Below, piece by piece: positions 1 through 64,000 of a DNA stretch of 64,000 nt. Under the pieces are notes generated by a model. That model ran no database searches. It was not told the origin of the DNA and was given only the letters and a program-made list of their open reading frames with translations. The translations under genes and the position numbers were made by a program. This DNA comes from Gemmatimonadota bacterium (GTDB taxonomy: Bacteria > Gemmatimonadota > Gemmatimonadetes > Longimicrobiales > Gaopeijiaceae), in NCBI GenBank assembly GCA_034521595.1, contig JAXHMG010000003.1, forward strand, positions 1,984,001 through 2,048,000, written 5' to 3'. The stretch's first letter is position 1. Each line of letters starts with the position of its first letter.

Positions 1-399
1 TCTAGTCACGTCCTGGAACCAGGGGCAGCCGGCCACACGCCCATCAGATTCCGGGAGCTCTTTTATCGTCCTGTGCTCGCTCCGCGACAAGGCATCCGGA
101 AGCTGTTCAACCTTCTAGGTCTGTAACCAGGTCGTTGCACGTCTCGTCGCGCGAACCAAGAGGCGACAGAAGATCCCACATGTATTCGTCCAGAAACCAA
201 GCCCCGATCGCCCTGCTTGCCGCTCGATTGTGCCGACCGCTCTACCGAAGCCTAACCTTTCAGAGCAGCCATCCGCATGAAGAAGTCGATCCTAGTTCAA
301 TTAAGCGGTGGGGAGTGCCAAGAGACTGTATAAGCTCAGCCGGGGGTGTGGTGTGAGAAGATGCTATACCTCATATCTCAGTTCAATTAACTAGGCTAC

Positions 400-930
400 A
401 GCCAGGCTTTACCCCATCCGCTCATCCGGTAGGGCTACATTCCGCTCCTCGCCAATGCGGCAGAACTTCAAGGCGCGGCGCTGAGCAAGCGATGCACGGC
501 CAGTTCGCTTCGTGCTGTTGCGGCATCCGCAGAAGCGGGGACCTGGAACGGGTTCTCTGTGGAGTGGTGGCGATCGAGGCGGAAGCCCGTGCGTCCTTTT
601 TGTTTTTGGGCGGGGAAACGGAGGACATTGAACGGCTCCGATTCGTTGGAGGCGTGCCTGAATTGGAGAGGTGTGGGGTAGTGACCTTCCGTCGTCGTTC
701 CTCGGCCGGACACTTGGGCCTTTCTTGGCCAAGCCGATGCTCAGTTAAGTGTGGCTCCGCCCCTCGCAGTGAACCGTGAAATGTCTCCAACGAAGCTCGC
801 GGAGTATATGGGTGTAGGGCTGGCGATCCTGGCAACTCGAGGGATTGCGCTTCAGGAACGCTTTAGAGCAATCGGGCTCTGGCATCCTTGTGGACTGGGA
901 AGCTGAGTCAATAGCGCATCGGATACAAGG
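400..930 (+). CDS. Glycosyltransferase family 4, C-terminal part; frame-disrupted, boundaries approximate
   Basis: 781-840 translates MSPTKLAEYMGVGLAILATR (GT4 SPxKLxEYM motif); upstream FLFLGGETEDIERLR; many indels. Confidence 0.55.
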
Positions 931-1049
931 AAATTATGCTACGACGAAATCTCTTCGAGATCTTCCAACCAAATGTTCAGCTTTGCCACCCGACACCCTC
1001 CATATCGGCACTATCTAGGAACCCTGCGAGAAACCTCAGGAAATTAACC

Positions 1050-1630
1050 CCTGGACTCAGTCCCACCCTACCGACCGGACAAGGCCATGAACTTCGACTA
1101 TCAAAAGCAAACCGAGACCATCCGGGATTGCAACGCCATCGCACGCGATAATGCGGAGTTTCCGGCCTTGGGGATTGAATGAGTCCGATTCCGCCACATT
1201 GCACGCCGCGGAAACGCAAACCGTGCGACGGCTACTCCACCAGAATCGAACCGCAGTGAGTACTTGATTTACCTGGTGGTACTGAAAGCTAGCCCTACTC
1301 TACGCTGGTCTGGATTCAGGTAATCGCCGCCGACGTCCCCCAGACATGCTCAAGCTGTGCCGCGAAATCGTGCTGAGCGCTAAACTATGATGAAGTCATC
1401 TTCGCAGGAAGCGATGCTGGAGCGCCGGGAGCATCCCAGACATTGAGGGTGTCGACGTCATAGTCTGCCTGCGACTAGTGCACAAGTCCCGCAAGACGTT
1501 CGGATCGCCATACTAGAAGAGTTTGCGGGAATAGCCCCGCACACTATTGTCCTACGGATCAATTTTCCTTTTAAAGATTACGACGCCGAATACGTAAGTT
1601 TATAATTGGCGGGAAAGACGCGGCGACCTC
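1050..1630 (+). CDS. Class I SAM-dependent methyltransferase; frame-disrupted, boundaries approximate
   Basis: From 1260 VLDLPGGT (motif I); ~1315 IQVIAADV then DMLKL; ~1450 VDVIVCLRLVH. Confidence 0.5.
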
Positions 1631-1729
1631 TCAGTACGCATGGCTTGGTCGTCCGGAATGAACTGAAAACGTTTGGGATATTCCTTTGCGTCCATCGGTT
1701 AGTCCCGGACTTTGAGTGAGCGGTTGTTC

Positions 1730-2440
1730 TTGATGGAGCCGAAGTAGGTTATGGTTGGCGTGCTGTCGAGTTCCTGGGACTACCCGGATCTGGCAAAAGC
1801 ACGATCGCGCGACTTCTCGCAGAAAGGCTGTACAAGGGTAATCGCTGGCATGCCGCAGCTCCATGTTCACCCAGAGCTAACCGATCAAGATCGGCCGATA
1901 TCAACGATTGCTATGCTCTAGGTTCCGGTGCACAGGCTTCGACCGCGATGCGCAGTCTTCACTTCGTATCGTGCCACTGCTCACGGCGACCTTCACCGGG
2001 CCTACCAGGCTCTCGTTGAACGTGCCCATGGTTGTCACTGCTAGCCCGCGAAACGGTTGACCTGCAGACCAAGGTGTTCTACAGTTGGCTTAGTCCATCA
2101 TTCTCGGCAAGAGAACCTCCCACACCTTCTGCACTATCGGATTTTATCCGGCGAGGCCTGGCCGCGCGGTCCTCAAGGACTCGCGCCGTGCGTGGTGCTG
2201 AATTGTCCAACTTCCTTGGCGGAGAACCGGCTCCGGATGAGAGCCGGTAACCCGAAGCATCATCGAAAGATTCGGTGGGACGGTTGGTGAACGAGCAACG
2301 GCGGCCATGGAGCAGGTCGCTGCGGCATCCGAGCACCTTCTAAACACGCTCACACAGACAAAAATCCTCTACCTTGAGTGTAGACGACCTTCCACGAACG
2401 GGTCGACGAGATCCTTGAATGGCTGGAGTGTCAGTGACTC
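1730..2440 (+). CDS. P-loop NTPase/kinase-like protein; frame-disrupted, boundaries approximate
   Basis: 1762-1830 reads AVEFLGLPGSGKSTIARLLAERL (Walker A at 1777-1803); DQGVLQLA near 2067. Confidence 0.5.
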
Positions 2441-2580
2441 GTGAAAATGAGCTTGGACAAACGCTTCGCGGACGCATGGTCCCCTCATCCTCAGTGCGAA
2501 CACGTCTTGGTCTTTGTTAGGACTTCAGGGCCGCACTGATTGAAGACCTTCTACAAGACTTTAATATACGGCAGTGGCTC

Positions 2581-3600
2581 GTGAAGATCGCTATACTAAA
2601 AAGCTGCGGGACCTGGGCTGTGCGTTCGCGCCAGCCCCGTACACGGTCGGAAGAATCGCCCCCGCAGACCTATTGCTACCGGTTAAGCTCACTCGCTTGT
2701 CGGCCGGCTCAGGCGCTAGGATCATTTCTGAATTTCACCCCTAAGGCAAATGTATTTCGGGGATAGCTGGTGGTTTCGTCGGCCAGCTCTAATCAACAAC
2801 GTCTAGGGTTAGGGCCGGCCTTCGGAAAACTGCGAACCCCGTAATCCGATCAATTGTAGCGGGACTTTACCGAACTGCTGGGCCATTTGTTGACCACACC
2901 TTCTACCAACCAGCATGACTACCAAGCGGGCCTTCGGTGGCGCTTCTTCAGCAGCAACGTCCTCAGTTATGCCCGGTTCTGGGGTGGATTTCGCAAGTTC
3001 CCCGTGCGCGTGCTCCCTTTCGACGTAGAGGCCCATACACTTCGTCCATGTCGCGCGCTTGATGAGCTCAAAGGGTACCCTTGATTTCATCCAGGCTGCA
3101 GCAATGGTCCGCGATTGGCTGGGTCCCGAAGAAGTCCGGTTCTCCATCGCCGGTCCTGACACATCCTCGACGGCGGAGCACAAAGAATTTACAAAAGGTT
3201 GCGCTAGAGCTGAGATCGAGTACTTGGGAATGATAGATGACGTGCCTACACTGTTGGCGGATGCACATGTGGTCGTGCTCCCGTCCAAATACCCTGAAGG
3301 TGTACCTCGATCACTCATCGAAGCTGCTGCTTCCGGCAAGTTACTGGTCTGCCCGACGAAGGCAGTCAGGAGATCGTCCGTCATCAGCGGAACGGCCTAG
3401 TCACCGGTAAGGCAAGCATCACGAACTTGGCAAAGACAATGCTCAATGTCCACCCAACTGGAACCCAGCACCTACCTCAGGATGTGCTTGCTAGGCATCA
3501 AAATCGCACGTGAAGAGTTCGACGTCCAAATGGTAATCGAACGATACCGCGACGATCGCGCATCCTGCGAACTAAGTTTGATCGGTCCCGAGGGACCGAC
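2581..3600 (+). CDS. Glycosyltransferase family 4; frame-disrupted
   Basis: ORF 3059-3400 has KGTLDFIQAA...YLGMIDDVPTLLADAHVVVLPSKYPEGVPRSLIEAAASG; N-terminal MKIAIL at 2581. Confidence 0.75.
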
Positions 3601-3649
3601 TGACTTACCAATCCTCCCCAACCTTGAGGATCTAGCCGGTGGATCAACG

Positions 3650-4625
3650 TGGCCTACCTATGTTCAAGCCATTGCACGAACATGCGGACCCCATCCCGGA
3701 ATTTCACTTGAGGGTCGTATTTTTTAGAAGCCTTTGGGCCTTGCTGATATTCGCGAATGTCTTGATACATCTCAGGTACCATCGGGAACCTTTAAGGACC
3801 ATGGCGAGCTCCACGCCAAGTTCGTCTCCGATGACCTGAATCATTTCAGACAAGGTCACAGTCCTGTTCTCCCCAAGGTTCACTCCCTGGAATTCCCCTC
3901 CGCTCGCGACCAAACCCAGTCGCACGCCTTCGTGACTCCATCCATGATATCGGTTATGTAGGTATAGCGTAGGAGGTCGAACCATCCCCGAACGTCGGGA
4001 TTTCTCGCCCGTCCCTCATGCGGGTCGCAAACTTACGGATGGCAAGATCGGGACGTTGCCGAGGCCCGTACACGGTGAAAAACCTCAAGCAAATGGTGTT
4101 GATACCGTCGAGGTGGCTCAGATGCATGGCACAGGAGTTCCCTGCCTTTTTCGTAGCCGCATACGGTGAAATCGGATGATCCACCGGGATCATCGTCGGA
4201 AAAAGGCACTTTTTCGTTGTTACCCGTACACGCGAACTCGAGAGACGCGAAGACAAACGACTTGATACCTCGTTGTGCCGCGAACTTCAGTAGCTCGATG
4301 TCCCCATCAGATTGACGTCGGTGTAGAGGACAGGTTTCTCGATGGACGGACCGAACGCCGGCGCGCGCAGCCAGATGCACGATCGTGTCGATGTGATCCC
4401 GGAACCTGGTGGAGTGTCTCGGATCCCGAATATCCCCCTCGATAAGGCTGAAAGCCGTACGTAACCGCCAAGCGGATATCAGGTTTTCCTCCTTGATCCC
4501 CCGCGGGTGGAGGTCGTCAAAACTTGTCCAGGGCAACAGACTTCCTCACCGCGGGCCAGTGCATGCTGTCCGCAAGGTGAAGACCGATAAAGCCTGCACG
4601 CGCATCGGTCATGAACTGGACATCG
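3650..4625 (-). CDS. NAD-dependent epimerase/dehydratase (UDP-glucuronate 4-epimerase-like); frame-disrupted
   Basis: Fragments [30 protein letters not shown] (YxxxK), [20 protein letters not shown]. Confidence 0.8.
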
Positions 4626-4673
4626 GTCGGAAATTGGAGGTAAAAGAACGGGTTACGATTTCGATCAGGGGGC

Positions 4674-8016
<3,343 letters not shown>

Positions 8017-8246
8017 GACGTGGAGGGGTTCCGTGCCCCCGTGGGGAGATGAAGCGATGCGCGTCCGTCGCGTCGGGCGGATACACCTCGAAGCGCTAAA
8101 GGTCGCGCCGGTGCGGACGGTGGATCAACCCGCGGGGGCGACGGGCACGCTCTTGCCGGACCCCGCGTTGTAGCACTCCGGGGCCAATGGTACATTGTGC
8201 CACCTTTCCGCACATCCGACCACCGGTGATTGGACCGATCCAGCCG

Positions 8247-10530
8247 ATGCCCAGCTCTTCCGTCCTCCCGGCGTCCCGGGCCGTGCGTGCGCTTCTCGGC
8301 GCGTGCCTTCTCGCGCTCGCCGTCGCGGCCCCGCCCGCTCCCGCCGCCGCCCAGCAGGCCCCCTCCCCCGCCGAAGCCCAGCGGCTCATCGAGCAGAACC
8401 CCGAGCTCGTCCGCCAGCGGATCCAGCAGTCGGGCATGAGCGAGAGCCGAGATCCGCTCGCGGCTCGAAGCCGCCGGCCTCCCCAGCGACGCGCTCGACC
8501 AGTTCCTCGGCGGCGGGGTCCGGTGCAGCCGGGCACGGTGTCCGGGTCGGACCTCGCCCAGGCCATGCAGGTGCTCGGGATCGAGGTCGCAGCCGGACGG
8601 GCTGACCGACGTGCCGGTGCAGGCGGGCATGCAGGCTCAGGGCGTCGGGGACGCGCGCCCGCGGACGGGGGCCTCCCATCTTCGGGGTGGAGCAGTTCCG
8701 CGCGCGCCACCTCGCAGTTCCAGCCGCTGCTCTCGGGGCCCGTGCCGAGCGACTACCGGGTCGGCCCCGGCGACCGGCTGGTGCTGGTGCTCACCGGCGA
8801 CGTGCAGCTCGCCCACGAGCTCGAGGTCACGCGCGAAGGGCTTCGTCGTGATCCCCAACGTGGGCCAGCATCTCGGTGAGCAACCTGACCATGGACGGGC
8901 TGCGGCAGCTTGCTCCGCGGGCGCCTCGCGCAGCTGCGTACTCGGGCATCGAGCGCGGCACCACCACCTTCGACCTCACCGTCTCGCAGCTCCGTACCAA
9001 CCAGATCTACGTGATCGGCGAGGTGCGCCAGCCCGGCGCCTACCAGCTCGCCTCGGTCGCGACGGTCATGAACGCGCTGTACGCGGCCGATGGCCCCACC
9101 GACCTGGGCTCGCTCCGCCAGGTGCGAGCTCCGCCGCCGCGACGGCGAGACGGTCACGCTCGACCTCTACCGCTACCTGCTCGAAGGCGACGCCGGCACA
9201 GGACGAGATCCTCGAGCAGGGCGACATCGTCTTCGTCCCGGCTCCGGGAGCAGGCAGGTCTCGCTCGTGGGCTCGGTCGAGTCGGCGAAGCCCGTCTACC
9301 GCAGCCGGCGCCCGGACGACGACCTGCGTCGACGTCGCTGCGCGCGGCCGGAGGGTTCGGCCCCGACGCCCGCCGCAACCGGATCACCATCCACCGGGTG
9401 CTCGAGCCCGGCGACCGCGGGCCGGGCCTCGCCGACCGCGCGGCCGTGGACCTCGAGCTGGCCGCGTCCGACGACCCGTCGGACCCCCGCTACCTGGGCG
9501 GCGTCATCGTGCCTCCGGTGGGCTCCAGCACGGCGACTCGATCGTCGTGGACGAGCGTCGCAGCGCTCGAGGACGCCTATTACGTGACCGTGCGGGCCGG
9601 GTGCAGTCGCCCGGACGCTTCCCCTGGCGGGACGGCATGACCCTGCGCGACCTCGTCGAGCTCGCCGCGTGGACCGGCCGTCGGGCGCCGACCTGCGCGA
9701 GGCGCGAAGTCGCCCGGCTTCCCGACGACCGGGACGCGGGCGAGCTGGCCGAGCTCATGCGCGTGGAGCTCGACTCCAGCTACCTCGAGCTCGGCGACGC
9801 CGACGATGCGTTCCCGGGGCCCCCGTGGCGTCGCGTTCCCGCCCCCCGGCACCGGCCCCGAGTTCGAGCTCGAGCCGTTCGACCAGGTCACCGTGCTGCT
9901 CCAGCCCGACTTCCAGCTCCAGCGCGACGTCGCCAGGTCACCGGCGAGGTGCCGGTGCCCGGCAGCTACACCCTGCGCGCCAAGGACGAGCGCCTGGCGG
10001 ATCTCGTGGACCGAGCCGGCGGGCTGCTCGAGACCGCGTATCCCAACGGAGCCCGCTTCTTCCGGGAAGACAGCGACCTGGACACGGAGCTGAGCCGCGT
10101 GGCCATCGATCTACCCGACGCCCTCGCGGACATCGAAAGCGGCGACAACCTCACGCTCCAGCCCGGCGACTCGCTCCACATCCCGGTCTACTCGCCGACC
10201 GTGGTCGTGTCGAGGGCGCCGTCGAACTCCCCGTCCACCGTGCTCTACCGCGAGGGCGAGGGGCTCGAAGTACTACATCGAGAACGCCGGCGGCTTCCGC
10301 AACGACGCCGACGAGGGCCGGACTGCCGTGCGCTTCGCCAACGGCCAGCGCGAGCTCCGAGATTCAAGTTCCTGTTCTGGTCGAGCTACCCGAGCCCCGG
10401 GCCCGGAAGCCGGATCGCGGTGCCCGACCGAGGACCCCGCCGACCGCTTCGATTGGCGAGGCCTCATCACGGATCTCGTGGCCATCACCGGATCCATCAC
10501 GACCGTGATCGTGGTGATGTCGCGGTCGGG
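8247..10530 (+). CDS. SLBB-domain polysaccharide export protein (Wza/KpsD-like); frameshifted
   Basis: Signal-peptide-like start; PSDYRVGPGDRL; IYVIGEVRQPGAYQL; VTGEVPVPGSYTL; LQPGDSLHIP; hydrophobic C-terminal helix. Confidence 0.85.
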
Positions 10531-10611
10531 GGGACTTGCATCCACGCCCGGGGTATCGTTGGCGGGCCCGAATCGAGAGCACCGTTCGAGGGAAGCTCAA
10601 GGAGGCGTCTC

Positions 10612-10847
10612 ATGGACCAGCTGATCACCGCCGACCCCAAGATCATGATGGGCAAGACCGTAGTCACCGGCACTCGGATTTCGGTCGAGTGCATCGTGGA
10701 ACGCGTCGGCGCTCTTGGCGAGCCTTGTCGACACGATCTTCCGAAGCTCACCCCCGTCTTACCCGCGAAGAAGCGGTGCTGGCGGCGATTACGTTCGCTG
10801 CGGCGGCGTTGAAAGCAACCGTCGGTGTACCCGACATCCGACGATGA
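10612..10847 (+). CDS. DUF433 family antitoxin (small frameshifts)
   Basis: AGGAGG RBS; MDQLITADPKIMMGKTVVTGTRISVECIVE ... HPRLTREEAVLAAITFAA. Confidence 0.8.
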
Positions 10848-10853
10848 AGCGGC

Positions 10854-10901
10854 GTGAAGCTGCTTTGTGATGAGGGAGTTGAACGTCAAGTCGTGGATCG
10901 G
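10854..10901 (+). pseudogene. DUF5615 PIN-like toxin, first 16 codons only
   Basis: MKLLCDEGVERQVVDR directly after DUF433, then cut off by the repeat copy. Confidence 0.65.
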
Positions 10902-10937
10902 CACCGGCTCCATCACGACCGTGATCGCGGTGTTGTC

Positions 10938-11093
10938 CAGGGAATGCGTCCCATTCAGATCTGGGTGCCGGACGTGCGCTCACCCGAGTTCCGGGCCGAA
11001 GCGCATCGGCAAGCGGCGGCTGTCGCCGAGACCGAGCACGAGGCGGAGGATCAGACCTTCATCGACGAGATCTCGGACCTCGGCACGGCGTGA
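10938..11093 (+). pseudogene. DUF3018/MazE-like antitoxin, N-terminally truncated
   Basis: QGMRPIQIWVPDVRSPEFRAEAHRQAAAVAETEHEAEDQTFIDEIS. Confidence 0.75.
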
Positions 11094-11162
11094 AGCGGGG
11101 TGAGACGTGACATGACGCGCCTGGATCGCGCCATTCTGGTCTTCCTGGGCCTCGCCGACTAA
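11090..11162 (+). pseudogene. PemK/MazF toxin with large internal deletion
   Basis: GTG overlaps the antitoxin stop; MKRGE is joined out of frame to the C-terminus DMTRLDRAILVFLGLAD*. Confidence 0.7.
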
Positions 11163-11482
11163 CCCTCTCCCTCCCCCTCCACCCTCTCCCGCACGACGTA
11201 GTGGGCCACCCGCTCGTCGAAGCGAAGCATCATCGCCTGGACCTCGTCCGGCACGACCGCGGCTTCCACGTCCTCGCCCGCGAAGCCGCGCACGGCCTGG
11301 AGCGACGTCCACTCCGTCACGATCCGGAACGCGGAGCCCTCGTTGAACTCACGGCGGAGGACGGTGGCCGAGACGAAGCCCTGGAGCTCGGCGATTCGGG
11401 GGAAGATCTCCGTACGCAGGTGCCGCTCGTAGGTATCGGCCAGCTCGGGGTGGGCGACGCAGGTCCAGTGGCGTTGGATCAT
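11159..11482 (-). CDS. Antibiotic biosynthesis monooxygenase (ABM) domain protein
   Basis: MIQRHW...GFVSATVLRR...FRIVTEWTSLQAVRGFAGED...VAHYVV. Confidence 0.75.
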   Translation of the reverse strand: MIQRHWTCVAHPELADTYERHLRTEIFPRIAELQGFVSATVLRREFNEGSAFRIVTEWTSLQAVRGFAGEDVEAAVVPDEVQAMMLRFDERVAHYVVRERVEGEGEG

Positions 11483-11565
11483 GGTGATGGCGGGCGGGCG
11501 GGGAACCGGAAGAAGTGACCGGTATGATACACCGACGGCTTCGGCGCCGATAGCGGTTCTGGTCG

Positions 11566-12207
11566 TCAGAACCGGACGAGCAACGCTTCGACAGAATTCC
11601 TGGCTCGCCCCTCCAAGCCGGCTCCGGCAGCAATCTTCTCCGCCCTCGTCCGAAGGTCGGCGTTTCCGGTGATGAGGAACGCCCGACGGAGGTAGTCGAT
11701 GGCGAGCAGCGGATTTCTTTCGAGTTGGTCAGCCACAAGCGAATAGTACTCCGCCCGCTCCATCAATCCCCCCAAAAAAGCGCTCAGCCGGACACGAAAG
11801 CCCGGGGCCCATTCCACGTATTCAGTGCGCACGAGATCGGAGGGGACTTCCGCCGCCGGAGTCTTCACCACCAGTAGCTCCTTACCATACGCCTGCATGT
11901 GGCCGAGCTCGAGGTAGATGTTGGCCAAGGTTGAATGGGGCATCCCCTCGTGGACCAACGCGACGCCAAGCGGTACTGCGTGCATCAACTCCCAAATCTT
12001 CAGGAGAAAGTCTCGACCAGTGACCTGACTGTCGGCATCGAGGGGGCGAAATCCATGCCGAGTCAACTCGTGTTCCAACGCACGTCTGATCTCGGGAAGT
12101 TGAGTTGGTGACGGCTCCCCAAGTTGGGTCATGACGAAGCACGCACGCGGCCGGTAACGAATGGGGGTCGTCGTTGCGTCCCCGTCCGTGGGGCGATACC
12201 GGATCAC
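11566..12207 (-). CDS. Nucleoside 2-deoxyribosyltransferase-like / TIR-like domain protein
   Basis: CFVM beta strand, LLKIWELM, ANIYLELGHMQAYGKELLVV, VPSDL motifs. Confidence 0.6.
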   Translation of the reverse strand: MIRYRPTDGDATTTPIRYRPRACFVMTQLGEPSPTQLPEIRRALEHELTRHGFRPLDADSQVTGRDFLLKIWELMHAVPLGVALVHEGMPHSTLANIYLELGHMQAYGKELLVVKTPAAEVPSDLVRTEYVEWAPGFRVRLSAFLGGLMERAEYYSLVADQLERNPLLAIDYLRRAFLITGNADLRTRAEKIAAGAGLEGRARNSVEALLVRF

Positions 12208-12368
12208 TCCTTCGTCGAACGCTTCCGGGCGACGGGGATCCCTTCGTACGGCCCTTCGCTCTTCTTGTGATCGATGATTTTACCCTGCGTCCGATCGATC
12301 TTCACATATCGTCCGGTCCGTGGATTCTTAACCTGGACGAGATCCGGCTGCTTGAGCTTCGTGGCCAT
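12204..12368 (-). CDS. Small basic hypothetical protein, 54 aa (not in the ORF track)
   Basis: MATKLKQPDLVQVKNPRTGRYVKIDRTQGKIIDHKKSEGPYEGIPVARKRSTKE*; GGGGA upstream; GTGA overlap with the next gene. Confidence 0.7.
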   Translation of the reverse strand: MATKLKQPDLVQVKNPRTGRYVKIDRTQGKIIDHKKSEGPYEGIPVARKRSTKE

Positions 12369-12463
12369 TGAGTCATCCCCGTTGTACGTGCCACCTCTCT
12401 GCCATCGCTACCCTCAGCCTACAGCCCCGTGCCACCCGGGTCCATGTCGCGTTGAGCCCGTCC

Positions 12464-13777
12464 TCAGCTCTTCACGATCCAGCCCTTCGCCCCGTCGCCC
12501 GCCTCGCGCGAGACCGCGTGCCGGCCGTCCACGAGCACGCGCGCATGCTCGACGATCCAGTCGTAGTCGAAGGACGAGTGGTCGGTGAGGATGACCACCG
12601 CGTCGGCCTCCTCGAGCGTCTCGGCGGTCAGGGGAACGGACGCGAGGGTATGGCCCTCCTCGTGGAGCTCGTGCACGTACGGGTCGTGGTAGCTGATCCG
12701 CGCGCCGTCGGCTTCGAGCAGCCGGAGCACGTCGAGCGCCGGGGACTCGCGCACGTCGCTGATGTCCTTCTTGTACGCGACCCCGAGCAGCAGCACCCGC
12801 GCGCCGTTGACCGACTTCCGGTTCCGGTTGAGCGCCTCGCGCACCTTCCCCATGACGAAGTGCGGCATCTCGGAGTTGATCTCCGAGGCGAGCTCGATGA
12901 AGCGGGTCTTGTAGTTGAGCGTCCGCATCTTCCACGACAGGTAGTGCGGATCGACGGGAATGCAGTGCCCGCCGAGCCCCGGCCCCGGCGTGAACCGCAT
13001 GAAGCCGAACGGCTTGGTGGCCGCGGCGTCGATGACCTCCCAGACGTCGACCCCGAGCCGGTCCGCGATGAGCGCCGTCTCGTTGGCCAGCCCGATGTTC
13101 ACCGCGCGGAAGGTGTTCTCGAGGATCTTCGTCATCTCGGCCGCCTCGGTCGAGGAGACCGGCACGATGGTCTCGAGGAAGCGGTCGTAGAACTGCGCGC
13201 CCGCCTCGGTGCACGCCGCCGTGACGCCCCCGACCACCTTGGGCGTGTTCTTGGTGGTCCACGTCGTGTTGCCGGGGTCCACGCGCTCCGGCGAGAAGCA
13301 GAGGTAGAAGTCCTCGCCCACCGTGAGCCCTGAGGCTTCGAGCGCGGGCAGCATGACCTCCCGCGTCGTGCCGGGATAGGTGGTCGACTCGAGCAGCACG
13401 AGCTGGCCCTCGCGGAGCGCGGCGGCGACCGACTGCGAGGCCGCCAGGATGTAGGAGACGTCCGGGTCCCGCGTCTTGGACAGGGGCGTAGGCACGCAGA
13501 TCGAGACCACGTCGCACTCGCCGAGCCGGCTCATGTCGCTGGTCGCCTCGAGCAAACCCTTCTCCCGGAGCGCCGCGACCTTCTCGGACGGGACGTCCTG
13601 GATGTGCGAGCGCCCCGCGTTCACGCTCTCCACGACCTCGCCGTCGATGTCGAAGCCGACGACCCGGATGCCTTCCTCGGCCGCCTCCACGACGAGCGGC
13701 AAGCCCACGTAGCCCAGCCCGATGACGCCGAAGGTCACCTCGGAGTTCGGAGGAAGGGTGCTGGAGCGGTCGGACAT
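12464..13777 (-). CDS. Nucleotide-sugar dehydrogenase (UDP-N-acetylhexosamine 6-dehydrogenase, WbpA/WecC family)
   Basis: GLGYVGLP, CVPTP, ESTTYPGTT, SPERVDPGN, KILENTFR, GLGGHCIPVDP. Confidence 0.92.
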   Translation of the reverse strand: MSDRSSTLPPNSEVTFGVIGLGYVGLPLVVEAAEEGIRVVGFDIDGEVVESVNAGRSHIQDVPSEKVAALREKGLLEATSDMSRLGECDVVSICVPTPLSKTRDPDVSYILAASQSVAAALREGQLVLLESTTYPGTTREVMLPALEASGLTVGEDFYLCFSPERVDPGNTTWTTKNTPKVVGGVTAACTEAGAQFYDRFLETIVPVSSTEAAEMTKILENTFRAVNIGLANETALIADRLGVDVWEVIDAAATKPFGFMRFTPGPGLGGHCIPVDPHYLSWKMRTLNYKTRFIELASEINSEMPHFVMGKVREALNRNRKSVNGARVLLLGVAYKKDISDVRESPALDVLRLLEADGARISYHDPYVHELHEEGHTLASVPLTAETLEEADAVVILTDHSSFDYDWIVEHARVLVDGRHAVSREAGDGAKGWIVKS

Positions 13778-13947
13778 GGCGTGAGCCTATCTGTGCAGGG
13801 GGAGAAGGTCCCGAGCGCAGAAGGATAAGCGGGCGGGGCCGGGAGTTCCAGGCGTGGACGGCGTGGGACGCACGGGGCTCCTCGCGACATGGAAGCGCCC
13901 GAGGCGGGTCGAGACGTTGCGAGGCACGTTGACCGGGCCACCTCGAC

Positions 13948-13976
13948 ATGACATTGTACAATTGTACTTATACCTT
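13948..13976 (+). promoter_or_regulatory. Sigma70-type promoter with operator palindrome for the TA operon
   Basis: ATGACA-17 bp-TACCTT; perfect palindrome GTACAATTGTAC at 13956-13967 with TGTACA core. Confidence 0.65.
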
Positions 13977-13991
13977 TCTTTGAGCGATCCG

Positions 13992-14387
13992 GTGGATCTC
14001 ACGATCGACACATCCGCGGTGATGGCGGTGACCCTGGGCGAGCCGTTACGGAGCGAGCTGATCGAGCTTACGAGGAACGTCGAGCTCATGTCGGCTCCGA
14101 CGCTCCCGTGGGAAGTCGGCAACGCCTTGTCCGCGCTGTTCCGCAGAAACCGCATCGGAGCCACGGACGCGCACGACGCGCTGGCCGCGCTCGAACGCAT
14201 CCCTCTGCGGCTCGTGGAGATCGATCTCACCCGCGCCGTCATGCTCGCTCACGAGCACGGGATCTACGCGTACGACGCCTACGTGCTGGAGTGCGCCCGC
14301 CGGCACCGAACGCCCCTCCTCTCTCTCGATGCCGCGCAGCAGGACGTGGCGCGCGCGCTCGGCATCGACGTCATCGAGGTGCAGTGA
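13992..14387 (+). CDS. vapC: PIN-domain VapC toxin
   Basis: IDTSA, WEVGNAL, IYAYDAYVLECA, LLSLD conserved acidic motifs. Confidence 0.88.
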   Translation: MDLTIDTSAVMAVTLGEPLRSELIELTRNVELMSAPTLPWEVGNALSALFRRNRIGATDAHDALAALERIPLRLVEIDLTRAVMLAHEHGIYAYDAYVLECARRHRTPLLSLDAAQQDVARALGIDVIEVQ

Positions 14388-14608
14388 TGAAGGTCTACAC
14401 GTACTCCGAAGCACGACGCATCCTCGCCCGGGTGCTGAACGAAGCGCGTGAAGACGGTGAGATCCGCATCCGGCGCCAGGACGGCACCGAATTCTCGATC
14501 CGCCCGGTCGAGCGGACCGGATCAGCCCTCGACGTCCCGGCCGCCCGCACCGACGTCACCCGCGACGAGATCGTCGAGGCCGTCCGCGAATCGCGACGGG
14601 GAGGGTGA
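14387..14608 (+). CDS. Phd/YefM family antitoxin
   Basis: MKVYTYSEARRILARVLNEA...IRIRRQDG; TGATG coupling to vapC. Confidence 0.85.
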   Translation: MKVYTYSEARRILARVLNEAREDGEIRIRRQDGTEFSIRPVERTGSALDVPAARTDVTRDEIVEAVRESRRGG

Positions 14609-14856
14609 AGACACGCATCATCCGCATCGGCAACTCTCGCGGGGTCCGCATCCCAAAGGTCCTTCTCGAGGAATCGGGTCTTGACGGCGATGTCGAGCTG
14701 CGGGCGAGCGAGGGAAAAATCCTGATCGAACGACCGCCCGAAGCCCGTGCCGGTTGGTCGGAGGCGGCACGGCTGGTCCGCGAGCGCGGCGAAGACGGTC
14801 TGATCGACGAGCCCACCCCCACCGAATTCGACGACAACGAGTGGGCGTGGGAGTGA
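14605..14856 (+). CDS. AbrB/MazE family antitoxin
   Basis: MKTRIIRIGNSRGVRIPK...PRAGW-like segment...EFDDNEWAW. Confidence 0.88.
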   Translation: MKTRIIRIGNSRGVRIPKVLLEESGLDGDVELRASEGKILIERPPEARAGWSEAARLVRERGEDGLIDEPTPTEFDDNEWAWE

Positions 14857-15013
14857 CCCCATTCGTTGCCGTTTCGGGGAGCGAGACGGATTCGTGGTCC
14901 TGGACCAGCTCCGCACCGTCGACCGGTCGCGGCTCGTGCGGAGGGTGGGCTCGGTTTCCGCGGAAACCGTGTCGAGCGCGCTCGAGGTGCTGCGCGCCAT
15001 GTTCGACGAGTGA
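14841..15013 (+). pseudogene. PemK/MazF toxin with internal deletion
   Basis: GTG GGC GTG GGA GTG start joined out of frame to RCRFGERDGFVVLDQLRTVDRSRLVRRVG...LRAMFDE*; N-terminal catalytic half absent. Confidence 0.75.
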
Positions 15014-15025
15014 GGCGGGTTCTTC

Positions 15026-16012
15026 CTACCCCACCTCCGCGCACCACGCCTCGTTCTCGAGGTACCATTGCACGGTGTCCGCCAAGCCGTCCGTGAAGTC
15101 CCGGGTGGGCCGCCAGCCCAGCTCGGCCTCCGCGCGGGAGAAGTCGATGGCGTAGCGCCGGTCGTGCCCGGGCCGGTCCGTGACGTATTCGATGAGCGTC
15201 TCGGGCTTGCCGAGCACGTCGAGCAGCGTGCGCACCACGGAGAGGTTCGTCCGCTCGGCGTCGCCGCCGAAGTTGTAGACGCGGCCCGCCCGCCCCCGCT
15301 CCGCCGCGGCCAGCAGGCCGGCGCAGTGGTCCGAGACGTGGATCCAGTCGCGCACGTGCAGCCCGTCGCCGTAGACCGGGAGCGGCTCCTCGGCGAGCGC
15401 GCGCGTGATCATGAGCGGGATGAGCTTCTCGGGGTGCTGGTAGGGCCCGTAGTTGTTCGAGCACCGGGTGACGACCACGTCGAGGCCGTGGGTCGCGTGG
15501 TAGGCGTGGGCGAGGTGGTCGGCAGCGGCCTTGGTGGCGGAATACGGGGAGCGCGGCGCGAGCGGCGTGTCCTCGGTGAAGCGGGGAGCGGGGTCGTGGT
15601 CGGCGCCGGGGTCGCGCCACGGCAGCTCGCCGTAGACCTCGTCGGTCGAGACCTGGACGAACCGCCCGACCCCGTGCCGGAGCGCCGCGCTGAGGAGGAC
15701 CGCGGTGCCGGTCACGTTCGTGCGCACGAACGGCGTGTCGGCCTCGATGGAGCGGTCCACGTGCGACTCGGCGGCGAGGTGGAAGACCACGTCGATGCCC
15801 GACATGAGCTCGTCCACCAGTCCCGCGTCGCAGATGTCGCCGTGCACGAACGTGTGGCGCATGTCGCCTTCGACCTCGGCGAGGTTGTCGAGGTTCCCGG
15901 CGTAGGTGAGGCTGTCGAGGCTCACGACCTCGGCGTCGAGACGCTCGGCGAGCAGGTGCCGCACGAAGTTGGAGCCGATGAAGCCGGCCCCACCCGTGAC
16001 GAGGGCCTTCAC
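15026..16012 (-). CDS. rfbB: dTDP-glucose 4,6-dehydratase
   Basis: GGAGFIGSNF, AAESHVDRSI, STDEVYG, YSATK, DRPGHDRRY. Confidence 0.95.
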   Translation of the reverse strand: MKALVTGGAGFIGSNFVRHLLAERLDAEVVSLDSLTYAGNLDNLAEVEGDMRHTFVHGDICDAGLVDELMSGIDVVFHLAAESHVDRSIEADTPFVRTNVTGTAVLLSAALRHGVGRFVQVSTDEVYGELPWRDPGADHDPAPRFTEDTPLAPRSPYSATKAAADHLAHAYHATHGLDVVVTRCSNNYGPYQHPEKLIPLMITRALAEEPLPVYGDGLHVRDWIHVSDHCAGLLAAAERGRAGRVYNFGGDAERTNLSVVRTLLDVLGKPETLIEYVTDRPGHDRRYAIDFSRAEAELGWRPTRDFTDGLADTVQWYLENEAWCAEVG

Positions 16013-16761
16013 CGCCAGCCACCCGGCTCGGTGAGCACCGGATTGTCACGATCCCGGGCGACGAGCTCGACCGCCCGGTACAGCGAAGGCACGGTGCCCG
16101 CATCGGTCCACCAACCCCGCACGAGGTGATGCTTCATGGTCCCGGCCTGGATGTAACGGTTGTTGACGTCCGTGATCTCGAGCTCGCCGCGGTGCGACGG
16201 CTCGAGCGTTTGCACGATGTCGAAGACCGAAGCGTCATACATATAGCAGCCGGTCACCGCGTACGGCGTCGGCGGCACGGCGGGCTTCTCGACGATCCCG
16301 CTCACCCGGTCGCCCTCGAGCGTGGCCACGCCGAAGCGCTGGGGGTCGTCGACCTCCTTGAGCAGGATCATCGCGCCCCGGGGGTCGGCACGGAACCGGG
16401 CGACCGCGTCGGCGATAGGGTCCTGGAAGATGTTGTCACCGAGCATGACGACCACCGGCTCGCCCCCGGCGAAGTACCGCGCCAGCCCGAGCGCCTCCGC
16501 GATGCCGCCTTCGCCGTCCTGGTAGGCGTACTTGAGCTGCTCGAGCCCGAACTCGTGGCCGTTCCGGAGCAGGCGCAGGAAATCCCCCGCGCTGTCGCCT
16601 CCCGTCACGACGAGGATGTCGTCGATGCCGGCGTCCACGAGCTGCTGGATGGGGAAGTAGATCATGGGCCGGTCGTAGACCGGCAGCAGGTGCTTGTTCG
16701 TCACCCGGGTCATGGGAAGGAGCCGGCTGCCGAGGCCTCCGGCCAAAATGACGCCCTTCAC
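16009..16761 (-). CDS. rfbA: Glucose-1-phosphate thymidylyltransferase (short SpsI-like form)
   Basis: KGVILAGGLGSRLLPMT, NKHLLPVYDRPMIY, RGELEITDVN, WTDAGT. Confidence 0.88.
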   Translation of the reverse strand: MKGVILAGGLGSRLLPMTRVTNKHLLPVYDRPMIYFPIQQLVDAGIDDILVVTGGDSAGDFLRLLRNGHEFGLEQLKYAYQDGEGGIAEALGLARYFAGGEPVVVMLGDNIFQDPIADAVARFRADPRGAMILLKEVDDPQRFGVATLEGDRVSGIVEKPAVPPTPYAVTGCYMYDASVFDIVQTLEPSHRGELEITDVNNRYIQAGTMKHHLVRGWWTDAGTVPSLYRAVELVARDRDNPVLTEPGGWR

Positions 16762-17642
16762 GTGAGCTCTCCCGTCTCGGTCAGGAAGCGGCGCAGCGCC
16801 TCGCGCCAATTCATGCGCTTTCGTCCAAGAAGCGCTTCGGTGCCCGCCACGTCCAGGACCGAGTACGCGGGGCGCGGGGCCGGCGCTCCCCACTCGGCGG
16901 TCGACACCGGCCCGATCGGCGCGTCCACGCCGCACAGCCGGAAGGCTTCGCGGGCCAGATCGAGCCAGGTGGCCTCGCCGCCGTCCGCCACGTGCCATAC
17001 CCCGCGGGCGCGGCGCTCGAACAGGTCCAGCATGCCCTCCGCCGTGTTCCGCGCCCAGGTGGGCCGCCCCCGCTGGTCGTCGACCACCCGGAGCTCTTCC
17101 GCTCCGGCCTCTCGCGCTCGCGCACGGCCTCGCTCCAGCATCGCCGTCACGAAGTTCCGCCCTCCGGCGCCGTACAGCCAGCTCGTGCGCACCACCAACG
17201 CCTCCGGCGCGGACGCCAACGCGACCCGCTCCCCCTCCAGCTTGCTCCGTCCGTACACGGACCGCGGCGCGGGAGGGGTGTCGGGAGGGTACGGGGTCGC
17301 CCGCTCTCCGTCGAAGACGTAGTCGGTGGAGGGGTAGATGAGGCGGGCTCCGGCTTCGGCCGCCGCACGGGCCACGTGGGCGGTGCCGTCCCGGTTGACG
17401 CGGGCCGCGAGCTCGGGCTCCTCCTCCGCGCGGTCCACCGCGGTGTAGGCGGCACAGTGGACGACCAGCTCCGGCCCCTCACCACGGCCCCGGCCGACGA
17501 GGCACGCACGCACGGCGTCGGCGTCGGTCGCGTCGAGGTCGCCTCGCCCGGCGGCCTCGACCGTGTACCCCCGGCGCGTCGCCACGGCCACCACCTCGCG
17601 CCCGAGGAGGCCTTCGGCGCCGGTCACGAAGACGCGGGTCAC
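16758..17642 (-). CDS. rfbD: dTDP-4-dehydrorhamnose reductase
   Basis: VTGAEGLLG, CAAYTAVDRAE, STDYVFDG, YGRSK, VVDDQRGRPT. Confidence 0.93.
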   Translation of the reverse strand: MTRVFVTGAEGLLGREVVAVATRRGYTVEAAGRGDLDATDADAVRACLVGRGRGEGPELVVHCAAYTAVDRAEEEPELAARVNRDGTAHVARAAAEAGARLIYPSTDYVFDGERATPYPPDTPPAPRSVYGRSKLEGERVALASAPEALVVRTSWLYGAGGRNFVTAMLERGRARAREAGAEELRVVDDQRGRPTWARNTAEGMLDLFERRARGVWHVADGGEATWLDLAREAFRLCGVDAPIGPVSTAEWGAPAPRPAYSVLDVAGTEALLGRKRMNWREALRRFLTETGELT

Positions 17643-17718
17643 GGAACGCACCACGGGCCTTCCCGGTCGATGGCCGGGAAGGCCCGTCGCACACTTCGGA
17701 AATTGACGTGCCGCGAGG

Positions 17719-17931
17719 TCAGGTGCCGGCCGCGACCGCGGGCGCCTTCTCGACCTTTCCGGCGTGAATGCACTGGGTACAGACCCGCACACGCCGCCGC
17801 ACGCCCTCACGGTCGATGATCTTCACCGACTGGAGGTTGGGCAGCCAACGACGCTTTTTCTTGTTGTTGGCGTGGCTGACGTTGTTGCCGATGCCCGGTC
17901 CCTTCCCACACGTATAGCAGATGCGTGCCAT
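17719..17931 (-). CDS. rpmB: 50S ribosomal protein L28
   Basis: [34 protein letters not shown]. Confidence 0.95.
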
Positions 17932-17932
17932 G

Positions 17933-18538
17933 TCAGTCCTCGTCTCCTTCGGGACCGCCCGCGCCGCTCGGCGCGGCGCCCGCGGTATCTTCGTCTTCGC
18001 CACTCTCTTCCGGCAGAACCATGACGGCGGTGGCCTCGATGAAGTGGGTCGCGAACTCCGCCGCGAGCCGGTCTCCTTCACCGATGTGGCCGGCGTCCAC
18101 CCAGTCCGTCAGGATCGAGTCGTTGATGGCCAGCACGTCGCCCGTGACGCTCACGTTGGCGCCTTCCTCGAGCGGACCCGCTCCCGCGACCTGGGCGCCG
18201 GAGGGAACCGAGATCAGGAACGGGTTCCCGTTCGGCATCTCGAGCCAGTAGCCCTGCTCGCCCAGCAAGCTGGCTACCGGAAGCGACTCCACCGTGATCG
18301 AGTCGTTCTCGAAGGGCGACGCATCCATCTGGATCCGCTCCGGATTGATGACCGGAGGCCGGTTCGCCTCGCGCTCCTCAGCTGCGGCGACCGAATCGGC
18401 GTACGCTTGCTGCTCCGCCATCTCCCGGGCAGCCTCGCCGTTGAGCCAGTACAGAAATCCCCCGATGACCGCGAATGCGAGAATCATCAGCGGCGTACCG
18501 AGGTTGGTCGCGCCGCGTCGGGAAGCCTTGTCCGCCAT
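17933..18538 (-). CDS. Hypothetical acidic single-pass membrane protein
   Basis: Clean 201-aa ORF, N-terminal TM segment, tight spacing between rplQ and rpmB. Confidence 0.75.
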
Positions 18539-18590
18539 TTACGTCGTCCTGTCTGATCTGGAGTCGACCGCTTACGAAGAGCGGCACAAA

Positions 18591-18944
18591 CTAATCGACG
18601 AGCTCGATGAGCGACATGTCCGCCGCGTCACCCTTCCGATTGCCCAGCTTGAGGATGCGCGTGTAGCCCCCGGGCCGCTCGGTGTACCGGGGGCCGATAT
18701 CGTCGAAGAGCTTCCCGAGCACCATCCTGTCCTGGATCTTGCGGGCCGCGAGACGTCGCGCGTGCACATCTCCGCGCCGCGCCAGCGTGATCAGCCGCTC
18801 GGCATACGGCCGCAGCTCCTTCGCCTTGGCCGTGGTGGTTTCGATCCGCCCGTGCTCGAACAGCGCCGTCGCCATGTTGCGCAGGGTCGCCTTCCGATGC
18901 GTGGGCGATCGCGAAAGTTGTTTTCCCTTCTTGCGATGCCGCAC
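18591..18944 (-). CDS. rplQ: 50S ribosomal protein L17
   Basis: [12 protein letters not shown]...[10 protein letters not shown]. Confidence 0.97.
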
Positions 18945-18946
18945 CG

Positions 18947-19990
18947 TTACTCCTCGCCACCCGCGGTGGCTTCAGCTTCCTCGTCGACGAAGAACAGGCG
19001 ACCATCGTCGCCCTCTTCGAGCTGCATCCCGAACCGCAGGCCCTGCTCGTCCAGAAAGTCCGTGATCTCCTTCAGCGACTTCTTGCCGAAGTTCTCGATC
19101 CCGAGCATCTGCTCTTCCGTCCGCTGAACGAGGTCGCCGAGCGTCTGGATGTTTTCCTTCTGGAGCGAGTTCCGCGACCGCACCGAGAGCTCCGCGAGAT
19201 CGTCGATCGGCTTCTCGAGCAGGTCCTGCAGGCGCTCCGGCACCGCGACGGCACCCTGGGGCGCGACCTCGGGCATGCCGCCCTGTCCGAAGTACAGCAT
19301 GTACTCGAAGTGCTTGCGGGCCAGCTCCGCCCCGTAACGGACCGCCTCGTCCGGGGTCACCGAGCCGTCCGTCTCCACCTGCAACGTCAAACGGTCGAAG
19401 TCCGTGCGCTGCCCCACCCGGGTCTCCTCGACCGTGAAGTTGGCCCGGCGCACCGGATTGTAGATGGAGTCGATGCGCACGAGATCCACCGGCGAGCCCT
19501 TGGGCAACGGATGTTGGTTGGCCAGCGCGAAGCCGCGGCCCTTGTTGACGTTCAGCTCCATGTGGACCTCGCGGTCCTCTTCGAGCGTGAAGAGGTGGTG
19601 CTCCGGGTCGAGCAACGAAGCCCCCGAAGCCTCCTGGATCTCCGCGGCCGTCACCGCCCCCGCCTTGCTCACGTGGAGCTCGAGCTTGGCCTCGTCGACG
19701 TCGTCGTCGAGCTCGACCACGAGCCCCTTGAGGTTCTGGATCACCTGGTGGACGTCTTCGGCCACGCCCTGAATGGTCTGGTGCTCGTGCACCACCCCTT
19801 CGATCCGGAACGACCACACCGCGGAGCCCCGCAGAGACGAGAGCAGAACCCGGCGGATGGAGTTCCCGAGCGTGTGGCCGAATCCGCGCTCGAGTGGCTC
19901 GAGCACCAAGACGGCACGGCGCGTGGGATCCGGCGAATCGAGAACCTCGATGCGCTCGGGGAGCACGAGCCCGGTCAGATCTATCTCCAC
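18947..19990 (-). CDS. rpoA: RNA polymerase alpha subunit
   Basis: [45 protein letters not shown] before GTG. Confidence 0.97.
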
Positions 19991-20051
19991 AATGTCCTCC
20001 TGATGGACCGTTGACGCCCGGGCCCGCATGGCGGGTACCCGGTTCGTCGGA

Positions 20052-20687
20052 TTACTTCGAGTACAGCTCGACGATCAGCTGTTCCTGGACCGCCAGCGGG
20101 ATGTCGTCACGCGTCGGTACCCGGACGACCCGGCCCACGCGGGCCTTCTCGTCCAGCGCCAGCCACTCGACGAGCGACGGCCGCGAGCGGGCCTCCAGGC
20201 TCGCCTCGATCGGGAGCAGGTCCTTCGACTTGGCCTTGACCGAGATCTCGTCGCCCGGCTTCAGATGGAAGCTCGGGATGTCGACGACGCGGCCGTTGAC
20301 CTCGACGTGGCGGTGGCGCACGAGCTGGCGGGCCGCCGAGCGGCTCTGCGCGAAGCCCATGCGAAACACGATGTTGTCGAGACGCGTCTCGAGCGCCACG
20401 AGCAGGTTCTCACCCGTCACCCCCGGCACGCCCGAGGCGCGGCGGAACAGGTTCCGGAACTGCTGCTCGTGCAGCCCGTACATGCGCTTCACCTTCTGCT
20501 TCTCACGGAGCTGGAGCGCATAGTCGGACTGCTTCCGCCGCCGCTGCTGCGCGGGCCCGTGGTGTCCGGGCGGGTAGCCGCGGCGGTCGACGGAGCACTT
20601 GTCCGTGTAGCACTTCTGGCCTTTCAGAAAGAGCTTCTCGCCTTCGCGGCGGCAGAGCTTACAAACGGGACCGGTATATCGTGACAT
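20052..20687 (-). CDS. rpsD: 30S ribosomal protein S4
   Basis: MSRYTGPVCKLCRREG, LETRLDNIVFR. Confidence 0.97.
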   Translation of the reverse strand: MSRYTGPVCKLCRREGEKLFLKGQKCYTDKCSVDRRGYPPGHHGPAQQRRRKQSDYALQLREKQKVKRMYGLHEQQFRNLFRRASGVPGVTGENLLVALETRLDNIVFRMGFAQSRSAARQLVRHRHVEVNGRVVDIPSFHLKPGDEISVKAKSKDLLPIEASLEARSRPSLVEWLALDEKARVGRVVRVPTRDDIPLAVQEQLIVELYSK

Positions 20688-20701
20688 AGTCGCTTAGTTC
20701 C

Positions 20702-21091
20702 TCAGACCCGACGCTTCTTGGGCGGCCGGCAACCATTGTGCGGCAGCGGCGTCACGTCCTCAATAGACTTGATGAAGAGCCCCGCCGCAGCGAGCGCCTG
20801 GATGGCCGATTCGCGGCCCGAGCCCGGTCCCTGGACGAGGACGTCGACCCGCTTCACACCCATGCCGGAGGCTTCCCGGCCCGCCTGCTCGCCGGCCACG
20901 GTCGCCGCGAACGGCGTCGACTTCTTGGAGCCCTTGAACCCGGACTTCCCGGCGCTCGCCCACGAGACGACGTCGCCCTTGCTGTCGGTGACCGTGATGA
21001 GGGTGTTGTTGAACGTCGCTTTGACGTAGGCGTACCCTTCCGCCTCGACGACCTTCTTGGTGCGCTTCGGACGCGCTTTCGGCTGTGCCAC
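20702..21091 (-). CDS. rpsK: 30S ribosomal protein S11
   Basis: [26 protein letters not shown]. Confidence 0.97.
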
Positions 21092-21118
21092 GTATAGTTT
21101 CCTCGGTTTCGGCTGCTG

Positions 21119-21499
21119 CTACTTTCTGGGAACCGGCTTCTTGCCGGCGATGGACCGGCGCTTGCCCTTGAGCGTCCGGGCGTTGGTGCTCGTGCGCTGC
21201 CCGCGCGCCGGAAGGCCTTTCCGGTGGCGAAGGCCGCGATAACATCCGATGTCCATGAGCCGCTTGACGTTCATGGATTTTTCGGTCCGGAGCGCGCCTT
21301 CCACCTTGTAGTGGTCCTCGATCTCGCGGCGGAGACGGTTCACGTCGTCGTCGCCGAGGTCGTGGGTGCGGAGGGCGGGGTCGATGCCGCACGCGTCGAC
21401 GATCTGCTTCGCCCGCGTGTGTCCGATTCCGTAGATGTAGGTCAAGGCGACCTCGACCCGCTTACCCCGCGGGAGGTCGACGCCTGCAATGCGTGCCAT
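21119..21499 (-). CDS. rpsM: 30S ribosomal protein S13
   Basis: [30 protein letters not shown]. Confidence 0.97.
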
Positions 21500-21543
21500 G
21501 GGCTACTCTTGGTTCCTGTGCCGGGCCTGGCGCCGTGCGGCGC

Positions 21544-21660
21544 TCAACCCTGACGCTGCTTGTGCTTCGGAGTTCTGGAGCAAATGATGCGGACCACCCC
21601 GTTGCGGCGGACCACCTTACAGTGCTCGCAGATCGGCTTGATGCTGCTTCGGACCTTCAC
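21544..21660 (-). CDS. rpmJ: 50S ribosomal protein L36
   Basis: [38 protein letters not shown]. Confidence 0.95.
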
Positions 21661-21722
21661 TTTGGCATCCCCACGTCCGTTTGTGGCAGAGCTTGGTAGT
21701 ATAACCCTCGTGAGACAGGCCT

Positions 21723-22517
21723 TCAAGCGCCTTCGGAGGACGGCATGACCGCCCCGACGGAGCTGTCCAACGCGGTCAGAATCCGGGGCCCTTCGGCCGT
21801 GATTCCGACGGTATGCTCGAAATGCGCGGAGAGCGCCCCATCCGAGGGCACGACCGTCCAGCCGTCGTCGAGCGTACGGATGTCCGGGGAGCCGGCCGAG
21901 AGCATCGGCTCGATGGCCAGCACCATGCCTTCGCGCAACAGCGGGCCGTGCCCGGGGCGTCCCACGTTCGGCACCTGAGGCTGCTCGTGCACGTCCCGCC
22001 CGATCCCGTGCCCGACCAGGTCGCGCACGATCGCGTACTTCGTCCCCTCGACCGTGCGCACGACCGCCGCGCCGATGTCTCCGACATGCTTGCCGGGCAC
22101 CGCCTCGGCGATCGCGTTCCAGAGCGACCGCTCCGTGATGTCGAGCAGCTCCTGCGCTTCCGCGCCGGCCTCGCCCACCGCGAAGGTCCAGCCCGAGTCG
22201 GAGCACCACCCGTCGAGGCGCACCCCGACATCCACCGAGACGATGTCTCCGTCCTCGAGAACTCGGTCCGCCGAAGCGATGCCGTGGACGATCTCCTCGT
22301 TGATGGAGATGCACACCGTTCCCGGAAACCCGTAGAGCCCCTTGAACTCCGGCTCCGCGCCCTCGTGCGAGGCGATGAACTCCTCGCAGAAGCGGTCGAT
22401 CTCGAGGGTGGACACGCCCGGACGAATCCGGGACGGGAGCTCGGCGTGGATGGCCGCGATGATCGCGCCTCCGCGAGCCATCAAGTCCATCTCGTCGGGC
22501 GTCCGCAGATGAATCAT
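21723..22517 (-). CDS. map: Methionine aminopeptidase type I
   Basis: [35 protein letters not shown]. Confidence 0.95.
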
Positions 22518-23170
22518 CGGCGCGCACCCACGACCGCCTCGCGGAAGTCGTCGTAGACCTCGTCGAACGAGCGGTCGGCCTCGATGCGGACCACGTCGGC
22601 GGAGTGCGCTTCGTAGTGCGCGACGAGGGGCGCGGTCTGCTCGCGGTACACCTCGAGGCGCCGCTTCACGGTCTCCGGCGTGTCGTCGGCCCGGTGCACG
22701 AGCTCCTTTCCGCACTCGTCGCAGACGCCTTCTTCGGCCGGCGGATCGAAGTACGCGTTGTAGACCGCCCCGCACTCCGGGCACGACCGGCGTCCAGCCA
22801 GACGCTTGACCAACGTCTCGTCGGGCGCCTCGAACAGCGCGACCACTCCGACCGCGAGGCCGACGTCCGACAGGACCTCGTCGAGGCCCTCGGCCTGGGC
22901 GATGGTCCGCGGGAAGCCGTCGAGCAGAATGTCCGTACCCGACGGGAGCCCGGAGAGGTGCTCACGCACCAGGCCGAGGATCAGGTCGTCGGGCACGAGC
23001 TCCCCCGCGTCCATGTAGCTTTCGGCCTTCTTGCCCAACTCGGTGCCTTCGCGCCGCGCGGCCCGGAGCAGGTCTCCCGTGGAGACGTGCGCCGCACCGT
23101 TCTCACCGGCGAGGCGAACCGCTTGAGTTCCTTTCCCGACGCCCGGGGCGCCCAACAGAATCACGACCAT
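22514..23170 (-). CDS. adk: Adenylate kinase
   Basis: [18 protein letters not shown], zinc lid CPEC/CDEC. Confidence 0.96.
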
Positions 23171-23187
23171 CGACTGACTCACCTCGC

Positions 23188-24504
23188 TTACGTGTACTGC
23201 TGACGGCCGCGCATCTTCACCCGACCCTTCTTCATGAAGCCGTCGTAGTGGCGAAGCATCAGGAGCTGCTGCGCCTGCTGCACGGTGTCGAGCCCCACAC
23301 CCACGACGATCAGGAGGCTCGTGCCCCCGAAGAAGAACGTCTGGATGTTGAAGATGTCAAAGATCAGGAACGGGGTCAGCGCCACGAAGGCCAGGTAGAT
23401 CGAGCCCGGAAGCGTGACTCGTGTCAGCACCCGGTCGATGTACTCGGCCGTGCGCGTGCCCGGCTTCACGCCCGGAATGAACGCGCCCTGCTTCTTCAGG
23501 TTCTCCGCCAGGTCCACCGGGTTGAAGATGATGGCCGTGTAGAAGTACGTGAAGAAGAGGATGAGCAGCCCGTACGTGATGTAGTACGTCATCGTCTGCG
23601 GCTGAAACATCTCCGCCAAGGTGGACAGCGGCCCCAGATCGATGAACGCGGCGGCGGTGCCCGGCACGACGATGAACGACTGCGCGAAGATGATCGGCAT
23701 GACGCCCGCGGAGTTCACGCGGAGCGGCACGAAGCTCTTCTGGCCTTCTCGGATGCGCCCCCGCCCCACGACCTTCCGCGGGATCTGCACGGGGATCTTC
23801 CGCGCCGCCATGGTCATGGCGACGACGCCGCCGGTGACGCCGACGACCACGGCCAGCAGCGCGACCATCCCGAACACCGAGATCTCGCCGAGCGTGAACG
23901 ACTCCCAGGTCCGCGCCACGGCGGCCGGGAACGTCTGGATGATGGAGAAGAAGATCAGCAGCGACATCCCGTTCCCGATGCCGTGCTCCGTGATCTGCTC
24001 CCCGAGCCACATGACGAAGACGGCACCCACGGTGAGCGTGATGACCGTGGTGAACGTGAAGAGAAACCCGGGCGTGATGACCGCGCCGGGGATCGACTGC
24101 AGGAAGACCGAGTAGCCGTAGGCCTGCGCAGCCGAGAGGACCACGGTGGTGTAGCGCGTCCATTGGGTGAGCTTCTTGCGCCCCTCCTCACCCTCCTTCT
24201 GGAGCTTCTCGATCTTCGGGAAGACCGCGGCGAGGAGCTGGAACATGATGCTCGCCGAGATATAGGGCATGATGCCCAGGGCGAGAATCGTCGCCCGCGA
24301 CAAGCCCCCACCCACGAACATGTCGTAGATGCCGAAGAAGGTGTCCTGGAGCTGTCCGAACTGCTCCTGCAGGGCCGCCACATTCAGGCTCGGCACCGTG
24401 ATATGGGCGCCGGTCCTGTAAATGAGCAGGATGAACAAGGTAAAGAGGATCTTGTCCTTGAGCTCCGGCACCCTGAACAGGTTCGCGAGAGGGTTGTTCG
24501 CCAT
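23188..24504 (-). CDS. secY: Preprotein translocase subunit SecY
   Basis: ALGIMPYISASI, GIGNGMSL, AGVMPIIFA, FGGTSLLIVVGV. Confidence 0.97.
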   Translation of the reverse strand: MANNPLANLFRVPELKDKILFTLFILLIYRTGAHITVPSLNVAALQEQFGQLQDTFFGIYDMFVGGGLSRATILALGIMPYISASIMFQLLAAVFPKIEKLQKEGEEGRKKLTQWTRYTTVVLSAAQAYGYSVFLQSIPGAVITPGFLFTFTTVITLTVGAVFVMWLGEQITEHGIGNGMSLLIFFSIIQTFPAAVARTWESFTLGEISVFGMVALLAVVVGVTGGVVAMTMAARKIPVQIPRKVVGRGRIREGQKSFVPLRVNSAGVMPIIFAQSFIVVPGTAAAFIDLGPLSTLAEMFQPQTMTYYITYGLLILFFTYFYTAIIFNPVDLAENLKKQGAFIPGVKPGTRTAEYIDRVLTRVTLPGSIYLAFVALTPFLIFDIFNIQTFFFGGTSLLIVVGVGLDTVQQAQQLLMLRHYDGFMKKGRVKMRGRQQYT

Positions 24505-24516
24505 GGTCGGGCGTTC

Positions 24517-25002
24517 CTAGCTGTCCGCGCGCTCGGCGCTTTCTGCAGGCTGTTTCGATGCCGCTTCGATGACGCTCACGGAGCCGCCCGCGGCCTCGAT
24601 CTTCGTACGCGCCGACGCGCTGAACGCGTGGGCGGAGACGTTGAGCGCCTTCTCGATCTCGCCGGTGCCGAGGATCTTGACGGGCAGCTTGGCCGACCCG
24701 ATCAGCCCGGCGTCCGAAAGCGCTTCGGGCGTCACGTCCCCCTCGAGCCGCGCGAGATCACGCACGTTGACGGCTTGGTACGCCTTCCGCAACGGATTGT
24801 GGAAGCCGCGCTTCGGAATGCGCCGGATGAGCGGCATCTGGCCACCCTCGAACCGGGGATGCGTGTTCGCGCCCGAGCGGGCGTTCTGGCCCTTCTGCCC
24901 GCGCCCGGACGTCTTGCCGGTACCGGAGCCCGGCCCCCGGCCGATGCGCTTGCGGGCGTGCCGCGATCCGGTGGACGGGGACAGATCGTGTAGTTCAGAC
25001 AT
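24517..25002 (-). CDS. rplO: 50S ribosomal protein L15
   Basis: [27 protein letters not shown]. Confidence 0.96.
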
Positions 25003-25005
25003 GGT

Positions 25006-25203
25006 CTATTCCAGCTCCTCTACGTCCACCATGAAGCCGATCTTCTCGATCATGCCCCGGATGGCCGGAGTGTCCTCGTGAACGACGCTGTGTTGATGGC
25101 GCTTGATGCCGAGCGCGAGCAGCGTGCGGCGGTTGGTGCCTTTCTGTCCGATGTCGCTACGGACCTGCGTGATGCGAAGCTGCTTCGCCTGCTTCTTAGC
25201 CAC
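25006..25203 (-). CDS. rpmD: 50S ribosomal protein L30
   Basis: [20 protein letters not shown]; synteny. Confidence 0.93.
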
Positions 25204-25726
25204 TGTGCACTCCCAGGGCCTCGACCGGCACTCCCCGCTCCTCGGCGGCCTGCTCGGCCGAGACGAGGTCCGTGAGTCCCTGCATCGTGGCCCGCACGAC
25301 GTTGATCGGATTGTTGGTGCCCAGACACTTCGTGAGCACGTCGGTCACGCCCGCCGCCTCGAGCACGGCGCGCACCGGGCCACCCGCGATCACGCCCGTA
25401 CCCGGAGCGGCCGGGCGCATGATGACCCGTCCGGCCCCCCAATGCCCCAGGATCTCGTGCGGGATCGTGCCGTTCTCGACGGGCACGCGAACCATGTTCT
25501 TCTTCGCCTGGTCGAACGCCTTGCGGATCGCCTCCGCGACCTCGTTCGCCTTGGCGATCGCGACGCCGACGTTGCCTTTCTGGTCGCCCACGGCCACCAG
25601 GGCGGAAAACGCGAAGCGCCGTCCACCCTTGACCACCTTGGACACCCGGTTGATGAAGATGACGTTCTCGACGAGATCGCTGTCCCGACCCCGTCCACCC
25701 TGCTTCTTCTTGCTGTCTTTAGCCAT
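25196..25726 (-). CDS. rpsE: 30S ribosomal protein S5
   Basis: [21 protein letters not shown]. Confidence 0.96.
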
Positions 25727-26112
25727 CAGAAAGTGAGCCCTCCCTCACGCGCACCCTCGGCAAAGGCCTTCACCCTGCCGTGGTACCTGTAACCCCCGCG
25801 GTCGAACACGACCGATTCGATTCCATTCTTCTTGGCGCGCTCGGCCAGCATCTTGCCGGCCGCGCGCGCTTGCTCCACCCGCCGGTTGTCCCCGTCGACC
25901 ACGGCCTCGCGGAGGTCGCCCGTCGTCGTGGAAAGCCCGGTGAGCGTGTGTCCGGTATCGTCGTCGACGAGCTGCCCCTCGATATGCTTGCGGGAGCGGA
26001 AAACGACGAGCCGCGGCCGCTCGGCCGTGCCCACGACCTTGGCGCGGACCCGGTGGTGCCGCCGCTTGCGCTGTAGAAAGCGGCTCTTCTTGAGCTTGCT
26101 CTGTTTGATCAT
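25726..26112 (-). CDS. rplR: 50S ribosomal protein L18
   Basis: [25 protein letters not shown]. Confidence 0.96.
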
Positions 26113-26115
26113 CGA

Positions 26116-26655
26116 TCAGCTTCCTGCCGTCTTTCCGGCCTTGCGGCGGACTTGTTCGTTCTGATAGCGGATCCCCTTGCCCTTGTAGGGCTCGGGGGGG
26201 CGGAAGCCGCGGATCTCCGCGGCGGCCTGACCCACCTTCTGCTTGTCGGAGCCGGACACGACCACCACCGTCGGGGTCGGGCACGAGAGATCCACCCCCT
26301 CGGCCGGCTCGTACTGGATCGGGTGGCTATAGCCGACGTGGAGCGTGATGCTCTTGCCCTTGGGCTCCGCCCGGTACCCGACGCCGACGAGCTCCAGCGT
26401 CCTGGTGAAGCCTTCGGTCACGCCCGACACCATGTTCATGACGAGCGCCCGGGTAAGCCCGTGCAGCGCTCGCTGGTCCTGGTGATCGGAGGTGCGCTCC
26501 ACCCGGATCTCGCCGTCGTCCACGACCACCCGCATGTCGGGGTGGACGTCGAGGTCGAGGCTGCCCTTCGGGCCCTTGACCGTGAGCCGGCTTCCTTTGA
26601 GCGCGGCCTCGACCCCTTGGGGGGTCTGGACCGGCAGTTTTCCGATACGGGACAT
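26116..26655 (-). CDS. rplF: 50S ribosomal protein L6
   Basis: MSRIGKLPV, RPPEPYKGKGIRY. Confidence 0.96.
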   Translation of the reverse strand: MSRIGKLPVQTPQGVEAALKGSRLTVKGPKGSLDLDVHPDMRVVVDDGEIRVERTSDHQDQRALHGLTRALVMNMVSGVTEGFTRTLELVGVGYRAEPKGKSITLHVGYSHPIQYEPAEGVDLSCPTPTVVVVSGSDKQKVGQAAAEIRGFRPPEPYKGKGIRYQNEQVRRKAGKTAGS

Positions 26656-26669
26656 CGTATTCTCCGCTC

Positions 26670-27062
26670 CTACCAGATCTTCGCCATGAGCTCTCCGCCC
26701 ACGCCCTGACTTCGCGCGGTGCGGTCGGAGAGCATTCCGGCCGACGTGGACAGGATGGCCATTCCCAGGCCGTTGCGAACCCGCGGGATATCGTGGGCCT
26801 TCACGAAGCGGCGGCGACCCGGGCGGGAGATCCGCTCGAGGTGCCGGATGACCGGCTGGCCGTCGTGATATTTCAGGTATACGCGGAGCACGCCGAAGCG
26901 TCCGTCCTCGAGCACCTTGTAGTCGTGCACGAAGTGGCTTTCCTGAAGCAGCCGAGCGATCTCGACCTTGGTGTTCGACACGGGCATGTCCACCCATTTG
27001 TGGGACGCCGCGTGGGCGTTCCGGATACGGGTGAGCATGTCCGCGATCGGGTCAGTCATCAT
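26670..27062 (-). CDS. rpsH: 30S ribosomal protein S8
   Basis: [21 protein letters not shown]. Confidence 0.96.
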
Positions 27063-27077
27063 GATTTCGTATTCCCC

Positions 27078-27263
27078 CTACCAGCTCGACTTGCGGACAC
27101 CCGGGATCTCGCCGCGAAGGGCCATTTCCCGGAAACAGATGCGGCAGATCCCGAACTTGCGCATATACGCCCGGGGACGACCACAGCGCTGGCAGCGGTT
27201 GCGGTGACGCACGCTGTACTTCTGCGTGCGCTTGTTTCTCTCGACTAACGCCTTTCTGGCCAT
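27078..27263 (-). CDS. rpsZ: 30S ribosomal protein S14 (type Z, zinc-binding)
   Basis: [25 protein letters not shown]. Confidence 0.95.
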
Positions 27264-27282
27264 TCCGGTTGCTCTCTCTGTC

Positions 27283-27867
27283 TCAGGACGCGGCGGCGGT
27301 GACTTGCACCGGAATCTCGCCACGGAAGGGGAAGCCGAGCTGCTTGAGCAGCGCGAACCCTTCATCGTCTCTGTCCGTCGACGTGACGAACGTGATGTCC
27401 ATGCCGTGCACGGTACGGACGTCGTCGAACGTGATCTCGGGGAAGATGATCTGCTCCTGGACCCCGAGCGTGTAGTTCCCGCGCCCGTCGAACGACCGGG
27501 TCTTCAATCCGCGAAAGTCGCGGATCCGCGGGATCGCCGTGCTGATGAGGCGATCCAGGAAATACCACATCCGCTGGCGCCGCAGTGTCACGGCGACGCC
27601 CACCGGCATCCCTTCGCGGAGCCCGAAGTTCGAGATCGACTGGCGAGCCCGCTTGACCACGGGCCGCTGACCCGTGATGACGCCGACCTCCTCGACGACC
27701 GCCTCGAGCAGCTTCTGGTCTTTGGCGGCATCCCCGACGCCGACGTTCATGACGATCTTGCGGAGGCGTGGAATCTCGTGCGGGTTCTCGAACCCGAACT
27801 CCTCGCGGAGCTTCGGGCGCACGTGATCCAGGTAATGTACGTGCATTCTGGGCTTCATGATATCCAC
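27283..27867 (-). CDS. rplE: 50S ribosomal protein L5
   Basis: [24 protein letters not shown]. Confidence 0.96.
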
Positions 27868-28206
27868 TTACAAGGGCCGGGGAATCGGATTGCCGGTCTT
27901 CACGGCGATCCGTTCCTTGGTTCCGTCTTCCTCGACCTGCGTGCGCACCCGGCTGGCTTGATCGCCGGCCGGATCGATGAGCATCACATTCGAGATGTGG
28001 ATCGGCGCATCGAACGTGATGATGCCACCGTCCGGGTCTTGCTGGCTCGGGCGGGTGTGGCGCTTCCGCTGATTCACGCCCTCCACCCGCACGCGTCCTT
28101 CGTCACGCAGGATCTCGAGGACCGTGCCTTCGAGATCGCGGTAGTTGCCGCGAATCACTCTGACCCGGTCCCCCTTCATGATCCGATATTTCTTGGCACC
28201 CATCAC
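27868..28206 (-). CDS. rplX: 50S ribosomal protein L24
   Basis: [23 protein letters not shown]. Confidence 0.95.
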
Positions 28207-28571
28207 AGCACCTCGGGCGCGAGGGAAACGATCTTCATGTATCTCTTCTCCCGGAGCTCACGCGCGACCGGCCCGAAGATCCGGGTGCCGCGCGGCTCGC
28301 CCTGCGGGTTGAGGATGACCGCGGCGTTCTCGTCGAAACGGATGTAGGTTCCGTCCTTGCGCCGGGTTTCCTTGGACGTTCGGACGATGACCGCCTTCAC
28401 GACCTCGCCCTTTTTGATCCCGGCATTCGGGATCGCGTGCTTCACGCTCGCCACGACGACGTCGCCCACACCCGCGTATCGACGTCGCGTTCCACCCAAC
28501 ACTCTGACACAGAGTGCGGACTTCGCGCCCGTGTTGTCGGCGATCCTGAGGATCGACTCCTGCTGGATCAT
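28203..28571 (-). CDS. rplN: 50S ribosomal protein L14
   Basis: [25 protein letters not shown]. Confidence 0.97.
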
Positions 28572-28614
28572 CTCGGTATCTCTCTATTGTCACGTCGTTA
28601 GCTGATCTGCTTGA

Positions 28615-28914
28615 TCACGCCGGCCGCTCTATCAGCTCGGCCACCCGCCAGTGCTTGGTCTTCGACAGCGGACGGGTCTCCACGATCCGCACGGTGTCGC
28701 CGACCAGGTATTCGTTGTTCTCGTCATGGGCGTGGTACTTCTTGTTCATCTTCACGCCCTTGCCATACAGGGGGTGCGCGAAACGACGCTCGACGAGGAC
28801 CGTTACGGTCTTGTCGGCCTTGTTGCTCACCACCGTCCCGGTCCGAGCCTTCCGGGCATTGCGCTCCCCGGTCGATTCCTCCGCCTGGACCTGCTCGCTC
28901 TGGTTCTCGCTCAT
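28615..28914 (-). CDS. rpsQ: 30S ribosomal protein S17
   Basis: [21 protein letters not shown]. Confidence 0.96.
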
Positions 28915-28922
28915 GTCTTCCT

Positions 28923-29126
28923 TCAGTCAACCTTCTGGGCGAGCTCACGCTCGCGAATCACTGTCTTCAGGCGCGCGATGTCGCGCCGGACTTGTCGGAC
29001 GAGCCCCGAATTCTCGAGCTCCAGCATCGAGCCCTGGAACCGCAGCTTGAACTGCTCCTCCTGAAGCTCCTTCAACCGTGCTGCGATCTCGGTGTCTTCC
29101 CAGTCCCGGATGTCTTCAGCCTTCAT
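28923..29126 (-). CDS. rpmC: 50S ribosomal protein L29
   Basis: [24 protein letters not shown]. Confidence 0.94.
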
Positions 29127-29155
29127 GATCTCCGACTCCGACGCGCCTGACGCGT

Positions 29156-29572
29156 CTAAAGCTGTTGGTCGCGAATGACGAACTTGCACTTGATCGGGAG
29201 CTTCGCCGCCGCGAGTTGGAGCGCGCGCTGCGCGATCTCCTCGCTGACCCCCTCGAGCTCGAACAGGATGCGGCCGGGCTTGACCACGGCCACCCAGTTC
29301 TCCGGATTGCCCTTCCCCTTGCCCATGCGGGTCTCCGCGGGCTTCTGGGTGACGGGCTTATCGGGGAAGATGCGAACCCAGACCTTTCCGCCCCGCTTGA
29401 TGTGGCGCGTCATGGCCACACGGGCGGCTTCGATCTGCCGGTTCGTGATCCACGAAGGCTCGAGAGCCTGCAAGCCGTACTCGCCGAACGAAACCTTCGT
29501 GCCTCGTTTGGCGACACCGCTCATGCGGCCCCTGTGGGTCTTTCTGTGCTTAACCCTTTTCGGCGCTAACAT
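29156..29572 (-). CDS. rplP: 50S ribosomal protein L16
   Basis: [18 protein letters not shown]. Confidence 0.97.
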
Positions 29573-29593
29573 CGTCTATTCCCCGTTTTCTGT

Positions 29594-30253
29594 TCAGGAG
29601 CCTGTCGAGTACGTGCGGCCGCGCCGCTCTTCGACCACTTCGCCCTTGAAGATCCAGCACTTCACGCCGACGGTGCCCCACGTCGTGAAGGCGGTGACCT
29701 GGGCGTAGTCGATGTCCGCCCGCAGCGTGTGCAGGGGAACGCGACCTTCGTGATAACCCTCGGTGCGGGCGATCTCCGCCCCACCGAGCCGCCCGGAGCA
29801 CTGCAGCTTGATCCCCTCCGCGCCCGATCGCATCGCTGCCTGCAGGGCGCGCTTCATCGCCCGCCGGAACGAGATCCGCTGCCGAAGCTGGTGCGCCACG
29901 TTCTCGGCGACCAGGTACGCGCTGACCTCGGGACGCTTGATCTCCTCGACGTTCACGGAGATCTCGGAGTTGGTGAGCACGCCCAGCTCGTCCCGCAGCT
30001 TGTCGACCTCGGCGCCGCGCTTGCCGATCACCACCCCCGGGCGGGCCGTGTGCAGCGTGACGACGATCTTGCTCGGCTTGCGCTCGATGTCGATCTGGGC
30101 CAGCGCGGCGTGCGACAACCTGCGGCGGAGGTACTTTCGGATCGTCTCGTCTTCGTGCAGCAGACGCGGGAAGTCCCGCTCCGCGTACCAGCGCGAGGAC
30201 CAATCCTTGACGACGCCGAGCCTGAACCCGGTCGGGTGTGTTTTCTGTCCCAT
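29594..30253 (-). CDS. rpsC: 30S ribosomal protein S3
   Basis: [27 protein letters not shown]. Confidence 0.97.
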
Positions 30254-30257
30254 GTAA

Positions 30258-30611
30258 TCAGGCTTCCTTGATGTCGACCACGACCGTGATGTGGCTCGTT
30301 CGCTTTCTGAGTGGCGCGGCACGGCCCTGAGCCGCGGCCCGCCAGCGCTTGAGGGTCGGCCCCTCGTCGACGAACGCTTCGCGTACGAAGAGCTCATCCA
30401 CGTCCAGAACCTCACCTTCGTCCTGTGACTTCACCTGCGCGTTCGCCACCGCCGAGCGGAGCGTCTTCCCGATCGTCTCGGCCGCTCCCTTCTTGGAGAA
30501 CTGCAGGATGGCGTACGCCTCGTTAACGGATTTTCCCCGGATCTGATCGATGACGAGCCGCACCTTGCGGGGGCTCATGCCGACGTACCGGGCTATCGCT
30601 CTGGCTTGCAT
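30258..30611 (-). CDS. rplV: 50S ribosomal protein L22
   Basis: [25 protein letters not shown]. Confidence 0.96.
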
Positions 30612-30634
30612 TCCCTGAATCACCTTTACCGGAT

Positions 30635-30922
30635 TTACCGGGCCTGAACCCGCTTGTCGGCCAGCCTGCCCCCGTGCCCCCGGAAGAGGCGCGTGGGCGC
30701 GAACTCTCCGAACTTGTGCCCCACCATGTTCTCCGTGACGTACACGGGGATGAACTTGTTCCCGTTGTGCACCGCGACGGTGTGACCCACGAACTCCGGC
30801 GAGATGGTGGACGCCCGGGACCAGGTCTTCACGACCTTCTTCTCGTTGCGCGAGTTCATGGACTCGATCTTGAGGAGAAGGCTGTCACTGATGAACGGAC
30901 CCTTCTTTACGCTACGCGGCAT
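30635..30922 (-). CDS. rpsS: 30S ribosomal protein S19
   Basis: [24 protein letters not shown]. Confidence 0.97.
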
Positions 30923-30937
30923 TGATCTTTCTCCGGC

Positions 30938-31783
30938 CTACGACTTCGTGGCTTTGCCGCGCCTGCGGCCCCGCACGATGTATTTGCTCGATGCATGCTT
31001 CTTCTTGCGCGTCTTCTTGCCGTCGGCGGTACCCCAAGGGGAAACCGGTGGGCGGCCACCCGACGTGCGTCCCTCACCACCACCCAGCGGGTGGTCGACC
31101 GGGTTCATCGCGACGCCGCGCACCTTCGGACGCTTCCCGCGCCAGCGGTTCGCGCCGGCCTTCCCGATCACCGTGAGCTCGTGGTCCATGTTGCCGACCT
31201 GCCCGATGGTGGCGAGGCATTCCTTCCGCACCCGGCGGATCTCCGTGGACGGCAGGCGCAGGGACACGTACTCGCCTTCCTTCGCCACCACCTGCACGCT
31301 TGCTCCGGCCGAGCGGGCCATCTGGCCGCCCTTGCCCGGCTTGAGCTCGACATTGTGCACCGTCGTGCCCAGCGGGATCCTCCCGACGGGCAACGTCGAG
31401 CCCAGCTTCTGGTCGGCCGCGTCCCCGGACATCACCTCGTCGCCCACCTGCAGCCCTCGGGGGTGCAGAATATAGCGCTTCTCGCCGTCGGCGTAGTGGA
31501 TCAACGCGATATTGGCCGAACGGTTCGGGTCGTACTCGATGTGCGCGACGATGCCGGGAATCCCGTGCTTGTCGCGCTTGAAGTCGATCCGGCGGTAGCG
31601 GCGCTTGTGCCCCCCACCGCGGCGGCGCGACGTCATGTGGCCGTGGTGGTTCCTACCACCGCCCTTGCCGCTGCCCGATTCGACCAGCGAGCGCTCGGGC
31701 CCTTTCCTCGTGACCTCGTCGTTTCCGAGGGTCGAGCGGGTCCGGGCTCCCGGCGTCACCGGCTTGAATTTCTTGATGGCCAT
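30938..31783 (-). CDS. rplB: 50S ribosomal protein L2
   Basis: [26 protein letters not shown]. Confidence 0.97.
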
Positions 31784-31785
31784 GA

Positions 31786-32097
31786 TCAGCCCTGCTCGTA
31801 AAGCTCAATGTGTTCACCTTCGCCGATCTGGACGACGGCCTTCTTGTACGCCGCGCTCCGGCCCTTGGCCGGGTTTCGCGCCATCCGGCCCAGGAACGCC
31901 CGACGGGCCTTCCCCGGGTACCGCATCGTGCGCACGCTCCGCACCGTTACGTCCCACAGACGCTCGACCGCGCTGCTGATCTCGATCTTGTTGGCGTCCT
32001 GCGCGACGACGAAGGTGTAGATGCCTTCTTCATCCATCTGGTCGGCCGTCTTTTCGGTAACGACCGGCGCCTTGATCACGTCCCAGGGCTCACGCAT
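31786..32097 (-). CDS. rplW: 50S ribosomal protein L23
   Basis: PVVTEK, ANKIEI, YKKAVV. Confidence 0.94.
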
Positions 32098-32743
32098 CGG
32101 TGGCCTCCTCGGTGTCGTCGGTCGCGCTGTCCTTGCCGACCGCGTCCATCGCGCTCCGCTCGATGACGACCGTTTGGGCCGAGAGCACGTCGTAGACGGA
32201 CTCGTCCCCGAACGGCATCACCGTCACGTCGGGAAGGTTTCGGGCGGAAAGGTACACGTTCTCGTTGACGCCGTCCGTGAGCAGCAGAATGCCGCCGTCG
32301 ATCTCCGCCGCCTTGAAGAGCTCCCGCAGCGAGCGGGTCTTCGGGGCGTCGAGCTCCGGTAGGTCCGCCAGGATCACGCGGTCCTGCTCGGCGCGGTCGT
32401 TCAGCGCGGAGCGGCGCGCGAGTTGGCGTGCCTTCTTGGGCAGCTTCTGTCGCCACGAGTGGGGGATGGGTGGGAAGCCCACTCCACCGCCGATCCACTG
32501 GACCGCCCGGATCGTGCCCTGACGGGCGCGCCCGGTGCCTTTCTGGCGCCACGGCTTCCGGCTGCCGCCGCGTACCGCGGCACGGTTCTTCGCGGCCGCC
32601 GTGCCCTGGCGCTGATTCGAGCGATACGCCTTCACCGCGAGGTGCATGGCGCTCTCGTTCACGACGCCGTCGAAGAGCGCGTCGGGCAATGCCCTGGCGC
32701 GGCCCTTCGTACCGTCGGCCTTGTAATAATTCGCCTTATACAT
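32090..32743 (-). CDS. rplD: 50S ribosomal protein L4
   Basis: RKPWRQKGTGRARQG, LSARNL. Confidence 0.96.
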   Translation of the reverse strand: MYKANYYKADGTKGRARALPDALFDGVVNESAMHLAVKAYRSNQRQGTAAAKNRAAVRGGSRKPWRQKGTGRARQGTIRAVQWIGGGVGFPPIPHSWRQKLPKKARQLARRSALNDRAEQDRVILADLPELDAPKTRSLRELFKAAEIDGGILLLTDGVNENVYLSARNLPDVTVMPFGDESVYDVLSAQTVVIERSAMDAVGKDSATDDTEEATDA

Positions 32744-32746
32744 GGC

Positions 32747-33364
32747 TCACTTCGAGATCAAAACGTAGCCGTCGCGGGCGCCTGGAACGCCGCCCTTCAC
32801 GAACAGCAGGTTGCGGTCACCATCCACCCGCACGACCTGCAGATTACGAATGGTCGTCCGGTTCCCTCCCATGCGACCCGGGAGCTTCTTCCCCTTGATC
32901 ACGCGGGACGGGTCCGTGCCCGGGCCGACCGTGCCCGGATTCCGGGACATCGGGTGGCCGTGGGAGGCGGGACGGCCACTGAAGCCGTACCGCTTCACGA
33001 CCCCCTGGAACCCTCGCCCCTTCGATTTGCCGGTCACCTTGATGAGGTCTCCGGCCTCGAACAGGTCCACGGTGAGCTGTTGGCCCACCTCGTACTCTTC
33101 TTCCTCACCGACGCGGAACTCCCGCATCAGGTTCGGCGCTACCTCGAGGCCGGCCTTGGCCGCATGCCCGTTTTCGGGGCGCGTGGCCCTACGGGTGTTC
33201 TGTGCGCCAAAGCCGAGCTGAACGGCGCGGTAGCCGTCCTGCTCTTCCGACCTCACCTGTACTACAGGGCACGGACCGGCCTCGATGACGGTGACGGGCA
33301 CCTGCACGCCCTCGTCATTGAAGATCCTGGTCATGCCGACCTTTTTTCCGATCAATCCGGGCAT
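32747..33364 (-). CDS. rplC: 50S ribosomal protein L3
   Basis: [26 protein letters not shown]. Confidence 0.96.
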
Positions 33365-33380
33365 TTCCGGAGTTCCTCCG

Positions 33381-33689
33381 TCAGTCGACCTTGATCTCGA
33401 CGTCGACACCGGCCGGAAGATCCAGCTTGGTCAACGCGTCGACCGTCTGTGAACGGCTCTCGACGATGTCGATCAGTCTCTTGTGCGTCCGCAACTCGAA
33501 CTGCTCGCGGGCCTTCTTGTCGATATGAGGCGACCGCAGCACCGTCCAACGCTGCCGGCGCGTGGGGAGCGGAATCGGCCCCCGTACCGTCGCGCCCGTC
33601 TTCTGGGCCGTGCGCACGATGTCCGCGGCGGTCTGATCGACCACCCAGTGATCGAACGCCTTCAGTCGGATTCTGATTCTTTCAGCCAT
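33381..33689 (-). CDS. rpsJ: 30S ribosomal protein S10
   Basis: [31 protein letters not shown]. Confidence 0.97.
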
Positions 33690-33709
33690 GTGTTCCTTCG
33701 ATGGGTGGG

Positions 33710-33853
33710 GGGGCCGTGTTGAAGCGGACCCCCGCGTCGCTCAGCCGTTCGGCCGCATGTTGTTCGTTACTGCTTCCTTCTTCCGCTTGCCTCACTCCGC
33801 CGCTAAGCGCGGCGGAGCCTCGCTCACGCGGGGGTCCGCTTCAACACGGCCCC
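33710..33853. mobile_element. MITE-like element A, copy 1 (144 bp, perfect 28-bp terminal inverted repeats)
   Basis: ggggccgtgttgaagcggacccccgcgt (33710-33737) and its exact reverse complement (33826-33853); second copy at 53801. Confidence 0.65.
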
Positions 33854-34007
33854 TCGCGCCCTTCTGTTCCGCCGGCCGGTCAACCGCTCCGGTGGGCGGC
33901 GCCCGATCCGAGGGTCGCTCGATCAGGCCTGTCTTTGTTCTTCTGTAGTGGAGGGAGCGCCGCTCCCTCCTTCCGCTACACCTGCCTTCGCGCGAAGCGC
34001 GGGCAGG

Positions 34008-34222
34008 TGCTCCGGTGATCGTCGACCAGCCGGTGTCCCGGGCCGGAGCGGCCGGCGCGGGGCGCTCGTCCGGAGGAGCGGCTCTGCGGAGGGACTCGGT
34101 CGGCCCTCCGCAGAGCGAAGCCAACCTCCCGGCCCTCCTACCGTCCCGCCTCCCGGCGAAGCGGCCCGACTCCGGACGAGCGCCCCGCGACTGCCGCGCA
34201 GCTCCCGCCCACAACACCCGTC
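34008..34222. repeat. Structured repeat B, copy 1, directly 3' of tuf
   Basis: Near-identical to 54044-54257; 20-bp IR 34056-34075/34170-34189 enclosing a 13-bp hairpin at 34081-34116. Confidence 0.85.
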
Positions 34223-35416
34223 CTAGTCGATGATCTCCGTCACCACGCCCGCACCCACCGTGCGACCTCCCTCCCGAATCGCGAACCGCAACTCCGGGTC
34301 CATCGCAATCGGCGTGATCAACTCCACTTCCATCTGCACGTTGTCGCCAGGCATCACCATCTCCACTCCATCCGGGAGATGCGCCGCGCCCGTCACGTCC
34401 GTCGTCCGGAAGTAAAACTGCGGTCGGTATCCATCGAAAAACGGCGTGTGACGTCCACCCTCTTCCTTCGTCAGCACGTACACCTCCGCCTTGAACTTCG
34501 TATGCGGCGTGATCGTGCCCGGCTTCGCCAACACCTGGCCCCGCGCGATCTGGTCCTTCTGTACCCCGCGAAGCAACAGCCCCGCGTTGTCCCCAGCCCG
34601 CCCTTCGTCCAGCAGCTTCCGGAACATCTCGATGCCCGTCACCACCGTCTTCTTGTCCTGCTCCATCCCGACGATCTCCACCTCGTCCCCCACCTTCACC
34701 ACACCCCGCTCGATCCGGCCCGTCGCAACCGTCCCTCGGCCCGTGATGCTGAACACATCCTCCACCGGCATCAGGAACGTCTTGTCAATATCACGCTCCG
34801 GCTCCGGAATATACGCATCCAGCGCCTCCACCAACTCCTGGATGCACGCCGTATCCTCGTTCTCCTCCCCGGCGGCCTCCATCGCCTTCAACGCCGATCC
34901 CTTGATCACCGGAATGTCGTCACCCGGAAAATCATACTCGCTCAGCAGCTCCCGAACCTCCAACTCCACCAGCTCCAGGAGCTCCTCGTCATCCACCATG
35001 TCCACCTTGTTCATGAACACGACGATGTAGGGCACGTTCACCTGACGCGCCAGCAAAATATGCTCCCGCGTCTGCGGCATCGGTCCGTCCGCCGCGCTCA
35101 CCACCAGAATCGCGCCGTCCATCTGCGCCGCCCCGGTGATCATGTTCTTCACATAGTCCGCGTGCCCAGGACAATCCACGTGCGCGTAGTGACGGCTCTC
35201 CGTCTCGTACTCCACGTGCGCCGTCGCAATCGTGATCCCCCGCTCCCGCTCCTCCGGCGCCTTGTCGATCATGTCGAACGCCACCGCATCCCCACCAAAC
35301 TTCTTCGCCTGCGTCAGCGTGATCGCCGCCGTCAACGTCGTCTTCCCATGATCCACGTGGCCAATCGTCCCCACGTTCACATGCGACTTCGTCCGCTCAA
35401 ACTTCGCCTTGCCCAT
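34223..35416 (-). CDS. tuf: Elongation factor Tu (str-operon copy)
   Basis: [17 protein letters not shown]; 397 aa. Confidence 0.98.
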
Positions 35417-35466
35417 GCTGCTAGCCTCTTCTGCTGAATCTGGTCACTGAATGCGTTGTGGCTGGA

Positions 35467-37566
35467 TCACTGGTCCTGGCCATTGGCCGCCATGATCTCG
35501 TCGGCCTTCGTCTTCGGCACTTCTTCGTATTGTGCGAACTGCATGGTGTACACGGCGCGCCCCTGACTCAGGGACCGGAGCGTCGTCGAATAACCGAACA
35601 TCTCACCGAGCGGAACGGTCGCGGTGATGACCCGCGCACCCGCGCGCTCGGTCATCTGGCCGACACGGCCCCGCCGGGACGAGAGGTCGCCGATGATGTC
35701 TCCCATGTAGTCCGTCGGCGTCACGACCTCGACATCCATGATCGGCTCGAGCAGGGCGGGGCCCGCCTTGCGGACGCCTTCCTTGAGCGCCATGGAACCG
35801 GCGATCTTGAACGCCATCTCGTTCGAGTCGACGTCGTGGTACGACCCGTCCACGAGCTCGACCCGAAGATCGATGATGGGATAGCCGGCGAGCACGCCCG
35901 TATCGAGCGCCTCCCGGATCCCCTGCTCTACCGAGCCGATGTATTCCCGGGGAATCACGCCACCCACGATCTTGTCCTCGAACGTGAAGCCGGCTCCGGT
36001 CTCGCCCGGCTCGATGTTGATGACCACGTGCCCGTACTGACCCCGGCCACCCGTCTGGCGGATGAACTTGCCCTCCACCTGCTCGGCCCGGTGCTTGATC
36101 GTCTCGCGGTACGCGACCTGGGGACGGCCAATGTTGGCCTCCACCCCGAACTCACGCTTGAGCCGGTCGACGATGATCTCGAGATGGAGCTCCCCCATCC
36201 CGGAAATGATCGTTTGGGCGGTCTCTTCATCCGTGAACACGCGGAACGTCGGGTCTTCGTCGGCCAGCTTGACCAGGCCCGCGCTCAGCTTGTCCTGATC
36301 GACCTTGGTCTTCGGCTCGATCGCCACGGCGATCACCGGCTCGGGGAATTTCATCGCCTCGAGGATGATCGGTTCCTTCTCGTCGCTCAGCGTATCGCCC
36401 GTCTTGACGTCCTTGAGGCCGATGGCCGCCGCGATATCACCCGCGTAGACCTCGTCCCGCTCCTCACGCTTGTTCGCGTGCATCTGCAGGATTCGCCCGA
36501 CGCGCTCCCGCTTGTCCTTCGTCGCGTTGTAGACGTAGCTGCCCGCCGGCAACGAGCCGGAGTACACGCGGAAGAACGTCAGCTTACCGACATACGGATC
36601 GCTCGCGATCTTGAACGCCAGGGCCGAGAACGGTGCGTCGTCGTTGGCCTCCCGCGTGTCGTGCGTCTCGTCGTGGTGCGGCAGGTGCCCCTCGATCGGA
36701 GGCACGTCGACCGGCGACGGGAGGTAGTCGATCACCCCGTTGAGCAGGAGCTGCACACCCTTGTTCTTGAACGCCGAGCCACAGAACACCGGGAAGAGCT
36801 CACCACTGAGCGTCGCCGAGCGCACGGCGGAGCGGAGCTCTTCGGTCGTGAGCTCCTCACCCGCCAGGTACTTCTCGATCAGCTCGTCGTCGTGCTCGAC
36901 CGCCGCCTCGAGGAGCTCGCTCCGGAGCCGCTCGATCTCGTCGTGCAGCCCGTCGGGAATCTCCCCCTCGGAGAACTTCGAGCCCATCTCGTCCTCATAG
37001 ATGACGACCCGGCGCTCGATGATGTCGATCACGCCCGTGAAGAGCTCACCCTCACCGAGAGGATACTGGACGGGGTGGGCGTTGGCGCCCAGCCGGTCGC
37101 GCATCATCTCGACGACGTTCATGTAGTCCGCGCCGACGCGATCCATCTTGTTGACGAATGCGATGCGGGGCACTCCGTAGCCGTCCGCCTGCCGCCAGAC
37201 CGTCTCGGACTGGGGCTCGACGCCGCCCACGGCACAGAAGACCGCGACGGCTCCATCGAGCACGCGCAAGGAACGCTCCACCTCGGCGGTGAAGTCCACG
37301 TGCCCGGGGGTGTCGATGATGTTGATGCGAAACTCTTCGTCGAACCGCTTCCAGTACGCGGTGGTCGCCGCGGACGTGATGGTGATGCCGCGTTCCTGCT
37401 CCTGCTCCATCCAGTCCATGGTGGCCGCGCCATCATGCACCTCGCCCACCCGGTGCACACGTCCCGTGTAAAACAGGATGCGCTCCGTCGTCGTCGTCTT
37501 ACCGGCATCGATGTGCGCCATGATGCCGATGTTGCGTAGCCGGGGCAGTGGAGTCTTTCTGGGCAT
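35467..37566 (-). CDS. fusA: Elongation factor G
   Basis: [37 protein letters not shown]. Confidence 0.98.
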
Positions 37567-37616
37567 CTATCTCGGTCCTTCTGTCGAAGTCCTTCGCGTC
37601 CAGCACACGGATGTGC

Positions 37617-37675
37617 AAAAAAATGAGCGCGGCCCCTGCCGCCGCCGTCCCTGAGGACGGACAGTGTCCGCGCTC
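37617..37675 (-). terminator. Terminator/attenuator-like hairpin with U7 tract between rpsG and fusA
   Basis: GAGCGCGG..CCGTCC-TCAG-GGACGG..CCGCGCTC-A-TTTTTTT on the minus strand. Confidence 0.55.
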
Positions 37676-37760
37676 CAACTAATCGGAGAGGGCCCGCGGG
37701 CCATCGCGTTCCGAATTTTTCCCGCGAGTCTCCGAGAGAGCCGCGAGCCCTGCGAACCCG

Positions 37761-38231
37761 CTACCAGCGGTAGTGCGCGAACGCCTTGTTCGCTTCAGCC
37801 ATCCGGTGCGTGTCGTCCTTCTTCTTGACTGTGGAGCCCTCGCCACGGCTGGCCGAGAGCAGCTCTCCGGCCAAGCGCTCGGACATGCTCTTCTCGGAGC
37901 GGCGCCGCGCGAAATCGATCAGCCAACGGCTGGCCAGCGCGGTACGGCGCTCCGGGCGAACTTCGACCGGCACCTGGTACGTGGCACCACCGACGCGCCG
38001 GCTCTTCACCTCGAGCGCCGGCTTCGCGTTGGTCAGCGCCTGTTCGAACACCTGAAGGCTGGGCTGTCCCGCCCGCTCTTCGAGGAGGTCCATCGCTTCG
38101 TAGAAGATCCTCTCCGCAACCGACTTCTTCCCATCGTACATCAGGTTGTTGATGAACCTGGTGACGGCGGGTGAATCGAAGCGTGGATCCGGAGGAGTCT
38201 CCTTCGTGATTGCCCGGGAACGACGGCTCAT
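37761..38231 (-). CDS. rpsG: 30S ribosomal protein S7
   Basis: [33 protein letters not shown]. Confidence 0.97.
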
Positions 38232-38245
38232 TTCTTTCGCCTACC

Positions 38246-38617
38246 TTACTTGGGCCTCTTGGCCCCGTACTTGGAACGCCCCTGCCGGCGGGCTGCGACT
38301 CCGGAAGCGTCGAGCGTGCCACGAACGACGTGGTAGCGGACACCCGGAAGGTCCTTCACACGGCCACCGCGGATCATCACGATCGAGTGCTCCTGGAGGT
38401 TGTGACCCTCACCACCGATGTAAGCCGAAACCTCGAAGCCATTCGTGAGACGTACACGAGCCACCTTGCGGAGCGCGGAGTTCGGCTTTTTCGGCGTCGT
38501 GGTATAGACGCGCGTGCAGACTCCCCGCTTCTGCGGGTTATTTTGAAGCGCCGGAGCCTTGTTCTTCTTCTTTACGGCTTTCCGGCCCTTTCTCACGAGC
38601 TGGCTGATGGTCGGCAT
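38246..38617 (-). CDS. rpsL: 30S ribosomal protein S12
   Basis: [31 protein letters not shown]. Confidence 0.98.
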
Positions 38618-38709
38618 GCAACCTCTGTCTTGAAAAAAGCGCGCCGGTGTGCGGCGCGCCGAATCGGCCTGGTCCATCCCGGCCGGACGTGGTCCGACGA
38701 GAGCATGGA

Positions 38710-38738
38710 AAGGTAGACGTGGGTCCTCGGGGTGTCAA
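38710..38738 (-). promoter_or_regulatory. Sigma70 promoter of the str operon
   Basis: TTGACA-17 bp-TACCTT, about 93 bp upstream of rpsL. Confidence 0.7.
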
Positions 38739-38776
38739 CGGTGAATTGTGGGGACTTTGCGGGTGGGTGGGAAAGA

Positions 38777-38857
38777 GGCCCTCGGAGGTCTCTAGGAGGG
38801 GCCGCTTCGCTCGGATGCCTTCGGCATCCAAGCCCCTCTACGAGACCTCCGAGGGCC
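38777..38857. repeat. Palindromic element C (REP-like nested hairpin)
   Basis: 16-bp perfect IR ggccctcggaggtctc/gagacctccgagggcc enclosing gaggggc/gcccctc and ggatgcc/ggcatcc. Confidence 0.75.
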
Positions 38858-38961
38858 CCTTCCTGCGACCGCGGTGGGCACCCCACTCGTGCACCGTGGG
38901 ACCCGCTCGGAGACCCGTCGGTGAGGCAACGAGCCGCTGCGGCCTCGGGCGCCGCGCCGTG

Positions 38962-41590
38962 CTAGCTTCGGGACGATCCGGACGGCCGTTCCGGGCGCTT
39001 CTGCAGCAGCTCGTCGAACCAATCGAAGATCCGGTCCCACATGTCCAGGACGTTCGCGCGGCCGTGGATCGTGTGACCTTCGCCGGCGTAGCGGGCGAGG
39101 CGCACCCGCTTTCCTGCGCGAGCGAGCTCGTTGAAGAACATCTCGGCCTGCTGCACCGCCACGAAGTCCTGGTCTCCGTGGATGAGGAGGAGGGGCGTCT
39201 CCACGTCGTCGACGTAGGTGAGGGGGCTAGCCTCCCGGTAACGCTCCGGCGCCTCGAAGGGGGGAGCCCCCATCCGTCCCTGACCGGACTCGTAGTAGCC
39301 CGCGGTCGCGAGCTGAAAGGCTCGCGGATCCGAGATATGGCCGTAGCGGGCGCGCGCGTCGAAAGTGCCGTAGTGGGAGCGCAAGTGTGACATGCCGGCG
39401 GAGGAAACGGCGGCCCGGAAGCGATCCGTCTGGCTCACGAGATGGTTCACGCCGTACCCGCCGTAGCTGTGCCCCATCGCCCCCAGGCGATCGACATCCG
39501 CCAGCCCCTCGTCCACTGCGCGCTCCACGGCGGGGAGCACCGCATCCCGCAGGCTCGGCCGGCCGTCATGGGAGCGCTCCTCGAGGGGGACGCTGGGCAG
39601 GAGCACCGCGTAGCCGCGGGACGCGAGGAGCTGCAGCGCGCCGATCCCCACGGGACGGTTGAGTCGCACCGACCCGGGCGCGCTCTCTCCGTAGGTCCTC
39701 CCGGGATAGATGGAGACTACGGTCGGGTGCGGCCCTTCGTCCTCGCCGCCGGGGGGGAGGATGATCCAGGCGGTCTGCTCTTCGCCGTCGGAGCCGGGGT
39801 ACGTCAGCCTACGGGCCTCGCCCGGCTCCACCTCGGCGAGCCACCGATCCGCGGTCATGATCGTGTCCACGGCGCCGGAATGGATGGAGCCGCGGGTCAC
39901 CCCGAGCCAGGTCCCCTCGTCATTCGAGCGGGCGAACGTGGCCGCGCCGTTGGAGAACGAGACGTCCCGTGGTGCTCCCTCCGGCACCGGGATCCGCTTC
40001 ACGTCGCGGAGGCGCGACCCTTCGATCCGCGCGGCCCGAATCTCCGGACCGTCGCGCGCGCCGACGAGGAGACCGATGGGGCCGCCGGGCGCTCGGCGTG
40101 CGCCGGGAGGATCTCCGCCGGGCAGGCGGGGGGAGGCGGGCCACGCGATCCCCCGGACGGACGCCTCCCATTCTTCCGTGAGACGCTCCGCGCCCCGCTC
40201 GGAGTCGATCCTCCACAGGTCTCCTTCGGCCACGCCGGCGGCTCCCCCGGGCACGGGAAGGAGCTCCTCGGGGACCGTCTCCATCCCCTCCGTGAGGTTT
40301 TTCCACCCGTCGTCCGGATCCAGCCCCCACCAATCGGCCCGGTCGCTCGTCCGGTCCGCGGCGAGGCTTCGGGCGCGAACGAGGAGCTCGGACCCTCCGC
40401 TCCACGCGACCGCCGCGACCCCGGTGGAAGCCTCGCCCACGGTCCGCAGGTCCCCCTCGACGGGGTCGACCACGACGACGCGCGTGTGGGAGGGCGTCCC
40501 CTCTCCACCGCGATCCCGGGAGAGGAAAGCGTAGGCGCTCGCGTCGGGGGCCCACCGGAGCGTGAAGTACCGGGGGCTGCCCACGTCCTCCAGTGCGGTT
40601 GCCGCGGTGGACGCGCCGGCCCGGGGCGGCCCGCCTCTGCCCGCCTCACCGAGCCGTGAGCGGGGCGAAGCCCGGACGGGTGCCGAAGGTCGTCATCTGC
40701 TCGGCCGTCCGCTCCGGGTCCGTCGGCGGCACCGGCGGGTGGGAAAAGGTGGCGAGCCAGCGTCCGTCCGGGGAAGGCGCCGTGAGTCCCCAGCGCCCCT
40801 CCGTCGCCACCCGCGAGGAGCCGTCCGTCCCCACCACGAGCACTTCGGCGGCGGGAAGGGGGTTCGCGTCGTCCCCGCTCGGCTCCGAGTCGAGCACGTC
40901 CACGGTGACCTCTTGTCCGCTCCAGGACGCCTCCCAGCGGCGGGCCGCGAAGAGCCCGGGTCGGGTCTGCTCGGCGAGGATCCGCCCCCGTCCGAGCGCG
41001 CCCTCCGGTCCCACGGCCACGGCCAGCTCCTCGGGGGAGACCCAATGGAAGAGTAGGGCGCCGATCTGCGTCAGATGGACCCGCCGGTCCGTCAGGAGAC
41101 GCGTCTCTCCACTCGCGCGCTCCCAGATCCAGGCGCGCACCTCGTTCCCTTCGACCGAGAGGAAGGCGAGGTGCTCCCCGTCCGGTGACCATCGGGGGTG
41201 GAACCACCCCGTGCCGTCGCCTTCCCCGCCGGCGACGGGGCGGGGCTCACCCCCGTCCGTGCGGGCGAGCCAGATCTCCGAGCGGGCTTGGGGGAAATCG
41301 GGGAGCATCTTCGTCGGGCCCTCCTCCCCGGGCCGGACCCGCTCGTAGGCCAGAACCCCTCCGTCCGGCGAGAACCGCACCTCCCCTATCCGGTGGAGCC
41401 GGAAGAGGTCCTCCGGTTGCAGTGTCCGGAGCGTGTCGGCCAATCCGTACTCCGCGCGGTTCGGAAGCGGAACCGCACCGTCCCATGGACGGGCGCCCAG
41501 AGTGCCACCGAGCAGCAGGGCCGCCACCGTGATCGAAACGAGACGTCGGGTCGGAGAACCACCCACCATCAAGAGCCTCCTTGCATCCAT
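38962..41590 (-). CDS. Secreted S9 family (prolyl oligopeptidase-like) peptidase, split by one frameshift near 40600-40680
   Basis: Signal-like N-terminus, WSPDG/PD40-like repeats, GHSYGG nucleophile, HGDQD, GEGH. Confidence 0.85.
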
Positions 41591-41686
41591 TCGGCGGGGG
41601 CCTCGCTGCGGCTCCCCGCATCTCTACTCGCCCGGCCCTACGGGATGCGGGGGCCTCGAGTTTTTCGATCACCAGTCCCCGCAAAG

Positions 41687-41727
41687 CAAAGAGCGGGGCG
41701 CCCCGTTTCAGGACGCCCCGCTCTTTG
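41687..41727 (-). terminator. Intrinsic terminator after rpoC, possibly bidirectional
   Basis: caaagagcggggcg...cgccccgctctttg hairpin with T-runs on both strands. Confidence 0.75.
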
Positions 41728-41794
41728 GTCGCTACCGGCCCGGGCGCCGCGACGGGCAAAGGCCCGCGCGGCGGCTCCTGGTCCTTCTCCGGCG

Positions 41795-44700
41795 TCAGCC
41801 CTCGACGTCCAGGCCGTCGCCCAGGCCGCCGAGGCCGGGCACCAGCTCGTCCGGCTCGCCGAGAGGAACGATCTCCTCGTCGTAGTAGGACTGCTCGACC
41901 ATGAACTCCACGTCCTGAAACCGGTGAACGCCGGTTCCCGCGGGGATCAGGTGGCCGATGATGATGTTCTCCTTCAGGCCCTTGAGCTCGTCGCGGGCAC
42001 CGCGCACGGCGGCGTCCGTGAGCACTCGGGTGGTTTCCTGGAAGGACGCGGCCGAGAAGAAGGACTCGGTCGTGAGGCTGGCCTTGGTGATGCCGAGCAG
42101 CAACGGTTCCGACCTGGCCGGCTTCAATCCGTCTTGGATGGCCTGGAGGTTCACATCGCGGAACTCCGTGCGGTCGACGTGCTCCCCTTCGAGGAGCTGC
42201 GTGTCGCCGGCATCCGTGACGCGTACCTTCTGCAACATCTGGCGTACGATCACGCCGATGTGCTTGTCGTTGATCTTCACGCCCTGGAGCCGGTAGACCT
42301 CCTGGATCTCGTTCAGCAGATACTCCTGAACGGCCCGTGGTCCCTTGATTCGCAGGATGTCGTGCGGGTTGATCGGCCCCTCGCTGATCCGGTCACCGGC
42401 TCGCACCAAGTCACCGGCGTGCACCCGCATGTGCTTCCCGACCGGGACGTCGTACGTACGGCTCGGCCCGGTATCGGGCGTGACGTGCACCTCGCGCTTA
42501 CCGCGTTTGATGTCCCCGAAGCTGATCTCGCCGTCGATCTCCGTGATCACGGCCGGATCCTTGGGACGCCGTGCTTCGAACAGCTCCGCCACCCTCGGCA
42601 GACCACCGGTGATGTCACGGGTCTTGTACGCCTCACGACTGATCTTCGCGAGCGTGTCGCCGGGCTTGACCTCGGCCCCGTCCGCGACGGTGAGCTGCGC
42701 GCCCACCGGAACGATGAACTCGCGCAGCTTCTCGCCCTTCTTGGTGTTCTTCCGGATCTGAAGGGTCGGATGGAGCTTCTTGTCCCGGTCTTCGATGATC
42801 GTCATCTGACGACGCCCGGTCGACTCGTCGAGCTCCTCGCGCATCGTGTGATCTTCGACGATGTCGACGAACTTCACCTTACCGGTCGCGTCGGCGACGA
42901 CGGGCTCGGAATACGGGTCCCAGCTGAAGAGCAGGTCACCCGACTCGATCTCCTGACCCTCCTCGACCGCGAGGGCGGCGCCGTACGGCACGGCGAGACT
43001 GCTACGCATCGCCCCCTCCGGCGTCTTGAGCTGAATCTGACCCTCGCGCGAGGTGACGATCCTCTTCTCGTCGGGAGTCTCGATGATGGTCACGCGCTCG
43101 AGCCCGATGATGCCGTCGAACTTCGACTTCCGCTGTGTCTGGGCGGCGATGCGCGACGCCGTGCCACCGATGTGGAACGTCCGCAGCGTGAGCTGCGTGC
43201 CCGGCTCACCGATCGACTGCGCCGCGAGGATTCCCACGGCCTCGCCGGTGTCGACCATCTGCAGCGTCGCGAGGTTGCGCCCGTAGCACATGCGGCAGAT
43301 CCCCCGCCTGGACTCACACGTGAGCACCGAGCGGATCTTGACCATCTGGATTCCGGCGTCGTCGATGTTCGCCGCGGACTCCTCGTCGATGAGCTCCCCG
43401 GTTCCGACGAGCTGTTCGCCGTCGATCGGGTCGAACACGTCCTCGAGAGCCACGTTGCCGACGATGCGGTCGGAGAGCGGCTCGATGATGTCCTCGCCCT
43501 CCTTCAGCGCCCGCATCTCCAGGCCCAGGATCGTACCGCAATCCTCGGTCTTCACGGTGACGTCCTGGGCCACGTCGACCAGACGTCGGGTGAGGTAACC
43601 GGCGTCGGCGGTCTTGAGCGCCGTGTCCGCCAGACCCTTCCGGGCCCCGTGGGTCGAGATGAAGTACTCCACCACGGTGAGCCCTTCACGGAAGTTCGAC
43701 TTGATCGGGCTTTCGATGATCTCGCCGATCCCACCCGTGAGCTTCTTCTGCGGCTTGGCCATGAGGCCGCGCATGCCCGAAAGCTGGCGCATCTGGTCAC
43801 GGTTACCGCGCGCTCCGGAGTTCATCATCATGAACACCGGGTTGAAGCCGTCCGTCGACTGCTCCAGGTGACGCACCATCGCGTCGGCGACGTCGTTGTT
43901 CGCGTGGGTCCACGTATCGATGACCTTGTTGTAGCGCTCACCGTTCGAGATGAAGCCGCTGGCGTAGGCCTTCTGGAAGCGTCCCACCTGCTCGTCCGCC
44001 TCCCCGAGGATCCGAGCCTTCTCTTCCGGCACCTCGAGATCGTCGATTCCGACGCTGAGGCCTCCCATGGTGGAATACCGGAACCCGAAGTCCTTGATCG
44101 CGTCGAGGAACTCGGTCGTCCGCTTCATGCCGGTCACGTTGAAGCATTCGAAGATCAGGTCCCCGAGCTCCTTCTTGCCGAACGTTCGGTTCAGATAGCC
44201 CAGCTCGTCGGGGATGATCGAGTTGAACAACACCCGTCCGGCGCTCGTGCGCACCCAGCGCGCCTTCTCTCCGAACTGCTCGCCGACCCAGTACCATACG
44301 GGATCCTGGAAGCGCAGGCGCTCGTCGAGGAGCGCCGCCTCCACGTCGCCGTAGGTGGACATGCGAGGCGCATCCGCGTAGAGCTCGTCCAGCTCCTCGT
44401 CGGATTTCTTCCGCCGGCTCTTCGGGAGCTGCGTATCACTCGCGGCCCGCTCGAGCTGGGTGATCTGGATCCCGGGGTTCGTGAGGTAGTACGCCCCGAT
44501 CACCATGTCCTGCGTCGGTGCGGCCACCGGGCGACCGCTCGAGGGCAGCAGGATGTTGTTCGACGACAGCATGAGCACGCGTGCTTCGAGCTGCGCCTCG
44601 AACGAGAGCGGCAGATGGACCGCCATCTGGTCCCCGTCGAAATCCGCGTTGAACGCGGCGCACACGAGCGGGTGGATGCGGATCGCCTTACCCTCGACGA

Positions 44701-46090
44701 GCACCGGCTCGAACGCCTGGATGCCCAGTCGGTGCAGCGTCGGCGCCCGGTTCAGCAGGACCGGGTGGTCCTTGATGATGTCTTCGAGCACCTCGTAGAC
44801 CTGGGGCTCGGCCTGCTCCACGATCTTCTTGGCGCGCTTGACCGTCTCGGCTTCGCCGCGCTTCTCGAGCTCGTGGATGATGAACGGTTTGAAGAGCTCG
44901 ACCGCCATGGCCTTCGGGAGGCCGCACTGGTGGAGCTTGAGCTCGGGACCGACCACGATGACGGACCGGCCCGAGTAGTCCACGCGCTTGCCGAGCAGAT
45001 TCTGCCGGAAGCGACCCTGCTTGCCCTTCAGCATGTCGCTGAGCGACTTGAGCGGGCGCTTGCCGCGGCCACGGATGGCCTTGGCCCGCCGGCCGTTGTC
45101 GAACAGCGCGTCGACCGCTTCCTGAAGCATGCGCTTCTCGTTCCGGAGGATGACCTCCGGAGCGCGCATGTCGATGAGCTTCTTGAGCCGGTTGTTCCGG
45201 TTGATGACCCGTCGATAGAGGTCGTTCAGGTCGGACGTGGCGAACCGGCCACCGTCGAGCGGAACGAGCGGACGCAGATCCGGCGGAATGACCGGGATCA
45301 CGTCCAGGATCATCCACTCGGGCCGGTTGCGCTTGTCGATGGTCTCGCCCGAGGCGCGCAGGGCGTCCACGACCTTGAGCCGCTTCAGCTTCTTCTTCTT
45401 CCGATGCTGTGACGTCTCGTTGGCGATCTCGTGGCGGAGCCACTCCGCGAGGCGATCGAGCCCCTTACCGTCCGAGTTGCGGTCCTTGATCTTGCGGTCC
45501 GGGGTGTCGAGCATGCTCAGGAGCGTCCGCATGCCCTCGGCGCCGATGTCCGCCTCGAACTCGTCGTCCCCGTCGTCACGCGCCTTCACGCGCAGGTCGT
45601 AGTACTCGTCCTCGTCGAGCAGGTCCTGGAACTCCACGTCCTGCTTGCCGGGGTTGGTGACCACGTAGGACGCGTAGTAGACGACCTTCTCCAGGTCCCT
45701 CAGGGTCATGCCCATCAGGTAGCCGAGCTGGCTCGGCAGCGTCTTGAAGAACCAGATGTGCGCCACCGGCACGGCGAGCTCGATGTGCCCCATCCGCTCA
45801 CGACGGACCTTCGAGAGCGTGACCTCGACGCCACACCGGTCACAGACGTGCCCGCGGAAGCGGATCCGCTTGAACTTCCCGCAGTGGCACTCCCAATCCT
45901 TGACCGGACCGAAGATGCGCTCGCAGAACAGTCCGTCCCGTTCCGGCTTGAACGAGCGGTAGTTGATGGTCTCCGGCTTCACGACCTCGCCGAACGACCA
46001 GCCCCGGATCTCGTCCGGAGACGCCAGGCGTACCTGGATGAAGTCGAAGTCCGACGAGCCCTGATCCCGGCTCCTGGGAAAATCAATCAT
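41795..46090 (-). CDS. rpoC: RNA polymerase beta' subunit
   Basis: [12 protein letters not shown], zinc-finger cysteines, [11 protein letters not shown]. Confidence 0.98.
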
Positions 46091-49000
46091 TTACTCTTCC
46101 TCCCCGAGCGTGACGCTCAGGCCGAGTGCCTGGAGTTCTTTGACGAGCACGTTGAACGACTCCGGAAGCCCCGGCTTCGGCAGGTTGTCTCCCTTGACGA
46201 TCGCCTCGTACACCTTGGAGCGGCCCTGCACGTCGTCCGACTTGACGGTCAGGATCTCCTGGAGCGTGTGCGCGGCGCCGTAGGCTTCGAGTGCCCAGAC
46301 CTCCATCTCGCCGAAGCGCTGGCCACCGAACTGGGCCTTACCGGCCAGCGGCTGCTGCGTAACGAGTGAATACGGCCCGATCGAGCGCGCGTGAATCTTG
46401 TCGTCGATGAGGTGGCTGAGCTTGAGCATGTAGACCGCGCCCACCGTGACCGGGAAGTCGAAGCGGCGGCCGCTTCGGCCGTCCCGCAGCCAGACCTTGC
46501 CGTTGGGCAGGACCTCGGCGTGCGTCATGAGCTCCACGACCGCGTCGTCGAGCCCCGACTTCACCGAGGAACGTCCCTTCAGCTTTTGGGCGGCGGGGAA
46601 GATGTCGCCCATCTTCTCGCCGCGCCGTTCGGCGATCTCTTCGGCCGCGGCGACCACGAAGGTGGCGATGTCGTCGAACAGCTTCTGTTGCTTCTTGGTC
46701 AGGTCGGTGTCGAGGAACGCGTCGAACGACTGGCCGATGCCCCGGGTCCGGTTGGCCGGATGAGTACCGTTGCCGTTGCCGTTTCCGGCGCCGTTACTGT
46801 CCGGCGTCGCCATGACGACCGGCAGCTTGTTGGCCACGGCCACGAGCTCGTCGATGTCCTCCCGGCCGGCCGGAGCTTCGGCCCGAAGCCCGAGCGAGTC
46901 GCTCAGCCACTTGAGCCCGGCGAGCTTCAGCAGCGCTCCGATCTCGTTCTCCGTCGCCCCCTGGAAGACCGGCGTCTTGGCCTCGAAGCCGAGAACATGC
47001 GCGGCCCAACCGAGGTGGGTCTCGAGAACCTGGCCCACGTTCATGCGGGACGGCACGCCGAGCGGGTTGAGGACGATGTCGACCGGGGTCCCGTCCGGGA
47101 GGAACGGCATGTCCTCTTCCGGCGCGATCCGGGCGATGATGCCCTTGTTGCCGTGGCGTCCGGCCATCTTGTCGCCCACCGAGATCTTTCGCTTCTCGGC
47201 CACGTAGACTTTCACGAGCTGGACCACGCCCGGTGGCAGCTCATCCGGCTGGAAGACCTTGTCGATCTGCTCCTCGGTCTTCTCCTTCACCCGCTGGATG
47301 CGACGATCGGCCTCGTCCACGAGCCGACGGATCTTCTCGCTCGCGTCCTTGTTCTGAACCTTCAACGTCGAGAGATCGACCTTCCTGAAGTCGATCTCGT
47401 CGATCTGGGCCTTGGTGAGCTTGGTGCCCTCGTCGATGAACGGCTCGACGGTGCCCTTCTTGAGCATGAGCGCCACGGTCTGCCGCTGAAGCAGACTCCG
47501 CAGCTCCTCGTCACGGGCCTCGGAGATCCGTTGGATCTCGTCCCGCTCCATCATGCGGAGATCGCCGATCTTCGCGCCGTGCTCCTTCTCGAGCAGCGGA
47601 TCGTCGATGCGGCGCGAGAAGATCTTCACGTCGATGATCGTCCCGGTCATGCCGGGGGACACGCGCAGCGACGAGTCCTTCACGTCCTTGGCCTTCTCGC
47701 CGAAGATGGCGGTGAGGAGCTTCTCCTCGGGGGAAAGCTCGGTCTCGCCCTTCGGCGTGATCTTTCCGACCAGGGTGTCGCCGGCCTTCACCCGCGCGCC
47801 GATACGAACGATTCCGCGCTCGTCGAGGTCGACCAGGCTTTCCTCGGCGACGTTCGGAATCTCACGGGTGATCTCCTCCATGCCCCGCTTCGTGTCCCGT
47901 ACGTGTAGCTCGAGCTCCTGGATATGGATCGACGTATAGACGTCGTCCTTCACCAGACGCTCGCTGAGGACCACGGCGTCCTCGAAGTTCGACCCGTACC
48001 ACGGCATGAACGCCACCAGGATGTTGCGTCCGAGCGCGAGCTCGCCGTTGTCGGTGCCCGGACCGTCGGCGATCACGTCGCCGGGTCCCACTTCCTCGCC
48101 CAACTTCACCAACGGGCGCTGATTGATAGCCGTGTCCTGGTTGGTGCGCCAGTACTTACGGAGACGGTAGCGGTCGAACTGCGCCAGCTTGGCGAGCGGC
48201 TGATCCTCGTCGCCGGGCGACGTCGCTCCGGTGTCGATGATGATCTCGTCGGCCGTCGCGCGCACCACGCTTCCACCGCGGCGCGCCGTGATCACGGCGC
48301 CGGAGTCGGTCGCGACCTTGCCTTCGAGCCCGGTGCCGACGAGCGGCGCATCCGTGTGGAGGAGCGGCACGGCCTGACGCTGCATGTTCGAGCCCATGAG
48401 GGCACGGTTGGCGTCGTCGTGCTCGAGGAACGGGATGAGCGCGGCCGCCACGGACACCATCTGGTCCGGAGCCACGTCCATGTATTCGATGTCGTCGGCC
48501 CCGAGCAGCGGGAAGTCACCCTTCTGTCGGCAAAGGACGTAGTCGTTCTCGAAGTTTCCGTCCGCGTCGACCGGAGCGTTCGCCTGGGCGATCCGTGCTT
48601 CCTCTTCCTCGTTCGCCGAGAGCCACTCGATCTCGTCGGTGACCTTGCCGTCCCTCACGATCCGGTACGGCGTCTCCACGAAGCCGAGGTCGTTGACGCG
48701 CGAATAGGTGGTGAGCGAGGTGATCAGACCGATGTTCGGCCCCTCCGGCGTCTCGATCGGGCACATGCGGCCGTAGTGCGTATAGTGCACGTCCCGCACC
48801 TCGAAGCCCGCCCGCTCGCGGGTCAGACCGCCGGGTCCGAGCGCGGACAGACGCCGCTTGTGCGTCATCTCCCCGAGCGGGTTGGTCTGATCCATGAACT
48901 GGCTGAGCTGACTCGACCCGAAGAACGCCTGGATGACGGCGGAAACGGTCCGCGCGTTCACGAGGTCGTCGATGTTGATCTTCTCGGGGTCGGTGTTGAT

Positions 49001-50326
49001 CGACATCCGCTCCTTGACCAGCCGGGCCATGCGACTGAGGCCCACGCTGAACTGGTTGGCGATGAGCTCACCCACGGTCCGCACGCGACGGTTGCCGAGG
49101 TGGTCGATGTCGTCGATGTAGCCGCTTCCCTCGTTGAGCGCGATCAGATGCCCAATGATGGAGACGAAGTCCTGCGGCGTGAGCACGGTCTCGTCCCGCG
49201 ACACGTCGACGCCGAGCCGCGAGTTGATCTTGTAGCGTCCAACCCGCCCGAGGTCGTAGCGCTTCGGGCTGAAGAAGACCCGCTCGAGCGCTTCCCGGGC
49301 CGTCTCCACGTTCGGAGCCTCGCCGGGCCGCAGAAGCGAGTAGATGGCGCTCAGCGCATCTTCCTCGTTGTCGGTCGGGTCCTTCTTGATCGTGTTCTTG
49401 ATGAGCGGGCTCTCGCCGCGCGAGCTCTCTCGGTCGCTCGTGTAGACCTTGATCTTCTCGGTGCCGAGCCGTTCGAGGATCCCGATGACCTCGTCGTCGA
49501 TTTCCGCACCGTTGTCGATCAGGACCTCGCCCGTCTCCGGATCCACGAGCTCCTCGGCGATCGCCTTCCCTTCGATCTCCGAGCGTACATCGTCGTCGAG
49601 CTCGCCGAGCTCGACGTCCGTCGCGTCATAGTAGAGCTGGAAGATGTCGGCATCGCTGCCGTACCCGAGCGCGCGCAGCAACGCCGTCGCCGGGAACTTC
49701 TTCTTCTTGTCGATGTGGATGTAGCAGATGTCGTTGATGTCGAGCGTGAACTCCACCCACGATCCCCGGAAGGGAATGATCCGCGCGCTGTAGAGCCGTG
49801 TCCCGTTCGGGTGCACGTTCTCCTCGAACACCACGCCCGGCGAGCGGTGGAGCTGGCTGACCACGACACGCTCGGCACCGTTGATGATGAACGTGCCGAG
49901 CTCGGTGAGCAGTGGGAGGTCACCGAGATAGACTTCCTTCTCGATGATGTCCTTGGGGCGGCGCTCTCCGGCGTCCTCCGCCTTGACGCCCTCCTCGAGC
50001 TCTTCCCAGACGATGAGCCGAAGCGTCGCCTTGAGGGGCGCCGCGTAAGTCATGTCACGCTCGATGCACTCTTCGACCGAGTACTTCGGCTCGCCCAGCG
50101 CGGCGGAGACGTAGTCGAGCTGGAAGTTCTCGTTGACGTCCGTGATGGGGAAGATCTCCCCGAAGACGCGGTCGAGCCCGAAGTCCCACTGCACTCCGTC
50201 TTCCCCACTCGACTCGATGAGCTTCTCGAACGACCGTACCTGGACGTCGAGCAGATTCGGCATCGGCATGACCCCCTGGAGCTTCTGCAAGCTCAGGATG
50301 GGTCGGTTATCCTTACGCAGTTCCAA
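46091..50326 (-). CDS. rpoB: RNA polymerase beta subunit
   Basis: [34 protein letters not shown]. Confidence 0.98.
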
Positions 50327-50554
50327 CGTGCGTCCCCCTCACGGAACCCACCGGGCAGAGCCGGCGAGTCACGCATCTCGTGTTCGACATGGTGGGACAA
50401 GCGCGTGAATCCCCGACGCGCGTACGCACCCCTAGGGGGTGCCCGCGGCGGGGATCCACACCGGCCCGAGCATGGGAGCGGACGGGTAAGAACCCGCCAC
50501 CCCGAGCTATCTTCGTCGGCCGATCGAGCGACCGGCCGTCGTGCTCCCGGTTAC

Positions 50555-50935
50555 CTATTTGAGCGCGACCGTCGCGCCGACATCCTCGAGCTTCGCCTTC
50601 ATCTCTTCTGCCTCCTCCTTGGCCACCCCTTCCTTCATGCTCTTGGGTGCGCCGTCGACGACCTCCTTGGCTTCCTTCAACCCCAGTCCGGTGAGCTCGC
50701 GCACCACCTTGATGACCTGGATCTTCTTGTCGCCGACATCTTCAAGGACCACCTCGAACTCGTCCTGCTCCTCGGCAGCCTCCTCGGCACCGGGTGCGGC
50801 AGCGCCCGCGGCAGCCGCCGGAGCGGCCACGGCCGTGACGTTGAACTTTTCCTTGAAAGCGTCAACGAACTCCGAGAGCTCGAGAACGGTCATGTTGCCG
50901 ATGGTTTCGAGCAGCTCTTCGTGATTCGTCGCCAT
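50555..50935 (-). CDS. rplL: 50S ribosomal protein L7/L12
   Basis: [20 protein letters not shown]. Confidence 0.97.
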
Positions 50936-51045
50936 TGTACCTGATTCCTCCTGATGCTCACCGACACCGCGCCGGCGATTGGGTTGACCCTGTTTCTATG
51001 ACCAGGGACGCGCCCGCGTCCCTACAACAATGCCCGGGATGCGGG

Positions 51046-51576
51046 CTAACTGCCGGTCGCCTCGCGCTCTGCCTTGAGCGCATCGACGAGGCCGGCCGTC
51101 TCCTGAAGCTTCGCTCCGAGGGCCCCGGCCAGCGCCGTGAGCGGCGCCTCCATGGCTCCCGCGAGCTCCGCGTAAAGCTCGTCCTTGGACGGAAGCTTGG
51201 CGATCCGCGTGATCTGCTCGGGCGCCAGGACCTTGCTGTCCAACACGCCGAGCTTGAACACCGGTCGCTCGTTGTGTTGCTTCGCGAAGTCCGTAACCGC
51301 CTTCGCCGCGCCGACCGCGTCCTCGTAGCCGAACACCATGCCCGTCGGCCCCTCGAGGCTGCCCGAGATGTCCGGGAGCTCGGTGTCCGCGAGCGCACGC
51401 ATCGCCAAGCGGTTCTTGACCACCACGTATTCGGCTCCGGAGTCCCGCAAAGACCGTCGCAGGGTGGTCATCTGCTTGACGCTCAGACCCGTGAAGTCCG
51501 TCAGATAAAGGACCGGCGCCCGGTTGATCCGGTCTCGCAGCTCCGTGACGAACGATTCCTTGCTAGTGCGATCCAT
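51046..51576 (-). CDS. rplJ: 50S ribosomal protein L10
   Basis: DFTGLSV, VVKNRL, AKLPSKDEL. Confidence 0.95.
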   Translation of the reverse strand: MDRTSKESFVTELRDRINRAPVLYLTDFTGLSVKQMTTLRRSLRDSGAEYVVVKNRLAMRALADTELPDISGSLEGPTGMVFGYEDAVGAAKAVTDFAKQHNERPVFKLGVLDSKVLAPEQITRIAKLPSKDELYAELAGAMEAPLTALAGALGAKLQETAGLVDALKAEREATGS

Positions 51577-52271
51577 CAGGCCCTCCGATACAGGTTCGGG
51601 TCGATGGGAACGCCCGGCCCCATGGTGCTCGACACCGTGACGCTTCTGACGTAGAGGCCCTTGGTCGCCGCGGGCCGTGCGCGCATGATCTGCTCCATGA
51701 AGGCTCCGAGGTTCTCCTCGAGCGCTTCTTCGGAAAACGACACTTTCCCGATCGGCGCGTGGATGTTTCCGGTCTTGTCGACCCGGAACTCGATCTTACC
51801 GGCCTTGATCTCGCGAACCGCACGGTCGATGTCGAAGGTCACCGTGCCCGCTTTGGGCGTGGGCATGAGCCCCCGCGGTCCCAACATGCGACCGAGCGGC
51901 CCGACCTTCCCCATCATGTCCGGCGTGGCGACCACGACGTCGAAATCGAGCCAGCCTTCCTGGATCTTGTCGACGTAGTCGACCCCGACGTAGTCAGCTC
52001 CGGCTTCCTTGGCCTCGGTCTCCTTCTCGCCCTGGGCAATAACGAGCACCCGCGTCGTCTTGCCGGTTCCATGGGGCAGGACGACCGTTCCGCGGACGAG
52101 CTGGTCGGCCTTCCGGGGGTCGACCCCGAGGCGGGTCGCGAGCTCGACCGTTTCGTCGAAGTCCGCGAACGCCAACTGTTTGACGAGCTCCACCGCGTCC
52201 TCCGGGCTGAACTTCGACCCGACGGGCACGGCCAGCCGTGCTGCGGCATAGCGCTTGCCGTTCTTAGTCAT
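51576..52271 (-). CDS. rplA: 50S ribosomal protein L1
   Basis: [25 protein letters not shown]. Confidence 0.97.
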
Positions 52272-52277
52272 TCTGTC

Positions 52278-52333
52278 TCGAGCCGTTTGTGAGCCCTTCC
52301 ACTGCTGACGGCTCCCAGACAGTGGTGCGGGCC
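52278..52333 (-). promoter_or_regulatory. Candidate L1-binding mRNA operator between rplK and rplA
   Basis: GCCCGCACCACTG...CAGTGGAAGGGC forms the asymmetric internal loop expected of L1 sites. Confidence 0.55.
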
Positions 52334-52358
52334 GAAGCCAAGCTTCGAATCGAATTCG

Positions 52359-52784
52359 TTATCCGGCCACCTCGACGCCCATCGAACGGGCCGTCCCGGC
52401 GACCATCTCCACCGCGGAGTCCACGTCGTTGGCGTTCAGGTCCCGCATCTTCTCCCGCGCGATCTCTTCGAGCTGCGCGCGCGTGATCGTACCCACCTTT
52501 TCCCGGTTCGGCTCACCCGAGCCCTTCGCCAGGCTGATCGCGTTCTTGATCAGCACGGACGCGGGCGGCGTCTTGGTGATGAAAGTAAACGAGCGGTCGC
52601 CGAAGACCGTGATCTCGACCGGTGTGGTAATACCTTGCCGGTCCTGAGTCTGCGCGTTGAACTGCTTGCAGAACTCCATGATGTTGACGCCGTGCTGACC
52701 CAGCGCGGGGCCGACGGGAGGAGCCGGATTGGCCTGCCCGCCCGGAACATGGAGCTTGATGAACCCAACTACCTTCTTCGCCAT
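52359..52784 (-). CDS. rplK: 50S ribosomal protein L11
   Basis: [25 protein letters not shown]. Confidence 0.97.
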
Positions 52785-52797
52785 ACTCGATCGTTCC

Positions 52798-53352
52798 TCA
52801 GTATCCCTTCAGGTCCGTGTAGTCGAGCTCGACCGAAGTCGGGCGGCCGAAGAGGGACACTTCGACCTTGACCTTGCCCTTGTCCGGGTAGACGTCCTGC
52901 ACCGTGCCGCTGAAGTCGGTGAACGGCCCCTTCGTGATCTCGACCACCTGGTCGATATGGAAGGGGATGTCTTCCTTGTCCTCGTCCTCGGCCTCGACCT
53001 CGACACCCAGGATCTTGTTGATCTCTTCCTCGCGAAGCGGCTGGGGCTCCTTGCCCTGCCCCACGAACTTGATGACGCCCTGCACGTTGCTGATCGTGTG
53101 AATCGTGCGCTCATTCAGGACCATGTGCAGGAGCACGTAACCCGGGTACAACCGGCGCGTGACGGTAACCCGCTTGCCGTTGCGGATCTCCGTGACTTCC
53201 TGGGTCGGGACGAGCACGGTCTTGATCTCACGCGCTTCCTCGGGTTCCGGCTGCTCACCGATCTTCCTCTCGATCAGCCGCTGAACCTTGTTCTCGTGCC
53301 CGGAATACGTCTGCACCGCGTACCACTGGGTGTCGCTCACGCCTTCACCCAT
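52798..53352 (-). CDS. nusG: Transcription termination/antitermination factor NusG
   Basis: [37 protein letters not shown]. Confidence 0.96.
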
Positions 53353-53564
53353 CAGGCTCCGAACATTCCCATGATGAGATCGACGATGAAGCTCACCGTG
53401 GAATCCATCAACCAAATGACGAGCGAGATCGCGATCGTGAACAGAATGACCACGAGGGTCGCGCTTCTCAACTGATCCCAATCGGGCCAGGTAACCTTCT
53501 GGAGCTCGATCCAACACTCCTCGAGGAAGGTACTGGTATCCCGAAACTTGTCGACGACGGCCAT
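53352..53564 (-). CDS. secE: Preprotein translocase subunit SecE
   Basis: ELQKVTWP followed by one TM helix; synteny. Confidence 0.94.
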   Translation of the reverse strand: MAVVDKFRDTSTFLEECWIELQKVTWPDWDQLRSATLVVILFTIAISLVIWLMDSTVSFIVDLIMGMFGA

Positions 53565-53569
53565 GAGAC

Positions 53570-53719
53570 CTACTTCGTCTCCTTATGCGGCGTGTGCTGG
53601 CGGCAGCGGCGGCAGTACTTCTTGTACTCCACTCGCTCCGGGTGCAGACGCTTGTTCTTCGTCTTGCTGTAGTTCCTCTCCTGGCATTCCTGGCAGGCGA
53701 GAATAACTTGGTCTCTCAT
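53570..53719 (-). CDS. rpmG: 50S ribosomal protein L33
   Basis: [34 protein letters not shown]. Confidence 0.96.
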
Positions 53720-53800
53720 GTCCGGGCCTCTGCGTTCCGGGCCACTCTGTGTACGGATGGAACACCTGGGCGTTCCGTCCGTTCGTTTTTTTGTGGTGCG

Positions 53801-53943
53801 GGGGCCGTGTTGAAGCGGACCCCCGCGTCGCTCAGCCGTTCGGCCGCATGTTGTATCGCTACTTCTGACTTCTTCCTCGTGCCTCACTCCGCCGCTAAGC
53901 GCGGCGGAGCATCGCTCACGCGGGGGTCCGCTTCAACACGGCC
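53801..53943. mobile_element. MITE-like element A, copy 2
   Basis: Same terminal inverted repeats (26 bp perfect) as 33710-33853; diverged pyrimidine-rich centre. Confidence 0.65.
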
Positions 53944-54043
53944 TCCGCCCGTCACGGTCGGGACGTCCTCGCGGCCGGTCCCACCCGCGCGGCGCCGGCA
54001 CGAAGCCGGCCCGCCCTGCTCGCTTTCACACAACCGCCTCACC

Positions 54044-54257
54044 TGCTCCGGTGATCGTCGACCAGCCGGTGTCCCGGGCCGGAGCGGCCGGGGCGGGGCG
54101 CTCGTCCGGAGGAGCGGCTCTGCGGAGGGACTCGGTCGGCCCTCCGCAGAGCGAAGCCAACCTCCGGTCCTCCGACCGTCCCGCCTCCCGGCGAAGCGGC
54201 CCGACTCCGGACGAGCGCCCCGCGACTGCCGCGCAGCTCCCGCCCACAACACCCGTC
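54044..54257. repeat. Structured repeat B, copy 2, directly 3' of tuf
   Basis: Near-identical to 34008-34222. Confidence 0.85.
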
Positions 54258-55451
54258 CTAGTCGATGATCTCCGTCACCACGCCCGCGCCCACCGTGCGA
54301 CCTCCCTCCCGAATCGCGAACCGCAACTCCGGGTCCATCGCAATCGGCGTGATCAACTCCACTTCCATCTGCACGTTGTCGCCAGGCATCACCATCTCCA
54401 CTCCATCCGGAAGATGCGCCGCGCCCGTCACGTCCGTCGTCCGGAAGTAAAACTGCGGTCGGTATCCATCGAAAAACGGCGTGTGACGTCCACCCTCTTC
54501 CTTCGTCAGCACGTACACCTCCGCCTTGAACTTCGTATGCGGCGTGATCGTGCCCGGCTTCGCCAACACCTGGCCCCGCGCGATCTGGTCCTTCTGCACC
54601 CCGCGAAGCAACAGCCCCGCGTTGTCCCCAGCCCGCCCTTCGTCCAGCAGCTTCCGGAACATCTCGATGCCCGTCACCACCGTCTTCTTGTCCTGCTCCA
54701 TCCCCACGATCTCCACCTCGTCCCCCACCTTCACCACACCCCGCTCGATCCGGCCCGTCGCAACCGTCCCTCGGCCCGTGATGCTGAACACATCCTCCAC
54801 CGGCATCAGGAACGTCTTGTCAATATCACGCTCCGGCTCCGGAATATACGCATCCAGCGCCTCCACCAACTCCTGGATGCACGCCGTATCCTCGTTCTCC
54901 TCCCCGGCGGCCTCCATCGCCTTCAACGCCGATCCCTTGATCACCGGAATGTCGTCACCCGGAAAATCATACTCGCTCAGCAGCTCCCGAACCTCCAACT
55001 CCACCAGCTCCAGGAGCTCCTCGTCATCCACCATGTCCACCTTGTTCATGAACACGACGATGTAGGGCACGTTCACCTGACGCGCCAGCAAAATGTGCTC
55101 CCGCGTCTGCGGCATCGGTCCGTCCGCCGCGCTCACCACCAGAATCGCGCCGTCCATCTGCGCCGCCCCGGTGATCATGTTCTTCACATAGTCCGCGTGC
55201 CCAGGACAGTCCACGTGCGCATAGTGACGGCTCTCCGTCTCGTACTCCACGTGCGCCGTCGCAATCGTGATCCCCCGCTCCCGCTCCTCCGGCGCCTTGT
55301 CGATCATGTCGAACGCCACCGCATCCCCACCAAACTTCTTCGCCTGCGTCAGCGTGATCGCCGCCGTCAACGTCGTCTTCCCATGATCCACGTGGCCAAT
55401 CGTCCCCACGTTCACATGCGACTTCGTCCGCTCAAACTTCGCCTTGCCCAT
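54258..55451 (-). CDS. tuf: Elongation factor Tu (tRNA-operon copy)
   Basis: Protein identical to 34223-35416. Confidence 0.98.
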
Positions 55452-55553
55452 CGGTATCCTCTTAGATCGTTAGGCTTTCGAAAGCGGGACTGTCGACTCC
55501 CGCGACCACTGGCTCACGCAGCGCGTGACCGACACGGTGCCGAAGCACCTGAA

Positions 55554-55625
<72 letters not shown>

Positions 55626-55662
55626 GGGACTCCCCCAACCACACGCATTCTTCGTCACATCA

Positions 55663-55736
55663 AGCGGGAGACGGGACTCGAACCCGCGACCCTCAGCTTG
55701 GAAGGCTGATGCTCTAGCCAACTGAGCTACTCCCGC
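55663..55736 (-). tRNA. tRNA-Gly(TCC)
   Basis: GCGGGAGTAGCTCAG..CTTCCAA..GGTTCGAGTCC cloverleaf. Confidence 0.95.
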
Positions 55737-55792
55737 GATGCCTTCCTTCGACCGGCATGCCGCTGCCGATCGTCCTGACCTGCTGACCACCA

Positions 55793-55874
55793 TGGTGGGG
55801 GGAGGATTCGAACCTCCGAAGGCAATGCCAGCAGATTTACAGTCTGCCCCGTTTGACCGCTTCGGTACCCCACC
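55793..55874 (-). tRNA. tRNA-Tyr(GTA)
   Basis: GGTGGGGTACCGAAGCGG..CTGTAAA..long variable arm..GGTTCGAATCC. Confidence 0.95.
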
Positions 55875-56107
55875 TCAACGTGCTCCCGAACCGATACCGC
55901 CGGGGCACCCGTCCCGTCCCACTCTTCTTACAGGCACGAGAGTGGAACGCGAACCACCGCCGCGCTCCGGCGACGGCCTTTCTGAACGAGCTTCGGAAGG
56001 TAATCGGTGCCTGGGGGGGCGTAAAGGGCATAATCCGGGGGCGGGAGTCTCGCCAAGCACCGCGTGCGCCTACCCTGCCGATGACCAGCCGTAGCACCAG
56101 GCCGGCA

Positions 56108-56180
56108 AGCTGGCGAAGGGACTCGAACCCCCAACCTGCTGCTTACAAGGCAGCTGCTCTACCAGTTGAGCTACGCCAGC
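56108..56180 (-). tRNA. tRNA-Thr(TGT)
   Basis: GCTGGCGTAGCTCAACTGGTAGAGC..CTTGTAA..GGTTCGAGTCC cloverleaf. Confidence 0.95.
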
Positions 56181-56206
56181 GCTCGCCCGACCCTTAACAG
56201 CCCGGC

Positions 56207-57205
56207 TCAGCCCACGACCTGAGCCGCGAGCTCTTTCAGGCTGATCTCGGGCCGCGGACCCACGTGCCCGATCACCTCCGCGGCGGCCAGGCTGCCCAGC
56301 CGACCGCAATCGTACAGGGAGCGGCCGTGGGTCAGCCCGTGCAGGAAGCCGGCCGCGTACTGGTCTCCGGCCCCGGTGGTGTCGACCACCTTCTCGACCG
56401 GCGCGGCATCGACCACGTGCATCTCGTCCTTGTCCACGACGACCGACCCCTTCTCGGAACGGGTCAGTGCCGCGATCGAGCAGTCCCGGCGGACGTGCTG
56501 CAACGCCTCATCGAAGCTCTCGACCTGGTAGAGCGACTTGATCTCCGCCTCGTTGGCGAAGAGCACGTCTACGTGACCGTTGATGAGATCGCGAAAGGAT
56601 TCGCGGTGCCGGTCGACACAGAACGAATCCGAAAGGGTGAGCGACACCTTCCGTCCGGCGTCGTGCGCGAGCTTCGCCGCCTTCACGAACGCGGCCTTCG
56701 CCTCGGCCTCATCCCAGAGATAGCCCTCGAGATACGTGACCTGGGCGCGAGCCAGGAGATCCCCGTCGATGTCGTCCGGGCCGAGCTTCACGCAGGCACC
56801 CAGGTACGTGTTCATCGTCCGCTGGGCATCGGGGGTGATGAAGATGAGGCAACGGGCCGTCGGGGGACCGTCCGGCGTCGGCGGAGTGTGGAACTCGACA
56901 CCGATCGCCGCGATGTCGTGCCGGAAGATCTGGCCCAACTGGTCGTCGGCGACCTTCCCGACGTAGGCCACGCGTGAGCCGAATGAGGCCAGGCCGGCCG
57001 CCGTGTTGCCGGCCGAGCCGCCGGACGTCTCCACGCCGGGCGCCATCTGGTCGTACAGGCTCTCGGCCTGCTCGGCGTCGATCAGGCTCATGCCACCCTT
57101 GGCCATGCCGAGACGCTCGATGGTCGCGTCGTCCGTCTTGGCCAGCACGTCGACGATGGCGTTACCGACGCACACGACGTCGAGATCGGGGGAATTGTCG
57201 CTCAT
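56207..57205 (-). CDS. Adenosine kinase (PfkB family)
   Basis: GNAIVDV, SGGSAGNT, RTMNTYLGA, YLEGYLWD, DTTGAGD. Confidence 0.85.
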   Translation of the reverse strand: MSDNSPDLDVVCVGNAIVDVLAKTDDATIERLGMAKGGMSLIDAEQAESLYDQMAPGVETSGGSAGNTAAGLASFGSRVAYVGKVADDQLGQIFRHDIAAIGVEFHTPPTPDGPPTARCLIFITPDAQRTMNTYLGACVKLGPDDIDGDLLARAQVTYLEGYLWDEAEAKAAFVKAAKLAHDAGRKVSLTLSDSFCVDRHRESFRDLINGHVDVLFANEAEIKSLYQVESFDEALQHVRRDCSIAALTRSEKGSVVVDKDEMHVVDAAPVEKVVDTTGAGDQYAAGFLHGLTHGRSLYDCGRLGSLAAAEVIGHVGPRPEISLKELAAQVVG

Positions 57206-57330
57206 ATCTATTCGCACCTCGTTTATACTTTGAAACCATTTACAGGACATACGACCGGCGCCACGGGGCCCGACGCTCGCCGGAAATCCCCGTCATCACC
57301 TTCCGCGGACGGTCGGCTACGGGTCGTCGC

Positions 57331-58170
57331 TCAGGGCTTCCGGAAGTGGAAGATGCCCCAGGCCAGATGGCCCTTGCGGCCACCATTGATCCAGTGGCCC
57401 AACCCTGTCTTCATGCGCTCGAGATATTCCGGAGAGATCCGGTCGCTGATCTCCTGCTCACGAGACTTGGTCTCCTCCAGCACGCGGTTGTAGTGCCGCG
57501 GCAACTGCGGCGTCGCGTCCTCGAAGTCCACCAACTCGAGCCCCAGCTTGGCGGCCTCCGAGCGGTAGAACGCCGGCGACCCGAGCGTGTCCAGGTGGAT
57601 ACGGTCCAGAATGGGCTGCAGCACCCCGTCGGGACAGTCGTCGGCCTGCATGGGATCAGTGAAGATGAAGTGGCCGCCCGCCTTGAGCACGCGTACCGCT
57701 TCCTTCAGCACCTTCGGCCGGTCCCCGCTGTGCAGGAACGCATCCTGGGACCAAACGACGTCGTAGCTCTCGTCTTCAGCCGGGACGTGCTCGAAGCTGG
57801 CATCGACCACGTCGATGAGGTGGTCGAGCCCCTGCTCCTTGTTCATCACGCGGTCACGCTCGTTCTCGGCCTCGCTGAGGTTCAGCGCCGTGACGTGGCA
57901 CCCGAAACGCTTCGCGAGATACCGGGCGGAGCCACCGTATCCGGCTCCGAGATCCAGCACGCGGCTCTCGGCGGTGATGACGTCGGCCAACCGATTCGAC
58001 ATCTGCTCGACCGTACGCCGGCTGGCGTCCCGGATGGGCTCGTCCTCCGACTGGTACCAGCCGATATGGAGGTCCTCGCCCCCCCAGATGATCGAGTAGA
58101 AGTTGTCCGCGTCCTCGCTGTTGTAGTATTCCCGCGCCGTTTCAACGGCCGCTGAGTAGTCGTCACTCAT
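57331..58170 (-). CDS. Sarcosine/dimethylglycine N-methyltransferase (SDMT)
   Basis: AREYYNSEDADNFY..WGGEDLHIG, LDLGAGYGG, WSQDAFLHSG, FTDPMQAD, RIHLDTLGS. Confidence 0.88.
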   Translation of the reverse strand: MSDDYSAAVETAREYYNSEDADNFYSIIWGGEDLHIGWYQSEDEPIRDASRRTVEQMSNRLADVITAESRVLDLGAGYGGSARYLAKRFGCHVTALNLSEAENERDRVMNKEQGLDHLIDVVDASFEHVPAEDESYDVVWSQDAFLHSGDRPKVLKEAVRVLKAGGHFIFTDPMQADDCPDGVLQPILDRIHLDTLGSPAFYRSEAAKLGLELVDFEDATPQLPRHYNRVLEETKSREQEISDRISPEYLERMKTGLGHWINGGRKGHLAWGIFHFRKP

Positions 58171-59032
58171 CGGTGCTGTCCTCCACGTCGGGTGGGAGCG
58201 AGTCATACGACTTCTGTGCGACGTGGATGAAGAAGTCCGGCTTCTCGGCCCGGTGGGTTTCCTGGAAGTCGCCGTACGTATCGATCCGCTGGAATCCGAC
58301 CTCCTGCATGAGCCGGCGAACGTAGTCCCTCCGCAGCGGGAACATGTTCAGGAAGTATTCGGATCCGTCGGCGAACTCGTACCGGAATCGCGCCAGCCCC
58401 TCATCCACGTAGTCGGGCTCGGCCTTCACGTCATCGCCGCAGTAGTAGTAGGTGTGCTTGCTGGAGAAGCCCTCGTCCAAGATGCGATCGTAGTTGCGCT
58501 GATCGAGGACCAGGATGCCGTCGTGCTTGAGCATCGCGTAGTATTCGGCGAGCGCCTTGCGGCGGTCCCGCTCGGAGAACATGTGCGTGAACGAGTTCCC
58601 CAAGCAGATGATCGCGTCGTACTCGCCGTGGACGTCACGGTTGAGCCACCGCCAGTCCGCGAGCACCACGCGAAGGATGTGACCACGCCCCTTCGCGTTG
58701 TCGAAGGCCTTGATCAACATCTCGGCGCTTCCGTCCGCGCTGACGACCTCGAATCCGGCCTCGAGCAGGCGCACCGAATGGAATCCGGTGCCCGTGGCCA
58801 CGTCCAGCACCTTCCTCACACCGTGCTGCCGCATGACCTCGAGGAAGAAGTCGCCTTCCGACTTGGCGCGGTTGTCCCAGTCGATCAGGTCGTCCCACTT
58901 GTCGACGAAGCCCTTGACGTATTCCTGGGGGTAGTGGTCGGTCTGTCGCTGTTTTACGGGGTCCTCACCGAACTCCTGCTCGTGCTTGGACCCATCGATC
59001 GCGTTGGGCGCGGAACCCTTTTCAGTCGGCAT
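58163..59032 (-). CDS. Glycine/sarcosine N-methyltransferase (GSMT)
   Basis: FVDKWDDLIDW, LDVATGTGFHS, ICLGNSFTH, LDQRNYD, KHTYYYCG. Confidence 0.9.
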   Translation of the reverse strand: MPTEKGSAPNAIDGSKHEQEFGEDPVKQRQTDHYPQEYVKGFVDKWDDLIDWDNRAKSEGDFFLEVMRQHGVRKVLDVATGTGFHSVRLLEAGFEVVSADGSAEMLIKAFDNAKGRGHILRVVLADWRWLNRDVHGEYDAIICLGNSFTHMFSERDRRKALAEYYAMLKHDGILVLDQRNYDRILDEGFSSKHTYYYCGDDVKAEPDYVDEGLARFRYEFADGSEYFLNMFPLRRDYVRRLMQEVGFQRIDTYGDFQETHRAEKPDFFIHVAQKSYDSLPPDVEDSTDE

Positions 59033-59359
59033 CAGTAACCTGTGGGATTTTGGGGATCGTCCTGTGCGAATGTAAGTCGGCAGCTCGCGAATTTCTGGAC
59101 GATTCGCAGGCGAGCGGTGCTCGGGCCTCCGAGGCACGACGCATCGGAAGCCCGCATCGGAACCCAATCAGGTCCGCTCGAACCGAAGCTCATAATCGGA
59201 GCGCCGAATTGTTGGTGCCCGGCAGTATCGGGGACGGCCGACCATAACGATGGCCCCCCCTACCGCATCGCTGCAACCCTGGAGGCCGCGCGACGCAAAC
59301 GGGCAGCGTAGCAATCCAATGTAGTGAAGGATCGCCGATTTTACGAATCGGCCCGGACG

Positions 59360-60793
59360 CTACCCCACGAATTTCCAGCGTGTCCCGCCCGATTGGTCCT
59401 CCAGAACGACCCCGTGCTCGGCGAGCTCGTCCCGGATGGCATCGGCTTCGGCGAAGTCCTTTCGCCCACGCGCGGCCGCGCGTGCTTCGATCCGTTCCTC
59501 GACCCACGTGGCGAGCTCGTCGTCGACCGTGCGGCTGGCGTGGGCGACCTCGAGCAAGCCGAGAACCTCGTCCATCGAGCGGAGCCGGGCGAGCGCCGCG
59601 TCCCGGTCGCCGGGGCGAAGCCGGTCCCGACCCTGCAGCTCTGCGTTCGCCGCTCCCACGAACGTGAACACGGCCCCCAGCGCGTCGGCGGCGTTCAGGT
59701 CCGCGTCCATCGCCGACCGGAACCGTTCGAGCGCCTCCTCGGCGAGCTCCGCCAGGGACGTGGGCTCCGCGCTTCCGTCGGTGCCGAATTCCTCGAGCCG
59801 GGCCTCGAAGTCGAGCAGGCGCTGCACGGCCGCGCGCGACGACTCCAAGCCCGCACGGGTGAAGTTGAGCTCCCCCCGGTAGTGCGAGGAGATGAGCAGG
59901 TGGCGGATGGCCGCCGGATCGTACCCCTCCTCCAGCAGCTCCCTGACCGTGATGAAGTTCCCGAGCGACTTGGACATCTTACGTCCCTCGACGAACAAGT
60001 GCTTCACGTGGAGCCAGTAACGCACGAATGGCTTGCCGGTGGCCGCCTCCGACTGGGCGATCTCGTTCTCGTGGTGCGGAAAGACGAGATCCTCTCCGCC
60101 GAGGTGGAGGTCGAGGGTATCGCCGAGCTCGGTCACGCTCATGACGGAGCACTCGAGGTGCCATCCCGGGCGGCCCCGGCCCCAGGGAGCGTCCCACGCG
60201 GCTCCGGCTTCCTCGTCGTCCGGAGTCGCCGCCTTCCACAGCACGAAGTCCCGCGCGTCGTCCTTCGTGTATTCGTCCTGAGAGACCCGGGCACCGCTAC
60301 GGAGCGTGGAGACGTCGATCCCCTTGAGCTTACCGTAGTCCGGGAATTTGGCGATGGAAAAGTACACGGCTCCGTCCTCGGCCTGGTACGCGTGCCCGGA
60401 CTCCAGCAACCGGCCTACGAAGTCGATCATCGGCTGGACGTACTCCGTGGCCCGGGGATACGCGTCGACCGGCCGCACACCGAGCTGGGCGGCGTCGTGG
60501 AGGACGGCCTCCCCGAACGGCTCGGTGAAGGCACGCACGCCGACCCCTGCCTCCCGCGCCCGGTTGATGGTCTTGTCGTCCACGTCCGTGAGATTCATGA
60601 CGAATTGGACGTCGTACCCGGACCACTCGAGGTAGCGATGCACCAGGTCGAAGAAGAGGAACGTCCGGAAGTTTCCGATGTGCGCGTGGTCGTAGATCGT
60701 GGGTCCGCAAGCGTAGACTCGTACACGGCCCTCCTCGAGCGGCTCGAAGGGTCGAAGGTCTCGGGTCGCGGTGTCGTAGAGCGTCAGGGACAT
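59360..60793 (-). CDS. cysS: Cysteine--tRNA ligase
   Basis: CGPTIY..HIGN, GRPGWHLECS, FPHHENE, KMSKS. Confidence 0.96.
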   Translation of the reverse strand: MSLTLYDTATRDLRPFEPLEEGRVRVYACGPTIYDHAHIGNFRTFLFFDLVHRYLEWSGYDVQFVMNLTDVDDKTINRAREAGVGVRAFTEPFGEAVLHDAAQLGVRPVDAYPRATEYVQPMIDFVGRLLESGHAYQAEDGAVYFSIAKFPDYGKLKGIDVSTLRSGARVSQDEYTKDDARDFVLWKAATPDDEEAGAAWDAPWGRGRPGWHLECSVMSVTELGDTLDLHLGGEDLVFPHHENEIAQSEAATGKPFVRYWLHVKHLFVEGRKMSKSLGNFITVRELLEEGYDPAAIRHLLISSHYRGELNFTRAGLESSRAAVQRLLDFEARLEEFGTDGSAEPTSLAELAEEALERFRSAMDADLNAADALGAVFTFVGAANAELQGRDRLRPGDRDAALARLRSMDEVLGLLEVAHASRTVDDELATWVEERIEARAAARGRKDFAEADAIRDELAEHGVVLEDQSGGTRWKFVG

Positions 60794-60854
60794 GGCGCGC
60801 GGGGATTCGGGGGGCGGAACGTTGGAACTCGAGACGGACGCAGAGGGTGTCGGG

Positions 60855-61581
60855 TCACGGCGTGGCGCCGGCCGCATCACTCACCTCGTCGACAATGGCG
60901 GCGAGCGCGGCGGCCGGATCGGAGGCACGGGTCACCGCCCGGCCCACCACCAAGTAGTCGGCTCCCGCTCTCACGGCGGCGGCCGGCGTCGCGACACGCT
61001 TCTGGTCGCCCGGCTCCGAGGCGGCCGGTCGGATGCCCGGCGTGACGACCAGGAAATCGGAGCCGACGTTCTCGCGAACGTCGGCCGCTTCCCCGGGGGA
61101 GCAGACCGCCCCATCCACCCCCGCCGCGTCCGCCTGCCGGATGAGACGGACGACTTCGCTCGGCACGCGCGCCACGGATCGGCCCCACACCTCACCGAGG
61201 TCCGCGGCGTCGAGCGACGTGAGCACGGTCACCGCCAGCAGCCGGAGCGCAACGGGACGCACGCCGGCCGCTTCGCGGGCGGCGTGCGCGGCCGCTTCGA
61301 GCATGGAGCTCCCTCCGGCCACGTGCACCGTCAACAGATCGACTTCGAGATCGGCGGCCGCGCGCACGGCGGCCGCCACCGTATTGGGAATGTCGTGCAG
61401 CTTGAGGTCGAGGAACACCCGCTTTCCGGCCGAAGTGAGCTCGCGGACGAAATCCGGACCGGCCCGAGTGTAGAGCTCCAAGCCGACCTTGTAGAAATCG
61501 CCCGCGTCGCCGATGCGCTCCACCGAGGGCCCGGGCCTCGTCGGCCGAGGGGACGTCGAGGGCCACGATCACGCCGGGCAC
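60855..61581 (-). CDS. pyrF: Orotidine-5'-phosphate decarboxylase; 1-bp insertion near 61524
   Basis: VIVALD, YKVGLEL, FLDLKLHDIPNTV, VTPGIR, DQKRVATP. Confidence 0.93.
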
Positions 61582-61584
61582 GGC

Positions 61585-62499
61585 TCAGGCCTCCACCGGC
61601 TGCAGATCGTCCCAGGCCCCGATGCCGTGCCGCCGGCCCCAGCGAACGAGATCGCGCGCGATGCGCGGACCGACGCTCGGGAGCGCGAACGATGCGGTTC
61701 CGACCTGCACGAGCCGGGCACCGGCCCGGGCGTAGGCCGCGGCGTCCTCCGCGCGGCCGACGCCGCCCACACCCACGAGAGGAAGACCCGTATGCTCTCG
61801 GGCCTCACGGACCGCCCGCATGCCCGACGGGCGCAGCGCCGGTCCGCTCACCCCTCCCGGCCCCGCCCCGATCACGGGCGCCCCGGTTCCGGGATGCAGG
61901 AGGAGGCCGGGGAGCGTGTTCACGAGCGTCAGGCCGTCCGCGCCCGCTTCGGTCGCGGCCCCGGCCGTCGTGGGCAACCGGGTGTCGTTCGGCGCGAGCT
62001 TCGCGAGTAGCGGACGCTCCGTCCGCTCGCGGCACCCCCGGACGATCGTCCGAACCTGCTCCGGGTCGAGCGCGAATGGCGCGGCGCTCCGGTCTCGATC
62101 GTTCGGACACGACAGGTTCAGCTCGAACCCGATGAACCCGTCGGCATCATCCAACCCCCCCACGAGCTCGAAGAATTCCTCGACGGTGTGGCCCGCCACG
62201 CTCACGAAGACCCGAGCCCGCCGCACGTTCGCGGCCAGCCACGGGAGCTTGTCGCGCCGGGTCGCGGCGAGGCCCGGGTTGGCCAGGCCGACCGAGTTGA
62301 TCATGCCGCCGTCGAACTCGGCGACGCGCGGCGCGGGATTTCCGGTCCGCGGCTCCACCGTCACCGATTTCGTGACGAACCCACCGAGTGCTTCGAGGTC
62401 GACGACGTCCTCCAGCTCGATGCCGAACCCGCACGTCCCGGCGGCCAACAGCACGGGGTTCTGAAATCCGACACCGAAGACCTCCGTGTCGAGCTTCAC
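61585..62499 (-). CDS. pyrD: Dihydroorotate dehydrogenase (family 1)
   Basis: NPVLLAAGT, NSVGLANPG, ELNLSCPN, LVNT, GGVSG. Confidence 0.92.
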   Translation of the reverse strand: MKLDTEVFGVGFQNPVLLAAGTCGFGIELEDVVDLEALGGFVTKSVTVEPRTGNPAPRVAEFDGGMINSVGLANPGLAATRRDKLPWLAANVRRARVFVSVAGHTVEEFFELVGGLDDADGFIGFELNLSCPNDRDRSAAPFALDPEQVRTIVRGCRERTERPLLAKLAPNDTRLPTTAGAATEAGADGLTLVNTLPGLLLHPGTGAPVIGAGPGGVSGPALRPSGMRAVREAREHTGLPLVGVGGVGRAEDAAAYARAGARLVQVGTASFALPSVGPRIARDLVRWGRRHGIGAWDDLQPVEA

Positions 62500-63839
62500 C
62501 GGGAACGCATCTCGGTCAACCTGGTCAACAGCTCCTCCTCGAGCGCTTCGAAGCCCACGGCCGGACGACCATGCGCGGCCAGAACGTAAGGGCTTCGGGG
62601 ATGCCGCTCCAGGCGGGCACGAAGCTCCGCTCTACGGTCGCCACGCTCCGTCAGATCGAGCGCTGCGAGCAGCGCCTTGGGCGCCCATGGCTCGTCCGTC
62701 GCGGCATTCGCGTACGCCAGGAAGAGCCCCCGGGCGACCCGTTCGGCACCGAGGTCGTCTCGCGCGATCTCGCCCGCCAGGAACCAGGCCAAGGGCGTAT
62801 CCAGCCCAGCGAAGGCCAGTCGCTCCACGCTGTCGATGGCTTCGAGCATCGCGGCGACCTCCGGGTCGTCGCCGGCCGGGAGCAGCAACGATCGCAGAGC
62901 ATAAGCGTCACTCACGTCGTTCGCCTCCGCCAACGCCCACCGGGCGAGCGTGAGCCGGCCCGACGCCGCCGTCGAGCCCCGGCCGTCGGCGACCCGACGC
63001 GCCCGCTCCTCCGCGGCCGTGCGCCGCCCGGCCCGCCGTAGGAGGCGCGCGTGCTCGAGCACCATGCGGTCCCGCGGATCCCGCGGCCAGGCCGCTTCGT
63101 GCGCGCGAGCGAGCAGGTCGGCCGCCGCGTCGGCACCCCACAACCGTTCCACTTCCCTCAACGCTCCGAAAATCGCATCGGATCGGGTCGCCGCCTCCGG
63201 ATGGGAGAGAAGACGCTGCACCGACTCCTCGGTCCGGTCGAAGTTCTCCAGCTCGAGTCCCCACCGCAGCCGCTCCAACGCCGCTTCCACGCGGAGGGGT
63301 GGATGCTCGGTCGCGGCGCGGTCCAGGTCCCACCACCCCGCATCGGGAATCCCCCGCGCCAACAGGAGCCGCCCGCGGTGCAGATGCCCTTCGCCCCGGA
63401 CCGCCGGGGCGCTCGCACCGGCCAGCGCCTCGTTGAACAGCGCCAGGGCGGCGTCGGCGTCGCCGAGCTCCGCCTCGACGATCCCGGCGTACACCTGTGC
63501 GGCAAGGCGCTCGTCGGGATCCTCGGCGAGCCCCGCGCTGTGCTCGAGGGCGGCACGGGCCGCGTGGAGGTCGCCCGCTCGCAGATGCGCCCTGCCGAGG
63601 AGGAAGGCCGCCTCGTAGGCCCACCCTCCGGTCGGGTCGCTCCGGAACCCGTTCGCCGCCTTCCGGATGACGTCGCGGTACAGCGTGTCGGCCAGCGCTT
63701 CCCGGCCCTCGCGGCGGTGCCGCTCGGCATCCGCGAAGAGGTGCTCCGCGTTGTAGATGGCGTTGTAGTACGTACAGGCGGCCCCGACGATCAGGATCCC
63801 CGTGAGAGCCGTACCGGACCGGCTCACCGGGATCCGCAT
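62496..63839 (-). CDS. TPR-like helical repeat protein, probable lipoprotein
   Basis: Hydrophobic leader ending GAAC, then TYYNAIYNA and Ala/Leu-rich helical repeats. Confidence 0.65.
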   Translation of the reverse strand: MRIPVSRSGTALTGILIVGAACTYYNAIYNAEHLFADAERHRREGREALADTLYRDVIRKAANGFRSDPTGGWAYEAAFLLGRAHLRAGDLHAARAALEHSAGLAEDPDERLAAQVYAGIVEAELGDADAALALFNEALAGASAPAVRGEGHLHRGRLLLARGIPDAGWWDLDRAATEHPPLRVEAALERLRWGLELENFDRTEESVQRLLSHPEAATRSDAIFGALREVERLWGADAAADLLARAHEAAWPRDPRDRMVLEHARLLRRAGRRTAAEERARRVADGRGSTAASGRLTLARWALAEANDVSDAYALRSLLLPAGDDPEVAAMLEAIDSVERLAFAGLDTPLAWFLAGEIARDDLGAERVARGLFLAYANAATDEPWAPKALLAALDLTERGDRRAELRARLERHPRSPYVLAAHGRPAVGFEALEEELLTRLTEMRSR

Positions 63840-64000
63840 CAGCGCGAGCCTCCCCGGTTGTCGCCCGGTGGATACCGTTCGAGGAAGCGCTCCACCGCGC
63901 TCGCGATACCGGTAGCGGCGCGGTCCTGGAAATCATCCCGCGCCAGGAGACGGGCCTCGTCCTCGTTCGTCAGGAAGCCGACCTCCACGAGGACCGAGGG
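63839..64000 (-). CDS. N-acetylmuramoyl-L-alanine amidase, 3' end only
   Basis: PSVLVEVGFLTNEDEARLL (Amidase_3 motif); TGATG overlap with the next gene. Confidence 0.85.
   Translation of the reverse strand, partial: PSVLVEVGFLTNEDEARLLARDDFQDRAATGIASAVERFLERYPPGDNRGGSR

Follow-up and report, generated by a model that had tools for sequence, protein, structure and literature searches.

Background

From bacteria to humans, TIR-like enzymes that consume NAD+ have a central place in immunity, and something has been learnt from each new mode of their control that has come to light. According to the accessible part of their description, Swarozyc (DUF4062) proteins are TIR-like NADases with helical stalks that act in abortive infection, Swarozyc being a single protein that is activated by the phage portal and that has, in KpSwz, its catalytic glutamate at E97 (Osinski et al., bioRxiv 10.64898/2026.05.01.722283). 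In Bacillus cereus, the glycosidase-TPR protein of BcTir/Tpr is reported, in the portion of the source available, to deplete NAD+ (Liu et al., bioRxiv 10.1101/2023.05.26.542521). PDC-S38 is filed in PADLOC as a single-gene candidate and, as far as the accessible part of its source goes, occurs within known systems (Payne et al., bioRxiv 10.1101/2024.01.29.577857).

In this paper we describe a pair of overlapping genes in a bacterial DNA stretch of 64,000 nucleotides, hereafter the window, and compare the pair with these and other known systems. Our preferred but tentative reading, to which we give a probability of about 0.45, is that the pair is a mobile module of toxin-antitoxin (TA)-like or abortive-infection type, in which a TIR-like N-glycosidase would be held in check by its small partner.

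Results

The locus in the window

The features of the locus are as follows.

12204..12368, minus strand: small gene, open reading frame of 54 amino acids (aa) with an ATG start
11566..12207, minus strand: large gene, open reading frame of 213 aa with a GTG start
12204..12207, minus strand: 4-nucleotide overlap of the two genes, GTGA, with the small-gene stop inside the large-gene start
12145..12207, minus strand: N-terminal beta-hairpin extension of the large protein, residues 1-21 (model strands 2-4 and 11-13; conserved columns in the core and sister families)
11800..12144, minus strand: NDT/TIR-like alpha/beta domain, residues 22-136, from structural matches
11908..11910, minus strand: codon of Glu100, candidate catalytic residue by its invariance, in the motif N96-I-Y-L-E100-L-G
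11569..11799, minus strand: C-terminal helical TPR-like domain, residues 137-213, from AF2 helices and a profile match
11484..12438, no strand: cassette insert, approximate limits, by comparison with the empty site of a same-genus genome

Both open reading frames proposed in the initial annotation, a basic one of 54 aa and one of 213 aa, are present, and bases 12204-12207, TCAC on the plus strand and GTGA on the coding strand, are common to them as it had stated, implying translational coupling from the small gene to the large. From its GTG start onwards the large protein carries an N-terminus, MIxYRPTDGD, that is conserved in the family alignment. The large gene is easily mis-called, as in this genome, for which the only recorded product has 125 aa (P0020) in place of 213.

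The dip in GC content that had been noticed by eye is real: 400-nucleotide windows across 11400-12599 have a GC fraction of 0.588-0.627, against 0.645-0.757 in the flanks. TA genes do lie nearby, as had also been noticed, and two are clear, a MazE-like gene (PF11455, 10854-11093, E 2.6e-21) and a PIN gene (13854-14387, E 9e-10); matches to Phd/YefM (14387-14605, E 1.4e-5) and MazE/AbrB (14605-14856, E 1.5e-4) fall below the Pfam cut-off, and the same neighbourhood holds a DUF433 fragment at 10612-10809. A promoter scan found no promoter-like site upstream of the pair, which counts against the TA-like reading; a terminator scan gave one terminator-like site, no more than expected, and short direct repeats flanking the cassette, sought as att-like sites, were present at chance level only.

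The small basic protein

The small protein contains 14 lysine and arginine residues among its 54 aa and has a pI of 10.2. Compared in pairs, 79 small-gene sequences have mean nucleotide differences of 0.24, 0.18 and 0.65 at first, second and third codon positions, and by this codon-position pattern the open reading frame is a real protein under purifying selection; mean amino-acid identity over residues 10-46 is 71% in the same 79 sequences. Whether so short a reading frame has conserved homologues, and whether these are linked to the large gene, had been set as a point on which the initial annotation could fall. There are 358 homologues, and the linkage, described below, holds in 79 of 80 loci.

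Against PADLOC, the small protein matches PDC-S38 (model PDLC05010) at E 8.9e-11 over model positions 20-53 of 57, and it also matches phrog_12550 (E 1.8e-8). AF2 predicts three beta strands (10-14, 21-25 and 30-34) followed by an extended basic tail, with a pLDDT of 80.7 for the best model and 55-81 over the five models. Searches for its fold were uninformative: the best VIA-align match had a Z of 2.7, the best BFVD match (E 7e-3) is an uncharacterised protein that gives no fold assignment, and no ribbon-helix-helix, helix-turn-helix or AbrB DNA-binding fold is recognisable. A candidate resemblance between its C-terminal half and the N-terminus of the large protein, which MAFFT had aligned, was rejected, the hhalign P of 0.51 being that of chance.

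The median charge of the small family is +11.6 and the large partner is mildly acidic. This basicity exceeds what an acidic partner would need and suggests that the small protein may have a nucleic-acid target of its own.

Fold and candidate active site of the large protein

In a collection of 5.8 billion proteins the large protein has 907 homologues at E<=1e-3, mostly of 211-220 aa and 52-65% identical to it, with 45-62% identity among phyla. This is a large family, with 907 matches and 17 phylum labels, of which no published description was found in the literature searched.

The AF2 model (pLDDT 86.9, pTM 0.84) has an alpha/beta domain of flavodoxin-like type, built on a parallel beta sheet, as in the TIR/NDT superfamily (Pfam clans STIR and Nribosyltransf). 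With VIA-align, residues ~19-152 match a nucleoside 2'-deoxyribosyltransferase (NDT, 6evs_B) with Z 14.3 and an rmsd of 2.3 over 120 aa, and other matches are TIR 7fcc (12.8), 7o62 (12.8), MilB (12.2), the SARM1 TIR domain (12.2), TIR-STING 9lmq (11.6) and ThsB (11.1). Foldseek placed TIR-STING 9lmq first at E 5e-4, gave E values of 5e-4 to 1e-3 for TIR-STING, NDT and SARM1, and matched DNPH1 and MilB as well. The NDT/TIR fold was the second point on which the initial annotation had staked itself, and on the predicted model the protein is of that type, with Z 14.3 to NDT 6evs, 12-13 to TIR domains, and an invariant glutamate. All the motifs quoted from the translation are in place (C23FVM, N96IYLELG, G108K and V121PSDL).

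That glutamate, Glu100, is present in 30/30 core sequences and in 28/28 core and sister sequences, and with the sister family included there is little or no variation at N96, E100, G102, G108 and K109. In the model it lies in the helix 91-106, which follows the strand 80-85, and hhalign sets it on the invariant glutamate of three NDT/DNPH1-like proteins, a weak match (P 0.0032, probability 9.9%). From this alignment and the topology, Glu100 is a candidate equivalent of the catalytic glutamate.

The C-terminal extension that had been called helical is so in the AF2 model (helices 137-161, 166-180, 184-195 and 206-211) and is TPR-like in the wider family. A core and sister profile matches consensus TPR proteins at positions 155-199 (E 5e-10), sister-family members match Pfam TPR models below the cut-off, and a search of the PDB with that profile returned TPR matches together with Cap12 (E 0.18) and NDT (E 1); two other family profiles found chance matches only among PDB sequences.

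By sequence the window protein matches no Pfam family at E<=1, PF05014, PF10137, PF13676 and PF13271/DUF4062 included, and has no match in NCBIfam or in PADLOC (PADLOC-DB v2.0.0). One relative, P0224 (E 1.3e-12 to the large protein), scores 29 bits against PF10137, the CAP12/Pycsar TIR family, whose cut-off is 24.7, so that the link of the window protein to a Pfam TIR family is transitive, by way of P0224. P0224 and P0205 have weak PADLOC matches to TIR effectors, and the relative above the PF10137 cut-off weakly matches PycTIR and PDC-S35.

Pairing of the two genes across genomes

Querying genome contigs with the single protein matched nothing, and the loci compared here came from an alignment-based search. 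Genome hits number 158 in all. Among 80 related loci with 17 phylum labels, Methanosarcinaceae included, the small gene lies directly upstream of the large gene on the same strand in 79, and the exception (L062) starts at base 2 of its own contig. A 4-nucleotide ATGA or GTGA overlap occurs in 65 of the 79, with a 1-nucleotide overlap in 4 more, and no third gene is conserved in the 80 loci. One apparent fusion of the two genes (L048, 267 aa) was set aside as a probable homopolymer error, its junction being nine A before an ATG in a long-read bin.

The large protein has a sister family of ~235 aa and ~30% identity, for which the metagenome search used a subset of the alignment, the full alignment being too diverse. 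There, 43 of 46 evaluable loci have the small gene upstream, the other 3 having less than 80 nucleotides of contig on that side, and in 30 sister-type loci the gap between the genes is -1 to +11 nucleotides. Core and sister families together, the large gene is paired with an upstream small gene in every evaluable locus. Small proteins of the sister family match PDC-S38 over their full length (positions 1-55, E 6.6e-23 and 1.3e-18); the small protein of the window covers no more than positions 20-53 of the 57 in the model and is thus placed in a branch sister to PDC-S38.

The pair had been called undescribed, and this is right in part: the small protein matches a PADLOC candidate, but its larger partner has no strong PADLOC model. 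Literature on TIR-TPR and TIR-like two-gene antitoxin or NADase systems gave no description of the pair, and no mention of PDC-S38 was found there; the PDC tables of Payne et al. may give further details of it.

Stand-alone small genes and what they may imply

The small family also occurs alone, on 9 viral contigs, in 15 phage records, in 55 plasmid records and in 2 of the 301 genomes of the window's phylum. Relatives of the large protein number 0 in 2.9 million viral contigs, 50,697 phage records and 72,556 plasmids; the sister protein P0241 has no phage match and 8 weak, partial plasmid matches only. It was the sister-type small protein that matched in phages and plasmids, the small protein of the window having no tblastn match in either. 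In one genome (G238) a frameshift and a TGA stop interrupt the large gene, and the small gene is intact. The large gene is thus never without the small gene in the data examined, and the small gene is often alone.

Portal, head-morphogenesis or terminase genes surround the small gene on 5 of the 9 viral contigs, a setting that could reflect a structural or packaging role and not that of an antidote. The same placement bears on an arrangement of opposite sign, in which the small protein would sense invader nucleic acid or a part of the phage head or portal, and would recruit and oligomerise the TIR-like protein through its TPR-like tail, switching on cleavage of NAD+ or another nucleotide. TIR-type enzymes generally become active when they are induced to assemble, as Swarozyc does with the phage portal in the accessible part of its description; TPR units are protein-binding modules, and the small protein is both basic beyond its partner's need and highly conserved, as for a conserved ligand. 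We nevertheless think such an activator unlikely. It leaves unexplained why the large gene is never alone when the small one is commonly so on phages and plasmids, and why the decaying copy in G238 kept the small gene and lost the large; moreover, a small gene placed first with an overlapping stop and start is the usual antidote-first arrangement.

The stand-alone copies also fit an account in which the small protein is a DNA- or RNA-binding regulator or a first-line exclusion factor, in keeping with its entry as PDC-S38, with the TIR-like protein as an accessory that guards the small protein and is triggered once a phage has put it out of action. Besides the 55 plasmid and 15 phage records, this would be in line with the temperate phages of Streptococcus and Staphylococcus, in which the small gene runs with the repressor and integrase genes and opposite the neighbouring early genes, with other downstream partners of the small gene (an SDR-type protein at L083 and DUF2188 on a Clavibacter plasmid), and with the single-gene listing in PADLOC, as far as that source could be consulted. 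We regard this account as quite unlikely: the small protein is not known to have an activity of its own, and its fold has no informative match. Restraint of the large protein by the small is common to this account and the TA-like reading, and the present data do not separate the two.

Distribution and insertion site

The pair is present in 4 of 301 genomes of the window's phylum and, by DNA search, in 0 of 6 genomes of the same genus. In one of these (G302) the blocks that match window positions 11189-11483 and 12439-12786 abut, forming an empty site, and in another (G303) the 2.1 kb between them contains other genes. In a quick tree used to analyse phylum spread, the 17 phylum labels need 26 changes, and there are cross-phylum sister pairs at support >=96. 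The pair is patchy, mobile and horizontally spread through many bacterial phyla and some archaea; in some lineages, the 7 Methanosarcinaceae loci for example, it is stable inside operons.

Gene neighbourhoods

Neighbours were surveyed at 40 loci, where 150 of 282 neighbouring open reading frames were scanned with Pfam and PADLOC. Credible defence genes adjoin the pair in 5 of the 40, and TA or transposase genes in 4 more. The five are L013, where type III Mod and Res enclose the pair; L012, where AbiEi and a type I RM system adjoin it; and L032, L031 and L011, where its neighbour is an SngC/BrxHI-like helicase, PDC-S14 and a PDC-S37/Mko-like helicase, respectively. Most neighbours are housekeeping genes (haem, nqr/rnf, tyrS, nrdD and polA), and none of the 150 scanned reading frames is a ThsA, a CD-NTase or a pyrimidine cyclase. 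Of the two neighbourhood properties that had been singled out for checking, co-occurrence of the pair is strong (79/80 loci) but enrichment in defence islands is weak (5/40 loci).

Such neighbourhoods raise the question of a role outside conflict altogether, with the large protein as an NDT/DNPH1/LOG-like nucleotide N-glycosidase or transferase of salvage or modified-nucleotide clean-up, and the small protein as a chaperone or regulator, or as the product of a gene that is co-transcribed but unrelated. The top structural match is indeed a nucleoside 2'-deoxyribosyltransferase (Z 14.3), the pair is co-directional inside operons of mostly housekeeping genes, sequence conservation is high and the link to defence genes is weak. 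This role is nonetheless very unlikely in our view, given the patchy presence of the pair (4/301 in the phylum, 0/6 in the genus), a site that is a variable hotspot, evident cross-phylum transfer, an obligate and strongly basic 50-aa partner with relatives on phages and plasmids, and nearest sequence families that are the TIR domains of CBASS and Pycsar effectors.

Discussion

Several lines of evidence lead us to the TA-like or abortive-infection reading. The first is obligate pairing, in 79/80 core and 43/46 sister loci with no third gene, and the second an asymmetry of toxin-antidote type, seen in large genes that are never alone, small genes that are, and the decay in G238. To these are added the NDT/TIR effector fold with its invariant motif and a relative above the PF10137 cut-off; the mobility evident from 4/301, 0/6, the empty site, the low GC and the cross-phylum pairs in the tree; conflict genes around a minority of loci, together with the TA genes and remnants in the window; and the precedents of Swarozyc and BcTir/Tpr. 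Against it we count the lack of a Pfam, NCBIfam or PADLOC match for the large protein, the weak alignment from which the equivalence of Glu100 comes, the mostly housekeeping neighbours and stable residence in operons, a small-protein basicity beyond the partner's need, and conservation (71% in the small core, 45-62% in the large protein) that is unusually high for a module in an arms race.

Under the TA-like reading, the 54-aa beta-sheet protein would be an obligatory partner, made first from the common transcript by translational coupling, and would bind the enzyme and keep it inactive. The 213-aa TIR/NDT-fold N-glycosidase would most likely consume NAD+ or a related nucleotide, using Glu100. 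Loss, titration or breakdown of the small protein, as might follow phage infection or the loss of the element, would free the enzyme, which would use up its nucleotide substrate and arrest the cell; the stand-alone small proteins of phages and plasmids would in that case serve as antidotes. Catalysis, substrate, physical binding, direction of inhibition and the anti-phage role of the pair are all things that we infer.

A broader proposal, which we consider improbable, is that the PDC-S38 superfamily of small proteins is a universal antidote to an unrecognised family of TIR-TPR toxins, with phage and plasmid copies serving in counter-defence and the copies in head/portal blocks possibly packaged and delivered with the DNA. 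If true, this would be the first TIR-type toxin-antidote or abortive-infection system for which phages carry antidote mimics, and it would extend across at least 17 phyla and to methanogenic archaea. The stand-alone small proteins of phages and plasmids are in any case a directly testable handle on counter-defence.

Comparison with known systems

The pair resembles type II TA modules in having two small co-directional genes with a 4-nucleotide stop/start overlap and the smaller gene first, in its patchy mobile spread, in orphan copies of the would-be antidote, and in phage and plasmid copies of the small gene only. It differs from them in that neither protein matches a known TA family, in that the small protein is without a ribbon-helix-helix, helix-turn-helix or AbrB domain, and in small-protein conservation far above that usual for antitoxins.

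Among enzymes, NDT, DNPH1 and MilB (PF05014 clan) include the best structural matches (6evs Z 14.3, 7o62 12.8, MilB 12.2), and a related domain at L085 matches PF05014 at E 3.3e-5, below the cut-off; those enzymes, however, work in metabolism on their own and have neither a TPR-like tail nor a small partner coupled to them. CBASS Cap12 and Pycsar PycTIR (PF10137) have the fold in common with the large protein, an NIxxExG...GK motif of the same type, and P0224 above the cut-off, but at the loci examined the pair comes without a cyclase or CD-NTase gene or a cyclic-nucleotide sensor domain, and the window protein has an N-terminal hairpin, a TPR-like tail and a small partner.

With PDC-S38 the small protein of the window is linked by its match (E 8.9e-11; full-length for the sister type), and both are small basic proteins associated with mobile genetic elements. 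Whereas PDC-S38 is filed as a single gene, the small protein is here coupled to a TIR-like gene in 79/80 and 43/46 loci, and the larger partner is without a strong model in PADLOC-DB v2.0.0 (the window protein, P0241, P0200 and P0196 have no match). This corrects the PADLOC entry: in many genomes PDC-S38 is the smaller member of a gene pair, and the database lacks the larger one.

BcTir/Tpr, likened here by the part of its description available, is also a two-gene anti-phage operon, whose core protein has an N-terminal NAD+ glycosidase and a C-terminal TPR domain, but its partner is a TIR-domain protein, and here it is a basic protein of 50 aa. Membership of the window protein in DUF4062/Swarozyc was considered and rejected, there being no DUF4062 match even at E<=1. 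To judge from the accessible description, the likeness to Swarozyc lies in a TIR-like domain of ~200 residues with a helical stalk after it, a catalytic glutamate near position 100 (a candidate here), a sequence distant from canonical TIR and NDT proteins, and a link to the phage head, in that the portal activates Swarozyc and phage homologues of the small partner adjoin portal genes. Swarozyc is a single protein, whereas the module in the window has an obligate small partner, known here from sequence; to the known architectures the pair would add a minimal one of ~270 codons, in which one partner of ~50 residues is the whole regulatory apparatus.

The gene pair and its surroundings

The initial annotation had described a 54-aa ORF joined by a GTGA overlap to a 213-aa protein carrying CFVM, NIYLELG, GK and VPSDL motifs, the pair looking lower in GC than its neighbours and lying among TA modules. 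In the window sequence the small ORF comes first and the two overlap by 4 bases, GTGA on the coding strand, and each of the motifs is found in the large protein. GC is 0.59-0.63 at 11400-12599 against 0.65-0.76 in both flanks, and TA-type genes and remnants occur on either side.

Features of the window around the pair (strand where recorded)
10612-10809: DUF433 fragment, Pfam match to the first 29 of 56 model positions only
10854-11093: MazE-like PF11455 antitoxin, match to residues 17-76 of the ORF
11159-11482, minus: ABM-like protein, immediate neighbour
11566-12207, minus: large gene, 213-aa ORF call, GTG start
12204-12368, minus: small gene, 54-aa ORF call, ATG start
12464-13777, minus: UDP-glucose/GDP-mannose dehydrogenase, immediate neighbour
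13854-14387: PIN protein, E 9e-10
within 14387-14856: Phd/YefM-like ORF, E 1.4e-5, below cut-off
within 14387-14856: MazE/AbrB-like ORF, E 1.5e-4, below cut-off

The DUF433 fragment and the MazE-like ORF (10612-11093) are decayed TA remnants; the rest of the former apparently runs on in another frame, and no toxin gene follows the latter. The PIN, Phd/YefM-like and MazE/AbrB-like ORFs (13854-14856) are consecutive and flanked by two sugar-nucleotide genes, and no partner toxin was identified for the last two. The protein collection lists the large protein of this genome with a length of 125 aa (P0020, 100% identity across 59% of the query); the gene caller probably missed its GTG start and the 88 residues that follow from it.

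Conservation of the pair

A search of a 5.8-billion-protein collection returned 907 relatives of the large protein at E<=1e-3, nearly all of them 211-220 aa, 52-65% identical and unnamed, and an exhaustive search gave 226 cluster representatives. Scanning one genome per species with a profile confirmed 158 relatives, from which 80 loci were kept. In 79 of these a small ORF immediately precedes the large gene on the same strand, the sole exception starting at base 2 of its contig, so the small ORF does have conserved homologues linked to the large gene. Stop and start overlap by 4 nt at 65 of the 79 loci and by 1 nt at 4 more. Nucleotide differences in the small ORF at codon positions 1, 2 and 3 are 0.24, 0.18 and 0.65, the core of the small protein has a mean identity of 71%, and purifying selection on the ORF is clear. 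The two genes are a conserved unit; clustering of flanking ORFs at the 80 loci showed synteny that was lineage-specific only, and no third gene that was conserved. At one locus (L048 5848-6651), where the two genes meet at nine consecutive A, the small one reads through in frame into the large; a long-read error is the probable cause, and the ORF was not accepted as a natural fusion. At another (L071 5835-6059) the small gene is divided between two frames.

A metagenome scan with a sister family of the large protein, ~235 aa in length and about 30% identical, produced 56 loci, 10 of which were excluded before counting (six without the large-gene N-terminus at a contig end, four weak partial matches). 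A small-family ORF is directly upstream in 43 of the remaining 46, and in the other three fewer than 80 nt of contig precede the large gene. Of those 43, 30 belong to the sister type, where the gaps are -1 to +11 nt, and 13 to the core type.

Neighbouring genes and mobility

Pfam and PADLOC models were run against 150 of the 282 nearest-neighbour ORFs at 40 loci (L001-L040). Most are unrelated housekeeping genes, often co-directional with the pair, including tyrS, nrdD, polA and coaX/birA/lipA. In Methanosarcinaceae (three loci scanned, L010, L026 and L037, and four by clustering, L025, L042, L047 and L049) the pair is co-directional within a tetrapyrrole/haem cluster, with glutamyl-tRNA reductase and ALA dehydratase upstream and glutamate-1-semialdehyde aminotransferase and porphobilinogen deaminase downstream. 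In Vicinamibacterales (L020 and L030 scanned, L041 and L054 by clustering) it lies between nqr/rnf (Nqr/Rnf-type complex) subunit genes, and gaps of 4-7 nt replace the usual overlap. Credible defence neighbours were found at five of the 40 loci, a count that leaves out generic PADLOC matches to ABC transporters, NrdG and PolA; TA or transposase genes are near the pair at four more (L004, L016, L035, L039). Across neighbourhoods, the two genes co-occurred (79/80 loci), but association with defence genes was weak (5/40).

Loci with credible defence neighbours
L013 3350-9832, gammaproteobacterial bin: pair between type III Mod and Res, same strand
L012 4673-11124, Halioglobus bin: pair flanked by AbiEi and by S and R genes of type I RM
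L032: pair adjoins SngC/BrxHI-like helicase, E 1e-262
L031: pair adjoins PDC-S14
L011: pair adjoins PDC-S37/Mko-like helicase

Of 301 genomes sampled from the phylum, four have a full-length pair, one of them decayed. A DNA search of six same-genus genomes found the flanking genes and no pair. In G302 the two flanks abut, leaving an empty site, and in G303 they are separated by 2.1 kb containing genes for an AAA_14/DUF4143 ATPase and a Methyltransf_24 methyltransferase; comparison with these two genomes therefore delimits a cassette of ~955 bp (~11484-12438). Within the genus, the interval separating the ABM-like gene from the sugar dehydrogenase is a variable hotspot. A tree of 79 large proteins, built by a quick method, requires 26 phylum-label changes against a minimum of 16, contains well-supported cross-phylum sister pairs, and nests one Methanosarcinaceae clade (seven proteins) among bacteria.

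The large protein

No Pfam, NCBIfam or PADLOC model matched the large protein. Its AF2 model (30 sequences) is confident, with pLDDT 86.9 and pTM 0.84. The proposed NDT/TIR-like fold and helical C-terminal extension are both recovered in it, and its best Foldseek matches are TIR-STING, NDT, SARM1 and DNPH1.

Domains of the AF2 model and VIA-align matches to its alpha/beta domain
residues 1-21: N-terminal beta hairpin
residues 22-136: alpha/beta domain
residues 137-213: four C-terminal helices
6evs, nucleoside 2'-deoxyribosyltransferase: Z 14.3, rmsd 2.3, 120 aa
7o62, nucleoside 2'-deoxyribosyltransferase: Z 12.8
IL-1RAcPb TIR domain: Z 12.8
MilB: Z 12.2
SARM1 TIR domain: Z 12.2
TIR-STING: Z 11.6
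ThsB: Z 11.1

Every core-family sequence has N96 and E100, as does every sequence in the combined core and sister alignment; G102, G108 and K109 never vary in the core and are nearly invariant across both. E100 lies at the start of the helix that follows strand three of the model, and a profile-profile alignment, though weak (P 0.0032, probability 9.9%), matches it to the Glu that is invariant in three NDT/DNPH1-like proteins from related genomes. Links to TIR at the sequence level are by transitivity only: the sister-family protein P0224 (E 1.3e-12 to the query) is above the Pfam cut-off for the CAP12/Pycsar TIR domain and weakly matches PADLOC CBASS TIR effectors, PycTIR and PDC-S35. The C-terminal helices of the wider family match consensus TPR proteins at E 5e-10, scoring as a TPR unit, and their Pfam TPR matches are sub-threshold. 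Two same-phylum proteins of 369-372 aa (L085 1496-2605, minus strand, and L086) carry a C-terminal domain that shares the CFVM / NVxYELG / PxDL motifs with the large protein and follows a long basic N-terminal region, and this related domain in the 369-aa protein matches an NDT model below cut-off. They are a further uncharacterised branch of the TIR/NDT-like group.

The small protein

The small protein is strongly basic (pI 10.2 in the window, family median charge +11.6) and the large one mildly acidic. A three-stranded beta sheet with an extended tail is predicted (best pLDDT 80.7, five models spanning 55-81), and no informative structural match to this model was found. It matches phrog_12550 and, over positions 20-53, the PADLOC model PDC-S38. 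The available part of Payne et al (bioRxiv 10.1101/2024.01.29.577857) presents PDCs as 145 untested candidates, picked because they occurred within BREX, DISARM, type I RM or Hma systems. The small proteins of the sister type match PDC-S38 full-length (E 6.6e-23 and 1.3e-18), and therefore PDC-S38 is half of a two-gene unit in many genomes, the larger half of which is without a strong PADLOC-DB model. The term PDC-S38 did not occur in searchable papers, and no description of the pair was found in searchable literature, a search that lay outside the supplementary tables of the PADLOC preprint.

At no locus and in no collection examined did the large protein occur without the small one. Searches of 2.9 million viral contigs, 50,697 phage records and 72,556 plasmids gave no match to it, and the sister protein P0241 had no phage matches and only eight weak partial matches in plasmids. 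The small family occurs alone in 15 phage and 55 plasmid records, and without the large protein in nine viral contigs, five of which (L092, L093, L095, L098, L099) place it among portal, head-morphogenesis or terminase genes. In one temperate phage each of Streptococcus and Staphylococcus it is oriented with the repressor, opposite to the flanking early genes, and on a Clavibacter plasmid (L165 2501-2892) a PDC-S38-type small gene is followed 2 nt downstream by a DUF2188 gene. A stand-alone gene of this type at L083 3967-5808 is followed after 40 nt by a gene for a 522-aa SDR-type protein. In the window's own phylum, two genomes have the small family without a TIR-like neighbour, and G238 combines an intact small gene with a large gene broken by a frameshift and an in-frame TGA.

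Interpretation

The best-supported reading, to which we give a probability of about 45%, is that the pair is a mobile toxin-antidote-like or abortive-infection module. The large protein would be a TIR/NDT-fold N-glycosidase, probably consuming NAD+, and its co-translated small partner would restrain that activity. We favour this because of the fold and invariant Glu motif, the obligate antidote-first coupling, the large protein never being alone while the small one often is (the decayed copy having kept its small gene), and the patchy, hotspot-borne distribution. Against it, the association with defence genes is weak and both proteins are unusually highly conserved; that the large protein is a metabolic NDT-like enzyme we nevertheless hold to be quite improbable. 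The surplus positive charge of the small protein also counts against the toxin-antidote-like reading, and this protein may instead be an activator or scaffold, which we consider unlikely. A further point against that reading is that the phage homologues of the small protein sit in the head module. A guard system built around a small protein with activity of its own is a doubtful alternative, somewhat below the activator or scaffold in our estimate. For the toxin-antidote-like or abortive-infection module, precedents are found in Swarozyc, TIR-like NADases with helical stalks according to the available part of Osinski et al (bioRxiv 10.64898/2026.05.01.722283), and in BcTir/Tpr, a glycosidase-TPR NADase in the accessible text of Liu et al (bioRxiv 10.1101/2023.05.26.542521), and we rate the pair as belonging with TIR-like effector modules.
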